A stretch of DNA of 64,000 nucleotides from Thalassobaculaceae bacterium (GCA_965228875.1 OZ245843.1:4570616-4634615); one strand, 5' to 3'; positions 1-64,000 are shown, numbered from the stretch's first letter. The notes: generated by a model from the sequence alone, not told the origin. Program-made: numbers and translations.

Positions 1-1364
1 AACAGCGACTCCTGGAACAGCATCGCCTCGTTGGTCGGGCGGGCGTTCGCGGTCAACTCGGCATAGTTCACCCGGGCACCGTTGAGGGCGATGGCGATGG
101 CGATCGAGATGTAGATCGAACTGCCGAAGTTCCGCACCAGATGGAAGATGGCCGTCGCCTCGGCGGTCTTCTCCCGCGGCAGAGTGTTGAAGGTGACGAT
201 CGTCAGTGGCACCCAGACCAGACCGACGCCGAGCCCCTGCAGCGCGCTGGTCCAGAGCACGTCGAAGGTGGTCAGGTTGATGCTGAATTGCGACATGTAC
301 CAGCCGGCCACGCCCTGGAGCCCGAATCCCAGGATCAGCAGCGGTCGCGGGTCGAGCTTGTTGCCCCAGAACATGAAGAAGAACCCGAGCAGCGTGCCGA
401 CGCCGCGCGCGCCGAGGATCAGGCCGATGATCGAATCCGGATAGCCCCGCACCCCCTGAAGCAGGGCCGGCAGCAGGGTCATGGGCGTGAAGTTCAGCAT
501 GCCGAAGACGAACACCAGCACCAGGCCGATGGCGTAGTTGCGGTCGAGCAGCAGCTTGGGGTCGAGGAATGGCCGGTCGGCGGTCAGCGAGTGGGCGATG
601 AACAGGTACAGCGCCAGGGCGGCCACCGCCGCGCAGAGCAGGATCGTCGTGCTGTCGAACCAGTCGAGCCGCTGGCCCTGATCCAGCATGAACTGGAAGG
701 TGGCGATGAAGACGGCGAGCGTCAGGAAGCCGGTCCAGTCGAGATAGTTGGACGCCGCCTTGGAGCGGTCCTGGATGTAGAACAGCACCCCGGTGAGCGC
801 CGCGAGGCCGCAGGGCACGATCATGAAGAACACCCAGCGCCAGTTGTAGACCTCCGACAGGTAGCCGCCGACCGTCGGCGCCAGAACCGGGCCGAGCACC
901 ACGCCCATGCCGAACACCGCCATGGCGGAGCCCTGCTGATGCTTGGGGTAGCTGTCCATGACGATGGCCTGGCTGAGCGGCACCAGCGGGGCGCCGAACG
1001 CGCCCTGGAAAATGCGGGCGACCACCAGCAGCTCGAGGGACGGCGCCATGCCGCAGGCCAGCGAGGCCAGCGTGAAGCCGCTCACGCCCCAGATCAGGAT
1101 CGTGCGCCGGGAGAACCGGGCGGCCAGCCATCCGGTCATCGGCGTGGCGACGGCCGTGGCGATGATGTTGAAGGTCACCACAAGCGCGATCTGGTCGGTC
1201 GTCGCCGACAGCGCGCCCTGCATCTGCGGCAGCGACACGTTGGCGATGGTGACCGTCATCGCGTACAGCGCGGTCACCATGGTCAGCGTGGTCAGGATCA
1301 GGGCGCGGGTCAGAGCGTCCGGGCGGGCGTCTTCCGCGGGGTCGGCGATCGGTTCGGCGGTCAT
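1..1364 (-). CDS. DHA2-family (EmrB/QacA-like) MFS efflux permease, 3' end outside the window
   Basis: Not in the ORF track because it is open-ended. Manual translation from ATG 1364 gives MTAEPIADPAEDARPDALTRALILTTLTMVTALYAMTVTIANVSLPQMQGALSATTDQIALVVTFNIIATAVATPMTGWLAARFSRR, a typical DHA2 N-terminus, followed by hydrophobic helices. Confidence 0.9.
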   Translation of the reverse strand, partial: MTAEPIADPAEDARPDALTRALILTTLTMVTALYAMTVTIANVSLPQMQGALSATTDQIALVVTFNIIATAVATPMTGWLAARFSRRTILIWGVSGFTLASLACGMAPSLELLVVARIFQGAFGAPLVPLSQAIVMDSYPKHQQGSAMAVFGMGVVLGPVLAPTVGGYLSEVYNWRWVFFMIVPCGLAALTGVLFYIQDRSKAASNYLDWTGFLTLAVFIATFQFMLDQGQRLDWFDSTTILLCAAVAALALYLFIAHSLTADRPFLDPKLLLDRNYAIGLVLVFVFGMLNFTPMTLLPALLQGVRGYPDSIIGLILGARGVGTLLGFFFMFWGNKLDPRPLLILGFGLQGVAGWYMSQFSINLTTFDVLWTSALQGLGVGLVWVPLTIVTFNTLPREKTAEATAIFHLVRNFGSSIYISIAIAIALNGARVNYAELTANARPTNEAMLFQESL

Positions 1365-1466
1365 GGGGCCAGCTTATCGACTGACGCCGGCGATAACGAG
1401 AGGGCTGACGCGGCCGGGCGTGCGGCGCTAATCTCTGGGGCCAACCGATTTCCGGAGATCCTCGAC

Positions 1467-2582
1467 ATGGCCGACGCCGACCCCGCGCAGAGTGTTGCGA
1501 AACCCCACATCCGCGCGATGCCCGGCGGCGGCTTTCCGCCGACCCAGCGGGACTCGAAGTCGGGCATCGATCCGGCCGCGATCCGGCGGATGAACCTGAA
1601 CGAGTCGCCGTTCCCGCCGTCGCCGGTGGCCATCGCGGCGATGCAGGAGGCGGTGACGCGGGTGAACTACTACCCGGATCCCCAGTGGCGCGACCTGACG
1701 GCGGCGCTCGCGGCGCAGACCGGCCATCCGCAGGCGCGGATCGTCGTCGGCCACGGCTCCGACGAACTGATCGTCGCCGCCGGTCGCATCGCGCTGGCTC
1801 CGGGCGACGAGGTGGTGGTGCCGACCCCGTCCTTCCCGGGATACTCCAAATGCGCGGCGGTGAACGGCGCCACACTGGTTCCCGTCCGGGTGCGCCAGGA
1901 CGGGGCGGCGGACACCGACGGCATGCTGGCGGCGGTCACGCCGAAGACCCGTATCGTGTTCCTGGCGACGCCGAACAATCCGACGGGGGCGATGCTCACG
2001 ACCGAGGAGGTTTCGGCCTTCGCGCGCGCCCTGCCGGCGACGACCCTGCTGGTGCTGGACGAGGCGTATTACGAGTACGGCCGCCACGCCGGCGGCGGCG
2101 ATCATCTGGCGGCGCTAGCCGATATCGCGGCTCCTTGGGTGTCGTTCCGGACCTTCTCCAAGGCCTATGGACTGGCCGGCATGCGGGTCGGGTATGCGCT
2201 GTGCGGTTCCGACGAGGTCGCGGAGTGGTTCCAGAAGGTGCGCAGCGTGTTCAACGTGAACGCCGTCGCCCAGGCCGGGGCGCTGGCCGCCCTGTCGGAT
2301 CGCGACCACATGCTCTCCATCGTCGAGCGCACCCGCATCGAGCGCGAGAAGTTGGAGGCCGGCCTGTCGCGGCTCGGCTGCGAGGCGTTCCCGAGCGTGG
2401 GCAACTATCTCGCCGCCCGCACGCCGAAACCGGCCGCCGACGTGGTCGCCGCGCTGGAGGCCGAAGGGATCATGATCGGCCGGCTGATGGCGCCGGGCTT
2501 CGAGGACTACATCCGCATCACCACCGGCCGGGCCGAGGACACCGACGCCCTGCTGGCGGCGCTTGAGGGCATCCTCGGTTAG
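1467..2582 (+). CDS. Histidinol-phosphate aminotransferase-like PLP enzyme (class I/II)
   Basis: C-terminal part of ORF 141..2582. Motifs NLNESPFPPSP, YPDP, GHGSDE, PNNPTG, LDEAYYEY and RTFSKAYGLAGMRVGY (PLP lysine). Start at ATG 1467 is inferred; may be a hisC paralogue. Confidence 0.85.
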   Translation: MADADPAQSVAKPHIRAMPGGGFPPTQRDSKSGIDPAAIRRMNLNESPFPPSPVAIAAMQEAVTRVNYYPDPQWRDLTAALAAQTGHPQARIVVGHGSDELIVAAGRIALAPGDEVVVPTPSFPGYSKCAAVNGATLVPVRVRQDGAADTDGMLAAVTPKTRIVFLATPNNPTGAMLTTEEVSAFARALPATTLLVLDEAYYEYGRHAGGGDHLAALADIAAPWVSFRTFSKAYGLAGMRVGYALCGSDEVAEWFQKVRSVFNVNAVAQAGALAALSDRDHMLSIVERTRIEREKLEAGLSRLGCEAFPSVGNYLAARTPKPAADVVAALEAEGIMIGRLMAPGFEDYIRITTGRAEDTDALLAALEGILG

Positions 2583-2643
2583 CGGCGAGAACGCGCCACG
2601 GTCGGACGGAGACGTCCGATCGGGTGAGGCTGCTCCATCTTCA

Positions 2644-2673
2644 ATGGCTGAGAGGTCGATGGCTGAGAGGTCG
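2644..2673. repeat. 15-bp direct tandem repeat (ATGGCTGAGAGGTCG x2) between convergent genes
   Basis: Read directly from the sequence. Confidence 0.9.
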
Positions 2674-2708
2674 GTCCGCGGATCGAGTCGATCTGAACCG
2701 GTCGCGCG

Positions 2709-3314
2709 CTATCCGTGGCTCCAGTTCCCGGGGTCGTCGCTGTCGCCGGGGGACAGGCCGAGGATGTCCCCCTCGGTGCTCACGCCCAGGCCGAGCACGG
2801 TGCGGTTGGCGTAGCTGAAATAGGCCGTGACCTGGTTGATCTCCAGGATCTCGCCGTCGTCCCAGCCGTGCTCGCGCAGGGCGTCCACCGCCGCCGCCGT
2901 CATCGATGCCGGATCCGTGGTGAGCGCCGTGGCGTAGGCCAGGGCCGCCGCGTGCCTGTCGTCGAACGTCTCGCCCGGCGTGCCGGCCTCGAGCGCGTGA
3001 CGGATGGCGTTGGCGCGACCGTCGTCACCGAGCAGCCGGCGCAGCCCCTGGAAATGATGCTCGACGCAGTACGAGCAGCCGTTCAGCAGGCTCACCAGCA
3101 CGCCGATCGTCTCCAGGAAATGCTTCGGCACGGTGTTGGCGGAATGGTGCAGCACGTACTTGTAGAGGTGCATGTGCCCCTCCATCGAGTGCGGCCGCAA
3201 CGAGTGCGCCATCATGATGTTGTCGACGTTGTCCCCCGGACCCTTGACCCGGTCGTACAGGGTCTTCAGGCGGCCGGTGGCCTCGCCGTAGGGCACGGTC
3301 TTGATCCAGGTCAT
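2709..3314 (-). CDS. AhpD-like peroxidase-related / carboxymuconolactone decarboxylase family protein
   Basis: VSLLNGCSYCVEHH (CxxC-xx-H) and EINQVTAYFSYANR motifs. Confidence 0.85.
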   Translation of the reverse strand: MTWIKTVPYGEATGRLKTLYDRVKGPGDNVDNIMMAHSLRPHSMEGHMHLYKYVLHHSANTVPKHFLETIGVLVSLLNGCSYCVEHHFQGLRRLLGDDGRANAIRHALEAGTPGETFDDRHAAALAYATALTTDPASMTAAAVDALREHGWDDGEILEINQVTAYFSYANRTVLGLGVSTEGDILGLSPGDSDDPGNWSHG

Positions 3315-3458
3315 CCTCGCCTCCTGTATCTACGAGCCCTACTGTAACCGCCACCTAACCTCGGGGAAATGAGGGCGCAGCCCCCGATGATGCCATTCGC
3401 GAGACCGACGCCAGAAAACGAAATCGCCTGGCAATGCCCTCACATAGAGTACGAGGCC

Positions 3459-3953
3459 CTACCGGTTCGCAAGATCTCGGAGCCTCTGTTCGGTGATCTG
3501 CCTGTATCGACCGCAGGTATCTAAGTCGCTGCGCACGACTGGATCAGAGGTGCTGTCACCTGTGAGCGCCTTGGCTCGTGACATGATCGTTTGGTATTCG
3601 GGGACGAGAATCTTGAGCTGTGCACGGAACAGTCCGGTCATTTGTTCTTCTGTGAGATCAAGCGATCCTTCTTGGAGGACGCGCCATGTCAGAAACACCA
3701 CAACCGCTTGACGCTCATAGAACAGGCCGAGTTCCTGCTTCTCGACATCAGATTGGGAACCGAACCAGTAGCCGATCACGGTGAACAACGCTGAGCACCG
3801 CTCAAGCATGGTACTCGTAATGGCAACTGAGTTCTCGGCGGCAAGTATTTCCGATAGCGGCTTCATCTGAACGTCCGCTCGGGCTGTTGTGAATGGATTT
3901 GTCGACAGGACGAGAAACGAGAGCCCGACTACAAGGCGGATGGCGGCAATCAC
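3459..3953 (-). CDS. Hypothetical exported protein (lower-GC islet)
   Basis: GTG start after AGGA; hydrophobic N-terminus ending TTARA (signal-peptide-like); two Cys; atypical composition. Confidence 0.6.
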   Translation of the reverse strand: MIAAIRLVVGLSFLVLSTNPFTTARADVQMKPLSEILAAENSVAITSTMLERCSALFTVIGYWFGSQSDVEKQELGLFYERQAVVVFLTWRVLQEGSLDLTEEQMTGLFRAQLKILVPEYQTIMSRAKALTGDSTSDPVVRSDLDTCGRYRQITEQRLRDLANR

Positions 3954-4020
3954 TCTCGCTTCCTTTTAATAAAGAAAAGTTGTATATATTAATAGCTAAT
4001 TTCACTCAAGGGTGAACGCC

Positions 4021-4554
4021 ATGATCGACGACGAACACGTGCCGGTCGAGATGGAGTGGACCGAGCTTGATCTCGAACCGGAAGTGCCAGAGGTCATCTT
4101 TACGCTGATTGGGCGGGTCGCTGTAGCTTGGACAACAATCGAGGACGAGTTGCTGTGGCAAGCCTGCGTCGAGGCGGGTGTAGATTCAGAAGATGAACTC
4201 AGAGAGAAGTCCCCAAAGGGGTTCTCTCCAAGGACGGAACAGCGGGTAGATGAGTTCGTCCGCCTACGGAAGGAGAGGATTGGCGAAGCAGATGGTCCAA
4301 GGCTCGGCGAATTCCGAGAGGCAATGGTCAGCACGGCAACTGAACGTGCGCGGCTCATGCATGGTCGCTTCCAAGGTGAAGACGGGGTGTTGGTAGTCAT
4401 TCACAAGCGGCCCAAGAAGGGGTCCTCAACAACCCGCGACGAGGTCTCCGAGGCTTCGCTGAGAGCCCTCCTGGACCGCATCCTGTCGTTGAGGGAGGAG
4501 TTCGACGTGATTGCCGGTCAACACAGGCGGCCGAACGCTCATGTGGCAGACTGA
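4021..4554 (+). CDS. Hypothetical protein with HEPN-like signature (lower-GC islet)
   Basis: Helical pattern IGRVAVAWTTIE ... ERARLMHG (R-x4-H). Start is 4012 (GTG) or 4021 (ATG). Confidence 0.6.
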   Translation: MIDDEHVPVEMEWTELDLEPEVPEVIFTLIGRVAVAWTTIEDELLWQACVEAGVDSEDELREKSPKGFSPRTEQRVDEFVRLRKERIGEADGPRLGEFREAMVSTATERARLMHGRFQGEDGVLVVIHKRPKKGSSTTRDEVSEASLRALLDRILSLREEFDVIAGQHRRPNAHVAD

Positions 4555-4575
4555 TCCTTCGCGCGTGCTTTGACC

Positions 4576-5655
4576 TCATATAGCCGAGCGGTTGGCGTTC
4601 CCCGCCCGCCACGCCGCCAGCACCGCGCCCAGCACCGCCTGCCAGCGGTGGGCGAGGACCGAGGGCATGTAGGTGTCGCGGATGTAGACCTGGGCGCGGG
4701 CGAGATCGGCCATCGCCCGCTTCGGATTGGCGGTCAGGTGCGTGATGCCGTCAACGATGTCGCCGTGCAGCACGCCGAACCGGGCGAAATCCGGGTAGCT
4801 CTCGAGATCCTCGGACACCGCAAGCCGGCCCTGCCACAGCGCCTGCATCAGCTTCAGCGGCGACCGGCCGGAGAAATCGATGCGGGTGTCGAACGGGATC
4901 AGCGCGATGTCGGTGCGCTCCATCTCCGCATCGAACCCCTCGATCGACCAGTGCACCCCTTCGATCGCGAGCCGGCCGTCGCCGGCGGCGAGCACTCGGG
5001 CCATCTCCTGGCGGATCTCGTAGATGTCGGACATGATCGTTAGGGCCACAGGCCGATGGGCGCGGGCGTAGGCGCGTAGCCGGTCGAGCCGGCGCTCGAC
5101 GACGCCGACCTTGTGCTGCCAGCCGTACCAAAACAGCCGCAGCGGTCCGTCGGCCGCGGGGCCGCGGATCTTGCGCGGCGGACCCTCCACTGCGTCGTGC
5201 ACCAGGTGAATCGGGCGGTCGGTCAGCGGGCCGAGCCTGTCGGCGAGCCAGCGGGTGGGCACGGTGATCGCCGCCGCCCTGCGGGCGTTCCGCCAGGTAC
5301 CGGCGAGCAGTCCCTCGTATCGGCTGACATCGTCGCAGACATCGGCCACGACGCATTTCCCGGCGGCGAGCAGGGCGTCGACCAGCGCGGTGTGATCCGT
5401 CAGGGTCTGCAGGACCACGAACAGCTCGATCCCGTCGAGCGAGCCATCGCTCAACCTTTCCGGCACGGTCTCGTCGACGATCAGGTGCACCCTCGTGCCG
5501 TAGCGGCCGAGCCACTGGGCGAGTTCGGTGCACCGCACGCGGATGCTGACGCTGCGCCAGGTCGGATGTTCGGGCGTCCCATGGTCCGGTCGCGGGAGAA
5601 TGAAGGCGACGCTGGTCGGTTTTGGCGTGGTGCGGTCGGTCATGCGGTCGGTCAT
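4576..5655 (-). CDS. Putative GT-B fold glycosyltransferase
   Basis: DVCDD, ITVPTRWLA, LFWYG, DIALIP ... RSPLKLMQALWQG pattern resembles GT4-like proteins. Start uncertain because of a 12-bp repeat (MTDR MTDR). Confidence 0.55.
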   Translation of the reverse strand: MTDRMTDRTTPKPTSVAFILPRPDHGTPEHPTWRSVSIRVRCTELAQWLGRYGTRVHLIVDETVPERLSDGSLDGIELFVVLQTLTDHTALVDALLAAGKCVVADVCDDVSRYEGLLAGTWRNARRAAAITVPTRWLADRLGPLTDRPIHLVHDAVEGPPRKIRGPAADGPLRLFWYGWQHKVGVVERRLDRLRAYARAHRPVALTIMSDIYEIRQEMARVLAAGDGRLAIEGVHWSIEGFDAEMERTDIALIPFDTRIDFSGRSPLKLMQALWQGRLAVSEDLESYPDFARFGVLHGDIVDGITHLTANPKRAMADLARAQVYIRDTYMPSVLAHRWQAVLGAVLAAWRAGNANRSAI

Positions 5656-5703
5656 GCGGTCGGTCGTGCGTTCCGGGGCGGCTTGGGGCGGTGGGGCGCG
5701 CGG

Positions 5704-6516
5704 TCAGCCCCGGATCGAGGTCAGGCCGCCATCGACCGGCATCATCAGGCCGGTGACGTAGCCCGCCTCGTCGGACGCGAGAAACAGGGCGGCATTGGCC
5801 ACGTCCCAGGCGGTGCCCATCCGGCCGAGCAGCGGGACGCGGATGTTGCGCTCGCGGCGGACGGTCTCGCGGTCGACGTTGCGCTCGCGGGCCCGTCGCT
5901 CGATCGCCATCGGCGTGTCCATGAGGCCCGGCAGGATGGCGTTGGCGCGGATGCCGAACTCGGCGTTCTCGACGGCCAGGTGGTGGGTGAGCGTGTTCAC
6001 CGCCCCCTTGCTGGTCTTGTAGGCGACGCCGCTGCGCGCGCCGGGATCGGCGCGGCCGCTGATCGAGGACGTGGAGGACACGTTGAGGATCACGCCGCTC
6101 CGCTGCTCGCGCATGACCGGCAGCACGTGCTTGCAGGTCATGACCATGCCCTTGAGGTTCAACTCGAACAGCCGGTCCCAGATCTCCAGGTCGATCTCGG
6201 TCGTCGGCCGGTCGCCTTCGGAGCGCCCGACGTTGTTGTGCAGGATGTCGATCCGCCCATAGCGTTCCGTAGCGGTCTCGGCGATCACCCGGCAGTCGTC
6301 CTCGCGGGTGACATCGGCGCCGAGGATCGAAGCCTCTCCACCCTTGTCGTTGATCATCCAGGCGGTCTCCCCGGCCGACGCCGCGTCGCGGTCGACGACC
6401 AGAACCCGGGCTCCCTCCTCGGCGAACCGCAGGGCGACGGCCCTGCCGTTGCCGATCGTCTCGCCCGGCTGCTGACCGCCGCCGACGACGATTGCCACCT
6501 TGTCCTTGAGCCGCAT
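5704..6516 (-). CDS. Short-chain dehydrogenase/reductase (SDR)
   Basis: GGGQQPGETIGNG glycine-rich loop, HNNVG, YKTSK (YxxxK), NAILPG, VDGG. Confidence 0.92.
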   Translation of the reverse strand: MRLKDKVAIVVGGGQQPGETIGNGRAVALRFAEEGARVLVVDRDAASAGETAWMINDKGGEASILGADVTREDDCRVIAETATERYGRIDILHNNVGRSEGDRPTTEIDLEIWDRLFELNLKGMVMTCKHVLPVMREQRSGVILNVSSTSSISGRADPGARSGVAYKTSKGAVNTLTHHLAVENAEFGIRANAILPGLMDTPMAIERRARERNVDRETVRRERNIRVPLLGRMGTAWDVANAALFLASDEAGYVTGLMMPVDGGLTSIRG

Positions 6517-6625
6517 GCGCGCGTCCTCCCGTGGTCTCTGTTTTCCGATCGCGCTCCAAGCCGTTGGAGTTAGGGCAAAGTCACGCGATCACCTGTCTCC
6601 TGTCTCCATCCGAGCGCGATTTGTC

Positions 6626-7981
6626 CTATGCCGGCCGGCGCGCGAGGAGCACGAAGTCCCCCTCGGCCTCGGTCCAGGCCGGGAAGCCGGTGATCGGGTC
6701 GCGCAGCGTCATGTCGAAGGCCGGATCGACGATTCTGGCCGGACCGCGGCGGACCAGCACGGTCTCCAGGCCGGCCGCCTCTGTCCGCCTGGCGAGGGTC
6801 TCGGGCGTGAGCGCGGTGACGTGGTCGCCGCCCAGCATGGGGTACACCAGCGGACCTTCCGGCTTGCGCAACTCGGTCAGTTCGCCGTTCGGCACGGCGA
6901 TGGCGAGGTGCCCGCCGGGCCTCACCAGGTCGCAGAGCCGGCGCACGTGTCCGTCCATACCGGTCACATGCTCCAGGGTGTGGCTGCTCATCACCAGGTC
7001 GAAGCTGCGGGCCGGCAAGGATTCGTAGTCGGCGACGGAGTCCAGCGCGTGGTCGAGACCGAGGACCTCCCGGGCGTACTGGATACGCGCCAGGTCCAGG
7101 TCCAGACCGTGGACCTCGGCGCCGAACAGCGACAGGTGCTTCAGCATCAGGCCGCGACCGCAGCCGAAGTCGAAGACCCGCGCGCCGGGGCCGACCCCGG
7201 TTTCGGCGACCAGCCAGTGCGGGAACATCCCGCGCCCGAAGATCGCCGTGAAGGTCTGGTCCTTGCCCGGCGCGAAGGTCCGCTCGTCCCCGTCGCCGCG
7301 ATAGAAGGCAGCCACCCTGTCGGGGTCGAACGGGAAGGCGAGTACCGACGTGTGGCAGTTGTCGCAGACCGCCACCGGCAGGCCGAGCCCGGCGCGCTTG
7401 GCGAGGATTGTGCAGAGCTCGTTGACCGCGTGCAGGTCGATTTCCGTGATGTTGGGGTCATCCAGCATCAGCGTCCGGATCGATTGCATGTCGACATACA
7501 GGTTCAGGTGGCCCAACTGCTGGTCGATCAGCACCAGAGGGGCCATCGCCTTGGCCTGCGGCAGAGCTTCGCCGCAGCACGGGCATTTCGGACGCTCGGC
7601 ATTGGCCCGGGCGACGATCTGGCGGCGCATCTCGTTGACGGCCGCGACCTGGGTGTCGCGCGACAGGACGTATTCGGACTGCCCCCCGGTCTCGTCTCCG
7701 GTGCCGTCGCGGCGGTTCCAGACATGCTCGTAGGCGGCGTCGGGGTCGCGCGACCGCAGGGCACGAATCGACTCGATCCCGACCTGCAGGCTGGACAGGA
7801 TCTTCTGCGTCGGCGCTCCGGCCGGCAACTCCGACCGCGCCGCGCGCAGCAGGTCGCAGGCCGCGTCCGGCCCGTCGTTGAGCAGGGTTCGGATGCCAGT
7901 GCCCACGGCCTGGACCACCGGTGGTGGCGCGTTCTGCAGCACTCTCAGAAAGAACGGGTCGGCGCGTTGCGGATCGAACAC
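6626..7981 (-). CDS. Class I SAM-dependent methyltransferase with putative Zn-binding N-terminal region
   Basis: VFDFGCGRG motif I, FDLVMSSHTLEHV, RPGG; CPCCG...CDNC cysteine pairs. GTG 7981 preceded by GAGG chosen as start. Confidence 0.8.
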   Translation of the reverse strand: MFDPQRADPFFLRVLQNAPPPVVQAVGTGIRTLLNDGPDAACDLLRAARSELPAGAPTQKILSSLQVGIESIRALRSRDPDAAYEHVWNRRDGTGDETGGQSEYVLSRDTQVAAVNEMRRQIVARANAERPKCPCCGEALPQAKAMAPLVLIDQQLGHLNLYVDMQSIRTLMLDDPNITEIDLHAVNELCTILAKRAGLGLPVAVCDNCHTSVLAFPFDPDRVAAFYRGDGDERTFAPGKDQTFTAIFGRGMFPHWLVAETGVGPGARVFDFGCGRGLMLKHLSLFGAEVHGLDLDLARIQYAREVLGLDHALDSVADYESLPARSFDLVMSSHTLEHVTGMDGHVRRLCDLVRPGGHLAIAVPNGELTELRKPEGPLVYPMLGGDHVTALTPETLARRTEAAGLETVLVRRGPARIVDPAFDMTLRDPITGFPAWTEAEGDFVLLARRPA

Positions 7982-8095
7982 GGAAGGCCTCTCGCCTGGA
8001 CGGGTGTCTCGGACTTGCGGGCGGATTCTACAGTCTGTCGCCGCCCGCCGCGACACCGGCGGCCACGGCAGCCGCGGTCGCGCCCTGTGTCCCGC

Positions 8096-8650
8096 TCAGT
8101 CCGGCAGCGGAAAGCGCTCAAGCCAGGGAGCGTAGTCCTCCTCCACGTCGATCTCCAGGCTGGCCAGCACGCGGACCACGCCGCAGTAGAAGCCGATTGT
8201 GACGATCAGGTCGACAAGGTCTGCGCGCGGCAGACGCGCCTCCAGGATCGCGTACGTCCGGTCGCCGACGGCGATGTCCGTCACCATCTCGCGGGCGGCG
8301 CGCAGCACCGCGGTCTCCAACTCGGGGAAGCCGCCCGAACCCTCCGCCTCGGTCTCTCGGCTGATGCCGTGGATGTCGCTCTCGCTGACCCCGAACTGCT
8401 CGACGCCCAGGCGGCAGTGGTGGGAATACTCGTAGGGGCTGCGGGTGAGGTAGCCGACCTGGATGATGGCGAGTTCCCGCAACCGCGGATCGAGCGCGCT
8501 GCCATGTCGGATATGGCCGCCGAGCGTGCCGAAGGCCCGGGCCATGCCGGGACTGTTGGCCAGTGCCCGGTGCAGGGTGATGGGCCGTTTCAGCAGGTCC
8601 CGGTCTTCGGGCGCGAGGTCGTCGGACGTCAGATAGGGAACGCGGGCCAT
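8096..8650 (-). CDS. Carboxymuconolactone decarboxylase (CMD) family protein
   Basis: MARVPYL start; LDPRLRELAIIQVG, YEYSHH, DLIVTIGFY. Confidence 0.85.
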   Translation of the reverse strand: MARVPYLTSDDLAPEDRDLLKRPITLHRALANSPGMARAFGTLGGHIRHGSALDPRLRELAIIQVGYLTRSPYEYSHHCRLGVEQFGVSESDIHGISRETEAEGSGGFPELETAVLRAAREMVTDIAVGDRTYAILEARLPRADLVDLIVTIGFYCGVVRVLASLEIDVEEDYAPWLERFPLPD

Positions 8651-8714
8651 GCGGTGGTTCCTCCCGGAGGATTGTGTGCGGCACCTCTTGCGGGCGCCCT
8701 TCACGTTCTTCCGC

Positions 8715-8829
8715 ATTCCCCGTCCCGGACTGGATCCGGGATTATGCCGGGGCCCACGGTTCAGTGTGTCGCGAGCCTCTCACGTAGTCTGCGGACCCCG
8801 GCACATGCCCTGGCACAAGGCCGGGGAAT
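8715..8829. repeat. REP/REPIN-like extragenic palindromic element
   Basis: Ends ATTCCCCG / CGGGGAAT are inverted. Arms ...TTATGCCGGGGCCCAC and GCGGACCCCGGCAC...AAGGCCGGGGAAT are imperfect complements. Related arms occur at 19741-19766 and 51239-51346. Confidence 0.6.
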
Positions 8830-8852
8830 ACACGTTGGCGTGGGGGTGGCGC

Positions 8853-10301
8853 TCAAACGCTTTCCCGCGTCTCGAACACCATCGGCGCCATCTGGTCCAC
8901 ATCCCGCCCGGCCCAGTCGCGGCTCGGGATGCTGGAGAAGGAGCGCTCCTGCGCCGCCTGCAGCTCGGTCAGCGCGGAGCGAAGGTCGATGGTCGTCACC
9001 TCGCCATCCTCGACCACCTGGCGGCCGTCGACGAAGACGTCGCGGATGCCGCGGTCGGTCGAGGCGTAGATCAGCGAACGGATAGGCTCGCGCACCGGCA
9101 TCATCGAGGGCGCCGTCAGGTCGACGCAGACCAGGTCGGCGCGGCAACCGACGGCCAGCTTGCCGATATCGTCGCGGCGCAGCGCCCGCGCACCGCCGAC
9201 GGTGGCGGCGTTGAAGATGTCGGAGGTGTTCAGGTCGTCGACCGTCTCGGCGATGGTGCGCGCGACCGTGGCGACGTTGCGCATCTCCTCCAGGAAGTTA
9301 TGCGGATAGGTGTCGGTGCCGATGCCCATGTTGATGCCCTCGCGCACATAGCCGCCGAAGGTGCGGAGCGTGATGCCGCGGCGCATGAACACGGTCGGGC
9401 AGTGGGCGACGGTGGTGCTGCTGTCGGCCAGCAGGCGCAGGTCCTCGCGGGTCGACCAGTGCACCCAGGGGTGATGGTCGAGGAAGATGCCGTGGCCGAT
9501 GATCGCATGCTCGCCCAGCACGCCGATATCGCTCATCCACTGTACCGGCGTGCGGCCGTGGCGGCGGATCATCTCCTGGAACTCGTTGACCGACTGGGCG
9601 GCGTGGGTCTGCCAGGGCAGGTTCTTCTCCTGGGCGTAGTCGTAGCTGTCGCGCAGCAGGTCGGCCGAGCAGGTGTCGATCTGCGCCGGCGCCATCATGC
9701 CCATCAGGCGGCCCGAGGGATGCTGGTTGGCGAGGTCGATGGTCCGCATCGCCTTCTCGAACCCGGCGCGGCCGCCACCGCTCTCGTCCCAGTCGTACTG
9801 AAGCTGGTGGCCGTCATTGGTGTACCACTTGGCGTCCTTGAACATCGGCGCGACACAGGCGCGGATCCCGCATTCCGCCAGCACGTCGAGCCAAGCGTCG
9901 AACGGGAAGGAATAGTCGACGACCGTGGTGACGCCGCTGGTCAGCAGCTCGGCCATGGCGACCCGCAGACTGGCGGCCAGTCCGGCTGGGTCGTTCTCGA
10001 AGATCGTCAGGAACTCGTAGAGCGAGGAGTGGAAGAAGCCGGGGCTGCGGATCTCGTCGGTCACGCCCTTGCGCAGCGGTTCGCTGGTCGGGTGGGAATG
10101 GATGTTGACCAGGCCGGGCATGACCATGCGGTCGGAACCGTCCATCTCGGCCTCGACCTCGCCGGTGAAACGGCCGCCGACCTGGGTCACCACGCCGTCG
10201 CAGAAGGCAACGTCGCCACCCTTCAGGTAGACGTGACGGCTCTCCTTGGCGTCCCAGGCGACGATCCAGGCGGCATTGCGGATCACTGTGGTACCGGTCA
10301 T
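8853..10301 (-). CDS. Metal-dependent amidohydrolase (deaminase/chlorohydrolase-like)
   Basis: PGLVNIHSH (HxH), SGVTT, QTHAAQS, IGHGI, VAHCP, GIGTD, GKLAVGCRADL. Confidence 0.88.
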   Translation of the reverse strand: MTGTTVIRNAAWIVAWDAKESRHVYLKGGDVAFCDGVVTQVGGRFTGEVEAEMDGSDRMVMPGLVNIHSHPTSEPLRKGVTDEIRSPGFFHSSLYEFLTIFENDPAGLAASLRVAMAELLTSGVTTVVDYSFPFDAWLDVLAECGIRACVAPMFKDAKWYTNDGHQLQYDWDESGGGRAGFEKAMRTIDLANQHPSGRLMGMMAPAQIDTCSADLLRDSYDYAQEKNLPWQTHAAQSVNEFQEMIRRHGRTPVQWMSDIGVLGEHAIIGHGIFLDHHPWVHWSTREDLRLLADSSTTVAHCPTVFMRRGITLRTFGGYVREGINMGIGTDTYPHNFLEEMRNVATVARTIAETVDDLNTSDIFNAATVGGARALRRDDIGKLAVGCRADLVCVDLTAPSMMPVREPIRSLIYASTDRGIRDVFVDGRQVVEDGEVTTIDLRSALTELQAAQERSFSSIPSRDWAGRDVDQMAPMVFETRESV

Positions 10302-10506
10302 GGCGGGCTCCATTCTTGTAGGCGCTCTTTGTCGGCGTTCGCGGCGTCGGCGGTGGCCGGCGGCGGCTGGCGGGTCCCCGACTCTAGCCTCAGATGCGGC
10401 GGTGCGGAAAGACCCGCAGATGGCGCGGCGGCGATGCGCACCTCCGTATCGTGATTACAGGCGTTGACGCGGCGGGCAATCGTGGGAACGATCAGGACCT
10501 CCCAGA

Positions 10507-12651
10507 ATGCTGCACCGCAAAACCAAGGACCTGATGACCGCCATGGGCGCTACCTCGCACTCCGTCCGCCTCGCCGTCGATGTCGGCGGCACCTTCACTG
10601 ACGTTGCCCTGGAGATCGGGGACCCGGGTGCCGGTGGCCGTCGCGTCACGTCGAAGGTGCTGACCACGCCGCGGGCCCCGGAGGAGGGCGTGATCGACGG
10701 CGTCGAGAAGGCGGTGGCCGAGGCCGGGATTGCGCCGGCCGACGTCACCCTGATCATTCACGGCACGACGCTGGCCACCAATGCGCTGATCGAGCGCAAG
10801 GGGGCGAAGACGGCGCTGATCACGACCGAGGGGCACCGCGACGCCGTCGAGATGGCGCAGGAGAACCGGTTCGAGCAATACGACATCAACATCGACCGGC
10901 CGGACCCGATCGTGCCGCGTTATCTGCGCTGGTCGGTGCGCGAGCGCATGAATTATCGCGGCGAGGTGCTGGTGCCGCTCGACGAGGACAGCGTGCGCGC
11001 CCTGATCCCGCAGCTCGAGGAGCACGGCATCGAGGCGGTGGCGATCGGGCTGCTGCACTCATACGCCAACGGCGCGCACGAGAAGCGGGTCGCCGAGATC
11101 ATCGCCGAGGCCCGGCCCGACCTCGCGGTCACGCTGTCCTGCGAGGTGTGTCCGGAGATCCGCGAGTACGAGCGCCAGTCGACGGCGTCCGCCAGCGCCT
11201 ATGTCCAGCCGAAGATGGCCGGTTACCTGCGTAAGCTGGAGGGCGAGATGCGGAGCCGGGGCTATGCCTGCCCGTTCCTGCTGATGACTTCCGGCGGCGG
11301 CCTGACCGATCTCGACACCGCCGTTCGGTTCCCCATCCGGCTCGTCGAGTCGGGCCCGGCGGGCGGCGCCATCCTGGCTACCGAGATCGCCAAGGAATGC
11401 GGCCTGGCCAACGTGGTCTCCTACGACATGGGCGGCACGACGGCGAAGATCTGCCTGATCGACGACTACGCGCCGCAGATGACCCGGACCTTCGAGGTCG
11501 CCCGCGTGTACCGCAACATGAAGGGCAGCGGCCTGCCGGTGCGCATCCCGGCGATCGAGATGGTCGAGATCGGTGCGGGCGGCGGCTCCATCGCCCATGT
11601 CGACACCATGGGCCGCCTGCAGGTCGGCCCCGAAAGCGCCGGTTCCGAGCCCGGACCGGCGTGCTATGGCCGCGGCGGCGCGCATCCGACGGTGACCGAC
11701 GGTGACGTGGTCATGGGCAAGGTCGACCCGGCCCGGTTTGCCGGCGGGTCCGTGAAGCTCGACATCGATGCCTCGGCGAAGGCCGTCGCCGACGACGTCG
11801 GCGCGCCGATGAACCTTGAAGGCCGGCTGGCCGCCTTCGCGCTGGCCGAGATCGTCGACGAGAACATGGCCAACGCCGCCCGCGTCCATGCCATCGAATG
11901 GGGCAAGGACATTTCGGCCCGCGCCATGATCGCCTTCGGCGGTGCCGCCCCGCTGCACGCCGCCCGGCTGGCGGAGAAGCTGGACATCGACACCATCGTG
12001 GTGCCGACGGGCGCCGGCGTCGGCTCGGCCATCGGCTTCCTGCGCGCGCCGGTCTCCTACGAGGTGGTGCGCAGCCGCTACCTGCTGCTGGCCGACTACG
12101 ATGCTGCCTCGGTCAACGCCCTGCTGTCGGAGATGGCGGCCGAGGCGCGCGCCATCGTTTCAGCGGCGGCGGCTGGGGCGGAACTGACTGAAACCCGTGT
12201 CGCCTACATGCGGTATTCCGGCCAGGGGCACGAGATCACCGTGCCGCTGCCCGAGGGTGCGCTGACCGCCGCCGACGGCGATGCCATCCGCGCCTCCTTC
12301 GAGGCGGAATACGCCAAGTTGTACGGCCGCACGATCCCGGATGTGGAGCCTGAGATCCTGTCCTGGACCCTGACCGTCGCCGCGCCGATCGCACCGGCGC
12401 CGGCAACCACCGGCGGGACGGCCGCCGGCGTCGCCGCGACGCCGATCGACAGCCGCACGGTCTTCGATCCCGACCTTCAGCGCGACACCGACTATGCGAT
12501 CCACGCCCGCGCCGACCTCGCGCCCGGCATGACCGTCGCCGGACCCGCGCTGATCGTCGAGGATCAGACGACGACCGTTGTGACCTCGACCTTCGACGCG
12601 TCGGTCGACGGCCTTGGCTACCTGATCCTGACCGCCCGGCACGCGGCCTGA
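10507..12651 (+). CDS. Hydantoinase A / 5-oxoprolinase family subunit
   Basis: DVGGTFTD, HGTTLATNALIERKG, ESGPAGG, DMGGTT, GPESAGSEPGPACYGRGG. The start may be 10534 or 10543. Confidence 0.93.
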   Translation: MLHRKTKDLMTAMGATSHSVRLAVDVGGTFTDVALEIGDPGAGGRRVTSKVLTTPRAPEEGVIDGVEKAVAEAGIAPADVTLIIHGTTLATNALIERKGAKTALITTEGHRDAVEMAQENRFEQYDINIDRPDPIVPRYLRWSVRERMNYRGEVLVPLDEDSVRALIPQLEEHGIEAVAIGLLHSYANGAHEKRVAEIIAEARPDLAVTLSCEVCPEIREYERQSTASASAYVQPKMAGYLRKLEGEMRSRGYACPFLLMTSGGGLTDLDTAVRFPIRLVESGPAGGAILATEIAKECGLANVVSYDMGGTTAKICLIDDYAPQMTRTFEVARVYRNMKGSGLPVRIPAIEMVEIGAGGGSIAHVDTMGRLQVGPESAGSEPGPACYGRGGAHPTVTDGDVVMGKVDPARFAGGSVKLDIDASAKAVADDVGAPMNLEGRLAAFALAEIVDENMANAARVHAIEWGKDISARAMIAFGGAAPLHAARLAEKLDIDTIVVPTGAGVGSAIGFLRAPVSYEVVRSRYLLLADYDAASVNALLSEMAAEARAIVSAAAAGAELTETRVAYMRYSGQGHEITVPLPEGALTAADGDAIRASFEAEYAKLYGRTIPDVEPEILSWTLTVAAPIAPAPATTGGTAAGVAATPIDSRTVFDPDLQRDTDYAIHARADLAPGMTVAGPALIVEDQTTTVVTSTFDASVDGLGYLILTARHAA

Positions 12652-12662
12652 GGAGAGAGACG

Positions 12663-14372
12663 ATGAGCAGCAAGACCCAGAGCGCGAACCGATCCGCCCT
12701 CGACCAGATCCACATCCAGATCCAGTGGAACCGGTTGCTTTCCGTCGTGGAGGAACAGGCACAGGTCCTTGTCCGCACGGCCTTCTCGACCTCGGCGCGC
12801 GAGGCCGGGGACATTTCCGCCGGCGTCTTCGACCCGGCCGGGCGCATGCTGGCCCAGGCGGTCACCGGAACGCCCGGTCATGTCAACGCCATGGCGGCCT
12901 CGGTCGGCTTCTTCCTCGAGGAGTTCCCGATCGACACTATGAAGGACGGCGACGTCTACATGACCAACGACCCGTGGAAGGGGACCGGGCACCTGAACGA
13001 CATCACCGTCGTCACCCCGACCTTTCTCGACGACAAGCCGGTCGGCCTGTTTGCCTGCACGACCCATGTCGTCGATGTCGGCGGCCGGGGTTTCGGTCCC
13101 GACGGCCGGCAGGTCTACGAGGAAGGGATCAACGTTCCGATCATGCCGCTGGCCCGCGAGGGCGTGGTGGACCGCGGCCTGCTCAACCTCATCAAGGTCA
13201 ACGTCCGCAATCCGATCGAGGTCGAGGGCGACATCTACTCTCTGATGGCCTGCAATGAGGTCGGCGGGCGCCGGCTGGTGGAGATGATGCGGGAGTTCGG
13301 GTTGACCGATCTCGGCGAGCTCGGCCGTCACATCATCGAGAGCAGCCGGGCCGGCATGCTCGAGGAGATCGCCAAGCTGCCGAAGGGCACCTACCGCAAC
13401 ACGATGCGGATCGACGGTTTCGAGAACGAGGTCGACCTGGTGGGCGCGCTGACCGTGTCCGAGGAGGGCATCGACATCGACTTCACCGGCACCTCGGGGA
13501 CGTCGCGGTTCGGCATCAACGTCCCGCTGACCTACACCCAGGCCTACGCCACCTTCGGCGTGCGCTGCGTGATCGGCGGATCGATTCCGAACAACGCCGG
13601 CTCCCTCGGCGTGATCCGGGTGTGGTCTCCCGAGGGCACGATCCTGAACGCGCCGCCGCCCTGCGCCGTCGCCGCCCGCCATGTCATCGGCCAGATGCTG
13701 CCGGACGTGATGCTCGGTTGCCTGAGCCAGATCATCCCCGACCGGGTGCCCGCGGAAGGCACGAGCTGCCTGTGGAATCCGGTCCTGCTCGGCGGCCGGG
13801 GCATCGTCGACGGCGACTACGGCGACAGCAAGCCGTTCGCCATGAACACCTTCCATACCGGTGGCACCGGCGCGCGGCCGGGCAAGGACGGCCTGAACGC
13901 CACCGCCTTCCCCTCGGGCGTGCGCAACACGCCGGTGGAGGTGAACGAGACGATCGCCCCGCTGATCTTCTGGAAGAAGGAGTACCGGACGGATTCCGGC
14001 GGTGCAGGCACCCATCGCGGCGGCACCGGTCAGGTGATGGAGATCACCCATGCCGACGGGCGGCCGTTCGCCATCTCCTCGATGTTCGACCGGGTGATCC
14101 ATCCGCCGCGCGGCCGCAACGGCGGCGCCAACGGCATGACCGGCAAGCTCTACCTGAAGTCGGGGACGGCGCTCCAGGGTAAGGGGCGGCAGACCATTCC
14201 CGGCGGCGACAGCGTTATCCTGGAGATGCCGGGCGGCGGTGGTCTCGGCGATCCGGGGGGCCGGGATCCGCATCGTCTTGCGATCGACGTACGCGACGGC
14301 TTCGTGAGCGCCGAACAGGCGCGCGCGGTCTATGGCTGGACGGATCCGCAGGCGGCGGGGGAGGGCGACTGA
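12663..14372 (+). CDS. Hydantoinase B / 5-oxoprolinase family subunit
   Basis: RTAFSTSARE, GTPGH, NDPWKGTGHLND, HVVDVGG, DSGGAGTHRGG, PGGGGLGDP; 11 bp after the A subunit. Confidence 0.93.
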   Translation: MSSKTQSANRSALDQIHIQIQWNRLLSVVEEQAQVLVRTAFSTSAREAGDISAGVFDPAGRMLAQAVTGTPGHVNAMAASVGFFLEEFPIDTMKDGDVYMTNDPWKGTGHLNDITVVTPTFLDDKPVGLFACTTHVVDVGGRGFGPDGRQVYEEGINVPIMPLAREGVVDRGLLNLIKVNVRNPIEVEGDIYSLMACNEVGGRRLVEMMREFGLTDLGELGRHIIESSRAGMLEEIAKLPKGTYRNTMRIDGFENEVDLVGALTVSEEGIDIDFTGTSGTSRFGINVPLTYTQAYATFGVRCVIGGSIPNNAGSLGVIRVWSPEGTILNAPPPCAVAARHVIGQMLPDVMLGCLSQIIPDRVPAEGTSCLWNPVLLGGRGIVDGDYGDSKPFAMNTFHTGGTGARPGKDGLNATAFPSGVRNTPVEVNETIAPLIFWKKEYRTDSGGAGTHRGGTGQVMEITHADGRPFAISSMFDRVIHPPRGRNGGANGMTGKLYLKSGTALQGKGRQTIPGGDSVILEMPGGGGLGDPGGRDPHRLAIDVRDGFVSAEQARAVYGWTDPQAAGEGD

Positions 14373-14460
14373 CGTCCGACTAAGGACTTGTGCGCAACCG
14401 GATTTCTATGGTTAACGCATAGGGATGACGCTCTGGTGAGGGTGTCGCGGCGGAGCAGTC

Positions 14461-14856
14461 ATGGCCGAACTCGAATGGACGTACGACCCGGAGCGGCGCT
14501 TCTTCCATGTGCGTTTTTTCGGCGTGGTCGGGCTGGACGCGTTGGATCAGACTCGGGAAATCCGCCGGACGATCGATGTGGAACTCGGCCGGGTCCGCTG
14601 CCTCTACGATGCGCGCGACAGCGATATGAGCGAGCTCACCGCTGACGCGTTCAAGTCTCTTGAAGCGGTGCGAGTGGCACGGTTCAGAAGCGCCGCCGAC
14701 CGCGCGGCAGGTCTCGTGCGGAACGAAACCGACCTTGGAATCGTCAAGCTGTGGTCAATGTACCGCAACCACTCGGCGCCAGGGTCGACCGCGGCCTTCC
14801 TGTCCGAGCGCGAGGCCATGGCCTGGCTGTTCTCCGACGAAGAGCGGGAAGGCTGA
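14461..14856 (+). CDS. Hypothetical protein (SpoIIAA/STAS-SEC14-like)
   Basis: 131 aa, GGAG ribosome-binding site; pattern LYDARD...AAGLV...FLSEREAMAWL. Confidence 0.55.
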   Translation: MAELEWTYDPERRFFHVRFFGVVGLDALDQTREIRRTIDVELGRVRCLYDARDSDMSELTADAFKSLEAVRVARFRSAADRAAGLVRNETDLGIVKLWSMYRNHSAPGSTAAFLSEREAMAWLFSDEEREG

Positions 14857-14857
14857 T

Positions 14858-14882
14858 CCGGTACGGGTGCCGCCCGTACCGG
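14858..14882. terminator. Hairpin between convergent genes (possible bidirectional terminator)
   Basis: CCGGTACGGG-tgccg-CCCGTACCGG perfect 10-bp stem; no U-tract. Confidence 0.5.
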
Positions 14883-14884
14883 CA

Positions 14885-15136
14885 TCATACAACGATGTTC
14901 AGGATCGACCCCCTCGGCGCGTTGGGGTTGAGCTGACGGACCTGCTCCGCCGTCCGCTCCAGATCGAACTGGCGCCGGTCGACCTCGTCGAGCGGCTCGG
15001 CGAAGACCGATTCCAGCCTGTCGTCGCCGGTCCGTGTCGCCCGTCCGTCGCCTCGCCGCTCCGGGGCCTCGGCGACCGTGCCGCGTTGCCCGTCCAGCGG
15101 GGGAAGAACCGGAAGTCCCGTGGGGCCGATCGCCAT
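14885..15136 (-). CDS. Small hypothetical protein ending RGSILNIVV
   Basis: 83 aa; AAGGGGAG ribosome-binding site upstream of ATG; GC-rich third positions. Confidence 0.65.
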   Translation of the reverse strand: MAIGPTGLPVLPPLDGQRGTVAEAPERRGDGRATRTGDDRLESVFAEPLDEVDRRQFDLERTAEQVRQLNPNAPRGSILNIVV

Positions 15137-15319
15137 GACCGCTACTCCCCTTGCATCTCTCTCCGAATCGACGCTCTCGTGAGCGTTCTTGACCTCAGTT
15201 AATCACATTTACAGATAATTTTATATAAAATTCGTATTGTTGGTGTGACTCAATGAGCCACTCCGCTCCAATCTCGCGGAGTTCCATTTATACTATTGAT
15301 TTCAGTATATTTTTTTCGA

Positions 15320-15559
15320 TCAGGCGAGGATGTCGACGACCTTGCCGATGGCCCGGCTTTGGGCGGCCTGGCCGGTGCTGCGCGTGTACTCCGCGCGCTC
15401 CTGCGCACTGAGCTCGGCGATCTCTCCGAGCGGCCGGACGGTGACGAGAGGGCGCTGGCTCGGTTCCGACCGCGCGCCACTGCCGTCGCCGGCGATGCGG
15501 ACCTTGTCCGCGCTGGCGATTTTCGAGTCGAAGATGGGGGCGAGCAACCCGTCGATCAT
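15320..15559 (-). CDS. Small hypothetical protein ending IGKVVDILA
   Basis: 79 aa; C-terminal motif resembles that of the adjacent small gene. Confidence 0.6.
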   Translation of the reverse strand: MIDGLLAPIFDSKIASADKVRIAGDGSGARSEPSQRPLVTVRPLGEIAELSAQERAEYTRSTGQAAQSRAIGKVVDILA

Positions 15560-15705
15560 GGCCTGTCCAAGCCGGCAGTCGAAACAGGGTTACTATGCCT
15601 TAACCAAGGGGCGGGGGCAAACAGCGCTCGGCCCGGCCCGTGCCGGTCCGCGGTCCCGGCGCGCGTTGGGGAGCGAACCGGAGCGCGAACCGGGAGAGGG
15701 ACGGC

Positions 15706-15960
15706 TCAGCGGGAGCGGTCGTCTTCCGGCGGCAGCAGCTTGTCGCGGAACCGCCGGGCGTAGCCGAGCGGATCGTCGGCGAAGCGGCCGTCGGCCGAGG
15801 CGTCGCGAGCGGTCTCGACGATGTGGCGGCCGGCATTCTCAATCGTCGGTCGGGCGCGGCGCGCGGCCTCGCTCGCGATTTCCGTCGCCTTGGCGCGCAC
15901 TCTGGGATCCTGGGCCGCGCGCCGCGCGGCTTCCGTCATCAGGCGGGTCAGCAGGCTCAT
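15706..15960 (-). CDS. Small hypothetical protein
   Basis: MSLLTRLMTEAARRAAQDP..., GGAGG site; ATGA overlap with the aminotransferase stop. Confidence 0.7.
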   Translation of the reverse strand: MSLLTRLMTEAARRAAQDPRVRAKATEIASEAARRARPTIENAGRHIVETARDASADGRFADDPLGYARRFRDKLLPPEDDRSR

Positions 15961-17285
15961 GCCACCTCCTCCTCCGCGAGCGCGGCCTCGATCACCGGCC
16001 GCCGGCTGTCGAGGAACTCCTCGAACGCCGCCGCGAGAGCGTCGAACGCCGTCCGGTCCATCGGCAGCGACAGCACCATCATACCACGGCGCGCGGTGTA
16101 GATGCCGGCGGCGATCAGGTCCAGGTGCAGCAGGTCGATCAGCCGGCGGTTGCGTGCCGACGCTTCGGGCGGCGAGACCGGGGCGGTCGCTCCGGCGTGG
16201 ACCGCCATCATCGATCCGAGGCCGGTGATCGACAGCGGCAGCCCCCGGGTGTCGACCGCCGCCCGCAGGCGGGCGCGCATCGCGTCGCCGTCCGCGTTGA
16301 GCGCGACCGCGCGCTCCGGCGTGTAGACATGGGTCAGCCCGGCGAGGCCGGCGGACATGGTGAAGACGTTGTTGTTGAAAGTGCCGGCATGCGGCCAGGC
16401 GCCCGGCTCGCGCGGGTCGAAGCGGGAGAGGATATCGGCCCGTCCGCCGAACGCGCCGAAGCTGAGCCCGCCTCCCAGGTACTTCCCGAGGGTGATCAGG
16501 TCCGGTGTGATGCCGAGCTGACCGTGCAGTCCGGTCGGCGACAGTCGGGAGGTCATCACCTCGTCGAACACCAGAAGCGCGCCGGTCTCCGCCGTGGCGT
16601 CGCGCAGGGCCTGCAGGAATTCGGTCGAGCCCGGAAGGCAGCCACCGGAGCCGCACATCGGCTCGACCAGGACGGCAGCGAGCCGGTCGCCCTGTTCGCG
16701 GATCAGCGCGGCGCTGCCGGCGGCATCGTTGTAGTCGCCCATCACATAGTCGAACGGCGCGTTCAGCGGCGACCCAGAGAAGTACAGGACACCGCCGTGA
16801 TAGGCGCCCTTGAACACCATCACCCGGTCGCGCTCGGTGAAGGCGCGTGCGGTCGCCAGCGCCATCATGTTGGCCTCGGTGCCGGAATTGGTGAATCTCA
16901 CCCGCTCAAGCGCCGGGAACCGGTTCACCACCGCCTCGGCCATCCGCGCCTCCAGCAGGGTCGGCCCGCCCAGCACCCAGCCGTCGTCGGCCGCCTGTCG
17001 GATGGCCTCGCGAATCACCGGCTCGCTGTGGCCGTACAGACCGGCCGTGTACTCGCCGAGGAAGTCGACATAGGCGTGGCCGTCCACGTCCCAGAGCCTG
17101 CAGTCCTCGCCGCGGGCGAAGCGCAGCGGGAACGGATGGTAGTGCAGCACCGTGCGGGTGTTGCCGCCGGGCATGGTGGCGAGGGTCTGCTCCTGGATCG
17201 CCGCACTCTTCGAGTTGGCGGCGACGAACCGCTCGGCGGCCTCGCCATAGGCCGCCTCCAGCGTGGCGTTGCTCCGGGCGTCCAT
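15957..17285 (-). CDS. Class III PLP aminotransferase, beta-amino-acid transaminase-like
   Basis: MPGGNTRTVL, DFLGEYTAGLYGHS, RFTNSGTEAN, YHGGVL, FDEVMTSRL, TLGKYLGGG, HAGTFNNN. Confidence 0.85.
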   Translation of the reverse strand: MDARSNATLEAAYGEAAERFVAANSKSAAIQEQTLATMPGGNTRTVLHYHPFPLRFARGEDCRLWDVDGHAYVDFLGEYTAGLYGHSEPVIREAIRQAADDGWVLGGPTLLEARMAEAVVNRFPALERVRFTNSGTEANMMALATARAFTERDRVMVFKGAYHGGVLYFSGSPLNAPFDYVMGDYNDAAGSAALIREQGDRLAAVLVEPMCGSGGCLPGSTEFLQALRDATAETGALLVFDEVMTSRLSPTGLHGQLGITPDLITLGKYLGGGLSFGAFGGRADILSRFDPREPGAWPHAGTFNNNVFTMSAGLAGLTHVYTPERAVALNADGDAMRARLRAAVDTRGLPLSITGLGSMMAVHAGATAPVSPPEASARNRRLIDLLHLDLIAAGIYTARRGMMVLSLPMDRTAFDALAAAFEEFLDSRRPVIEAALAEEEVA

Positions 17286-17986
17286 CAGACCACTCCCGCC
17301 TTCGACGGGTCGCCGGCGGCATCGACCGCGCCGTATCCCATGGTTCCGAACTTGCGGCCGACCCGTTCGATCTCGTCGTCGGGCAGGATGACGGGCTTGC
17401 CGACCTGCAGGGTGCGCCAGTACATCGCCGCCAGGGTCTCGACCTCGACCGCCAGGGCCAGCGCCTTCTTCAGGTTGGGGCCGATGGCGATCATGCCGTG
17501 ATTAGCCAGCAGGCAGGCGCGCCGGTCCTTCAGCGCCTCAAGCGCGGTGTCGGACAGTTCCTGGGTCCCGAACGTGGCATAGTCGGAGCAGCGAATGGTC
17601 GGCCCGCCGGCTTGGGCGATCATGTAGTGAAAGGCGGGGATCTCCATCCGCAGACACGCCAGCGTGGTGGCGAACATGCCGTGGGTATGGACGATGGCGC
17701 CGCAATCCGGGCGCTCGCGCATGATGTCCAGGTGGAAGCGCCACTCGCTCGACGGCCGCCGGTTGGAACTGTGCGACCCGTCCAACTGCATGGTGACGAC
17801 ATCCTCCGGCGTGATCTCCTCGTAGGGAATCGCCGAAGGGGTGATGAAGAACCCGTCGCCGGGGTCGTCGGACACCCGCACGCTGGCATTGCCGGAGGTC
17901 CCCTGGTTGATGCCCAGCGCGTTCATCTTGATGCAGGTGTCGATGACCTGCTGGCGCAGGGCGCGTTCGGCGGCGGACATGGACAT
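17285..17986 (-). CDS. Class II aldolase/adducin family (FucA-like)
   Basis: GTSGNAS, PSSEWRFH, VHTH, HYMIA, YATFGTQELS, LANHG. Confidence 0.9.
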   Translation of the reverse strand: MSMSAAERALRQQVIDTCIKMNALGINQGTSGNASVRVSDDPGDGFFITPSAIPYEEITPEDVVTMQLDGSHSSNRRPSSEWRFHLDIMRERPDCGAIVHTHGMFATTLACLRMEIPAFHYMIAQAGGPTIRCSDYATFGTQELSDTALEALKDRRACLLANHGMIAIGPNLKKALALAVEVETLAAMYWRTLQVGKPVILPDDEIERVGRKFGTMGYGAVDAAGDPSKAGVV

Positions 17987-18133
17987 GGGGCGGCTCCGGA
18001 CGGTCGATCGGGAGCGGCAGTCTAGTCCCGCCGTCCGGAGCCGTCATCCCGTTCGCGGGTCACCGGCCCGACCCTTCGTTGACGATCGGTACCGCGTGAT
18101 GAATATACCCGATGCGCGGAGGAGAGTGTTGTC

Positions 18134-18652
18134 ATGGCCGACCCGGACAGAGCCGAACGCCTGAGCGTCGCCACCGCCGACGATCTTCCTGCGGGGGTCC
18201 GCGAGAACGTGCGGGCGATCCTGGCCTACTGGGTCGACAGCCTCGACGGTCGCCGGATGCCGCAGCGCGCGGACTTCGACCCGATGGACCTGCCGTCCCT
18301 GCTGCCCGGGCTCATGCTGATCGACGTCGAAGGCCTGCGACCGGACGGTCTCGGGATCTACCGCTACCGGGTGGTCGGTGGCTACGAGATCAGAAACCGG
18401 GGCTACAATCCGACCGGCCAACTGGTCGAAGAAGGGTTCTTCGCCGAGTCCCTGGAGAGTGCGCTCGCCGACTACGAACGGGTGCGCAAGACCGCTCGCC
18501 CGCTGTTCGGGCCGGTCACGTTCGTCGACGACCGCCACCGTCGGATCGACGAGGAGTCGATCCTGCTGCCCTACTCCGAGGACGGCGAGACGGTGTCGCA
18601 GATCCTGGTGTTCTCCGAGCGCCAGGTCAGGTCTTCAGAAACGACCCGTTGA
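18134..18652 (+). CDS. Stand-alone PAS-domain protein (PAS_5-like)
   Basis: AYW...MPQRADFDPMDLPSLLP, YRYRVVG, ILLPYSEDGETV. Confidence 0.75.
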   Translation: MADPDRAERLSVATADDLPAGVRENVRAILAYWVDSLDGRRMPQRADFDPMDLPSLLPGLMLIDVEGLRPDGLGIYRYRVVGGYEIRNRGYNPTGQLVEEGFFAESLESALADYERVRKTARPLFGPVTFVDDRHRRIDEESILLPYSEDGETVSQILVFSERQVRSSETTR

Positions 18653-19643
18653 CGCAGTTCCACAGCTCGCCGGTCTCGAGGTAGCGCATCAGCGTCTTCG
18701 TCGAATTCGCCCGGGCGTCGTAGCGGCCGTCGGCGCTGTTGAACGCGGCGTGCGGGGTCAGGAGCAGCCGGTCCTTCAGCCACTCCGGATGCTCGGCGAA
18801 AGCCTTGACCAGCGGGTCGTCCAGGCTCGCCGGCTCCACCGGCAGCACGTCGATCCCGGCGGCGGCGATCTCGTCGTTCCTCAGCGCCTCAAGCAGGGCG
18901 GTCGTGTCGATGATCGGGCCGCGCGCGGTGTTGATCAGGATCGCGTCCGACTTCATCCGCTTGAGCGCGGCGGCGTCGATCAGGTTCCGGGTCTCGTCGG
19001 TCAGCGGTGTGTGAAGGCTGAGCACGTCCGCGCGTTCCAGCACCTCCTCCAGGCTCTCGACCCGTTCGATCTCCAGCGCGATCTCCTGGCCGCGCGGGGC
19101 GTATTTGTCGTAGCCGATCACATGCATCCCGAACGCCTTGGCGCGCAGGGCGGCGGCGGTGCCGATCCGCCCGAAACCGACGACGCCGAAGGTCCGGTGA
19201 CGGATCCGACGGGGCTCGCCATGTTTCCAGTGGAAATTGCCGACCGGGTCGGCCGTCATGGTCCGGTGGTAGGCCAGCAGGCCGCGCGAGAAGGTCAGCA
19301 TCATGGCGATGGCGTGATCCGCCACCTCGTTGGTGCCGTAGTCGGGCGTGTTCGACACCGGGATGCCGGCGGCCCCGCAGGCGGCCAGGTCGATGTGGTC
19401 GAAGCCGACGCCGCAGCGCACGATGATCTTGCAGTTCTTGAGCCGCGAGATGACCCGCTGATCGATCGGCAGCATGTGCCAGACCAGCAGTGCGTCGACC
19501 GATTCCCACGTCTCGTCGGGGATGCTGCCCGCCTCCTCGGTCACGTAGCGGACGAAGTCGACATCGCCTCCGGCGATCCCGCGTTCGACCGCGTGGTCGT
19601 CGTCATGCTGGGCGTCGGGGGTGAGAACGGTGTACCTGGCCAC
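18627..19643 (-). CDS. D-2-hydroxyacid dehydrogenase (CtBP-like)
   Basis: RCGVGFDHID, GVVGFGRIG, HTPLTDET, INTARG, TPHAAF; GTG start after GAGGAA. Confidence 0.9.
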   Translation of the reverse strand: MARYTVLTPDAQHDDDHAVERGIAGGDVDFVRYVTEEAGSIPDETWESVDALLVWHMLPIDQRVISRLKNCKIIVRCGVGFDHIDLAACGAAGIPVSNTPDYGTNEVADHAIAMMLTFSRGLLAYHRTMTADPVGNFHWKHGEPRRIRHRTFGVVGFGRIGTAAALRAKAFGMHVIGYDKYAPRGQEIALEIERVESLEEVLERADVLSLHTPLTDETRNLIDAAALKRMKSDAILINTARGPIIDTTALLEALRNDEIAAAGIDVLPVEPASLDDPLVKAFAEHPEWLKDRLLLTPHAAFNSADGRYDARANSTKTLMRYLETGELWNCVNGSFLKT

Positions 19644-19792
19644 GGGCGCTTCCTCGTCGGTTTCTTGCTTTGGTTGGGCGCGATGGTGGCCGCGGCGGCG
19701 GTCGAGGGCAAGAGGGGCTTCAACCGACACAGAGATGCGCTCTCCCCGGCACAAGGCCGGAGAGTGATCAAGAGAAGATACGGACGGTAGAC

Positions 19793-21259
19793 CTACCGCG
19801 CGCGTATCCGTGCGATGAAGCTGTCGATCAGACGTTCGTACAGCTTGTCCTTCAACACCTTGTCCTCGACGCCCTGGTCGATGTTCGGGTTGTCGTTCAC
19901 CTCGACCACGAAGACGCCGCGGTCGTTCTGCTTCAGGTCGACGCCATACAGCCCGTTGCCCATCAGGTTCGCGGCCTTCATCGCCACGTCGAGCACGTCC
20001 TTGGGCGAGTCCTCCACCGCGAAGGTGGCGAAGCCGCCGGATTTGCCGCGTCCAGTGGCGCCGTGGTTGTAGATCTGCCAGTGCTTCGGCGCCATCCTGT
20101 ACTGGGAGACGAAGAGTGGCTGGCCGTCCAGCACGCCGACGCGCCAGTCGAACTCGGTGGGCATGAACTCCTGGGCCAGGATCAGGTCGCTGTCGGCGAA
20201 CAGCGTCTTGGCGATCCGCTTCAGCTCCGTCGTGGTCTCGGCCTTGAACACGCCGCGCGAGAACGAGCCGTCCGGGATCTTCAGCACGATCGGCAGGCCG
20301 AGTTCGTCGGGTGCGGCGGCGAGGCCGCGCTGGTCGAGAACCAGGGTCTTCGGCGCGGGCACACGCTTCGCCGCCAGGGTCTCCGCCAGGTAGACCTTGT
20401 TGGTACAGCGCAGCATCGAGATCGGGTCGTCTATCACCGGCATGCCTTCGTCCTCGGCCTTGCGGGCGAACCGCCAGGTCGGATTGTCGAGCGCGGTGGT
20501 CATCCGGATGAACAGGGCGTCGAACTCGGACAGCCGGGCATAGTCGCGCGTGCGGATGCGCTCGACCGATACGCCCATGCGCGCGCCCACGCGTTCCAGC
20601 GCGTCCAGGGCCTTGGGATCCGACGGCGGCAGCGCCTCCTTGGGGTCGTGGAGCACGGCAAGGGTATGGCGCACCGGTCTGCGGGCGGAGGGATCGCGCC
20701 ACTCGCGACGGGTATGGGCGTCCAGGGCGGCGGCGAAGGGCTCGTGCTCGTCGGCGCGCAACTCGTCGACGGTGCGCTGGCTGACCGCCCGGACATAGAA
20801 GCCCCAGGTGGCGTCCAGGGTGACCTTGACGCGCAGGATCGGGGCGCGGAACCGGTCGAACGCCTCGCGGGCCACGCGGGCGAAGCGGGAATCGGCGGTG
20901 CGGCCGAAATAGACGTCGATCGAGAACGAGGCCTCGGGCGGCTCTTTGATCCGGCTGAGCGCGCGCAGCAGGACCTGCTCGACCGCCCGCACCCCCGTCC
21001 ACATCCGTCCCCGGTCCTTGAGGGCGAGGATCGTCGCCGCCGTCGGCAGCACCTTGTGGCCGCGCGCGTCGGCAAGGAGCGAGGCGTAGTACCCGCGGCC
21101 GAGATAGACCAGGTCGCGCGACAGGTTGATGATCCGCACCGGTCCCTTTCCGGCCGCCTTCGGGTCGGTCAGGTAGTCCGAGGTGGCGACCACGCGCAGA
21201 CCCTCCGGCGCGGTCGGCAGGTCGCCCGGACGATCGACCAGGATCACGGGTTGCGTCAT
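19793..21259 (-). CDS. RimK-family ATP-grasp ligase with N-terminal RLAN-like domain
   Basis: IINLSRDLVYLGRGYYASLLADARGHKVLP; CTNKVYLAE, VLKIPDGSFSRGV, QEFMPTEFDWRVGV, YGVDLK, EVNDNP. Confidence 0.9.
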   Translation of the reverse strand: MTQPVILVDRPGDLPTAPEGLRVVATSDYLTDPKAAGKGPVRIINLSRDLVYLGRGYYASLLADARGHKVLPTAATILALKDRGRMWTGVRAVEQVLLRALSRIKEPPEASFSIDVYFGRTADSRFARVAREAFDRFRAPILRVKVTLDATWGFYVRAVSQRTVDELRADEHEPFAAALDAHTRREWRDPSARRPVRHTLAVLHDPKEALPPSDPKALDALERVGARMGVSVERIRTRDYARLSEFDALFIRMTTALDNPTWRFARKAEDEGMPVIDDPISMLRCTNKVYLAETLAAKRVPAPKTLVLDQRGLAAAPDELGLPIVLKIPDGSFSRGVFKAETTTELKRIAKTLFADSDLILAQEFMPTEFDWRVGVLDGQPLFVSQYRMAPKHWQIYNHGATGRGKSGGFATFAVEDSPKDVLDVAMKAANLMGNGLYGVDLKQNDRGVFVVEVNDNPNIDQGVEDKVLKDKLYERLIDSFIARIRAR

Positions 21260-22395
21260 GACGTCTCTCCCGGCGCAACATAGACCACGGCCTGCAGGCG
21301 GGACCGCCCGAAGCGGGCCATGGAGGTGAAGGCCGTGCGCGGAATCGGCACGTGGGTGCAGTCGACATCGGTCTTCATCAGGTCCTCGTCCATGTCGGGA
21401 TCGTGCACCAGAATGAAGCGGTCATCGACCCCGGTGACAACGACCCAGTGGGGCGCCTTCTCGTCGTTGAAGCGGTAGGAACTGACCAGCAGCAGCGGGA
21501 TCCAGCCGGCCTCCAGCGCGCGCTCCAGGTCCTCCGGGGACGAGGGCGTGATCTCGGCTTCCAGCCCCGCTGCCGCCAGGTCCGTCAGCAGCATGGCGTG
21601 AACCCGCTCCAGAACCTGCTTCTTCGCCGGAGCGCGGACCGTGTCGAGGAATAGCGGCCCGTCCTCGCTGACGCAGATCCGGACCCGGAAGCCGCGTCGG
21701 TGTGCGGCCAGCGCCAGACCGTGCGGCCCGCAGCCGCCATGCCCCGAGGTCATGAAGATCGTCGTCGCCTCGCGCCAGATGCGCAGCTCCTCGTCGGGAT
21801 CAGGGACCGAATCCGGCTTCAGGGCTGCCATCACCATCATCAGGCTGGCCGGCCCGCAGGTGAACTCGGTGGTCTGGTGAATGTAGGGGACCGGGGTGCG
21901 ACTCTTGGCCGGCGACCAGTGCAGCCGCTTCTCGTAGCGCCAGCCGTCGCCGTCGTCGTCGTAATAGTGCGGCAGGGCGCGCAGCCGCCGGTAGCCGAGG
22001 CGCTCGTACAGGGCGATCGCCTGGGCGTTGTCGGCGCGAACCTCCAGGCGCAGCGCGACGCAGTCGTGGGCGCGCGCCTCGACCTCGCCGTGGCGGACCA
22101 GCGCGGTGCCGAGGCCGGTGCCGGTGGCGCCCGGACGCACCGCAAGCGAGTAGAGCCGCGCCAGGGCGGTTCCGGCATGGAACAGGACGAGGCCATACCC
22201 GAGAACGGTGCCGGCGGTGTCCTGGGCGACGTAAAGGCTGGCCTTGGCGCGGGTCAGCATGTGGTTGAAGCTGCGCCGGGTCAGCCGGTCGGAGTCGAAG
22301 CAGGTGGCCTCGATCTTCAGCAGCGCCGGGATGTCGGCGGTGCTGGCGGCCCGGATGACGGGGGCGGAGGCGGGCTCCGCGCGAAGCTGGCTCAT
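21256..22395 (-). CDS. GNAT acetyltransferase fused to peptidase C39-like (DUF3335) domain
   Basis: RLYSLAV...GTGLGTAL, LEVRADN..AIALYERLGY; then QTTEFTCGPASLMM and PHWVVVTGVD..HDP. Confidence 0.9.
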   Translation of the reverse strand: MSQLRAEPASAPVIRAASTADIPALLKIEATCFDSDRLTRRSFNHMLTRAKASLYVAQDTAGTVLGYGLVLFHAGTALARLYSLAVRPGATGTGLGTALVRHGEVEARAHDCVALRLEVRADNAQAIALYERLGYRRLRALPHYYDDDGDGWRYEKRLHWSPAKSRTPVPYIHQTTEFTCGPASLMMVMAALKPDSVPDPDEELRIWREATTIFMTSGHGGCGPHGLALAAHRRGFRVRICVSEDGPLFLDTVRAPAKKQVLERVHAMLLTDLAAAGLEAEITPSSPEDLERALEAGWIPLLLVSSYRFNDEKAPHWVVVTGVDDRFILVHDPDMDEDLMKTDVDCTHVPIPRTAFTSMARFGRSRLQAVVYVAPGETS

Positions 22396-22506
22396 CGGAT
22401 GGGAAAGCGTCCAACGGGGGCCGCCGAAGCGGTGCGCGGCCGGTTACGGATGGCTGCTAATTTATCACCATCCGAAGCCGATCAACGATGAATCTCGCAT
22501 GGCTGG

Positions 22507-23253
22507 TCAGCGTTTTAGACGGTCGATCGCAATGACCCGGTGGCGCACGGCGTGATCGCGGTCGATCTCGCCGCGTGGCGCCAGATCCCAGATCCAGCCC
22601 TCGTCGGCCGGCGGCAGGGGGGCGCCGTTGTTCGGATCGATCGTCGCGATCACGGACCCGCCGGCGTCGAGGACCTCGATGCTCTTGTCCGCGACCAGGC
22701 TGGCGGGGCAGGCGAACCGCGACAGCCAGTCGAGATGCGCTTCCGCCAGTTCCCGGCCGATGCGCTCGGCGTCGGCGTCGGGCAGGGTGCGCGTGGCCAC
22801 GGTCGCCAGCTGCGAGAGCAGGTTCACGGAGGCGACAAAAGCGATGCCAGGGTCGTCGAGCCAGGCGGTCGGTCTCGAGAAGCCGTCGAGCCGCCCGAGG
22901 TTCTCGGTCACGTCATGCGGTCGGCAGGTCACATTGCCGAGCCTGCGGGCCTGGCGGCGGGTGCGCCAGGAGAACGCGAGATCGACCAGAATGACGGCGT
23001 CGAACCGGGTGGCGAGCGTCTCCAGCGGGATGTCGTTGGCATGTCCGGCACCGAGAACGAGGGCCGTGCCCGCGGGATCGCCGGCCTCTGCGGCGCGGGC
23101 CACGGCGGCCCGCGACCGGGCCTCGTGCGGCGCCCAGGCGTCGGCGTTGCGCCGTCGGCGGGCGGAGATCGCCACAAACTCGCCGAGGTGACCCGACAGC
23201 CGGGCGCCGGGCAGCGCGGGGGTGAGCAGCCAGTCGATCGCTTCGCGCAGCAT
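22507..23253 (-). CDS. Hypothetical protein, SAM-methyltransferase-like fold
   Basis: C-terminal part of ORF 22507..25182; ALVLGAGHANDIP, VILVD, SVNLLSQL. Confidence 0.6.
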   Translation of the reverse strand: MLREAIDWLLTPALPGARLSGHLGEFVAISARRRRNADAWAPHEARSRAAVARAAEAGDPAGTALVLGAGHANDIPLETLATRFDAVILVDLAFSWRTRRQARRLGNVTCRPHDVTENLGRLDGFSRPTAWLDDPGIAFVASVNLLSQLATVATRTLPDADAERIGRELAEAHLDWLSRFACPASLVADKSIEVLDAGGSVIATIDPNNGAPLPPADEGWIWDLAPRGEIDRDHAVRHRVIAIDRLKR

Positions 23254-23353
23254 CGCGCGAGCATGCCAGAGGAAGCGGTGGCGCGAACCGGAAAACGTAC
23301 CGGCGACGATGGCGGGGATTGACAGCCGGCGGCGGCGCGTCGCAGGGTGGCGG

Positions 23354-23440
23354 CGTGATGCTGGGGTGCCTCCGCGACGGGGGCTGAGATCAGACCCATC
23401 GAACCTGAACCGGGTAACGCCGGCGGAGGGAGACGTCACG
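23354..23440 (+). promoter_or_regulatory. TPP (THI-box) riboswitch
   Basis: GGGGTGCC...GGCTGAGAT..ACCC..GAACCTGA.CCGGGTAACGCCGGCGGAGGGA core; P1 CGTGATG/CGTCACG; a downstream CTCCCC could pair with the GGAGGAG ribosome-binding site. Confidence 0.93.
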
Positions 23441-23514
23441 GCGCCTGCCGACCAGCCGTTCGCGACGCCGACCGACCGATCTCCCCCCGCACCCGCCCGG
23501 AGGAGTGAGACGTT

Positions 23515-24672
23515 ATGCGCAAGACCCTCGCCAGCCGCCTGTTCCTCGGTGGCGCTCTGCTGTCCCTCGCCGCAACCGGCCTCGCCGACACCGTCCGCCC
23601 GGCGCTGGCGGAGGATCCGGTGGCGATCTCCGTCCTGGTTCCGATCACCGGCTTCCTGGCGCTCGAGGGTACGGCCCAGCGCAACGGTGCCGTCATGGCG
23701 CTCGACGCGCCGCCGCCGGGCGTCGCCGTCACCTATGACGTCGCCGACACCGCCACCTCGCCGGAGGTCGCGGTGACCGCCCTGCGCCGCGCGCTCGACC
23801 GCCAGAAGCCGGTGGCCATCGCCGCGCCGATCTTCGGCACCCAGATGCTGGCCATGGCGCCGATCGCCGACCGCGCCGGCGTGCCGCTGATCACCGTCTC
23901 CGGCACGGCGAAACTGACCGAACTCGGCCATGACGTGGTGTTCCGCTTCTTTCCGACCGACGCGGTGGTGAAGGTCGCCCAGGCGCGCTACGCGGTCGAG
24001 GAACTCGGCATGCGACGTCCGGCCATCCTCTACCAGACCACCGCCTACGGGCAGAGCGGCAGGGCTGAACTGACGCGGGTGCTGGACGGTCTCGGCGTGG
24101 CGCCGGTGCTGGAGGAGGCGGTCGATCCGGGTGTGAAGGACTTCGTCCCGGCGCTGGAACGGGCGGCCGCCGCTGGGGCCGACGGGCTGCTGCTGCAGCT
24201 TCACTCCGGACCGACGGCGCTCGCCGTCCGTCAGGCCCACGAACAGGGGTTCCGGGGGCGGATCGTCGCCGGTTCCGCCCTGCACCAGCCGACGACGGCG
24301 GCTCTGGTCGAGCCCGCCGCGCTGGCAGGCGTGTGCGCCGAGAGCGCGTCCTCCCCGGTGTCGGAGACCAGCGCGGAGATCGCGGCCTTCGCGCAGGCCT
24401 ACCGCGACCGCTTCGATGTCGAACCGGATGCCTTCGCCCTGGCCCAGTATGACGGCATGCGGATGGTCCTGGCGGCGCTCGCCGACGGCGCGCGGACGCC
24501 GGTGGCGGTCAAGGACTGGCTCGCGGGCAACCGGTTCCGCGGCCTCGCCATGGAGTACGTGTCCGACGGCACCGGCAACATGGCGCACGATGCCGTCATC
24601 CTGTGCTTCGACGGCAGCAGCCGCACGCCCGCCGTGGTCAGGCGGTACGACAACGTCAACGGTGTCCGCTGA
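23515..24672 (+). CDS. HAAT/LivK-type ABC transporter substrate-binding protein
   Basis: Signal peptide; VLVPITGFLALEG, PLITVSGT, FRFFPTD, AYGQSG, QYDG (periplasmic binding protein type 1). Confidence 0.88.
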   Translation: MRKTLASRLFLGGALLSLAATGLADTVRPALAEDPVAISVLVPITGFLALEGTAQRNGAVMALDAPPPGVAVTYDVADTATSPEVAVTALRRALDRQKPVAIAAPIFGTQMLAMAPIADRAGVPLITVSGTAKLTELGHDVVFRFFPTDAVVKVAQARYAVEELGMRRPAILYQTTAYGQSGRAELTRVLDGLGVAPVLEEAVDPGVKDFVPALERAAAAGADGLLLQLHSGPTALAVRQAHEQGFRGRIVAGSALHQPTTAALVEPAALAGVCAESASSPVSETSAEIAAFAQAYRDRFDVEPDAFALAQYDGMRMVLAALADGARTPVAVKDWLAGNRFRGLAMEYVSDGTGNMAHDAVILCFDGSSRTPAVVRRYDNVNGVR

Positions 24673-24699
24673 TCCGCCGGCCGCTGGTATAATGCGAGG

Positions 24700-25590
24700 A
24701 TGGTCGAAACCACGGTCCAGCTTCTGGCGACTGCCCTTGCTCTCGGATCGGCCTATGCGCTGACGACGCTTGGATTCGTGCTGATCATCAACGCCGTCGG
24801 CGCGGTCAACTTCGCCCATGGCGACCTGGTGATGGCGGGCGGATTCGTGGCCATCGCGCTCTCCCTGCTGCTGCCGGAGGGGCTGCCCGCGCCGGGGCTG
24901 ATCCTGCTGCCGGCGGTGCTTGCGACGATGGCCGTCGGCGGCGTCGGGCTGGCGGCGGTGGCCTATGTGCCGCTGCGCCGGGCACCACCGGTCTCCGTTT
25001 TCATCTCGACCATCGCCATCGGCCTGATCCTGCAGCATGGGATCACCCTCGGCGCTGGCCCGCAGCCGCGCGTCGGCCCGACCGTCGCCGGCGATGGGCT
25101 GATCGCCCTGGCGGGCGCTGCCCTGTCGTACCAGCAGGTGGCCACCGTGGTGGTGGCCGGCGTGCTCTGCGCGGCGGTGCATGTCCTGCTGAACCGGACC
25201 CGGTTCGGCCGCCGGTTGCGCGCCGCTGCCCAGGATCCGGAGATGGCGCGGGCCTGCGGCATCGACCTCCGCCTCACGATCGGCGCCACCTTCGCGCTCG
25301 CCGGCGCGCTTGCCGGTGCGGCGGGGCTGCTGCTGTCCAACCAGTACTTCGTCACCCCGACCGATGGTGCCGGGTTCATGCTCAAGGCCTACATCGCCAC
25401 CGTCATCGGCGGCTGGGGCCGCGTGTGGGGCGCGGCGCTCGCGGCGCTCGGCATCGCGGTGTTCGAGGTGCTGGTCGCCGCCGCCGTGTCCTACCTGATG
25501 GCCGAGGCGCTGCTCTATCTCGGCGTGCTGGTTCTGCTGATGGTGCGCCCTCAGGGCCTGTTCGGCGAGATCGAGGGCCGACGCGCATGA
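24700..25590 (+). CDS. LivH-type ABC permease
   Basis: GSAYALTTLGF, VNFAHGD, TRFGRRLRAAAQDPEMARACGI, IGGWG, RPQGLFG. Confidence 0.9.
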   Translation: MVETTVQLLATALALGSAYALTTLGFVLIINAVGAVNFAHGDLVMAGGFVAIALSLLLPEGLPAPGLILLPAVLATMAVGGVGLAAVAYVPLRRAPPVSVFISTIAIGLILQHGITLGAGPQPRVGPTVAGDGLIALAGAALSYQQVATVVVAGVLCAAVHVLLNRTRFGRRLRAAAQDPEMARACGIDLRLTIGATFALAGALAGAAGLLLSNQYFVTPTDGAGFMLKAYIATVIGGWGRVWGAALAALGIAVFEVLVAAAVSYLMAEALLYLGVLVLLMVRPQGLFGEIEGRRA

Positions 25591-25600
25591 GGGTGCGCCG

Positions 25601-27274
25601 GTGATCGCGCAGTCGTACCGCCGCGGGGCTGCCTATGTCGCGGCCATCGCCGCCGCCGCCGTCCTGCTGATCGCGTTCGGCGATGGCTATGCGCTGCGCG
25701 TCGCCACCCTGGTCGGCATCTACGCGATCGCGGCGATCGGCTTCCAGCTCGTGTTCGGCCGGCTCGGCCTGCTGGCGTTGAGCCAGGGCGCGCTGTTCGC
25801 CGTGGGAGCCTACGCCGTGGCGTTGACGACGGTGGCGGGCGGCTGGCCGCCGCTGGCGGCGCTCGGGGGCGCGGTCGCCGTTGCGGCGCTGGCCGGTGCG
25901 CTGCTCGCGGTTCCGGTGGCCCGGCTGGAGTCCCACTATGTCGCCCTGGCCACGCTGGGCCTGGCGCAGCTCGTCCTCCTGGCGGTCACAAACCTGGAGG
26001 TCACCGGCGGCGCCAACGGCATCTACGGGGTGCCGCCGCTCACCGTGCTGGGCGTCGATCTCGGCGATGGCTGGCGGATGCTCGCGGTGGTCTGGGGCGG
26101 GGTGGCGGTGGCGCTGCTGCTGTTCGCCTGGGTGACCGGCGCCGGACGGGGCGCGCGGCTGGCGACGCTGCGGGACGCGCCGCACGCGGCCCTCGCCCTC
26201 GGCATCGAGCCGGTGCGCATGCGGCTGCTCACCTTTGCCGTCACCGGGGCGCTGGCCGGGCTGGCGGGCGGTTTCCAGGCGGTCGGCCTGGGGGTCGTCT
26301 CGCCGGCGGTGGCGCGGTTCGACGTGATGGTCGCGCTCCTGGCCATCGCGGTGATCGGCGGGCGCGGGAGCGCCTGGGGCGCGGTTGCCGCCGCCGCGCT
26401 TCTCGTGCCGCTTCCGGAGGTGTTCCGCGGTCTGGAACAGGCCTATCTGCTGGCCTACGGCGCGATGCTCCTTGCCGCGGTGATCGCGCTTCCGACCGGA
26501 ATCGACGGGCTGATCCGCCGGGTCCTCCCGGAGTCGCCGGCGCCGGTGCCGGCCGCCGAGACACCGCCCAAGCGCCGGGTGTCGGTGCTTCGGGTCGAGA
26601 AGGTGGCCAAGACCTTCGGGGGCGTCCGCGCGCTGGACGGGGCCGGGTTCGACGCCCGGGCCGGCGAGGTGACGGGCATCATCGGCGCCAACGGGTCCGG
26701 CAAGACCACGCTGCTCAACATCGTCACCGGCCTGGAGCGGGCGGATACGGGAACCGTGCGGCTGGACGCCATCCCCCTCCTCGGCCTGCCGATCGTCGCC
26801 CGCGCCGGCCTCGGTCTCGCCCGCGGGTTCCAGCATCCGGAGATCCCCACCGGGGTCGACACCCTCGCCGCCGTTTCCGTCGCCGCCACCCCCGCGCGGG
26901 GCATGGCCGCGCTCGCGCGGGTTGGCCTCGCCGACGTGGCGCGGCGGGAGGCGAGCAGTCTCGGTTCGGCCGAGCGGCGCCGGCTCGACATCGCCCGGGC
27001 GCTTGCCGCCGGGCCGACGGTCCTGCTGCTCGACGAGCCGGCCTCCGGTCTGAGCGCGACGGAGCGGGCCGATCTCGCCGTGCTGCTGCGCGCGCTGGCC
27101 GATGACGGCATGGCGGTGGTGGTGGTCGAGCACGGCATGGACTTCCTGCTGCCGATCGCCGACCGGCTTGTGTGCCTCGATGCCGGCCGGGTGCTGTCGG
27201 CCGGCCTGACGGACGCGGTGCGAAACGATCCGGCGGTCATTGCCGCCTATCTGGGGACGGAGGCCGGCGAATGA
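25601..27274 (+). CDS. Fused LivM-type permease / LivG-type ATPase
   Basis: HYVALATLG, TGGANG, IGGRGS, LPTGI; then GANGSGKTT (Walker A), LLLDEP (Walker B), VEHG, VIAAYLG. Confidence 0.88.
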   Translation: MIAQSYRRGAAYVAAIAAAAVLLIAFGDGYALRVATLVGIYAIAAIGFQLVFGRLGLLALSQGALFAVGAYAVALTTVAGGWPPLAALGGAVAVAALAGALLAVPVARLESHYVALATLGLAQLVLLAVTNLEVTGGANGIYGVPPLTVLGVDLGDGWRMLAVVWGGVAVALLLFAWVTGAGRGARLATLRDAPHAALALGIEPVRMRLLTFAVTGALAGLAGGFQAVGLGVVSPAVARFDVMVALLAIAVIGGRGSAWGAVAAAALLVPLPEVFRGLEQAYLLAYGAMLLAAVIALPTGIDGLIRRVLPESPAPVPAAETPPKRRVSVLRVEKVAKTFGGVRALDGAGFDARAGEVTGIIGANGSGKTTLLNIVTGLERADTGTVRLDAIPLLGLPIVARAGLGLARGFQHPEIPTGVDTLAAVSVAATPARGMAALARVGLADVARREASSLGSAERRRLDIARALAAGPTVLLLDEPASGLSATERADLAVLLRALADDGMAVVVVEHGMDFLLPIADRLVCLDAGRVLSAGLTDAVRNDPAVIAAYLGTEAGE

Positions 27275-27990
27275 CCGCGCGCCTGGAGCTGGAGGAGGTC
27301 ACGGTGCGGCAGGGCGACGGGCTGGCGGTCGACGGCGCCTCCCTGACCTGTGCCGCCGGCGAGGTGGTCGCCGTGCTCGGGGCGAACGGCGCCGGCAAGT
27401 CCAGCCTGATCCGCGCGGTCGCCGGCGCCGATCCGGTGGCCGGCGGTACCATCCGGCTGGAGGGCGAGGACATCACGAGCCTGAGCCTGGAGCGCCGGGT
27501 GCACGCCGGGATCGGCTGGTGCCCTGAGGGTCGGCGGCTGTTTCCCGGCCTGACGGTGGTGGAGACCCTCGACGTCGCCGCCACCGGCAATGCTGCGACA
27601 CGGAAGCGGTCGGTCGACCGCGCCCTGGAGATGTTTCCGGCGCTTGCCGAGCGGCGCGGCGCCGTCGCGTGGACACTGTCCGGCGGCCAGCAGCAGATGC
27701 TGGCGATCGCCCGCGCGGTGATCGCGGAACCTGCGGTCGTGCTGCTGGACGAACCCTCGATCGGTCTGGCGCCGGCGGTTCTCGATGACGTGTTCGCGAC
27801 GATCCGCCGGCTCGCCGAGGCCGGGGCGGCGGTGCTGCTGGCGGAGCAGGCCGTGCCGCGTTCCCTGGCCATCGCCGACCGGGCGGTGGTGCTGCGCCGC
27901 GGCGTCACCGTCCTCGACGTTCCGGCCGATCGGATCGACGGCGGCGTGGTCGCCTCGGCGATGCTGGACGCTGGCTCGGACGGCGCGTAA
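27271..27990 (+). CDS. LivF-type ABC ATPase
   Basis: GANGAGKS, PEGRRLF, LSGGQQQMLAIARA, LLDEPSIGLAP; ATGA overlap with the previous gene. Confidence 0.9.
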   Translation: MTARLELEEVTVRQGDGLAVDGASLTCAAGEVVAVLGANGAGKSSLIRAVAGADPVAGGTIRLEGEDITSLSLERRVHAGIGWCPEGRRLFPGLTVVETLDVAATGNAATRKRSVDRALEMFPALAERRGAVAWTLSGGQQQMLAIARAVIAEPAVVLLDEPSIGLAPAVLDDVFATIRRLAEAGAAVLLAEQAVPRSLAIADRAVVLRRGVTVLDVPADRIDGGVVASAMLDAGSDGA

Positions 27991-28022
27991 GACAGGGCAT
28001 CCCCCGCCCGCAGGAGACCAGA

Positions 28023-28709
28023 ATGACCGGCACACCCTCCCCCGACTGGCGCCGCAGCCCGGCCGAGACCGCGGCCGACATCCTGCTGGAGATCCAGGCG
28101 GTGCACATCCGCCCGGAGGAGCCGTTCACCTTCACCTCCGGTCGGCTGTCGCCGGTTTATGTCGACTGCCGCAAGATCATCTCCTTTCCACGCGCCCGGC
28201 GCCGGCTGATGGCGATGGGCGTCGACCAGCTCGCGACCCTTGCCGGCTCGGAGGCGTTCGACATGGTCGCCGGCGGCGAGACCGCCGGCATTCCCTTCGC
28301 CGCCTGGATGGCCGACGCGCTGGACCTGCCGATGCTCTATATCCGCAAGAAACCGAAGGGCTTCGGCCGCAACGCCCGGATCGAGGGCGAGGTGCGCGAC
28401 GGCGCCCGCGTCCTGCTGGTCGAGGACCTGGCCACCGACGGCGGCAGCAAGATCTCCTTCATCGACGCCATCCGCGAGGCGGGGATGCAGGTCGCCCACT
28501 GTTTTGTGGTCTTCCATTACGGCGTGTTTCCGCAGAGTGTCGCCGGCCTGAAGGATGTGGGCGTGGACCTGCATGGACTGTGCACCTGGTGGGACGTGCT
28601 GGCGGTGGCGGAGCGCCGCGGCTACACGGCCGAGCAGCTGGATCAGGTCCGCGCGTTCCTCGCCGATCCGGAGGACTGGGACGCACGGCACCGCACGGTG
28701 ACCGTATAA
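28023..28709 (+). CDS. pyrE: Orotate phosphoribosyltransferase
   Basis: FTSGRLSPVYVDCR, GGETAGIP, YIRKKPKGFG, LLVEDLATDGGSK (PRPP-binding motif). Confidence 0.93.
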   Translation: MTGTPSPDWRRSPAETAADILLEIQAVHIRPEEPFTFTSGRLSPVYVDCRKIISFPRARRRLMAMGVDQLATLAGSEAFDMVAGGETAGIPFAAWMADALDLPMLYIRKKPKGFGRNARIEGEVRDGARVLLVEDLATDGGSKISFIDAIREAGMQVAHCFVVFHYGVFPQSVAGLKDVGVDLHGLCTWWDVLAVAERRGYTAEQLDQVRAFLADPEDWDARHRTVTV

Positions 28710-28720
28710 CGGAGGAAACG

Positions 28721-29341
28721 ATGCTGAAGATCCTGGGGCGGGCCAATTCCGCCAACGTGCAAAAGGTGCTGTGGGCCTGCGAGGAGATGGGCGTGCCGTT
28801 CGAGCGCGAGGACTACGGCGGCGCGTTCGGCAAGACCAAGGACAAGGCCTATACCGACCTGAACCCGAACAGCGTCGTCCCGACGATCGACGACGACGGC
28901 TTCGTGCTGTGGGAATCGAACGCCTGCACCCGCTACCTCGCGGCCAAGCACGACAGAGGCGGCCTGTGCCCGACCGATCCGCAGGAGTATGCCGACGCGG
29001 ACCGCTGGATGGACTGGCAGCAGACCACGGTCCTGCCGTTCATGACCCCGATCTTCTGGGGCTTCGTGCGCACGGCGGAGGCGGACCGGGACATGGCGGT
29101 GATCAACGCGGCGGTCGAGCGCGGCAACACCGTCTACCCGATCCTGGACAGGCGCCTCGAAGGCCGGAAGTTCATCATGGGCGACCGGCTGACCATGGCC
29201 GACATTCCGGTCGCCATTCAGGCCTATCGCTTCCTGACCCTGGTCGAGGACCGGCCGGCCATGCCGAACCTCGAGGCCTGGATGGAGAACTGCCGCGCCA
29301 CCCAAGGATTCAAGAAGTGGATCGACCTGCCGCTGACGTGA
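28721..29341 (+). CDS. Glutathione S-transferase family protein
   Basis: MLKILGRANSANVQKVLW, LNPNSVVP, LWESNA, LTMADI; GGAGG site. Confidence 0.92.
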   Translation: MLKILGRANSANVQKVLWACEEMGVPFEREDYGGAFGKTKDKAYTDLNPNSVVPTIDDDGFVLWESNACTRYLAAKHDRGGLCPTDPQEYADADRWMDWQQTTVLPFMTPIFWGFVRTAEADRDMAVINAAVERGNTVYPILDRRLEGRKFIMGDRLTMADIPVAIQAYRFLTLVEDRPAMPNLEAWMENCRATQGFKKWIDLPLT

Positions 29342-31316
29342 GCCTGACGCCGTCGACGTAGACGGCGTCGATCTCCGTATTCAGCAGGAAATCGACCGCC
29401 TGCGCCGGGGTCTCGACGATCGGCTCGCCGGGACCGTTGAACGAAGTGTTCATCACCACCGGCACGCCGGTCTCCGCCTCGTAGGCCTCGATCAGCCGGC
29501 GGAAGCCGCCGGTGTCGTCGCCAACGGTCTGCACCCGGGCGGAGCCGTCCACATGGGTGATCGCCGGCAGGCGGTCGCCCTTCACCTGGGCGGTGAACAG
29601 CATGTGCGGCGACAGCGTCGGTCCGCCGTCGAACCAGGCTGCGGCCTTTTCCCTCAGCACCGCCGGGGCGAACGGCCGCCACACCTCGCGCCGCTTGATC
29701 TCGTTCACCCGCCGCCAGTTCGCCGCCTGGCGCGGGTCGCAGACGATCGAGCGGTGGCCGAGGGCCCGCGGGCCGACCTCGCTGCGCCCCTCGAACCAGG
29801 CGATGACCCGGTCACCGGCCACCATCCGCCCGGCATCGGCGGCGGCATCGAGGGTGTCGTCGACCACGACCGCGTCGCGCCGGCCCTCCAGCGCCCGCTC
29901 CAGGTCGTCGCGCCCGTAGGCGAATCCGAGAAAGGCGCTGTCGGAGCGGTCCATGCCGGCGGTTTCCCGCGGCAGGTCCAGAACGTCGTGGGCCAGCGCC
30001 AGCGCCGCGCCGAGCGGCAGGCCGGAATCATCGACGGCCGGCGGTACCAGCACCGAACGGAAGGGGCCCTCGTCGTGGATCCGAGAGTTGGCCGGACAGT
30101 TCAGCGCCGCTCCGCCGCCAAGGATCAGTGTCGGGCACCATTGGCCGCCCGCGGTGAGCGCGTCCGCGAACTTGCGCGTATCGGCCAGCGCGTTCTCCTC
30201 GAAAGCCCACTGGATACTGGCGGCGGTATCGACCGACAGCCGCTTCAGGTCGGCGCGACCATGGGCGGACTCGGCCAGGTCGGCGACGATCGCCTCGCCG
30301 TCGTCGTACAGGCGGTCGGCGCGGGCGGCGACGCGGGCGAGGAAGGGGCGGACCACGTCCCAGGAACCGGACTTGGTCTCGGTCGCGTATTCCTCGCCGA
30401 ACTGGGCGAAGGCGTCGCCGATCAGCGAGCGGTCGGCGAACCGCGGCCTGCCGTAGGGGGCGAGCCCCATGAGCTTGCCGGCGCCACCGCCGGAGCCGAG
30501 GCCGAGATGCTCGGCGGTGCGCTGGTAGGCATGGCCGTGGACGGCGTAGGACGGGCCGACGGGGATCAGCCGGTTACCGATGCCGCGCGCGTAGATCCCG
30601 CCAAGATAGCCCTGGGTCACCGTGTAGGTGTCGCCGTTATCGGCCGTCATCACCGCCGCGTCGTCGGTGTCCGACTGGTAGTAGGAATAAGCCGCGTGGG
30701 CCAGATGGTGGGGCACGATCAGCCCGGGCTTGCGAACGCCGTCTAGGGTCACCGAGACCGGCAGGTAGCCCTGGTGCAGTCCCCTGAGCTTCGGCACCGC
30801 CGCACACCAGGTCGCCATCTCGGCGCCGGTCGGCTGCGACTTCCACCATTTGGCCATGAAGCTCCACTCGCGGCACCACAGCACGTCGCGTTCCGCCGTC
30901 AGGTGGCCGAGGTCGTCGGCGATGTACTCGCCGTACTGGCCCTCCTTGAACTGGGCGAGCTTCAGGGCGGCGCGCTCGACCGAGAGGCTGTGACCCTTGA
31001 TTCCCTCAAGCATGCCGCGCCGGGTCGCCTCGCCGACGCCGAAGCCGTCGATGGCATCCGGGTCGTAGTCGAAGCGGAAGCGACTGGAATCCACGAACAG
31101 ATAGGGCCAGGACTGGGACGAGGCGATCGCCACCCTGTCGACATCCGCCCAGGCGAGGCCGAGCCGGTCGAGGGTCTCGGTGATGAAGTCTGCGGTCAGC
31201 AGGGCGCAGCGCTTGCGCCGGGTCCAGCGTTCGCGACTGACGAGCGCGCGGACATGTCCGTCCTCCATCACCGCGATGCCGGCGTCGTGGGCGACGCAAA
31301 GTCCGAGCGTGATCAT
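29310..31316 (-). CDS. O-carbamoyltransferase (NodU/CmcH/TobZ family)
   Basis: HDAG, HHLAHA, GKLMGLAPYG, GGAALNCPAN, GPRALGHRS, KRREVWRPFAP, HVDGSARVQTV, NTSFN. Confidence 0.92.
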   Translation of the reverse strand: MITLGLCVAHDAGIAVMEDGHVRALVSRERWTRRKRCALLTADFITETLDRLGLAWADVDRVAIASSQSWPYLFVDSSRFRFDYDPDAIDGFGVGEATRRGMLEGIKGHSLSVERAALKLAQFKEGQYGEYIADDLGHLTAERDVLWCREWSFMAKWWKSQPTGAEMATWCAAVPKLRGLHQGYLPVSVTLDGVRKPGLIVPHHLAHAAYSYYQSDTDDAAVMTADNGDTYTVTQGYLGGIYARGIGNRLIPVGPSYAVHGHAYQRTAEHLGLGSGGGAGKLMGLAPYGRPRFADRSLIGDAFAQFGEEYATETKSGSWDVVRPFLARVAARADRLYDDGEAIVADLAESAHGRADLKRLSVDTAASIQWAFEENALADTRKFADALTAGGQWCPTLILGGGAALNCPANSRIHDEGPFRSVLVPPAVDDSGLPLGAALALAHDVLDLPRETAGMDRSDSAFLGFAYGRDDLERALEGRRDAVVVDDTLDAAADAGRMVAGDRVIAWFEGRSEVGPRALGHRSIVCDPRQAANWRRVNEIKRREVWRPFAPAVLREKAAAWFDGGPTLSPHMLFTAQVKGDRLPAITHVDGSARVQTVGDDTGGFRRLIEAYEAETGVPVVMNTSFNGPGEPIVETPAQAVDFLLNTEIDAVYVDGVRLTSAAGRSTS

Positions 31317-31383
31317 ACGACGGCCAATCCAGGGTGATGCGGCGATGGCGGAGACTGTCGGTACGCCAGCGCCTTGCTTCGGG

Positions 31384-32115
31384 TCAAGCCGGACCGCCCG
31401 GCGCGCCGGCTTCCCGCGCATCGAACCCGGCGATGAACGCCTCGCGCTCGGCCGGATCGTAGATGCCGCTCGGGTCGGAACGGGTCGGCAGGGTGGCGAG
31501 GTACGGCCGGCGTTCGATCCAGAAAAGGTCGAAGATCCGCCGCAGTTCCGCCACCGGGTCCGGGTGTTCGTCGACCCGCAGATCGACCTCGGCATGCACC
31601 TCGCCGGCGCGCACGAGCAGGGCGGCCGACTGTCGGCCGCGCTTGTCGCCGCCGGCGCCCTGGCCCGCCTCGAGCGCGGTCAGCAGGCGGTCGGCGAAGG
31701 GGCGGTCGACGCCGGTCGTCCAGGCCTCGACCGTCGCGTCGAGAACCTGAGGGCCGGCCAGCATGTTGCCGGCGATCGACACACTGTCGCCGGTCCAGTG
31801 GCCGCACCAGTCGATGCAGCTCGCCCCGGTATGGGCGAAGGCCGTGCCGCGCGCGTCGACGCCGTGGATCTGGCGCCACATGTGGCCGTCGTCGCCGTCG
31901 AGAGCGCGGGCGAAGGCGGCCGTATCTTCCAGACCCTCGGCCAGGGCGTCGAGCATGCGCGCGCCGGCGATCGGGCTGGTATAGGACTGCGACGACAGGG
32001 CGCCGATGCCGGGACGTATCATCGGGCAGAGCGCGCCGACCGCGACCACCCGCGAGGACACGGCGATACCAAGAAGGCCGCTCGACGGGTCGCGGGCGAC
32101 GATGGACCAGGTCAT
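31384..32115 (-). CDS. DUF1028 family (Ntn-hydrolase-like) protein
   Basis: MTWSIVARDP, GIAVSS, AGNMLAG, GGDKRGRQSAAL, DLRVDEHPDP. Confidence 0.88.
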   Translation of the reverse strand: MTWSIVARDPSSGLLGIAVSSRVVAVGALCPMIRPGIGALSSQSYTSPIAGARMLDALAEGLEDTAAFARALDGDDGHMWRQIHGVDARGTAFAHTGASCIDWCGHWTGDSVSIAGNMLAGPQVLDATVEAWTTGVDRPFADRLLTALEAGQGAGGDKRGRQSAALLVRAGEVHAEVDLRVDEHPDPVAELRRIFDLFWIERRPYLATLPTRSDPSGIYDPAEREAFIAGFDAREAGAPGGPA

Positions 32116-32151
32116 GGGCGGCTCCGGAGCTGGTGCTGGGCGACAGGACGG

Positions 32152-33075
32152 TCAGTCGGTCGAGACGATGCGCCGGATCGCCGCGTGGGGCAACGCGCGG
32201 CCGGAAGCGGCGGCGTTCTCGTGAAGGTGCCGCAGGTCGGCGGTGGCGAATCCGGCGCAGCTGACGTCGGGATGCGACAGCACGAAGCCCAGGCTCGCCT
32301 GCGCCGCGCTCCAGCCCTTGATGCCGGCGAGGAAGCGGTAACGGCCGGCCCGGGCGGCGTCGCCGCCGGCGAGCCGGTCGCCGAGGCGACGGGCGGCATA
32401 CCACCAGGTGCGCGGCAGCGACCAGTCGCCGCCCATCGGCGCGAAGGCCATGCGGGCGAGCGCCCCCGTCGCGATCACGCCGATCCCGGCCTGCGCGGCG
32501 CGTTCGATCAGCGGCTCGCTGGCGCGGTGCACGGGGTTGTAGGCCGGCAGGATCACGTCGATCTGGCCGGTCGCCATGGCGGCCGCGATCTGCCGCTCGG
32601 TACCGGCGACACCAATCAGGCCGGCCGCGCCCTCGCCCTTGAGGGCCGCCAGCGTGTCCAGCAGGTCGTCGCTCAGATGCGCCGGCTCCGGCCCGTCGAG
32701 CCAGACCAGCGGGACATGGTCCATGCCGAGCCGGTCGAGGCTCTCCGCCACCTGCGTCTCGACCGTGGCCGGCGAGAAGTCGCGGGCGACGTGGCTGGCG
32801 CTGACCCGCACCGTGCCGACGCCAAGGGAGATGGTCAGCCGCTCGCGCGCCGGTCCGAGCCGCTGCAGCGCCTTGCCGAGCCGGGCCTGGGCCGCGGCAC
32901 CGCCGTGGCACGGGCCGGTGTCGAACACGGTGATGCCGAGCTTGAGCGCGTGGAGCACCAGGGTGATCGCGGCGGTCTCGTCGAGCCAGCGTCCGGCCCA
33001 GGGGCCGGTACAGCTCAGGCCGAGTTCGGAGACCGTGCGGCCGGTGCGGCCGAGGCGGCGGGTGGCGACCGTCAT
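32152..33075 (-). CDS. Aldo/keto reductase-fold protein with degenerate active site
   Basis: RRLGRTG..VSELGL, GITVFDT, SLDRLG, IGV, YNP; catalytic Tyr, Lys and His positions appear substituted. Confidence 0.8.
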   Translation of the reverse strand: MTVATRRLGRTGRTVSELGLSCTGPWAGRWLDETAAITLVLHALKLGITVFDTGPCHGGAAAQARLGKALQRLGPARERLTISLGVGTVRVSASHVARDFSPATVETQVAESLDRLGMDHVPLVWLDGPEPAHLSDDLLDTLAALKGEGAAGLIGVAGTERQIAAAMATGQIDVILPAYNPVHRASEPLIERAAQAGIGVIATGALARMAFAPMGGDWSLPRTWWYAARRLGDRLAGGDAARAGRYRFLAGIKGWSAAQASLGFVLSHPDVSCAGFATADLRHLHENAAASGRALPHAAIRRIVSTD

Positions 33076-33096
33076 GGCGATGGCCCCGCCCGGCGG

Positions 33097-33981
33097 TCAG
33101 GCGTGCGCGCGGCGCGATTCCTGCCCCTGAACCGTGAAGAAAGAGGCCGTTTTCGGCTGCTTCGGCAGTTCGACCTCGAGCGGGATCATGCGGGCCACGG
33201 GGCTCGTCTCGCCGCGAACGATCCGTCCCTCGTTCGGGCTCGGCATCGGATTGCGGGCGATCGGCACCGCGTCGGCGGCGGTGTAGACGCAGATGTAGAG
33301 GCCGCGCGGCCGTGTCGAGCCGTTGGGGGCCGAACCGTGGGCGAGGCGGGTGTGCATCAGGCAGACCGAACCGGCCCGACCGGTGACCGCGACCTGCTGC
33401 GCCTTCATCTCCGCCTCGGTCTGCGGCGCCATCCTGCCGACGAAGGTGCCGTCCTCGAACAGGGTGTGCATCGGTCCGCGATGGGTGCCCGGCACGACCA
33501 TGAGGCAGCCGTTCTCCTCGGTCACGTCGTCGAGCATCAGCAGCGCGGTGATGACGTCGTCGTTGGTGTGCGGGGTGAAGGCGAAGTCCTGGTGGTAGGC
33601 GACCTCGGTCCTGGTGCCCGGCAGCTTCACGTTGATCTTGCAGTGGTGGAACTTGACGTTGGGACCGATCAGGTCGGCGATCATGTCGACGGTGCGGGCG
33701 GCGGTCATGACGTCGAGATAGGCCTCTGAAATGTCCGAGGGATTGTTGACGCGGCGCAGGGCCGGGTGGTCGGCGGTGTGCTCCGCGCCCATATCGAACC
33801 GGGCGCGGCCGTCCACGGTTTCGGGGCCGAACGGCGCGTCGTGGGCCCGGCTCTGCTCGACCCAGCCGGCGAGATCCGCCTTCAGGCGCGCCAGTTGGTC
33901 CGCCGTGACGGCGTTCTCGACGGTGAGAAAACCGTCGCGCCAGAACGCGTCGATCTGGTCCTGGGTGAGCACGGTCGCCAT
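33097..33981 (-). CDS. Phytanoyl-CoA dioxygenase family Fe(II)/2-oxoglutarate oxygenase
   Basis: LTQDQIDAFWRDG, YHQD (HxD), ENGCLMVVPGTH, LAHGS...R; AGGAGG site. Confidence 0.9.
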   Translation of the reverse strand: MATVLTQDQIDAFWRDGFLTVENAVTADQLARLKADLAGWVEQSRAHDAPFGPETVDGRARFDMGAEHTADHPALRRVNNPSDISEAYLDVMTAARTVDMIADLIGPNVKFHHCKINVKLPGTRTEVAYHQDFAFTPHTNDDVITALLMLDDVTEENGCLMVVPGTHRGPMHTLFEDGTFVGRMAPQTEAEMKAQQVAVTGRAGSVCLMHTRLAHGSAPNGSTRPRGLYICVYTAADAVPIARNPMPSPNEGRIVRGETSPVARMIPLEVELPKQPKTASFFTVQGQESRRAHA

Positions 33982-34104
33982 ATCGTCCTCCTGTGCGGTT
34001 GCCGCCGGGGGCGGGTGTCGCTCACGTATTTGTGCACCAAGTGACGCAGGCTGCAAAGCTGGCGTCTGCGTGGCCGACGGCGTATCTAGGGACTGGAGGT
34101 CTGC

Positions 34105-34356
34105 ATGCAACGCACTATCGCCCTGATCGCCTTCGCTGGCGTCGTCGTCGCCGGCATCGCGGCGCTTGCCGTGTGGGGCTGGGAGTCGTCCGGCGGCCCC
34201 GTGGTCAGCATCCACGGTTATCTCGCCCTGGTTCTGGGCGCGTTCTTCACCTTCGCGCTCACCGCCGGGCTGATGGCGCTGGTGTTCTATTCCAGCCGCC
34301 ACGGTTTCGACGACGGGGCCGGCGCGCCCGAGGACATCGACGAGCGGATCGGCTAG
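34105..34356 (+). CDS. Small two-helix membrane protein
   Basis: GGAGG site; two hydrophobic segments; LMALVFYSSRHGFDD tail. Confidence 0.75.
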   Translation: MQRTIALIAFAGVVVAGIAALAVWGWESSGGPVVSIHGYLALVLGAFFTFALTAGLMALVFYSSRHGFDDGAGAPEDIDERIG

Positions 34357-34430
34357 AGCGAATCACTATCGGAGGGAAACCTCTGACCGTGTGAACGTGT
34401 CCTGTCTTGAGTGGCTTAGGGCACGATCGC

Positions 34431-34895
34431 TCAGCCGGAGTCGCGGGGCGTTTCCGGCTTGCTGTAGGGGTCGCTGCCGCGGATGCGGTAGGAGCCCTCG
34501 CCCATGGCCAGCACGTTGCCCTCGGCGTCGGTGACCTCGCCATAGGCGAAGAAGATCTTGCGCCCGCCGCCCTTGCGCACCGCCCTGGCCCGCACGGTCC
34601 CGTCGCGCGCCTGGCCCATGAAGTTGGTGGTCATGGTCAGGGTCAGCGCCTTGGCCGGGGGCTCGCCCGCCGGACGCCACACGCCGCAATAGCCGCAGAC
34701 CGCGTCGATCAGGGTCGCCATCACCCCGCCATGCAGGACGCCGGAGCGGTTCAGGTGCTGCTCGCGGATGTCGAGTTCCATGATCGCGTGCTCCGGGGTC
34801 CATTCGACCAGGCGGAAGCCCAGCGTGGCGTTGAAGCCGACGAGTTCCTCGAGGGAGCCGGTCTCCGGAGGGGTCGGGCTGGGCGTTTGACTCAT
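34431..34895 (-). CDS. PaaI family thioesterase
   Basis: HLNRSGVLHGGVMATLID hotdog-fold motif. Confidence 0.9.
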   Translation of the reverse strand: MSQTPSPTPPETGSLEELVGFNATLGFRLVEWTPEHAIMELDIREQHLNRSGVLHGGVMATLIDAVCGYCGVWRPAGEPPAKALTLTMTTNFMGQARDGTVRARAVRKGGGRKIFFAYGEVTDAEGNVLAMGEGSYRIRGSDPYSKPETPRDSG

Positions 34896-34911
34896 GGCGG
34901 ATCCTGGATTA

Positions 34912-34926
34912 GAACAAAACAAGAAC
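34912..34926. promoter_or_regulatory. LexA (SOS) box, alphaproteobacterial type
   Basis: GAAC-AAAACAA-GAAC matches the GAAC-N7-GAAC direct-repeat consensus, 35 bp upstream of imuA. Confidence 0.88.
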
Positions 34927-34961
34927 ATTTGTTTCTTCGCCCCTCAAGCCCGGAGCGAAAG

Positions 34962-35783
34962 TTGGCCGATCCTATCGATGCCGCACCTGCGAGACCAGAC
35001 CGCGATGCCCTGATGGCGGAGATCCGCCGGCTGGAGCGGGCCTATGAGTCCGGGTCCCCGTCCCGCGCCGTGCCGCTCGACTGCGCGGCGGTCGACGCCC
35101 ACCTGCCGCGGGGTGGGCTGGCGCTCGGCCGGGTGCACGAGCTGGTGGGAGAGGCACGCTCGGAGGTGCGCGACGCCGCCGTGTTCGGCTTCGCCTGCGC
35201 CCTGCTGACGAAGATCGGAGCCTCGACCGCAAACGACGGACCGGTGCTCTGGTGCGCGCGCCGGGCGAATGTGCTGGGCGGGGCGCCGTCGGGGCGCGGG
35301 CTGGCTGCCCTCGGCCTCGAGCCGCAGCGGGTGATCTTCGTCGATGCCGAGGACGAGGCCGACCGGTTCTGGGCGATGGAGGAGGGGTTGTCGGTGCCCG
35401 GCCTTGCCGCGGTGGTGGGAGAGTTCGACCCGCCCCGCCGGGGCGAGGCGACCGTCAGCCGCCGCCTGCAGCTCGCCGCCGAGAAGAGCGGGGTGACCGG
35501 CCTGATCCTGCGCCCCCGTCTGGCGACCCCGCAGGGTGCCGGCGGCCGGGTGCCGGTGGCGGTCGAAAGCCGCTGGCGGGTGACCGCCGCCGCCTCGCCC
35601 TATGGTGCCCACGATACCCGCCCGGTCTGGGACGTGACGCTGGAGCGGGCGCGGCGCGGCCGCCCGGGCCGGTGGCGGCTGGCCTGGGAGGCGGGGACGG
35701 GGCGTCTGGCGGAGGCGCGCCCGCCGGCGGTTCCGGCCGCGCCGGTGGCCGTTCCGCACGATCGCGGGGAGGTGGCGGCATGA
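34962..35783 (+). CDS. imuA: ImuA (RecA/SulA-like mutagenesis protein)
   Basis: LPRGGLALGRVHEL, WAMEEGL, SRRLQLAAE, RWRV, LERARRG; first gene of the cassette. Start TTG 34962 (alternative ATG 35012). Confidence 0.85.
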   Translation: MADPIDAAPARPDRDALMAEIRRLERAYESGSPSRAVPLDCAAVDAHLPRGGLALGRVHELVGEARSEVRDAAVFGFACALLTKIGASTANDGPVLWCARRANVLGGAPSGRGLAALGLEPQRVIFVDAEDEADRFWAMEEGLSVPGLAAVVGEFDPPRRGEATVSRRLQLAAEKSGVTGLILRPRLATPQGAGGRVPVAVESRWRVTAAASPYGAHDTRPVWDVTLERARRGRPGRWRLAWEAGTGRLAEARPPAVPAAPVAVPHDRGEVAA

Positions 35784-37432
35784 CGGCGCATCGGAACAAG
35801 ACAGCGTCTCCGGCGGCCCGGGGGCGTCGGGTGATCGCGCTCTGGCTGCCGCATTTCGCGGTCGAGCGCCGGCGTTGCGAGACCGCCGCGCGGAGGGGGG
35901 CCCCCGAAACGGCCCCCGAAACGACCGGGGGCGCGGTTCAGGCGGTCGCGACCTCCGAGCGGGGGCGTCGGGTGATTGCCGGTCTCGCCGCCGGTCTCGC
36001 GGGACTGGCGCCCGGCATGGCACTGGCCGACGCCCGGGCTCTGGCGCCGGAGCTGACGGTGGCGGACTGGGACCCGGCGTCGGATCGGACGGCCCTGCGC
36101 GACCTGGCGGCCTGGTGCGTGCGCTATACCCCGCTGGTCGCCTTCGACCCGGCCTCGGCCTGCCTGCGCGACGGCATCGGCGGCGATGCGGCTCTCTGGC
36201 TCGATGTCACCGGCGCCAGCCATCTGTTCGGCGGCGACGCGGCGATGACGGCCGATCTGGTCAATCGGCTCGCCGGCTTCGGCTACACCGCGCGGGCCTG
36301 CATGGCCGATACGCCGGGCATCGCCTGGGCGGTCGTCCGCGCCGCCGCCACCGGCCGGGCCGACATGGTGGTGCCGACGGGGGCCGGGCTCGCGGCCATC
36401 GCCCGCCTGCCGGTCTCGGCCCTGCGGGTGCCGCCGGCGACCGCCGAAGCCCTGGCGCGCAGCGGGCTGCGATCGATCGGCGACGTGTCGGCGCTGCCGC
36501 GCGCGCCGCTCGCAGCCCGTTTCGGGCCGGAACTCGCCCGCCGCCTGGACCAGGCGGCCGGGACCCTGCACGAACCGATCGACCCGCTCAGCCCTCCGGC
36601 CCCGCACCGGGTCCGTCTCGGCCTGCCCGAGCCGGTGGGCCTGCGCGAGGATATCGAGCACGGTGTGCGCCGGCTGCTGGCCCGGCTGTGCGCGCGGCTG
36701 GAGCGCGAGCGGGCGGGGCTGCGCCGGCTCCGCGTCGACTTCTTCCGGGCCGAGGGCGACGTGCGGTCGCTCACCGTCGGCACCGGCCGCCCGGCGCGCG
36801 ATCCCGTCGCCCTGTTCCGCCTGATCGCCGAGCACCTGGACCGCCTCGACCCCGGCTTCGGCATCGATGTGATGGTGATGGAGGCCGAGCGGGTCGAGAC
36901 GCGCGCGACGGTCCAGAAGGATCTCGCCGGCGGACTGCGGGCCGGGGACCCGGCGGCTGGTGGAATGGAGGACGGGGTGCAGGATCTGGTCGACCGTCTG
37001 GCCAACCGGCTGGGCGAGAACCGGGTGCACCGCCTGGAACCGGTGGAGAGTCACATCCCCGAGCGGGCCGAGCGGCCGGCGCCGCCCGCCGCCGTCTCCG
37101 CCTGGCCGGGTGCCGTCCCGCCGCCGGTGCCGCGTCCGCCCCGCCTGCTGCGCCGGCCGGAACCGGTGGAGGCGACGGCGCTGCTGCCGGACCATCCGCC
37201 GGCCCGGTTCCGCTGGCGCGGCGTCGACTATCGCGTCTCCCGCGCCGCCGGCCCGGAGCGCATCGCCCCGGAATGGTGGGAGGATCTGCCGGCCGGCCGG
37301 CCGCGCGGCGGACGGACCCGCGACTATTTCCGCGTGGAGGGCGCCGAAGGCCAGCGGTTCTGGCTGTACCGCGAGGGTCTGGCCGAGCGCGGCGAGGCAC
37401 CGCAATGGTTCCTGCACGGCCTGTTCGCGTGA
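35780..37432 (+). CDS. imuB: ImuB (inactive Y-family polymerase)
   Basis: ALWLP, RYTPLV, LDVTGASHLFGG, DPGFGID, SHIPERA, GPERIAPEWW, TRDYFRVE, WFLHGLFA. Confidence 0.92.
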   Translation: MTAHRNKTASPAARGRRVIALWLPHFAVERRRCETAARRGAPETAPETTGGAVQAVATSERGRRVIAGLAAGLAGLAPGMALADARALAPELTVADWDPASDRTALRDLAAWCVRYTPLVAFDPASACLRDGIGGDAALWLDVTGASHLFGGDAAMTADLVNRLAGFGYTARACMADTPGIAWAVVRAAATGRADMVVPTGAGLAAIARLPVSALRVPPATAEALARSGLRSIGDVSALPRAPLAARFGPELARRLDQAAGTLHEPIDPLSPPAPHRVRLGLPEPVGLREDIEHGVRRLLARLCARLERERAGLRRLRVDFFRAEGDVRSLTVGTGRPARDPVALFRLIAEHLDRLDPGFGIDVMVMEAERVETRATVQKDLAGGLRAGDPAAGGMEDGVQDLVDRLANRLGENRVHRLEPVESHIPERAERPAPPAAVSAWPGAVPPPVPRPPRLLRRPEPVEATALLPDHPPARFRWRGVDYRVSRAAGPERIAPEWWEDLPAGRPRGGRTRDYFRVEGAEGQRFWLYREGLAERGEAPQWFLHGLFA

Positions 37433-37487
37433 AGGCCGGGTGCGGTCAGGAGCGGGCAGGGATGGTGAGGCACGTCGGAGAGGGACA

Positions 37488-37949
37488 ATGGAACAGCGCA
37501 TCAGCATGGTGACCCTGGCGGTCGCCGATCTTGCCCGCAGCCGACGGTTCTACGAGGCCGGCCTCGGCTGGGAGGTGGTGTCCGGCGAGACCGAGGGCAT
37601 CGTGTGCTTCCAACTCGGCGGCATGGTGCTCGCCCTGTACGGCCGCGCGGCCTTCGCCGAAGACACGGGACTGGGGGACACGGGACTGGCTGACACGGGG
37701 CTGGCGGAGGACTCGGCGCCGCCGCGTCCGTCTGTCGCGCTCGCCTACAATACCCGCTCGCGCGAGGAGGTGGACACGGTGATCGCCCGTGCCGTGGATG
37801 TCGGCGCACGGCTGCAGAAGCCGGCGGCGGACGCCTTCTGGGGCGGATATTCCGGCTACATCGCAGATCCCGACGGTCACCTCTGGGAGATCGCCTGGAA
37901 CCCGTTCTCCCCGATCGGCGAGGATGGTCGTTTCGTCTGGCAGACCTAA
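37488..37949 (+). CDS. VOC/glyoxalase family protein
   Basis: MEQRISMVTLAVADLARSRRFYE, FWGGYSGYIADPDGHLWEIAWNP; internal 15-bp repeat (DTGL x3). Confidence 0.9.
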   Translation: MEQRISMVTLAVADLARSRRFYEAGLGWEVVSGETEGIVCFQLGGMVLALYGRAAFAEDTGLGDTGLADTGLAEDSAPPRPSVALAYNTRSREEVDTVIARAVDVGARLQKPAADAFWGGYSGYIADPDGHLWEIAWNPFSPIGEDGRFVWQT

Positions 37950-37957
37950 CGCCGGCC

Positions 37958-40900
37958 ATGCCCCGCCCTCCGGTTCCCGCTTACGCCGAGCTTCAGGTCA
38001 CCACCAACTTCTCCTTTCTGCGCGGTGGCAGCCATGGCGAGGAACTGGTGGAGCAGGCGGCCTCTCTCGGGCTTACCGCCCTCGCGGTGACCGACCGCAA
38101 CACCCTGGCGGGCGTGGTTCGCGCCCATGTGGCGGCGAAGGAGGTCGGGTTGCCCCTGCTGGTCGGCGCCAGGCTCGACCTGCTGGACGCGCCGCACCGG
38201 TTGGCCTTCCCGGTCGACCGCGCCGCCTACGGCCGCCTGTCGCGGCTGATAAGCCGTGGTCGACGGCGCGCCCCCAAGGGGGAGTGCCATCTGTTCCGCG
38301 CCGACCTGGAGGAGTATGGCGACGGACTGCTGCAGGTCCTGATTCCGCCCGACGGTACGGTGGGGCTCGAGGTCTTCGCCACCGATCTGGCGCGTGCCGC
38401 CGCCCGTTTCCCCGGGGACATCTATCTCGCCGTCAGCCGGCTCTACCGTGGAGACGACGGCGCCCGCGTCGCCGCCCTGGTCGACCTCGCCCGCCGGGCC
38501 GGCGCCGTTCCGGTCGCCACCAACGACGTGCACATCCATGTGCCCGAACGCCGGCCGCTGCAGGATGTGCTGACCTGCATCCGCGAGGGCGTGACCGTGG
38601 ACAGCGCCGGTTACCGCCTCGCCGCAAATGCCGAGCGCCACCTGAAGACGCCGCAGGAGATGGCGCGGCTGTTCCGCGACCATCCGGCGTTGGTCGCCGC
38701 GACCGTCGATCTCGCCGCCCGCTGCCGGTTCTCCCTCGACGAGCTCAAATACGAATACCCTGACGAGATCGCCGCCGGCGAGGATCCGCAGGCGCGGCTG
38801 GAGCGTCTGACGGCCGAGGGGGCGGCCGAGCGGTATGACGGCGAGGTCCCGCCCAAGGTCCGGGCCCAGCTCGACCACGAACTCGCCCTGATCGCCCGGC
38901 TCGACTACGCCCCGTATTTCCTCACCGTGCAGGACGTGGTCCGCTTCGCGAGATCCGAGGGCATCCTGTGCCAGGGGCGCGGCTCGGCGGCGAACTCGGC
39001 CGTGTGCTACTGCCTCGGCATCACCGCCGTCGACCCCGCCCAGGCCGATCTGCTGTTCGAGCGTTTCGTCAGCGAGGCGCGGGGCGAGCCGCCGGACATC
39101 GACGTGGATTTCGAGCACGAGCGGCGCGAGGAGGTGATCCAGTACGTCTATGCCAAGTACGGACGCGAGCGGGCCGGGCTCGCGGCGACGGTGATCAGCT
39201 ACCGGTCGCGCTCGGCCCTGCGCGACGTCGGAAAGGCGCTGGGTCTCTCCGAGGATACGGTGGCGGCGCTGGCCGGTCAGGTCTGGGGCTGGCGGGGCGA
39301 TCCGGTCAGCGACGAGCGGGTGCGCGAGATCGGCCTCGACCCGGACGACCGGCGTCTCGCCATGGCGCTGGCGCTGGCCCGCCAGCTCGCGGGCTTCCCG
39401 CGCCACCTTTCCCAGCACGTCGGCGGCTTCGTCATCACCCGGGGCCGGCTCGACGAGCTGGTGCCGATCGAGAACGCGGCGATGGACGACCGTACGGTGG
39501 TCGAATGGGACAAGGACGATCTGGAGGCGCTCGGCATTCTCAAGGTCGACCTGCTGGCGCTCGGCATGCTGAGCTGCGTGAAGCGCGCCTTCGACCTGCT
39601 GGACCGGCACCATGGCAAGCGCTACACGCTAGCCACCGTGCCGGGCGAGGATCCCGCCGTCTACGACATGCTGTGCCGGGGCGACAGTCTCGGCGTGTTC
39701 CAGGTCGAGAGCCGGGCGCAGATGGCGATGCTACCGCGCCTACGCCCGCGCAGTTTCTACGACCTGGTGGTGGAGGTGGCGATCGTCCGCCCCGGCCCGA
39801 TCCAGGGCGACATGGTCCACCCCTATCTGCGCCGGCGCAACGGCGAGGAACCAGTGACCTTCCCGTCCGAGGCCCTGCGCGCGGTGCTGGGCAAGACCCT
39901 CGGCGTGCCGCTGTTCCAGGAACAGGCGATGAAGATCGCCATCGTCGCCGCCGGGTTCACCCCGTCCGAAGCGGACCGGCTACGCAAGGCGATGGCCACC
40001 TTCAAACGTTCCGGCGACATCCACAAGTTCCGCGAGAAGCTGGTCCGGGGCATGGTCGAGCGCGGCTACGAGGCCGAGTTCGCCGAGCGTTGCTTCAAGC
40101 AGATCGAGGGGTTCGGCACCTACGGCTTCCCGGAGAGCCACGCCGCCAGCTTCGCCCTGCTGGTCTATGTCTCGTCCTGGCTGAAATGCCATTACCCGGC
40201 GGCGTTCGCCGCCGCCCTGCTGAACTCGCAGCCCATGGGGTTCTACGCGCCGGCGCAGATCGTGCGCGACGCCCGGGAGCACGGGGTCGAGGTGCGCCCG
40301 CCGGACATCAACGCCAGCGACTGGGACTGCACGCTGGAGCGGCGCCCGGACGGGGCGGTGGCGCTGCGCCTCGGCCTGCGCCAGATCAAGGGCATGAAGG
40401 AGGAGCAGGCGGCGGCGCTGATGGCCGCGCGGGGCGCCGGGTACGCAGATCCGCTCGACCTGTGGCGCCGCGCCGGCCTGGGGGCGCCGGTCATCGAGAC
40501 GCTGGCGCGGGGCGATGCCTTCCGCTCGCTCGGCCTGTCCCGGCGGGAGGCGTTCTGGGCCGCCCGGGCGCTGGCCACCGCGCCGGACGGCCCGGCCGCG
40601 GATGCCGACGGGCCGGCGGACGCCCTGCCGCTGTTCGCCGCCGCCGAGGCCGAGGTGCGCCTGCCGGAGGCGCCGGTCGGCGAGGAGGTGGTGGACGATT
40701 ACTCGGCCCTGCGGCTGTCGCTGAAGGCACATCCCGTCGCCCTGCTGCGCCCGGCGCTGCAGGTCGAGGGACGGGTGCCGTGCTCGGTGCTGGACAGTGC
40801 CAGGGCGGGGCGCCGGGTGCGGCTCGCCGGGCTGGTGCTGGTGCGCCAGCGGCCGGGCACGGCCAAGGGGGTGATCTTCATCACGCTGGAGGACGAGAGC

Positions 40901-41347
40901 GGCATCGCCAACCTGGTGGTCTGGGCCGATACGTTCGAGCGTTTCCGCCGGGAGGTGCTTGGCGCCAAGCTGCTCGGCGTGACGGGCCGGGTGCAGCGCG
41001 AGGGGCTGGTGGTCCATGTGGTCGTCGAACAGCTGGAGGACCTGACCGGCCGGCTGGCGGCGCTGACCGACGGCACCCTGGACGGGGCGGGCTTCCTGGC
41101 GGCCACCGCCCATGCCGACGAGGTGCGCCGGCCGACCAACGACCAGCGCGCCCAGCAGAGCGAGGCAAAGAAGCAGCGCGAGGCCGACGGCGAGCGCCGC
41201 CGGGCGCTGAAGCAGGCCCGCGAGGACCAGCCGGTCTACGAGCCGGAGACGCCCGCGACGCCGGTCCGCGCCGCGCGCTCCGAGGGCATCCGACACCCGC
41301 GCAACGTCCGCCCCGACCTCAAGGTGGTCAGCCGGGACTTCCATTGA
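37958..41347 (+). CDS. dnaE2: Error-prone DNA polymerase DnaE2 (ImuC)
   Basis: TNFSFLRGGSH PHP start, QGRGSAANS, PPDIDVDFEH, SQHVGG, FQVESRAQ, YGFPESHAASF, C-terminal SRDFH. Confidence 0.96.
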   Translation: MPRPPVPAYAELQVTTNFSFLRGGSHGEELVEQAASLGLTALAVTDRNTLAGVVRAHVAAKEVGLPLLVGARLDLLDAPHRLAFPVDRAAYGRLSRLISRGRRRAPKGECHLFRADLEEYGDGLLQVLIPPDGTVGLEVFATDLARAAARFPGDIYLAVSRLYRGDDGARVAALVDLARRAGAVPVATNDVHIHVPERRPLQDVLTCIREGVTVDSAGYRLAANAERHLKTPQEMARLFRDHPALVAATVDLAARCRFSLDELKYEYPDEIAAGEDPQARLERLTAEGAAERYDGEVPPKVRAQLDHELALIARLDYAPYFLTVQDVVRFARSEGILCQGRGSAANSAVCYCLGITAVDPAQADLLFERFVSEARGEPPDIDVDFEHERREEVIQYVYAKYGRERAGLAATVISYRSRSALRDVGKALGLSEDTVAALAGQVWGWRGDPVSDERVREIGLDPDDRRLAMALALARQLAGFPRHLSQHVGGFVITRGRLDELVPIENAAMDDRTVVEWDKDDLEALGILKVDLLALGMLSCVKRAFDLLDRHHGKRYTLATVPGEDPAVYDMLCRGDSLGVFQVESRAQMAMLPRLRPRSFYDLVVEVAIVRPGPIQGDMVHPYLRRRNGEEPVTFPSEALRAVLGKTLGVPLFQEQAMKIAIVAAGFTPSEADRLRKAMATFKRSGDIHKFREKLVRGMVERGYEAEFAERCFKQIEGFGTYGFPESHAASFALLVYVSSWLKCHYPAAFAAALLNSQPMGFYAPAQIVRDAREHGVEVRPPDINASDWDCTLERRPDGAVALRLGLRQIKGMKEEQAAALMAARGAGYADPLDLWRRAGLGAPVIETLARGDAFRSLGLSRREAFWAARALATAPDGPAADADGPADALPLFAAAEAEVRLPEAPVGEEVVDDYSALRLSLKAHPVALLRPALQVEGRVPCSVLDSARAGRRVRLAGLVLVRQRPGTAKGVIFITLEDESGIANLVVWADTFERFRREVLGAKLLGVTGRVQREGLVVHVVVEQLEDLTGRLAALTDGTLDGAGFLAATAHADEVRRPTNDQRAQQSEAKKQREADGERRRALKQAREDQPVYEPETPATPVRAARSEGIRHPRNVRPDLKVVSRDFH

Positions 41348-41416
41348 CGCGCCTATGGAGTCGGTGCGGCCCGACACCGAGCCGCAGCAGGCGCCGCGGA
41401 TGCTCGGACCAACCCC

Positions 41417-41485
41417 TTCCCCTCTGGCGTTCCCCTCTGGCGTTCCCCTCTGGCGTTCCCCTCTGGCGTTCCCCTCTGGCGTTCC
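41417..41485. repeat. 13-bp tandem repeat (TTCCCCTCTGGCG x5 plus partial)
   Basis: Five perfect contiguous copies read directly; no spacers. Confidence 0.97.
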
Positions 41486-41511
41486 TGGGCGCCTCGCGTC
41501 AAACTCCCGGC

Positions 41512-43161
41512 ATGCAAGAGGTCGATTACATCATCGTTGGCGCCGGCTCGGCGGGCTGTGTGCTCGCCAACCGGCTGAGCGCGGATCCGGACACTTCCGT
41601 CCTGCTGCTGGAAGCGGGCGGGCGCGACTGGAATCCGCTGATCCACATCCCGCTCGGCACCGGCAAGCTGGTCCGGTCGTCCATGCACAGCTGGGGCTAC
41701 TGGACCGAGCCGGAGCCGCATCTGGACAACCGCAAGCTCTACTGGCCGCGCGGCAAGGTGCTCGGCGGATCGTCCTCGATCAACTCGATGATCTACGTGC
41801 GCGGCCATCCGCGCGACTACGACACCTGGGCGCAGCTCGGCAACCGCGGCTGGTCCTGGGACGATGTGCTGCCTTACTTCAAGCGCTCGGAAGGACATGT
41901 GGACCGGCCGGCCGACGCCCTGCACGGCACCGCCGGCCCCCTCAAGGTGCAGCGCGGGCGCGGCGACAATCCGCTCTACGACGCCTTCATGGCCGCCGGC
42001 GTTCAGGCTGGCATGGCCCGCAACGACGACTGCAACGGCCCCGACCAGGAAGGGGTCTGCCGCTACGACTTCACCATCCATGACGGGCGGCGGGCGAGTG
42101 CGGCGGTCTGCTACCTGCGCCCGGCGCTGGGCCGCTCCAACCTGCGGGTGGAGACCTCGGCTCTGACCCAGCGGGTGACGATGGAGGGCGGCCGGGCCAC
42201 CGGCGTGGAATACGCCCAGGGCGGTTCCCTGCAGCAGGTCCGCGCCCGGCGCGAGGTGATCCTGGCCGGCGGGGCGCTGAACTCGCCCCAGGTGCTGATG
42301 CTGTCCGGTATCGGTCCCGCCGACCACCTCCGCCAGCACGGCATCGCGCCGCGCCACGACCTGCCCGGCGTGGGCCGCAACCTGCAGGATCATCTGGACA
42401 TCCCGCTGCAGTACGCCTGTCCCGAGCCGGTGACTCTCCACAGCCTGATCCGTCTCGACCGGGCGGCGCTCGCGATGGCCCAGGCGGCGCTGTTCCGTAC
42501 CGGTCCGGCGGCGACCTTCCCCGCGGAGGGCGGCGCCTTCGTGAAGACCCGGCCCGAGCTCGAGGTTCCCGACATGCAGTGGCACATGCTGATCGGCCTC
42601 GGCGCCAAGCGTGTGCGCATTCCGTGGCTCTGGCATCTCTGGAAGGACAAGTTCGACCAGGATGGCTTCACCATCCGCATGTGCCAGCTGCGCCCGGAGA
42701 GCCGCGGCCACCTGGAGTTGGCCTCGGCCGACCCGTCGGCGCGGGTGCGGATCTTCGCGAACTACTACGCGACCGAGACCGATCGCCAGGTGTTCCGCGA
42801 CGGGCTGCGCATGGCGCGGGAATGGGTCGCGCAGTCGGCGTTCGACCGCTGGCGCGGCGAGGAACTGAATCCGGGTCCGTCGGTGACGTCGGACGCGGAT
42901 ATCGATGCCTATGTCCGACGCATCTCCGAGACCATCTACCACCCGGTCGGCACCTGCCGGATGGGCAGCGACGACAACGCGGTGGTCGACCAGGAACTGA
43001 AGGTGCGTGGCGTCGACGGCCTGCGGGTGGTCGATGCGTCGATCATGCCGCGGCTCATCGGCGGCAACACCAACGCGCCGACCATGATGATCGCCGAGAA
43101 GGCGGCTGACATGATCCTGGGCAAGGCGCCGCCGGCGGAGCGCGATCGGGACGCGGCGTAG
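41512..43161 (+). CDS. GMC oxidoreductase (choline dehydrogenase-like)
   Basis: DYIIVGAGSAGCVLANRLS, RGKVLGGSSSINSM, GRNLQDH, YHPVGTCRMG, GNTNAP. Confidence 0.93.
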   Translation: MQEVDYIIVGAGSAGCVLANRLSADPDTSVLLLEAGGRDWNPLIHIPLGTGKLVRSSMHSWGYWTEPEPHLDNRKLYWPRGKVLGGSSSINSMIYVRGHPRDYDTWAQLGNRGWSWDDVLPYFKRSEGHVDRPADALHGTAGPLKVQRGRGDNPLYDAFMAAGVQAGMARNDDCNGPDQEGVCRYDFTIHDGRRASAAVCYLRPALGRSNLRVETSALTQRVTMEGGRATGVEYAQGGSLQQVRARREVILAGGALNSPQVLMLSGIGPADHLRQHGIAPRHDLPGVGRNLQDHLDIPLQYACPEPVTLHSLIRLDRAALAMAQAALFRTGPAATFPAEGGAFVKTRPELEVPDMQWHMLIGLGAKRVRIPWLWHLWKDKFDQDGFTIRMCQLRPESRGHLELASADPSARVRIFANYYATETDRQVFRDGLRMAREWVAQSAFDRWRGEELNPGPSVTSDADIDAYVRRISETIYHPVGTCRMGSDDNAVVDQELKVRGVDGLRVVDASIMPRLIGGNTNAPTMMIAEKAADMILGKAPPAERDRDAA

Positions 43162-43237
43162 AGCGGGACCGCCGCGGCCGCGCCGCGCGGATCGCCCGGC
43201 GGTCCACCGACGACCCATTCCCATCCTGAGCCGGAAT

Positions 43238-43275
43238 CGGGATCCACGGCCCCCAAGGGGCGGCCGTGGATCCCG
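43238..43275. terminator. 14-bp stem-loop between the convergent GMC gene and gcvP
   Basis: CGGGATCCACGGCC / GGCCGTGGATCCCG; no clear U-tract. Confidence 0.5.
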
Positions 43276-43282
43276 CGTGGCG

Positions 43283-46168
<2,886 letters not shown>

Positions 46169-46205
46169 GGTTGTCTCCCGCGCGGTCGCGCGCCCTGGTG
46201 TCCGG

Positions 46206-46571
46206 TCAGGCGATGAGGTCGTTGTACGCCGCCTCGTCCATCAGGCCGTCGAGCTCGCCCGTGTCGCTGAGCTTGATCTTGAAGAACCAGCCGGACCCGG
46301 CCGGATCGGAGTTCACGGTGCCCGGCGCGTCGACCAGGGCCTCGTTGACCGCCACGATCTCGCCGGAGACCGGCGCGTAGATCTCGCTCGCCGCCTTGAC
46401 CGACTCGACCACGCCGGCCTCGTCGCCCTTGGACACGGCGTTGCCGACCTCGGGGAGCTCGACGAAGACGATGTCGCCGAGCTGTTCCTGGGCGTGCGCT
46501 GTGATGCCGACGGTACCGACGTCGCCGTCGAGGGAAATCCATTCGTGGTCTTCAGTGTATTTCACGGCCAT
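46206..46571 (-). CDS. gcvH: Glycine cleavage system H protein
   Basis: [19 protein letters not shown] (lipoyl-lysine). Confidence 0.96.
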
Positions 46572-46594
46572 GAACCCGCTCCTAAGCGATTGTT

Positions 46595-47707
46595 TCAGCG
46601 TTTGTATCCGGGGGTGACGAAAGGCAGTCTGGCGACGGTTGCGGGCAGGGCCTTGCCGCGCACCATGAGGGAGACCTCCGTGTCGGCGGCGGCGTGGCCG
46701 CTGGCGACGTAGCCCATGGCCACCGGGCCCTCGACGCTGGGGCCGAACCCGCCGCTGGTGACGTGACCGATCGCGTTGCCGTCGGCATCGACGATCTCGG
46801 CCCCTTCCCGCGCCGGCGCCCGGCCCGTCGGCTTGAGACCGACCCGCTTGCGCGATGTGCCTTCGGCGATTTCTCGCAGGATGCGATCGGCGCCGGGGAA
46901 GCCGCCTTCCTCGCGCCGACGCTTGCCGATCGACCAGGTCAGCGCCGCCTCGACCGGCGAGGTGGTGGTGTCGATGTCGTGGCCGTAGAGGCAGAGCCCG
47001 GCCTCCAGGCGGAGGGAATCCCGCGCTCCCAGCCCGATCGGCTCCACGTCGCAATGGGCCAGCAGCGTGCGGGCCAACGCCTCCGCGCCGTCGGCCGGGA
47101 CCGAAATCTCGTAGCCGTCCTCGCCGGTGTAGCCCGAGCGGGTGACGAAGCAGGGAACCCCGCCCACATCCATGGCGGCACCGGTCATGAAGGTCAGTTC
47201 GCCCGCCTCGGGCGCCAGCCCGGCCAGTACGCCCACGGCCGCCGGGCCTTGGAGCGCCAGCAGCGCGCGGTCCTCCAGCACGCTCAGGGCCTCGCCGAAG
47301 GCGGCCGTCATCAGGTCGATATCCTGTTCCTTGCAGGCGGCGTTGACGACGACGAAGACGTGGTCGACCCCATGGGTGACCATCAGGTCGTCGAGAATGC
47401 CGCCCTCGGCATTGGTGAACTGGGTGTAGCGCATGCGACCGGCGGTCAGCCCGGCGATATCGCCCGGCACCAGGGTCTCCATGACCGTGGCGGCCCGCTC
47501 CCAATCGCCTCCGGCGGTGTCGATCCGCACCTGGCCCATGTGCGAGACGTCGAACAGCCCGGCCTTCGCGCGGGTGTGCTTGTGTTCGCCGAGCACGCCG
47601 AGGGGGAACTGCACCGGCATGTCGTAGCCGGCGAACGGCACCATCTTTGCGCCGAGTTCACGGTGCAGCGCATTGAGCGGGGTGGATTTCAGCGCGTCCT
47701 GGGTCAT
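46595..47707 (-). CDS. gcvT: Glycine cleavage system aminomethyltransferase T
   Basis: [47 protein letters not shown]. Confidence 0.96.
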
Positions 47708-47754
47708 CGAGACTCCGTACGAAAGGTGCGTGCGACCGGGGTTCCGGTGCACAC

Positions 47755-47960
47755 CCCCCTCTGTCCCGATACCTGAAAGATTGACCGCGGGTGGGCTGCG
47801 GCTTTCCTCGTCGGTGGGGCGATCGCTCGCCCGCTCTCCAGAGTCACCTCACCTCGGGGTACGGGCGCCTGAGAGTTTCCGGGGGCGGTTGCTCCTTCGG
47901 CGGCGGCCGCGATCCGGGAAAAGAAGATACGGCCGGATCCGCCGCTCTCTCCCCCGAGGG
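47755..47960 (-). promoter_or_regulatory. Tandem glycine riboswitch
   Basis: Minus strand aptamer 1: GGAGAG...CCGAAGGAGCAA...GGAAACTCTCAGG. Aptamer 2: CTCTGGAGAG...CACCGACGAGGAAA...AATCTTTCAGG...GACAGAGG. Directly upstream of gcvT. Confidence 0.93.
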
Positions 47961-48019
47961 TCGTGGGTTATGGCATCGCAAAGGATACTGGACTTGCGTC
48001 CGCTTGCAAGCCCGAGCCG

Positions 48020-48535
48020 CTATCGGTCCGTGGACCGTCGGTTGTAGTCGACCTGCTCGGGCGAGATCTGCAGGCCGACCAGGATGCGGATGTCGGCGAA
48101 GCTGCTGTCCGCCGGGCGCGGAATCGTGACGTCGATCTCCTCGACCACGCCCACCCGGCGGCGGTTGCCCTCGAACGGCAGGACGACGTCGTAGACCTCC
48201 TTGGCCGTAAAATTGCCGGCGCCGTTCTCGACCGCGACGAAATACTGCAGGTCGGCCTGACGGGCGGTGTCCGCGGGGCCGCGCTCGGCGACCAGGCGGA
48301 TGTTCATCGCCACCTCGACGCCATCGTCGTCATACTCGCAGACCGAATCGACGGACTGGACCCGGGCGGTGAATCGCACTTCGGTCAGATCCTCGCCGCC
48401 GCCGGGCCGGAAGCTGGTCATCCGTTCGACGCCGGAGACGGCGCCGGCCGGCGGGCAGGGCCGGAACTCCGGCTCGCTGGCGCAGGCGGAGACGAGAAGG
48501 GCGGCCGCGGCCGCCGGAAGGAAGCTGGAGCGCAT
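48020..48535 (-). CDS. Conserved hypothetical lipoprotein
   Basis: Lipobox LVSAC; AERGPA...YFVAV...ILVGLQ. Confidence 0.75.
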
Positions 48536-48810
48536 CAGGGACCGTTATGGGTTTCGTCGCACATCGGCATGCCCACGCGAATCCCGCAGGTGCACCGCCG
48601 GAGTGTCTTGGCTTCGCCGGCCTCGAACGGCTTTTTCTGAGCGATGGCCGGACGGGCCATGGCGGACTCCGGGATGCATGGGGTGGACGGCGCGACGATA
48701 GCCCGCCCCTCGGTCCGGCGCAATTCAACGCAGCGAGAGGTGCGCAGCGAGAGGGGCATGGTGCCGCGGCGATTGACGGCGGCCCCGCATTCGTCGGAGA
48801 ACGGGGCGTG

Positions 48811-49770
48811 ATGAGCATCCAACCGAAACCGTCCCTGACCGTCGTGCTCGCCGCTCCGCGCGGATTCTGCGCCGGAGTCGATCGTGCGATCCAGATCGTC
48901 GAGCAGGCGCTCGCGAAATGGGGCGCGCCGGTCTACGTGCGCCACGAGATCGTGCACAACCGTCACGTGGTCGAAGGCCTGGAGGCTAAGGGCGCGGTGT
49001 TCGTCGAGGAACTGGACGACTGCCCGGTGGACCGGCCAGTGGTGTTCAGCGCCCACGGCGTGCCGAAGTCGGTGCCGGCGGAGGCGGAGCGGCGGCAAAT
49101 GGTCTATCTCGACGCCACCTGTCCGCTGGTCAGCAAGGTCCACCTGGAGGCGGAGCGTCATCATCGGCAGGACCGGCACATCATCTTGATCGGCCATGCC
49201 GGTCATCCCGAGGTCATCGGCACCATGGGCCAGCTTCCGGGATCCGCGATCAGCCTGATCGAGGACGAGACCCAGGCGGAAAACTTCGTGCCGCCCGCGC
49301 AGCACGGCGGGCTCGCCTTCGTGACCCAGACGACCCTCTCCGTCGACGATACCGCGCGCATCGTCGACGTCCTGCGCCGCCGGTTCCCGGAGATCGCGGC
49401 GCCGAAGAAAGAGGATATCTGCTACGCCACCACCAACCGCCAGGAGGCGGTCAAGGCGATCGCGCCGCAGGTCGACGCCATGGTGGTGATCGGCGCGCCG
49501 AACTCTTCCAATTCCAAACGGCTGGTCGAGGTCGGCAAGGTTGCCGGCTGCGCCGAGTCGCGGCTGATTCAGCGCGCGGCGGAGCTGGACATCGCCTGGC
49601 TCTCGGGCGTTCGGCGTCTCGGCGTCACCGCCGGCGCTTCGGCTCCCGAAGTGCTGGTCGAGGAGGTGATCGAGGCCTGTCGCCGGCACTTCGCGGTCAG
49701 CGTGGAGGAGGTGGAGGTCGCCCGCGAGGATGTGCGCTTCAAGCTGCCGCGCGCGGTCGCGACCGGCTGA
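48811..49770 (+). CDS. ispH: 4-hydroxy-3-methylbut-2-enyl diphosphate reductase
   Basis: [50 protein letters not shown]. Confidence 0.97.
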
Positions 49771-49798
49771 CGGAAGAACCGGGACAGGTTGATCTGGC

Positions 49799-50761
49799 AT
49801 GGCGGTCTACACCCCGATCTCGGACGAGGAGCTTGAAGCCTTCCTGGCCGAATACGATCTCGGCGCGCTGGTATCGTTCTCCGGCATCGCCGAAGGCGTC
49901 GAGAACTCCAACTTTCTGGTCCGCACCACCGACGACACCTACATTCTCACCCTCTACGAGAAGCGGGTGAACCCGAACGACCTGCCGTTCTTCATCGAAC
50001 TGATGCGCCATCTGGCGGCCAAGGGGCTGAACGTCCCCAGTCCGATGCCGGGTCGGGATGGACGCACCCTGCGCGAACTGAACGGCCGACCGGCGGCGGT
50101 GGTGTCCTTCGTCGAGGGGGTGTGGCGGCGGCGGATCCAGCCGTCGTGTTGTCGCGAGCTCGGCATGGCCATGGCCCGGATGCACGTCGCCGGCGGCGAC
50201 TTCGCCATGGTGCGGGAGAACAACCTGTCGGTCGCCGGCTGGCGGCCACTGTTCGACAGCTGCGAACTGCCGGCGCGCGAGATCTACCACCCGCTGCACA
50301 ACCAGTTGAACACCGAGTTGACGCATCTCGAGGCGCACTGGCCGCGCGGCCTGCCGACCGGCACGATCCATGCCGATCTGTTCCCCGACAACGTGTTCTT
50401 CCTCGGCGACCGGCTGTCCGGGTTGATCGACTTCTATTTCGCCTGCACGGACATCCTGGCCTACGACCTGGCGATCTGTCTGAACGCCTGGTGTTTCGAG
50501 AAGGACGGCAGCTTCAACGTCACCAAGGCGCAGAACCTGGTCGGCGGCTACGAGAGCGTGCGGCCGCTGGCGGCTGCCGAGCGCGAGGCGCTGCCGATTC
50601 TGGCCCGCGGCTCGGCCCTGCGCTTCCTGCTCACCCGCCTTTACGACTGGCTGAACCACCCGGAAGGGGCGCTGGTGAAACCCAAGGATCCCATGGAATA
50701 CAACCAGAAGCTCCGCTTCCATCAGAGCGTGTCCGGCCCGTCGGCCTACGGCCTGTCATGA
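49799..50761 (+). CDS. thrB: Homoserine kinase type II
   Basis: [46 protein letters not shown]. Confidence 0.95.
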
Positions 50762-51216
50762 CCGGCGAGACAGGGGGGGAGCGGGTCCAGGTGTTCACCG
50801 ACGGGGCCTGCAGCGGCAATCCCGGACCCGGCGGGTGGGGCGCGATCCTGCGCTGGCGCGGCAACGAGAAGGAACTCTCCGGCGGCGCGGAGGAGACCAC
50901 CAACAACCGCATGGAGCTGATGGCCGCGATCGCGGCCCTGGAGGCGCTGACCCGTGGCATGCCGGTCGATCTGACCACCGACAGCACCTATGTCCGCGAC
51001 GGCATCACCAAGTGGATGAAGGCCTGGAAGGCGCGCGGCTGGAAGACCGCCGACAAGAAGCCGGTCAAGAACCGCGACCTGTGGGAGCGGCTCGACGCCG
51101 CCGTGCAGCGACACGACGTGGACTGGCACTGGGTGAAGGGCCATGCCGGTCATCCGGAAAACGAACGCGCCGACGAACTCGCCCGAGAGGCGATCAGGGC
51201 GCTGCGGGAGGGGTGA
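50758..51216 (+). CDS. rnhA: Ribonuclease HI
   Basis: [43 protein letters not shown]. Confidence 0.97.
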
Positions 51217-51238
51217 CGGACTCCTTCGACTCTCTCCA

Positions 51239-51346
51239 CACTCCCCGGGTTGAGTCCGGGACCCACACCAGAAGAGGTACGGTCGGCGGTTAATGTCGAT
51301 GTTTGGTGCCGCCGATGAGTGGCCCCCGGAACAGGCCCGGGAAGTG
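51239..51346. repeat. REP/REPIN-like long imperfect hairpin between convergent genes
   Basis: 28-nt arms CACTCCCCGGGTTGAGTCCGGGACCCAC and GTGGCCCCCGGAACAGGCCCGGGAAGTG are imperfect complements and each is internally palindromic. Confidence 0.6.
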
Positions 51347-51374
51347 CGTGAGAGGGAGAAGTGCCGGTGAGTCC

Positions 51375-51986
51375 TCACCCCTGCTCCAGGACCGGCACCA
51401 TGGAGGCCACAAGCAGGATCGCCATGGCGATGTTGAACCGGGCGATCCGGTTGCCCTTTGCCAGCACGCCGCGCAGGGCGGTGCCGGAGATCGCCCACAC
51501 GCTGATCGAGGGGATGTTCACCACCGCGAACAGGGCGATCATCGCCACCAGGCTGGCGAGGTAATCGGCCTGATCGGTGTAGGAGACGGTCAGGATCAGC
51601 GCGACCGCCCAGGCCTTTGGGTTCACCAACTGGAACAGCGCGGCCTGGACGAAGGAGATGGGTTGCTCGACCCGGTCGGGCGTGGACGGGCCGAGTGCGC
51701 GGCTGCGGCCGATCCGGACCGCCAGCCACAGCACATAGGCGGCACAGGCGATCTTCAGGGCGAGGGTGATCGCCGGGAAGCGCTCCAGCACCTCCCCCAG
51801 CCCGATGCCGACCAGGAACACCATCGTCAGGAAGCCTAGGCTGATCCCCAGAACCGTCGGGATCGTCCGCCGGAAGCCGAAATTGGCGCCCGAGGCCAGC
51901 AGCAGGAAATTGCCCGGGCCGGGCGAGATCGACATCACGAGGGCGAAGCCGGTCAGGGCGAGGGCGGTCTCTGGCGTCATCGTCAT
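51375..51986 (-). CDS. LysE family translocator
   Basis: SISPGPGN, GANFG, FQLVNPKAW. Confidence 0.9.
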   Translation of the reverse strand: MTMTPETALALTGFALVMSISPGPGNFLLLASGANFGFRRTIPTVLGISLGFLTMVFLVGIGLGEVLERFPAITLALKIACAAYVLWLAVRIGRSRALGPSTPDRVEQPISFVQAALFQLVNPKAWAVALILTVSYTDQADYLASLVAMIALFAVVNIPSISVWAISGTALRGVLAKGNRIARFNIAMAILLVASMVPVLEQG

Positions 51987-52083
51987 CCTCCGTGTTCGAC
52001 GCCGCGACCCTAGCCGGTGTCTGAGTTCACGGAATGCCGGTCAGTCGATTGTTCTTATCCAATCGTCCAATCATACTGACTGA

Positions 52084-53019
52084 ATGGATCATCAGGATGT
52101 TCTCTCAGAGGTCTTTGCCACGCTGCGGTTGACCAGCGCGCTGTATTTCCGCGCGGCCCTGTCGGGCGCGTTCTCGATCGAGGTGCCCGCGGAGTCGCGC
52201 CGCATTCGATTTCACCTGGTACGTCACGGGACCTGCTGGGTGTCAGTGCCGGGACAGGCTCCGGTGGCGCTGGCGCCGGGCGATGTGGCGCTGATCCCGA
52301 ACGGCGCCAGCCAGACCCTCTCCGCGGCGCCGGCGCTTCCGTCCGTATCGCTCGCCGACCTGATGGTGGCGGGGGCGGACAGCGGCGGCGTGTTGCGGCA
52401 CGGCGAGGGAGCGGTCGCGGCCGATCTGCTCTGCGGGTTCTGCGCCTTCGATGAGAGCCTCGACCATCCGGTGCTGCGCGACCTGCCGGCGCTGATCGTG
52501 CTGCGGCCGTCCGAGCTGGGCGCCGAGCCCTGGGCCGCGGCGGGTCTGCGGCTGCTGCAGCTCGAGGCGGATCTCGACGGCCCGGGAGCGACGGCGATCC
52601 TGTCGCGCCTGATCGAGGTGATCGTGATCCAGGCGGCGCGTCGGACCGTGGGATCGATGCGAGAGCGGCCGGCCGGGTTCCTCGCGGCGCTGACCGATCC
52701 CGCTCTCTCCAAGGCGCTGGCGGCGATCCACGCAACCCCGGAGCGGGACTGGCGGGTGGTGGATCTGGCGGGCCTGGCCGCGATGTCGCGGGCGGGGTTT
52801 GCCCGGCGCTTCGCCGAGGCGGTCGGTCTCACTCCGATCGACTACCTGACGGAATGGCGGTTGGCCAGGGCGCGGGCGCTGCTGACGGACACGCGGTTGT
52901 CCATGGACGACATCGCCGAGCGCTGCGGCTACCGCTCGGTCCCGTCGTTCACCCGGCGCTTCAAGGCGCGGTTCGGCGAGGGGCCGGGAACGTTCCGGCG
53001 CTCGCGGCTGTCGGCCTGA
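52084..53019 (+). CDS. AraC family transcriptional regulator (cupin N-terminal domain)
   Basis: DVLSEVF, RFHLV, MSRAGFARRF, YLTEWRL, IAERCGYRSVPSFTRRFK; divergent from lysE-type gene. Confidence 0.92.
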   Translation: MDHQDVLSEVFATLRLTSALYFRAALSGAFSIEVPAESRRIRFHLVRHGTCWVSVPGQAPVALAPGDVALIPNGASQTLSAAPALPSVSLADLMVAGADSGGVLRHGEGAVAADLLCGFCAFDESLDHPVLRDLPALIVLRPSELGAEPWAAAGLRLLQLEADLDGPGATAILSRLIEVIVIQAARRTVGSMRERPAGFLAALTDPALSKALAAIHATPERDWRVVDLAGLAAMSRAGFARRFAEAVGLTPIDYLTEWRLARARALLTDTRLSMDDIAERCGYRSVPSFTRRFKARFGEGPGTFRRSRLSA

Positions 53020-53066
53020 GCGCGCGGGGCTGACGGATCGGCGCCGTTTCGTGTAAAACCCCGCCC

Positions 53067-54101
53067 ATGTCGAACCCCATGACTTCTGGACCTGCGACTT
53101 CCGGCCCCGCACCCCTGGATCGGCGCTTCAGCGTCGCGCCGATGATGGACTGGACGGACCGGCATTGCCGCGTCTTCCACCGATTGTTGACGCGCCGCGC
53201 CGTGCTCTACACCGAGATGGTGACCGCCGACGCCGTGCGTTTCGGCGACCGGGACCGGCTGCTCGGGTTTTCGGCCGAGGAGCATCCGCTCGCCCTTCAA
53301 CTCGGCGGGGCGGAGCCCGAGGCGATGGCCGAGGCGGCCCGGATCGCCGAGGACTGGGGCTATGGCGAGGTGAACATCAATGTGGGCTGCCCGTCGGACC
53401 GGGTGCAGTCCGGCCGGTTCGGCGCCTGCCTGATGCGCGAACCGGAGACGGTCGGCCGGGTGGTCGCGGCGATGCGCGCGGCGGTGTCGATCCCGGTCAC
53501 CGTGAAATGCCGCATCGGCGTCGACGATCAGGACCCGGAAGCCGCGCTCGACGCCCTGGTCGCGCGCGTCGCCGATGCGGGCTGCGAGACGGTCGTCGTC
53601 CACGCCCGCAAGGCCTGGCTCCAGGGGCTGTCGCCGAAGGAGAACCGGGACGTGCCGCCGCTCAACTACGACCGGGTGCGTCGGCTCAAGGCCGCACGGC
53701 CGGAGCTGGAGGTGATCCTGAACGGCGGGCTCGCCGATCTCGAGAGCGCCGTCGCCGAGAGCGCGGGCCTCGACGGCATGATGGTCGGCCGAGCCGCCTA
53801 CCAGATGCCCTGGATGCTCACACGGGTGGACTCCCGGATCTACGGCGACGCCGACACGAGCGCGGACCGTCACGACGTGGTCGATGCCATGGCCGACTAC
53901 GCCGACCGCATGCGGGCGGAGCGGGGGACGCCGCTGAAGTCGATCGGCCGCCATATGCTCGGCCTGTTCCAGGGACTGCCGGGCGCCCGGGCATGGCGAC
54001 GGTGCCTTGCCGGGACGATGTACGCCGACGAGTCTACCGGAGACGTGCTGCGTGACGCGGCAGCACTGGTCGCCGCCGATTCTTCCCGCCACGCCGCCTG
54101 A
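53067..54101 (+). CDS. dusA: tRNA-dihydrouridine synthase DusA
   Basis: SVAPMMDWTDRHCR, EHPLALQLGG, NVGCPSDRVQSGRFGACLM, HARKAWLQGLSPKENR. Confidence 0.95.
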   Translation: MSNPMTSGPATSGPAPLDRRFSVAPMMDWTDRHCRVFHRLLTRRAVLYTEMVTADAVRFGDRDRLLGFSAEEHPLALQLGGAEPEAMAEAARIAEDWGYGEVNINVGCPSDRVQSGRFGACLMREPETVGRVVAAMRAAVSIPVTVKCRIGVDDQDPEAALDALVARVADAGCETVVVHARKAWLQGLSPKENRDVPPLNYDRVRRLKAARPELEVILNGGLADLESAVAESAGLDGMMVGRAAYQMPWMLTRVDSRIYGDADTSADRHDVVDAMADYADRMRAERGTPLKSIGRHMLGLFQGLPGARAWRRCLAGTMYADESTGDVLRDAAALVAADSSRHAA

Positions 54102-54113
54102 GGAGAGACCGCG

Positions 54114-54650
54114 ATGACCCGGACGCGGGCGCTGACCGAGTACGGTCCGCTGATCCTGTTCTTCGTCAGCAACCTGATCTGGGGGATCATGCCGGCGACG
54201 GCGGTCCTCATCGTCGCCACGGTGATCGCCACCGGATACGCGATCTATGCCGAGCGGCGGGTGCCGTGGATGCCGGTGATCGGCGCGGCTCTGATCTCGA
54301 TCTTCGGCGGCCTGGCGCTGGTGTTCGACGACGCCTTCTTTCTGAAGATCAAGCCGACGGTCGCGACCCTGCTGATCGCCGCCGGGCTCGCCTTCGGCTT
54401 GCTGATCCGGAAGTACTTCCTGCGCACCCTGTTCTCCGGAATGCTCGACCTGGACGATGCCGGCTGGCGCAACCTGACGCTTTACTGGATCTGTGCCTTC
54501 TGCGTGCTGGCCGTGGCCAACGAGATCGCCTGGCGGTCGCTGTCGACCGACGGCTGGGTCACGTTCAAGACCTTCGGGCTTACAGGGTTGTCGGTCGTCG
54601 CGGCGCTCGGTGCCGCACCGATCATGAAGTCGGCGCGCAGCAGGGAGTGA
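54114..54650 (+). CDS. yciB: Inner membrane protein YciB/IspZ family
   Basis: EYGPLILFF, FLKIKPT, ANEIAWR, WVTFKTFG. Confidence 0.85.
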   Translation: MTRTRALTEYGPLILFFVSNLIWGIMPATAVLIVATVIATGYAIYAERRVPWMPVIGAALISIFGGLALVFDDAFFLKIKPTVATLLIAAGLAFGLLIRKYFLRTLFSGMLDLDDAGWRNLTLYWICAFCVLAVANEIAWRSLSTDGWVTFKTFGLTGLSVVAALGAAPIMKSARSRE

Positions 54651-54723
54651 CCTCCCCGCGCGGCCGAACCGGACCGTGTCGCCGACCGGACCGGGATCTG
54701 TGTCGTGATCGTGTGACTTGGCC

Positions 54724-55323
54724 TTAGCTGGCGATCTTGGCCGCTGCCCACTTGCTTCTCAGATTGCCGATCTCGATGTCGACGGCGCGTTCGACCAGCT
54801 TGATCTCGCGGTCGCAGTTGCTGTCCTCGGGACAGGCCGCCTTCACCTTGGCGATTTCCACATGGCCGCGGTTCCGGGTCCGCTCGATGGCGCCATCGAA
54901 GAAGCTGTCGCGCTCCTCGGCGCTGCTGAAGCTGGCCGGGATCAACAGCAGGGTGACCTGTTCCGGGTACTTGTTCATCGCGCCCGAACCGGCGTCGATC
55001 GCCACGCCGATCAGGCCGCCGAGCAGCACATTGCCGATGGTCGCGCCCTGGAACTCGCTCGACAGATTGGCGGCGGTCTCCTGGTATCCTTCGGACTGGC
55101 AGCGGACCAGGATCGCATCCTTGCTCTTGTCGACGAGGACGGTGCCGGGGGTCGGGTTGATGATGGCGATGGTCGAGTTGCCCCGGTCGAGGCGGCACTC
55201 GGCGCCGGACGGATCGGTGACGACGCTGATGGTCTGATCGGCGCCGGTCGTCACCGTCGCGCAAGCGGAAAGCGAGAGTGCGGCCACGGCGGCAAGCGCC
55301 GCCGGCCTGAAGAAGTCGGTCAT
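54724..55323 (-). CDS. Hypothetical lipoprotein with glycine-zipper-like segment
   Basis: Lipobox LSAC-ATVTTG; GNVLLGGLIGVAIDAGSGA. Confidence 0.75.
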   Translation of the reverse strand: MTDFFRPAALAAVAALSLSACATVTTGADQTISVVTDPSGAECRLDRGNSTIAIINPTPGTVLVDKSKDAILVRCQSEGYQETAANLSSEFQGATIGNVLLGGLIGVAIDAGSGAMNKYPEQVTLLLIPASFSSAEERDSFFDGAIERTRNRGHVEIAKVKAACPEDSNCDREIKLVERAVDIEIGNLRSKWAAAKIAS

Positions 55324-55402
55324 TCGGTCATCCCCCCAGGATGGAAAAACGTGCAGGTGCAGTCCGGATAACACGATTGTCCGGCGGGTTGAGGGGTAAT
55401 AC

Positions 55403-56551
55403 TCACACTTTCTGTTTCGGGGATTTCAACAGGAACGCGCCAACCAGTCCGAGCGCGCCCAGCCCGCCCATGGCGACGTAGGCGGCCGGTCCGTAAGCCT
55501 CAAAGAGGAGGCCGGCCGACGGCATCGCCAATCCCATGATCACGCCGGAGACCAGGGCGTAGTAGAAGGCCTGGGCGGTTGCCTCGAGACCTTCCGGCGC
55601 GTTGTCCTGCAGGTACCGCATCGCGCCGAGATGGGCCGCGCCGAAGGTGAGGCCGTGGAGGACCTGCAGGGCGGAGACGGCCAGCAGGTCTCCGGTCACG
55701 GCGGTCAGTGGCCAGCGCACGATGGCACCGAACGCGGCGGCGGCGAGGAGTATGCGCGACGAGCCGAAGCGGCCGATGCGGCCGGCCAGCGCGAAGACCG
55801 CGATCTCCGCCACGACGCCGATCGCCCAGAGCATCCCGATGGCGCCTTCGCCGAAGCCCTCGGCCCGCCAGGCGATGGTGCCGAAGCCGTAGAACACGGC
55901 GTGGCTCGCCTGGACGCAGCCGGCGGCGCCGATGAACACGAGATAGCGTCGGTCGGCGATCAGGCGTGCGGCGGCGCGCCACGACCACGGCTTGCCGGCC
56001 CGGCCGCTCCCCGGCGGCAGCGCCAGGCAACTGAGGACGAACAGCGCCATGGCGGCGACAATCAGCGTCAGGATCACCGGATCGCCGAACCGTTCGGTGG
56101 CGGATCCGGCGCCGAACGCGGCGATAACGAAGGCGACCGAGCCCCAGATCCGGATGCGGCCGTAGTCCAGTCGGTGGCGCTTGGTCTCGCTCAACGCCAG
56201 GGCCTCTCCGAGCGGCATGATGCTCTGGAAGCTGAATCCGAGCAGCACGGCCAGCGCGAGGTAGCTCCAGAACGGGTCGGCCAGCGCGAACGCGGCGAAC
56301 ACCCCAAGCGCGGCGAACGCCAGGATCACGGTCACCGTCTTCAACGCACCGGTAGCGTCGGCGATCGAGGCGAGCAGCGGATGCGCGGCCAGCTTCACCC
56401 AGAAACCCACCGCCAGCACCGTGCCGATCGCCGTCGGCGACAAGCCGCGGCTCTCCAGCCAGGCCGGCCAGTACGGCAGCGAGATCCCGACCACGGCGAA
56501 ATAGGCGGCGTAGAACAGCGAGAGGCGGGCCGAGATCGGGCTGGCGGTCAT
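55403..56551 (-). CDS. MFS transporter (HcaT-like)
   Basis: LPYWPAWL, DYGRIRIWGS, SHAVFYGF, LWAIGVVAEI, QVLHGLTFG. Confidence 0.88.
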   Translation of the reverse strand: MTASPISARLSLFYAAYFAVVGISLPYWPAWLESRGLSPTAIGTVLAVGFWVKLAAHPLLASIADATGALKTVTVILAFAALGVFAAFALADPFWSYLALAVLLGFSFQSIMPLGEALALSETKRHRLDYGRIRIWGSVAFVIAAFGAGSATERFGDPVILTLIVAAMALFVLSCLALPPGSGRAGKPWSWRAAARLIADRRYLVFIGAAGCVQASHAVFYGFGTIAWRAEGFGEGAIGMLWAIGVVAEIAVFALAGRIGRFGSSRILLAAAAFGAIVRWPLTAVTGDLLAVSALQVLHGLTFGAAHLGAMRYLQDNAPEGLEATAQAFYYALVSGVIMGLAMPSAGLLFEAYGPAAYVAMGGLGALGLVGAFLLKSPKQKV

Positions 56552-56629
56552 GGCGGCGCCTGCGGTGCTGGGGTGACGGGATGGCGGTCGGTGCCGGTGA
56601 CGCCATATAATGCCGCGAGGAGGCCGGCA

Positions 56630-56818
56630 ATGACCGAAGGACGGAGTCGCATTCCGGAAGGTGAGACCGACACCGGCGGGCGGCGGGTGACGGTGGTGTT
56701 CTACCTTGCCTTCGCCCTGATGCTTTCCGTGACGGTTGCGGTCCTGCCGATCGTCGCCGACACCCACCGCCTGTCCGGCGCGTGGATCACCTTCTGCGCC
56801 GCCATCGGGATCGACTGA
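56630..56818 (+). CDS. Small membrane protein (62 aa)
   Basis: TATAAT at 56606-56611, GAGGAGG site, ATG 56630; one hydrophobic helix. Confidence 0.55.
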   Translation: MTEGRSRIPEGETDTGGRRVTVVFYLAFALMLSVTVAVLPIVADTHRLSGAWITFCAAIGID

Positions 56819-56904
56819 CGCTGGCGGCACCTGCCTCTTGGCGGGCTCCGGGCGCGGTTCACAGACCCGCGAGCGGTGATGCGGGACAGTTGTTGCGATT
56901 GACT

Positions 56905-56923
56905 GTGCAAGTCATTCTCATTA
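56905..56923. promoter_or_regulatory. Putative Fur-type iron box
   Basis: GTGCAAGTCATTCTCATTA resembles the Fur consensus, abuts a TTGACT -35-like hexamer, and lies upstream of an iron-binding protein gene. Confidence 0.65.
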
Positions 56924-57036
56924 GAGAACGGGAGCCGATATCGATGCGGCACACGGACCGGCTCGTTCAAACGGCTCGGGCAGTCCCGACCACCACGGGA
57001 GCATGACAGATGAACGTCTTGGGAGGACTTCGGTCG

Positions 57037-58083
57037 ATGCGGACCATGACTCAGCTGACGCGCGCGGCCGTCGCCGCCGCCGTCATCATGTCCGGAGGCA
57101 CCATCGCGGCGACGCAGGCTGCGGCTTCGGGCGAACTGAATCTCTATTCCTCGCGCCACTACGACACGGACGAGCGGCTCTACTCCGAGTTCGAGGAGAA
57201 GACCGGGATCAAGATCAACCGGATCGAGGGCAAGGCCGACGAGCTGATCCAGCGGATCAAGAGCGAAGGCCAGAACAGCCCGGCCGACCTGCTGATCACC
57301 GTCGATGCCGGACGGATCTGGCGCGCCCAGGAAATGGACCTGTTCCAGCCGGTCACCACCGAGTTCCTGGAAGCCCGCGTTCCGTCCTACCTGCGTCATC
57401 CGGAGGGCCTGTGGTACGGCTTCTCCCAGCGTGCGCGGATCATCTTCTATGACAAAGAGCGGGTCTCGCCGACCCAGGTCCAGACCTATGGCGACCTGGC
57501 GGATCCGGCGCTCAAGGGCATGGTCTGCACCCGGTCGAGCTCGAACATCTACATGCTGTCGCTGATGGCGGCGCAGATCGAGCACCAGGGCGAGCAGGGC
57601 GCCAAGGACTGGGCCGCCGGCATGTACGCCAACCGCGCCCGCGATCCGCAGGGCGGCGATACCGACCAGCTGCGGGGCATCGCCTCCGGCGAGTGCGCCG
57701 TGGCGATCGCCAACACCTACTACTTCGCCCGCGCGTTGCGGAAGGACGTCAAGGGGCTGGACGAGGTCAACATGGCCAAGATCGGCTGGGTGTTCCCGAA
57801 TCAGAGCACCACGGGCGCCCACGTGAACATCTCCGGGGCCGGCGTCGTCGCCACCGCGCCGAACAAGGAGAACGCGATCCGGTTCCTCGAGTACCTCGCC
57901 TCGGACAGCGCCCAGGCGTATTTCTCCGCCGGCAACGACGAGTATCCGGCGGTTCCGGGCACCGAGCTCAGCGAATCAGTCGCTCGGCTGGGCCTGTTCC
58001 GCCAGGACACGATGAACCTCGCCAAGCTGGGCGAGAACCAGCCGGCGGCGCAGAAGCTGTACGACGAGGTCGGCTACAAGTAA
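57037..58083 (+). CDS. Fe(3+) ABC transporter substrate-binding protein (FutA/FbpA-like)
   Basis: LNLYSSRHY, SPADLLITVDAGR, RSSSNIY, GGDTDQ, ANTYY, HVNISG. Start 57010, 57037 or 57046. Confidence 0.92.
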   Translation: MRTMTQLTRAAVAAAVIMSGGTIAATQAAASGELNLYSSRHYDTDERLYSEFEEKTGIKINRIEGKADELIQRIKSEGQNSPADLLITVDAGRIWRAQEMDLFQPVTTEFLEARVPSYLRHPEGLWYGFSQRARIIFYDKERVSPTQVQTYGDLADPALKGMVCTRSSSNIYMLSLMAAQIEHQGEQGAKDWAAGMYANRARDPQGGDTDQLRGIASGECAVAIANTYYFARALRKDVKGLDEVNMAKIGWVFPNQSTTGAHVNISGAGVVATAPNKENAIRFLEYLASDSAQAYFSAGNDEYPAVPGTELSESVARLGLFRQDTMNLAKLGENQPAAQKLYDEVGYK

Positions 58084-58111
58084 GCCGGCTTCGGCCCAGA
58101 TCGATCTCGCG

Positions 58112-58145
58112 CGCCGCCCCGCCCGCCGGGGCGGCGTCGCTTTTT
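58112..58145 (+). terminator. Rho-independent terminator
   Basis: CGCCGCCCCG-cccgc-CGGGGCGGCG stem followed closely by TTTTT. Confidence 0.75.
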
Positions 58146-58259
58146 GGGGACGCGGCGATCCCATTGGCCGCGCTCCCCGAACGGAGCGTTTCGACCCCGG
58201 CACTTTATTCCGGTCCATTCCCGGTGTAGGAACGCGCGCTTTCCCACCCGGAGTGACCG

Positions 58260-59102
58260 ATGCCCGAGTTCGCCGGCGACCTCGCCAGCTACCTTCCCTC
58301 GATCCTGGTCCTGATGTTCACCGGCGCCGTTGCCGGACTGCTGGCCGGGCTGCTCGGCGTCGGCGGTGGCATCGTCATCGTGCCGGTGCTCTTCAACATG
58401 TTCGGAATCCTGAACCTGCCGCAGGAGACCGCCATGCACATGGCCATCGGCACGTCGCTGGCGACCATCGTGCCGACGTCGATTTTCTCCATGCGGGCGC
58501 ACTGGAAGAAGGGGAACGTCGACGTCGACCTGCTCAAGGTCTGGGCCGTATGGGCGCTCGTCGGGGCGGTGATCGGCACCGCCATCGCCGGACAGTTCAA
58601 GGGCTGGGTGCTGACCGCGATCTTCGCGGTGATCGCGTCGCTGGTCGCCATCAACATGGCCAGCCGCGACGGCTTGAAGGTGGCCGACGCGCTGCCGGTC
58701 TCGCGGGTGAAGAACGCGGTTCTGGCGTTCTTCATCGGCGGGTTCTCCGTGACCATGGGCATCGGCGGCGGGACGCTGACCGTGCCGACGCTCTCGGCCT
58801 TCAACTACCCGATACATCGCGCGGTCGGTTCCGCCGCGGCCCTCGGTCTGCCGATCGCGATTCCCGGCGTAATCGGCTTCGCCATCGCCGGATGGGGCCT
58901 GGAGGATCGGCCGCCGCTCTCGATCGGCTATGTAAATGTCATTGGCTTCCTGCTGATTTTTCCGCTTTCTTCCTTCATGGCACCTTACGGGGCCGCGATC
59001 GCCCACCGGCTGAACAAGGTCTGGCTCCGGCGGGCGTTCGCACTGTTTCTGGGCGTGACGGCGGTGCGGATGTTCCTGCGGCTGGCCGAGACCTTCGGCT
59101 GA
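58260..59102 (+). CDS. TauE/SafE family exporter
   Basis: AGLLGVGGGIVIVP, AIGTSLA, MGIGGGTLTVP, AVGSAA. Confidence 0.9.
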   Translation: MPEFAGDLASYLPSILVLMFTGAVAGLLAGLLGVGGGIVIVPVLFNMFGILNLPQETAMHMAIGTSLATIVPTSIFSMRAHWKKGNVDVDLLKVWAVWALVGAVIGTAIAGQFKGWVLTAIFAVIASLVAINMASRDGLKVADALPVSRVKNAVLAFFIGGFSVTMGIGGGTLTVPTLSAFNYPIHRAVGSAAALGLPIAIPGVIGFAIAGWGLEDRPPLSIGYVNVIGFLLIFPLSSFMAPYGAAIAHRLNKVWLRRAFALFLGVTAVRMFLRLAETFG

Positions 59103-59131
59103 GCCTGCGACGCCGCTGACGGGAGGTAGGA

Positions 59132-64000: not shown

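Follow-up and report, generated by a model that had tools for sequence, protein, structure and literature searches.

A TPP riboswitch lies immediately upstream of a four-gene operon for a Liv-type (HAAT) ABC importer in the window, the 64,000-nucleotide stretch of Thalassobaculaceae DNA that was analysed. Many marine and soil Alphaproteobacteria that lack the ability to synthesise the thiazole moiety of vitamin B1 share this conserved pairing. The operon very probably encodes a TPP-riboswitch-repressed, binding-protein-dependent HAAT (Liv) ABC importer for thiamine salvage, and is probably an undescribed importer of a vitamin B1 precursor. The chance that its substrate is the thiazole moiety, as HET, carboxythiazole (cHET) or a phosphate ester of either, is judged to be about even.

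TPP aptamer and leader of the operon

The initial annotation had placed a canonical TPP aptamer upstream of a four-gene operon and had proposed a search with the Rfam model RF00059. The cmscan analysis (Rfam 15) revealed a match scoring 59.3 bits, above the gathering score of 54.3 (E 4.4e-9), which spanned model positions 1-105 of 105 and thus the full model, and the search of the organism's own genome gave the identical result. The CUGAGA, ACCUGA, GCG, and AGGGA cores were all found in the aptamer, and its 3' end was separated by 65 nt from the ATG of the binding-protein gene (position 23515), which bears out the annotated arrangement. The features of the leader and the operon are listed in Table 1.

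The solved structures of the thiM and thiC riboswitches show ligand contacts by the CUGAGA, ACCUGA, and GCG cores. These cores were invariant among 34 aligned aptamers from leaders of this Liv-type transporter, and compensatory (double) changes were detected at 7 of the 18 predicted pairs, in the P3 and P5 stems. At the P5 column pair 95/106, for example, 19 sequences have CG and 13 have UA.

The CUCCCCCC tract between the aptamer and the Shine-Dalgarno sequence may act in the expression platform as an anti-Shine-Dalgarno element. The suggestion that a C-rich tract sequesters the ribosome-binding site is compatible with the predicted pairings, since CUCCCCCC paired with GGAGGAG when the leader was folded without the aptamer and with the aptamer's GGAGGGAG when the whole leader was folded. 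However, neither fold exceeded its shuffled controls in stability (z +1.38 and 0.05, respectively), and the duplex test of the linker against the start region, applied to 65 loci, had a median z of 0.12 and came to the 5% level or lower in 2 of them. The terminator and promoter scan detected neither a terminator-like hairpin nor a promoter in the leader. Among the sequencing runs listed as containing the sequence, none was an RNA-seq run. Because the leader has no terminator, control of the operon probably acts at translation initiation. At high cellular TPP, the aptamer would bind TPP and the leader would switch off expression.

Table 1. Positions of the riboswitch, leader elements and genes in the window
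Feature	Position	Strand	Basis
TPP riboswitch aptamer (RF00059)	23352..23449	+	cmscan, recurrence in related loci, compensatory changes
CUCCCCCC tract, candidate anti-Shine-Dalgarno element of the expression platform	23481..23488	+	role suggested by folds
GGAGGAG Shine-Dalgarno sequence, 9 nt 5' of ATG 23515	23499..23505	+	sequence reading
Periplasmic substrate-binding protein, 385 aa, N-terminal signal-like helix	23515..24672	+	Pfam Peripla_BP_6 (PF13458), E 7.9e-49
LivH-like permease, 296 aa	24700..25590	+	Pfam BPD_transp_2 (PF02653), E 1.8e-34
LivM-like permease/LivG-like ATPase fusion, 557 aa	25601..27274	+	Pfam BPD_transp_2 + ABC_tran + BCA_ABC_TP_C
LivF-like ATPase, 239 aa	27271..27990	+	Pfam ABC_tran (PF00005), E 9.1e-30

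Gene content of the operon

The four genes read in the initial annotation as binding protein, LivH, LivM-LivG fusion, and LivF were corroborated by their Pfam domains. The set comprised PF13458, PF02653 twice, PF00005 twice, and PF12399, as in HAAT-type (Liv) importers, a family which we take to be TC 3.A.1.4. In the fusion protein, BPD_transp_2 covered residues 31-293, ABC_tran residues 346-481, and BCA_ABC_TP_C (PF12399) residues 530-555. The best NCBIfam models were UrtB/LivH, UrtD/LivG/LivM, and UrtE/LivF, and every score was under the equivalog cut-off. Sequence and translation place the start of the LivF-like gene at ATG 27271, overlapping the stop codon of the fusion gene (ATGA); the GTG at 27172 reported by the ORF finder was rejected as too early.

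The domain set, gene order, and binding-protein fold are shared with LivJ/LivK-LivHMGF of E. coli, the urea system UrtABCDE, and the aromatic-acid binding proteins of Rhodopseudomonas, whereas the LivM-LivG fusion and TPP riboswitch control distinguish the present operon from these HAAT systems. At low TPP, the periplasmic binding protein would capture a thiamine-related compound and deliver it to the LivH/LivM-LivG/LivF translocator.

Conservation of the riboswitch-operon pairing

The presence of riboswitches upstream of homologous operons, another check proposed in the initial annotation, was confirmed. Of 74 related loci whose upstream DNA was available, 72 have a TPP aptamer immediately 5' of the gene for the binding protein, rechecked in each case on the locus sequence by motif or cmscan; 59 aptamers scored at least the gathering score and 13 scored 46.6-53.6 bits. 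The four-gene order including the LivM-LivG fusion was kept in related loci, and the LivH-like permease in all loci long enough to contain its gene. With such a frequent recurrence (72 of 74 loci), the pairing is more than chance. Among 301 evenly sampled Alphaproteobacteria, a close homologue was present in 20, from approximately 15 families.

No gene for ThiX, ThiY, ThiE, ThiD, TenA, or ThiM was found within 79 loci, so that only the riboswitch and the patterns of gene presence tie the operon to thiamine. The widely conserved neighbours were only pyrE downstream and tsaE upstream. Because the genome has no second pyrE, this neighbourhood is interpreted as old synteny. AP_endonuc_2, considered as a second conserved downstream family, was an artefact of overlapping reading frames and is truly present in 3 loci.

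Fold and ligand pocket of the binding protein

The binding protein matched only Peripla_BP_6 and ANF_receptor in Pfam and was homologous neither to ThiB (TIGR01254) nor to proteins of the NMT1/ThiY fold. Its AlphaFold2 model (pLDDT 90.2) was compared with known structures by Foldseek, and the top matches were LivK/LivJ-like and aromatic-acid binding proteins with 16-26% identity, including, among the nearest solved structures, 4obb with bound 3-methyl-2-oxopentanoate. The fold was thus confirmed, and a ligand was not indicated. In the ESM Atlas, the matches were exclusively Peripla_BP_6 clusters that bear a generic name or none. Besides the low identity to solved structures, the protein differs from the known HAAT systems in its score with the LivJ/LivK model NF011933 of NCBIfam, 46.1 bits against a cut-off of 477, and in the loss of the residue for the amino group.

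The pocket was read through a family alignment with E. coli LivJ, in which the residue identities were verified. In LivJ, the alpha-amino and alpha-carboxylate groups are presumably held by Ser79, Ala100, Thr102, Tyr202, and Glu226, of which we take Glu226 to hold the alpha-amino group and Thr102 to contact the carboxylate. In the alignment, which is uncertain at approximately 20% identity, Glu226 was replaced by Thr, Ser, Gln, or Ala in 75 of 76 family members, Tyr202 by an invariant His (76/76), Ser79 by Gly (76/76), and Tyr18 by an invariant Glu, and the equivalent of Thr102 was retained. The family thus does not keep the LivJ ligand residues Glu226, Tyr202, and Ser79. For the new invariant Glu, a cationic or aminopyrimidine ligand would be no worse a match than an anionic carboxythiazole.

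The retained Thr and lost Glu also bear on a different role, namely a TPP-sparing device by which scarce TPP would trigger the import of branched-chain amino acids or their 2-oxo acids. Synthesis of branched-chain amino acids needs the TPP-dependent acetolactate synthase, and B12 riboswitches offer a parallel, as they can switch on B12-independent enzymes. Such a role would agree with the Liv/HAAT family of the system and with auxotrophs being often short of TPP, and a pocket with the carboxylate-contacting Thr and without the amino-group Glu would fit a 2-oxo acid, like that held by 4obb. However, it is highly improbable, given the distance of the binding protein from LivJ/LivK and the separate explanation that it would need for the thiazole gap of the carriers with ThiC and ThiE described below. 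In addition, a survey of 564 TPP riboswitch sites, in the portion of it available, assigned to the TPP regulon only thiamin biosynthesis and transporters of thiamin or its precursors (PMC3766115). The preferred reading, in which the operon would import a thiamine-related compound under TPP riboswitch control as the initial annotation had proposed, is supported by the conserved linkage, the precursor auxotrophy of the carriers, the failed LivJ/LivK model, and the lost Glu.

Thiamine genes of the carriers and the likely substrate

Genomes that carry the system are thiamine-precursor auxotrophs. In the organism's own genome, which is 100% complete, ThiD, ThiE, ThiL, and TenA were present, and ThiC, ThiG, ThiM, TPK, a real Thi4, and ThiB were not found; in the search for a thiazole kinase, the other Phos_pyr_kin/ribokinase-type matches were PdxY and HldE only. 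This genome has only two TPP riboswitches, the second of which precedes thiX-thiY, a pyrimidine importer. Among 74 carrier genomes, many of which are incomplete MAGs and among which relatives are not independent samples, ThiD was present in 71, ThiE in 70, ThiC and ThiM in 7 each, ThiG in 2, and TPK in none. By comparison, ThiG was found in 147 of the 301 sampled Alphaproteobacteria; of the 13 sampled genomes whose homologue is riboswitch-linked, 2 encode it. The latter two, G122 and G160, are carriers whose ThiG speaks against a thiazole substrate.

Five carriers encode ThiC, ThiD, and ThiE without ThiG, ThiM, or Thi4 and are thus thiazole-only auxotrophs. One of them (G062 = G201), 100% complete, has just two TPP riboswitches, at thiC and at the Liv-type operon. 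The thiC gene was monocistronic in three carriers, with no additional gene. Retention of ThiC and ThiE in genomes lacking ThiG, ThiM, and Thi4 is meaningful only where thiazole phosphate can be obtained. For a thiazole importer, the pyrimidine moiety would be supplied by thiXY(Z) under the second TPP riboswitch of the genome, and TPP would be assembled by ThiD, ThiE, and ThiL.

The least probable reading is that a pyrimidine-moiety compound (HMP, AmMP, FAMP, or another degradation product) is imported alongside ThiXYZ. It would account for the 67 of 74 carriers without ThiC, for TenA and ThiD in the own genome, and for the invariant pocket Glu, a residue typical of aminopyrimidine recognition. 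However, a riboswitch precedes ThiX/ThiY in 51 of the 59 genomes from which a further riboswitch region was retrieved, and the pyrimidine branch is therefore already served; the five carriers with their own ThiC and without ThiG still keep the Liv-type system, and the thiazole branch would be left without any source.

The main rival, an importer of intact thiamine, or of TMP/TPP, that replaces ThiBPQ in the carrier lineages, is rather unlikely. The ThiB model had matches in G022 and G025 only, leaving 73 of 75 genomes, among them the organism's own, in which no ThiB was found, and this pattern would also be expected of a thiamine importer taking the place of ThiBPQ. As auxotrophs, the carriers require some B1 source, import of TMP would require ThiL only, which is present, and the invariant Glu, the invariant His, and aromatic pocket residues may suit an aminopyrimidine/thiazolium ligand. 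On the other hand, TPK was found in none of the 74 carriers and no ThiK scored above the cut-off in the 5 genomes tested, so that free thiamine would likewise need an unrecognised kinase. Intact thiamine would also leave unexplained the widely kept ThiE, ThiD, and thiXY(Z), and the ThiC of the five carriers, in genomes without a thiazole source. Moreover, because G022 and G025 hold a riboswitch-controlled ThiBPQ alongside the Liv-type system, the latter is not redundant with ThiBPQ.

A thiazole substrate has a requirement of its own. Since 67 of 74 carriers, among them the organism itself, show no recognisable thiazole kinase, it needs either an unrecognised kinase or import of phosphorylated thiazole. 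It is plausible, although at somewhat less than an even chance, that the system is a high-affinity bacterial importer for a thiazole precursor (cHET/HET) in SAR116, Thalassobaculaceae, Nisaea, and many uncultured Alphaproteobacteria. As most carriers lack ThiM, this would imply a second component, namely a non-orthologous thiazole kinase or uptake of phosphorylated thiazole.

Comparison with known systems

ThiXYZ, the NMT1-type pyrimidine/FAMP importer, resembles the Liv-type system as a binding-protein-dependent ABC importer of a precursor under TPP riboswitch control in the same genomes. However, it combines NMT1 with BPD_transp_1, and the Liv-type system Peripla_BP_6 with BPD_transp_2, which are unrelated in fold and family; the two co-occur without substituting for each other, and ThiY is encoded by a separate gene in the own genome. 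ThiBPQ, an importer of thiamine, TMP, and TPP, is likewise a riboswitch-controlled ABC importer for B1, but its proteins are non-homologous, the ThiB model TIGR01254 has no match in the own genome, and it uses one fused permease and one ATPase rather than two permease and two ATPase domains.

To our knowledge, ThiW is the only candidate thiazole transporter under TPP riboswitches, and it is known mainly from Firmicutes. This predicted ECF-type hydroxyethylthiazole transporter, named in the available parts of PMC6478431 and PMC6593275, would have the same physiological role, but, as an ECF S-component, it falls outside the binding-protein-dependent ABC systems and is non-homologous to the Liv-type system.

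In the literature searched, no paper was found that links a TPP riboswitch to a Liv/HAAT transporter. Two supplementary files of PMC3766115 contained neither 'liv' nor 'branched-chain' nor Rhodospirillales genomes; Additional file 5, which according to the available part of that paper lists 19 transporter families, may lie outside these two files. Riboswitch-controlled importers of B1 or its precursors are a known kind, among which no HAAT/Liv member was found in the literature searched. The system offers a testable candidate, being conserved and riboswitch-marked in genomes with ThiD and ThiE and without ThiG. In the accessible text of the paper that established carboxythiazole as a nutrient, the sequence identity of its high-affinity transport systems is given as unknown (PMC5899164).

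Recent catalogues of marine B1 genes list, in the parts available, thiB, thiT, thiY, thiV, cytX, ykoF, thiPerm, and omr1, with thiM as the sole marker of thiazole salvage (PMC10881298, PMC12998435). If the system imports thiazole, marine surveys would misclassify carriers as strict thiamine auxotrophs because thiazole salvage is scored by thiM alone, and the typing of B1 auxotrophy from genomes and metagenomes would change. A systematic mis-annotation would also be corrected, since public relatives of the binding protein are named 'ABC transporter substrate-binding protein', 'branched-chain amino acid transport system substrate-binding protein', or 'EutJ', consistent with the expectation of the initial annotation that the system would be labelled automatically as a branched-chain amino acid transporter.

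Riboswitch and operon structure

The initial annotation had placed a TPP aptamer ahead of a four-gene Liv-type operon, and this was borne out by a cmscan search against Rfam 15, in which one of the three RNA-family matches in the window was the TPP riboswitch RF00059. The Infernal match covered the full model and exceeded the gathering score. The aptamer ends 65 nt before the first gene on the same strand, and both the CUCCCCCC tract and the GGAGGAG ribosome-binding site were found in the leader where that annotation had put them. The start GTG 27172, proposed by the ORF finder for the last ATPase gene, was rejected because ATG 27271 overlaps the preceding stop codon. Elsewhere in the window lies a tandem glycine riboswitch.

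Coordinates of the features (window positions unless a locus, L, is named; C1 is the contig of the source genome)
Feature	Position	Strand	Remark
TPP riboswitch RF00059	23352-23449	+	59.3 bits (gathering score 54.3), E 4.4e-9, full model
CUCCCCCC tract	23481-23488	+	leader sequence
GGAGGAG ribosome-binding site	23499-23505	+	leader sequence
Peripla_BP_6 binding protein	23515-24672	+	385 aa
BPD_transp_2 permease	24700-25590	+	
Second BPD_transp_2 permease fused to LivG-type ATPase	25601-27274	+	
LivF/UrtE-type ATPase	start ATG 27271	+	overlaps stop codon of fusion gene
pyrE (orotate phosphoribosyltransferase)	28023-28709	+	32 nt 3' of operon; related loci L004-L078
RimK-like and GNAT-DUF3335 genes	19793-22395	-	
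Tandem glycine riboswitch	47759-47964	-	two RF00504 aptamers, 63.5 and 45.8 bits
Second TPP riboswitch region with thiX, thiY	L003 8170-10019 = C1:1200169-1202018	-	
LuxE/LuxC-like region	L121 366-3013	-	
LuxE/LuxC-like region	L124 431-3757	-	
Region with luciferase-like monooxygenase	L107 1445-2737	+	
EamA-family transporter	L158 345-1181	+	

Conservation of the riboswitch-operon pairing

The source genome (one contig, 4.96 Mb) is 100% complete. Relatives of the binding protein were collected by scanning one genome per species, which gave 252 pattern matches, 100 of them confirmed; the best 80 of these 100 came down to 79 separate loci with identities of 55-89%, whose sources are Thalassobaculaceae, Nisaea, SAR116, Reyranellaceae, Stellaceae and numerous unnamed MAGs of Alphaproteobacteria. 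The four-gene set, including the permease-ATPase fusion, was present in every locus of sufficient length. Even sampling of 301 Alphaproteobacteria, each at least 90% complete, turned up a homologue (E 1e-60 or better) in 20 genomes of about 15 families, the source genome counted. Neither the binding-protein homologue nor ThiG was found in G318, a reduced genome (1.5 Mb, 99% complete) labelled as the same genus. Four contigs (L024, L056, L064, and L074) are labelled as Akkermansiaceae or Flavobacteriales MAGs; their binding proteins nest within alphaproteobacterial sequences in the tree, and the labels are probably binning errors rather than signs of transfer.

For the riboswitch count, 74 genomes were searched with RF00059 and the match positions were compared with the binding-protein genes; L011, L032, L042, L044, and L068 were left out for having no or almost no upstream DNA. 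Conservation ahead of homologous operons, which the initial annotation had proposed as a check, was confirmed, with a TPP match directly upstream of the binding-protein gene on the correct strand in 72/74 loci. Of these aptamers, 59 reached the gathering score and 13 scored 46.6-53.6 bits; all 72 were rechecked on the locus sequence by core-motif pattern or cmscan. The two loci lacking a riboswitch, L079 and L082, both belong to Stellaceae, and a TPP match credited to L079 was excluded as the thiC riboswitch on a different contig. The riboswitch-operon pairing is real and strongly conserved.

The alignment of 34 aptamers revealed invariant cores (GGGGUG, CUGAGA, ACCC, GAACCUGA, GCG, and AGGGA) and compensatory changes in 7 of the 18 predicted pairs, which argues that the leader element is a predicted working TPP aptamer under selection and not a chance match.

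Mode of control

The leader scan detected no terminator-like hairpin. When the post-aptamer segment was folded alone, CUCCCCCC paired with the ribosome-binding site, and in the whole-leader fold it paired with GGAGGGAG at the 3' side of the aptamer. These alternative pairings resemble a classic translational switch of three parts. Neither fold, however, was better than that of shuffled sequence, and a test across loci likewise gave no signal beyond shuffled controls. By inference, TPP would repress the operon at translation.

Binding protein and its pocket

The binding protein is distant from LivJ/LivK (46 bits versus a cut-off of 477) and has no close paralogue in the source genome; the public names of its family are generic or wrong. 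The AlphaFold2 model showed the LIVBP fold (pLDDT 90.2), and the nearest solved structures, at 16-26% identity, hold amino acids, oxo acids or aromatic acids as ligands. A TPP-sparing role, in which branched-chain amino or oxo acids are imported when TPP is scarce, is possible, but no precedent for it was found.

The family (n=76) was aligned to E. coli LivJ at the residues which we take to be its ligand contacts, their identities being confirmed in the LivJ sequence. In 76/76 members Tyr18, Ser79, Ala100, and Tyr202 of LivJ are replaced by Glu51, Gly108, Ser129, and His230, and Thr102, Tyr150, and Phe276 are retained as Thr131, Tyr178, and Phe307; Glu226 is replaced by Thr, Ser, Gln or Ala in 75/76. 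By this alignment, which is uncertain at such identity, the site for the alpha-amino group appears lost and the rest of the pocket almost invariant, which argues for a ligand that is not a standard amino acid and is identical across the family.

Thiamine pathway genes

Thiamine pathway proteins in the source genome and in carriers (genomes holding relatives of the operon)
Protein	Source genome	Carriers
ThiC	not found	7/74
ThiG	not found	2/74
ThiM	not found	7/74, each with its own TPP riboswitch
TPK	not found	0/74
Thi4	FAD-motif fragments only	not found in 5 ThiC-positive carriers tested
ThiB	not found	2/74
ThiE	present	70/74
ThiD	present	71/74
TenA	present	
ThiL	present	

The carriers have neither of the known thiazole synthases and, for the most part, no ThiC; they keep the coupling genes ThiD and ThiE, and ThiL was confirmed in the source genome only. 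ThiG was present in 147 of the 301 sampled Alphaproteobacteria (146/300 without the unpublished genome G281). Of the 20 homologue-bearing genomes in that sample, 13 had the riboswitch ahead of the homologue, 2 of them with ThiG, and 7 lacked it there, 3 of them with ThiG. Since related genomes are not independent, these counts are given without a statistical test; four assemblies occur in both sets with identical coordinates (G144 = G040, G201 = G062, G326 = G033, and G116 = G073).

The source genome and 67/74 carriers retain ThiE and ThiD but have none of ThiG, Thi4 and ThiM, a pattern implying that a kinase has been missed or that thiazole is taken up in phosphorylated form. Thalassobaculum species with ThiM include T. 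fulvum and T. litoreum. Five carriers (G046, G062, G065, G069, and G070) have ThiC, ThiD and ThiE without ThiG, ThiM or Thi4; G062 is 100% complete, with two TPP riboswitches, at thiC and at this operon.

Other TPP riboswitches

TPP riboswitches number only two in the source genome, and the one outside this operon lies upstream of a thiX permease gene and a thiY gene for an NMT1-type binding protein. No ATPase gene follows this pair, the next gene being a convergent class IV aminotransferase; many other carriers have the arrangement thiZ-thiX-thiY. When 74 regions around the carriers' other TPP riboswitches were fetched, three very short ones being excluded, ThiX and/or ThiY were found in 53/74, corresponding to 51/59 genomes. 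The remaining riboswitches precede thiM, thiC, a ThiBPQ-like system (G022 and G025), LuxE/LuxC-like genes or an EamA transporter.

The LuxE-like acyl-protein synthetase and LuxC-like acyl-CoA reductase genes follow a TPP riboswitch in G027 and G031, and are themselves succeeded in L124 by genes for an ABC ATPase and ThiX. A luciferase-like monooxygenase gene follows thiY in G012. The LuxE/LuxC-like and monooxygenase genes may point to a salvage reaction, so far undescribed, that acts on an oxidised precursor of thiamine. In G071 (Stellaceae), the EamA-family gene is immediately 3' of a 72.6-bit TPP riboswitch.

Predicted substrate

The pyrimidine branch is supplied through the riboswitch-controlled pyrimidine importer ThiXY(Z), and this operon is the only other riboswitch-marked uptake system. 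A pyrimidine compound is an unlikely substrate, because the system co-occurs with ThiXYZ and with ThiC. The sharpest cases are the five carriers with ThiC, ThiD and ThiE but no ThiG, ThiM or Thi4: they make the pyrimidine, usable only given some source of thiazole phosphate, which points to the thiazole moiety as the predicted substrate. No substitute thiazole kinase was found in the source genome, and ThiM is missing in 67/74 carriers; import of the thiazole moiety would require either an unrecognised kinase or entry in phosphorylated form. The main rival substrate, intact thiamine, agrees with the near-absence of ThiB. It would likewise need an unrecognised kinase, because TPK occurs in no carrier and the five genomes tested gave no ThiK match above the cut-off, and it leaves the retention of ThiC, ThiD, ThiE and ThiXYZ unexplained.

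Full-text literature searches yielded no account of TPP-riboswitch control over a Liv/HAAT-type transporter, although supplements that were not viewed may list more transporters. The accessible text of PMC3766115, with two supplementary files, contains no 'liv', 'branched-chain' or Rhodospirillales, and the transporter list in the available part of PMC10881298 has no such system. In the portions available, PMC5899164 describes transport systems for carboxythiazole (cHET) of 'unknown sequence identity', PMC12442306 and PMC12998435 mark thiazole salvage by thiM alone, and PMC12452182 and PMC9870897 use the searched wording in unrelated senses. The system is predicted to be a riboswitch-marked vitamin-precursor importer from a transporter family that had not been linked with thiamine before.

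Evolution and gene neighbourhood

In a quick maximum-likelihood tree, with SH-aLRT as the only branch support, nine riboswitch-less homologues fell in at least four separate places among the riboswitch-linked members, and several of the nine have long branches; this scatter is suggestive of an ancestral riboswitch with repeated losses. Most conserved pocket residues are retained in eight of the nine, with His257 lost in L079 and L170, and the most divergent (G147, 44% identity) has five of them changed.

The operon is flanked by a divergent tsaE in 21 loci and by pyrE on the same strand in 41/69 loci. pyrE, single-copy in the source genome, overlaps the transporter operon in one SAR116 locus. 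We read these flanks as old synteny and vertical descent. Divergent from the operon in the window, a gene for a RimK-like ATP-grasp protein with an RLAN domain adjoins one for a fusion of GNAT acetyltransferase and DUF3335 (C39-like peptidase), and this pair is also upstream in nine related loci.
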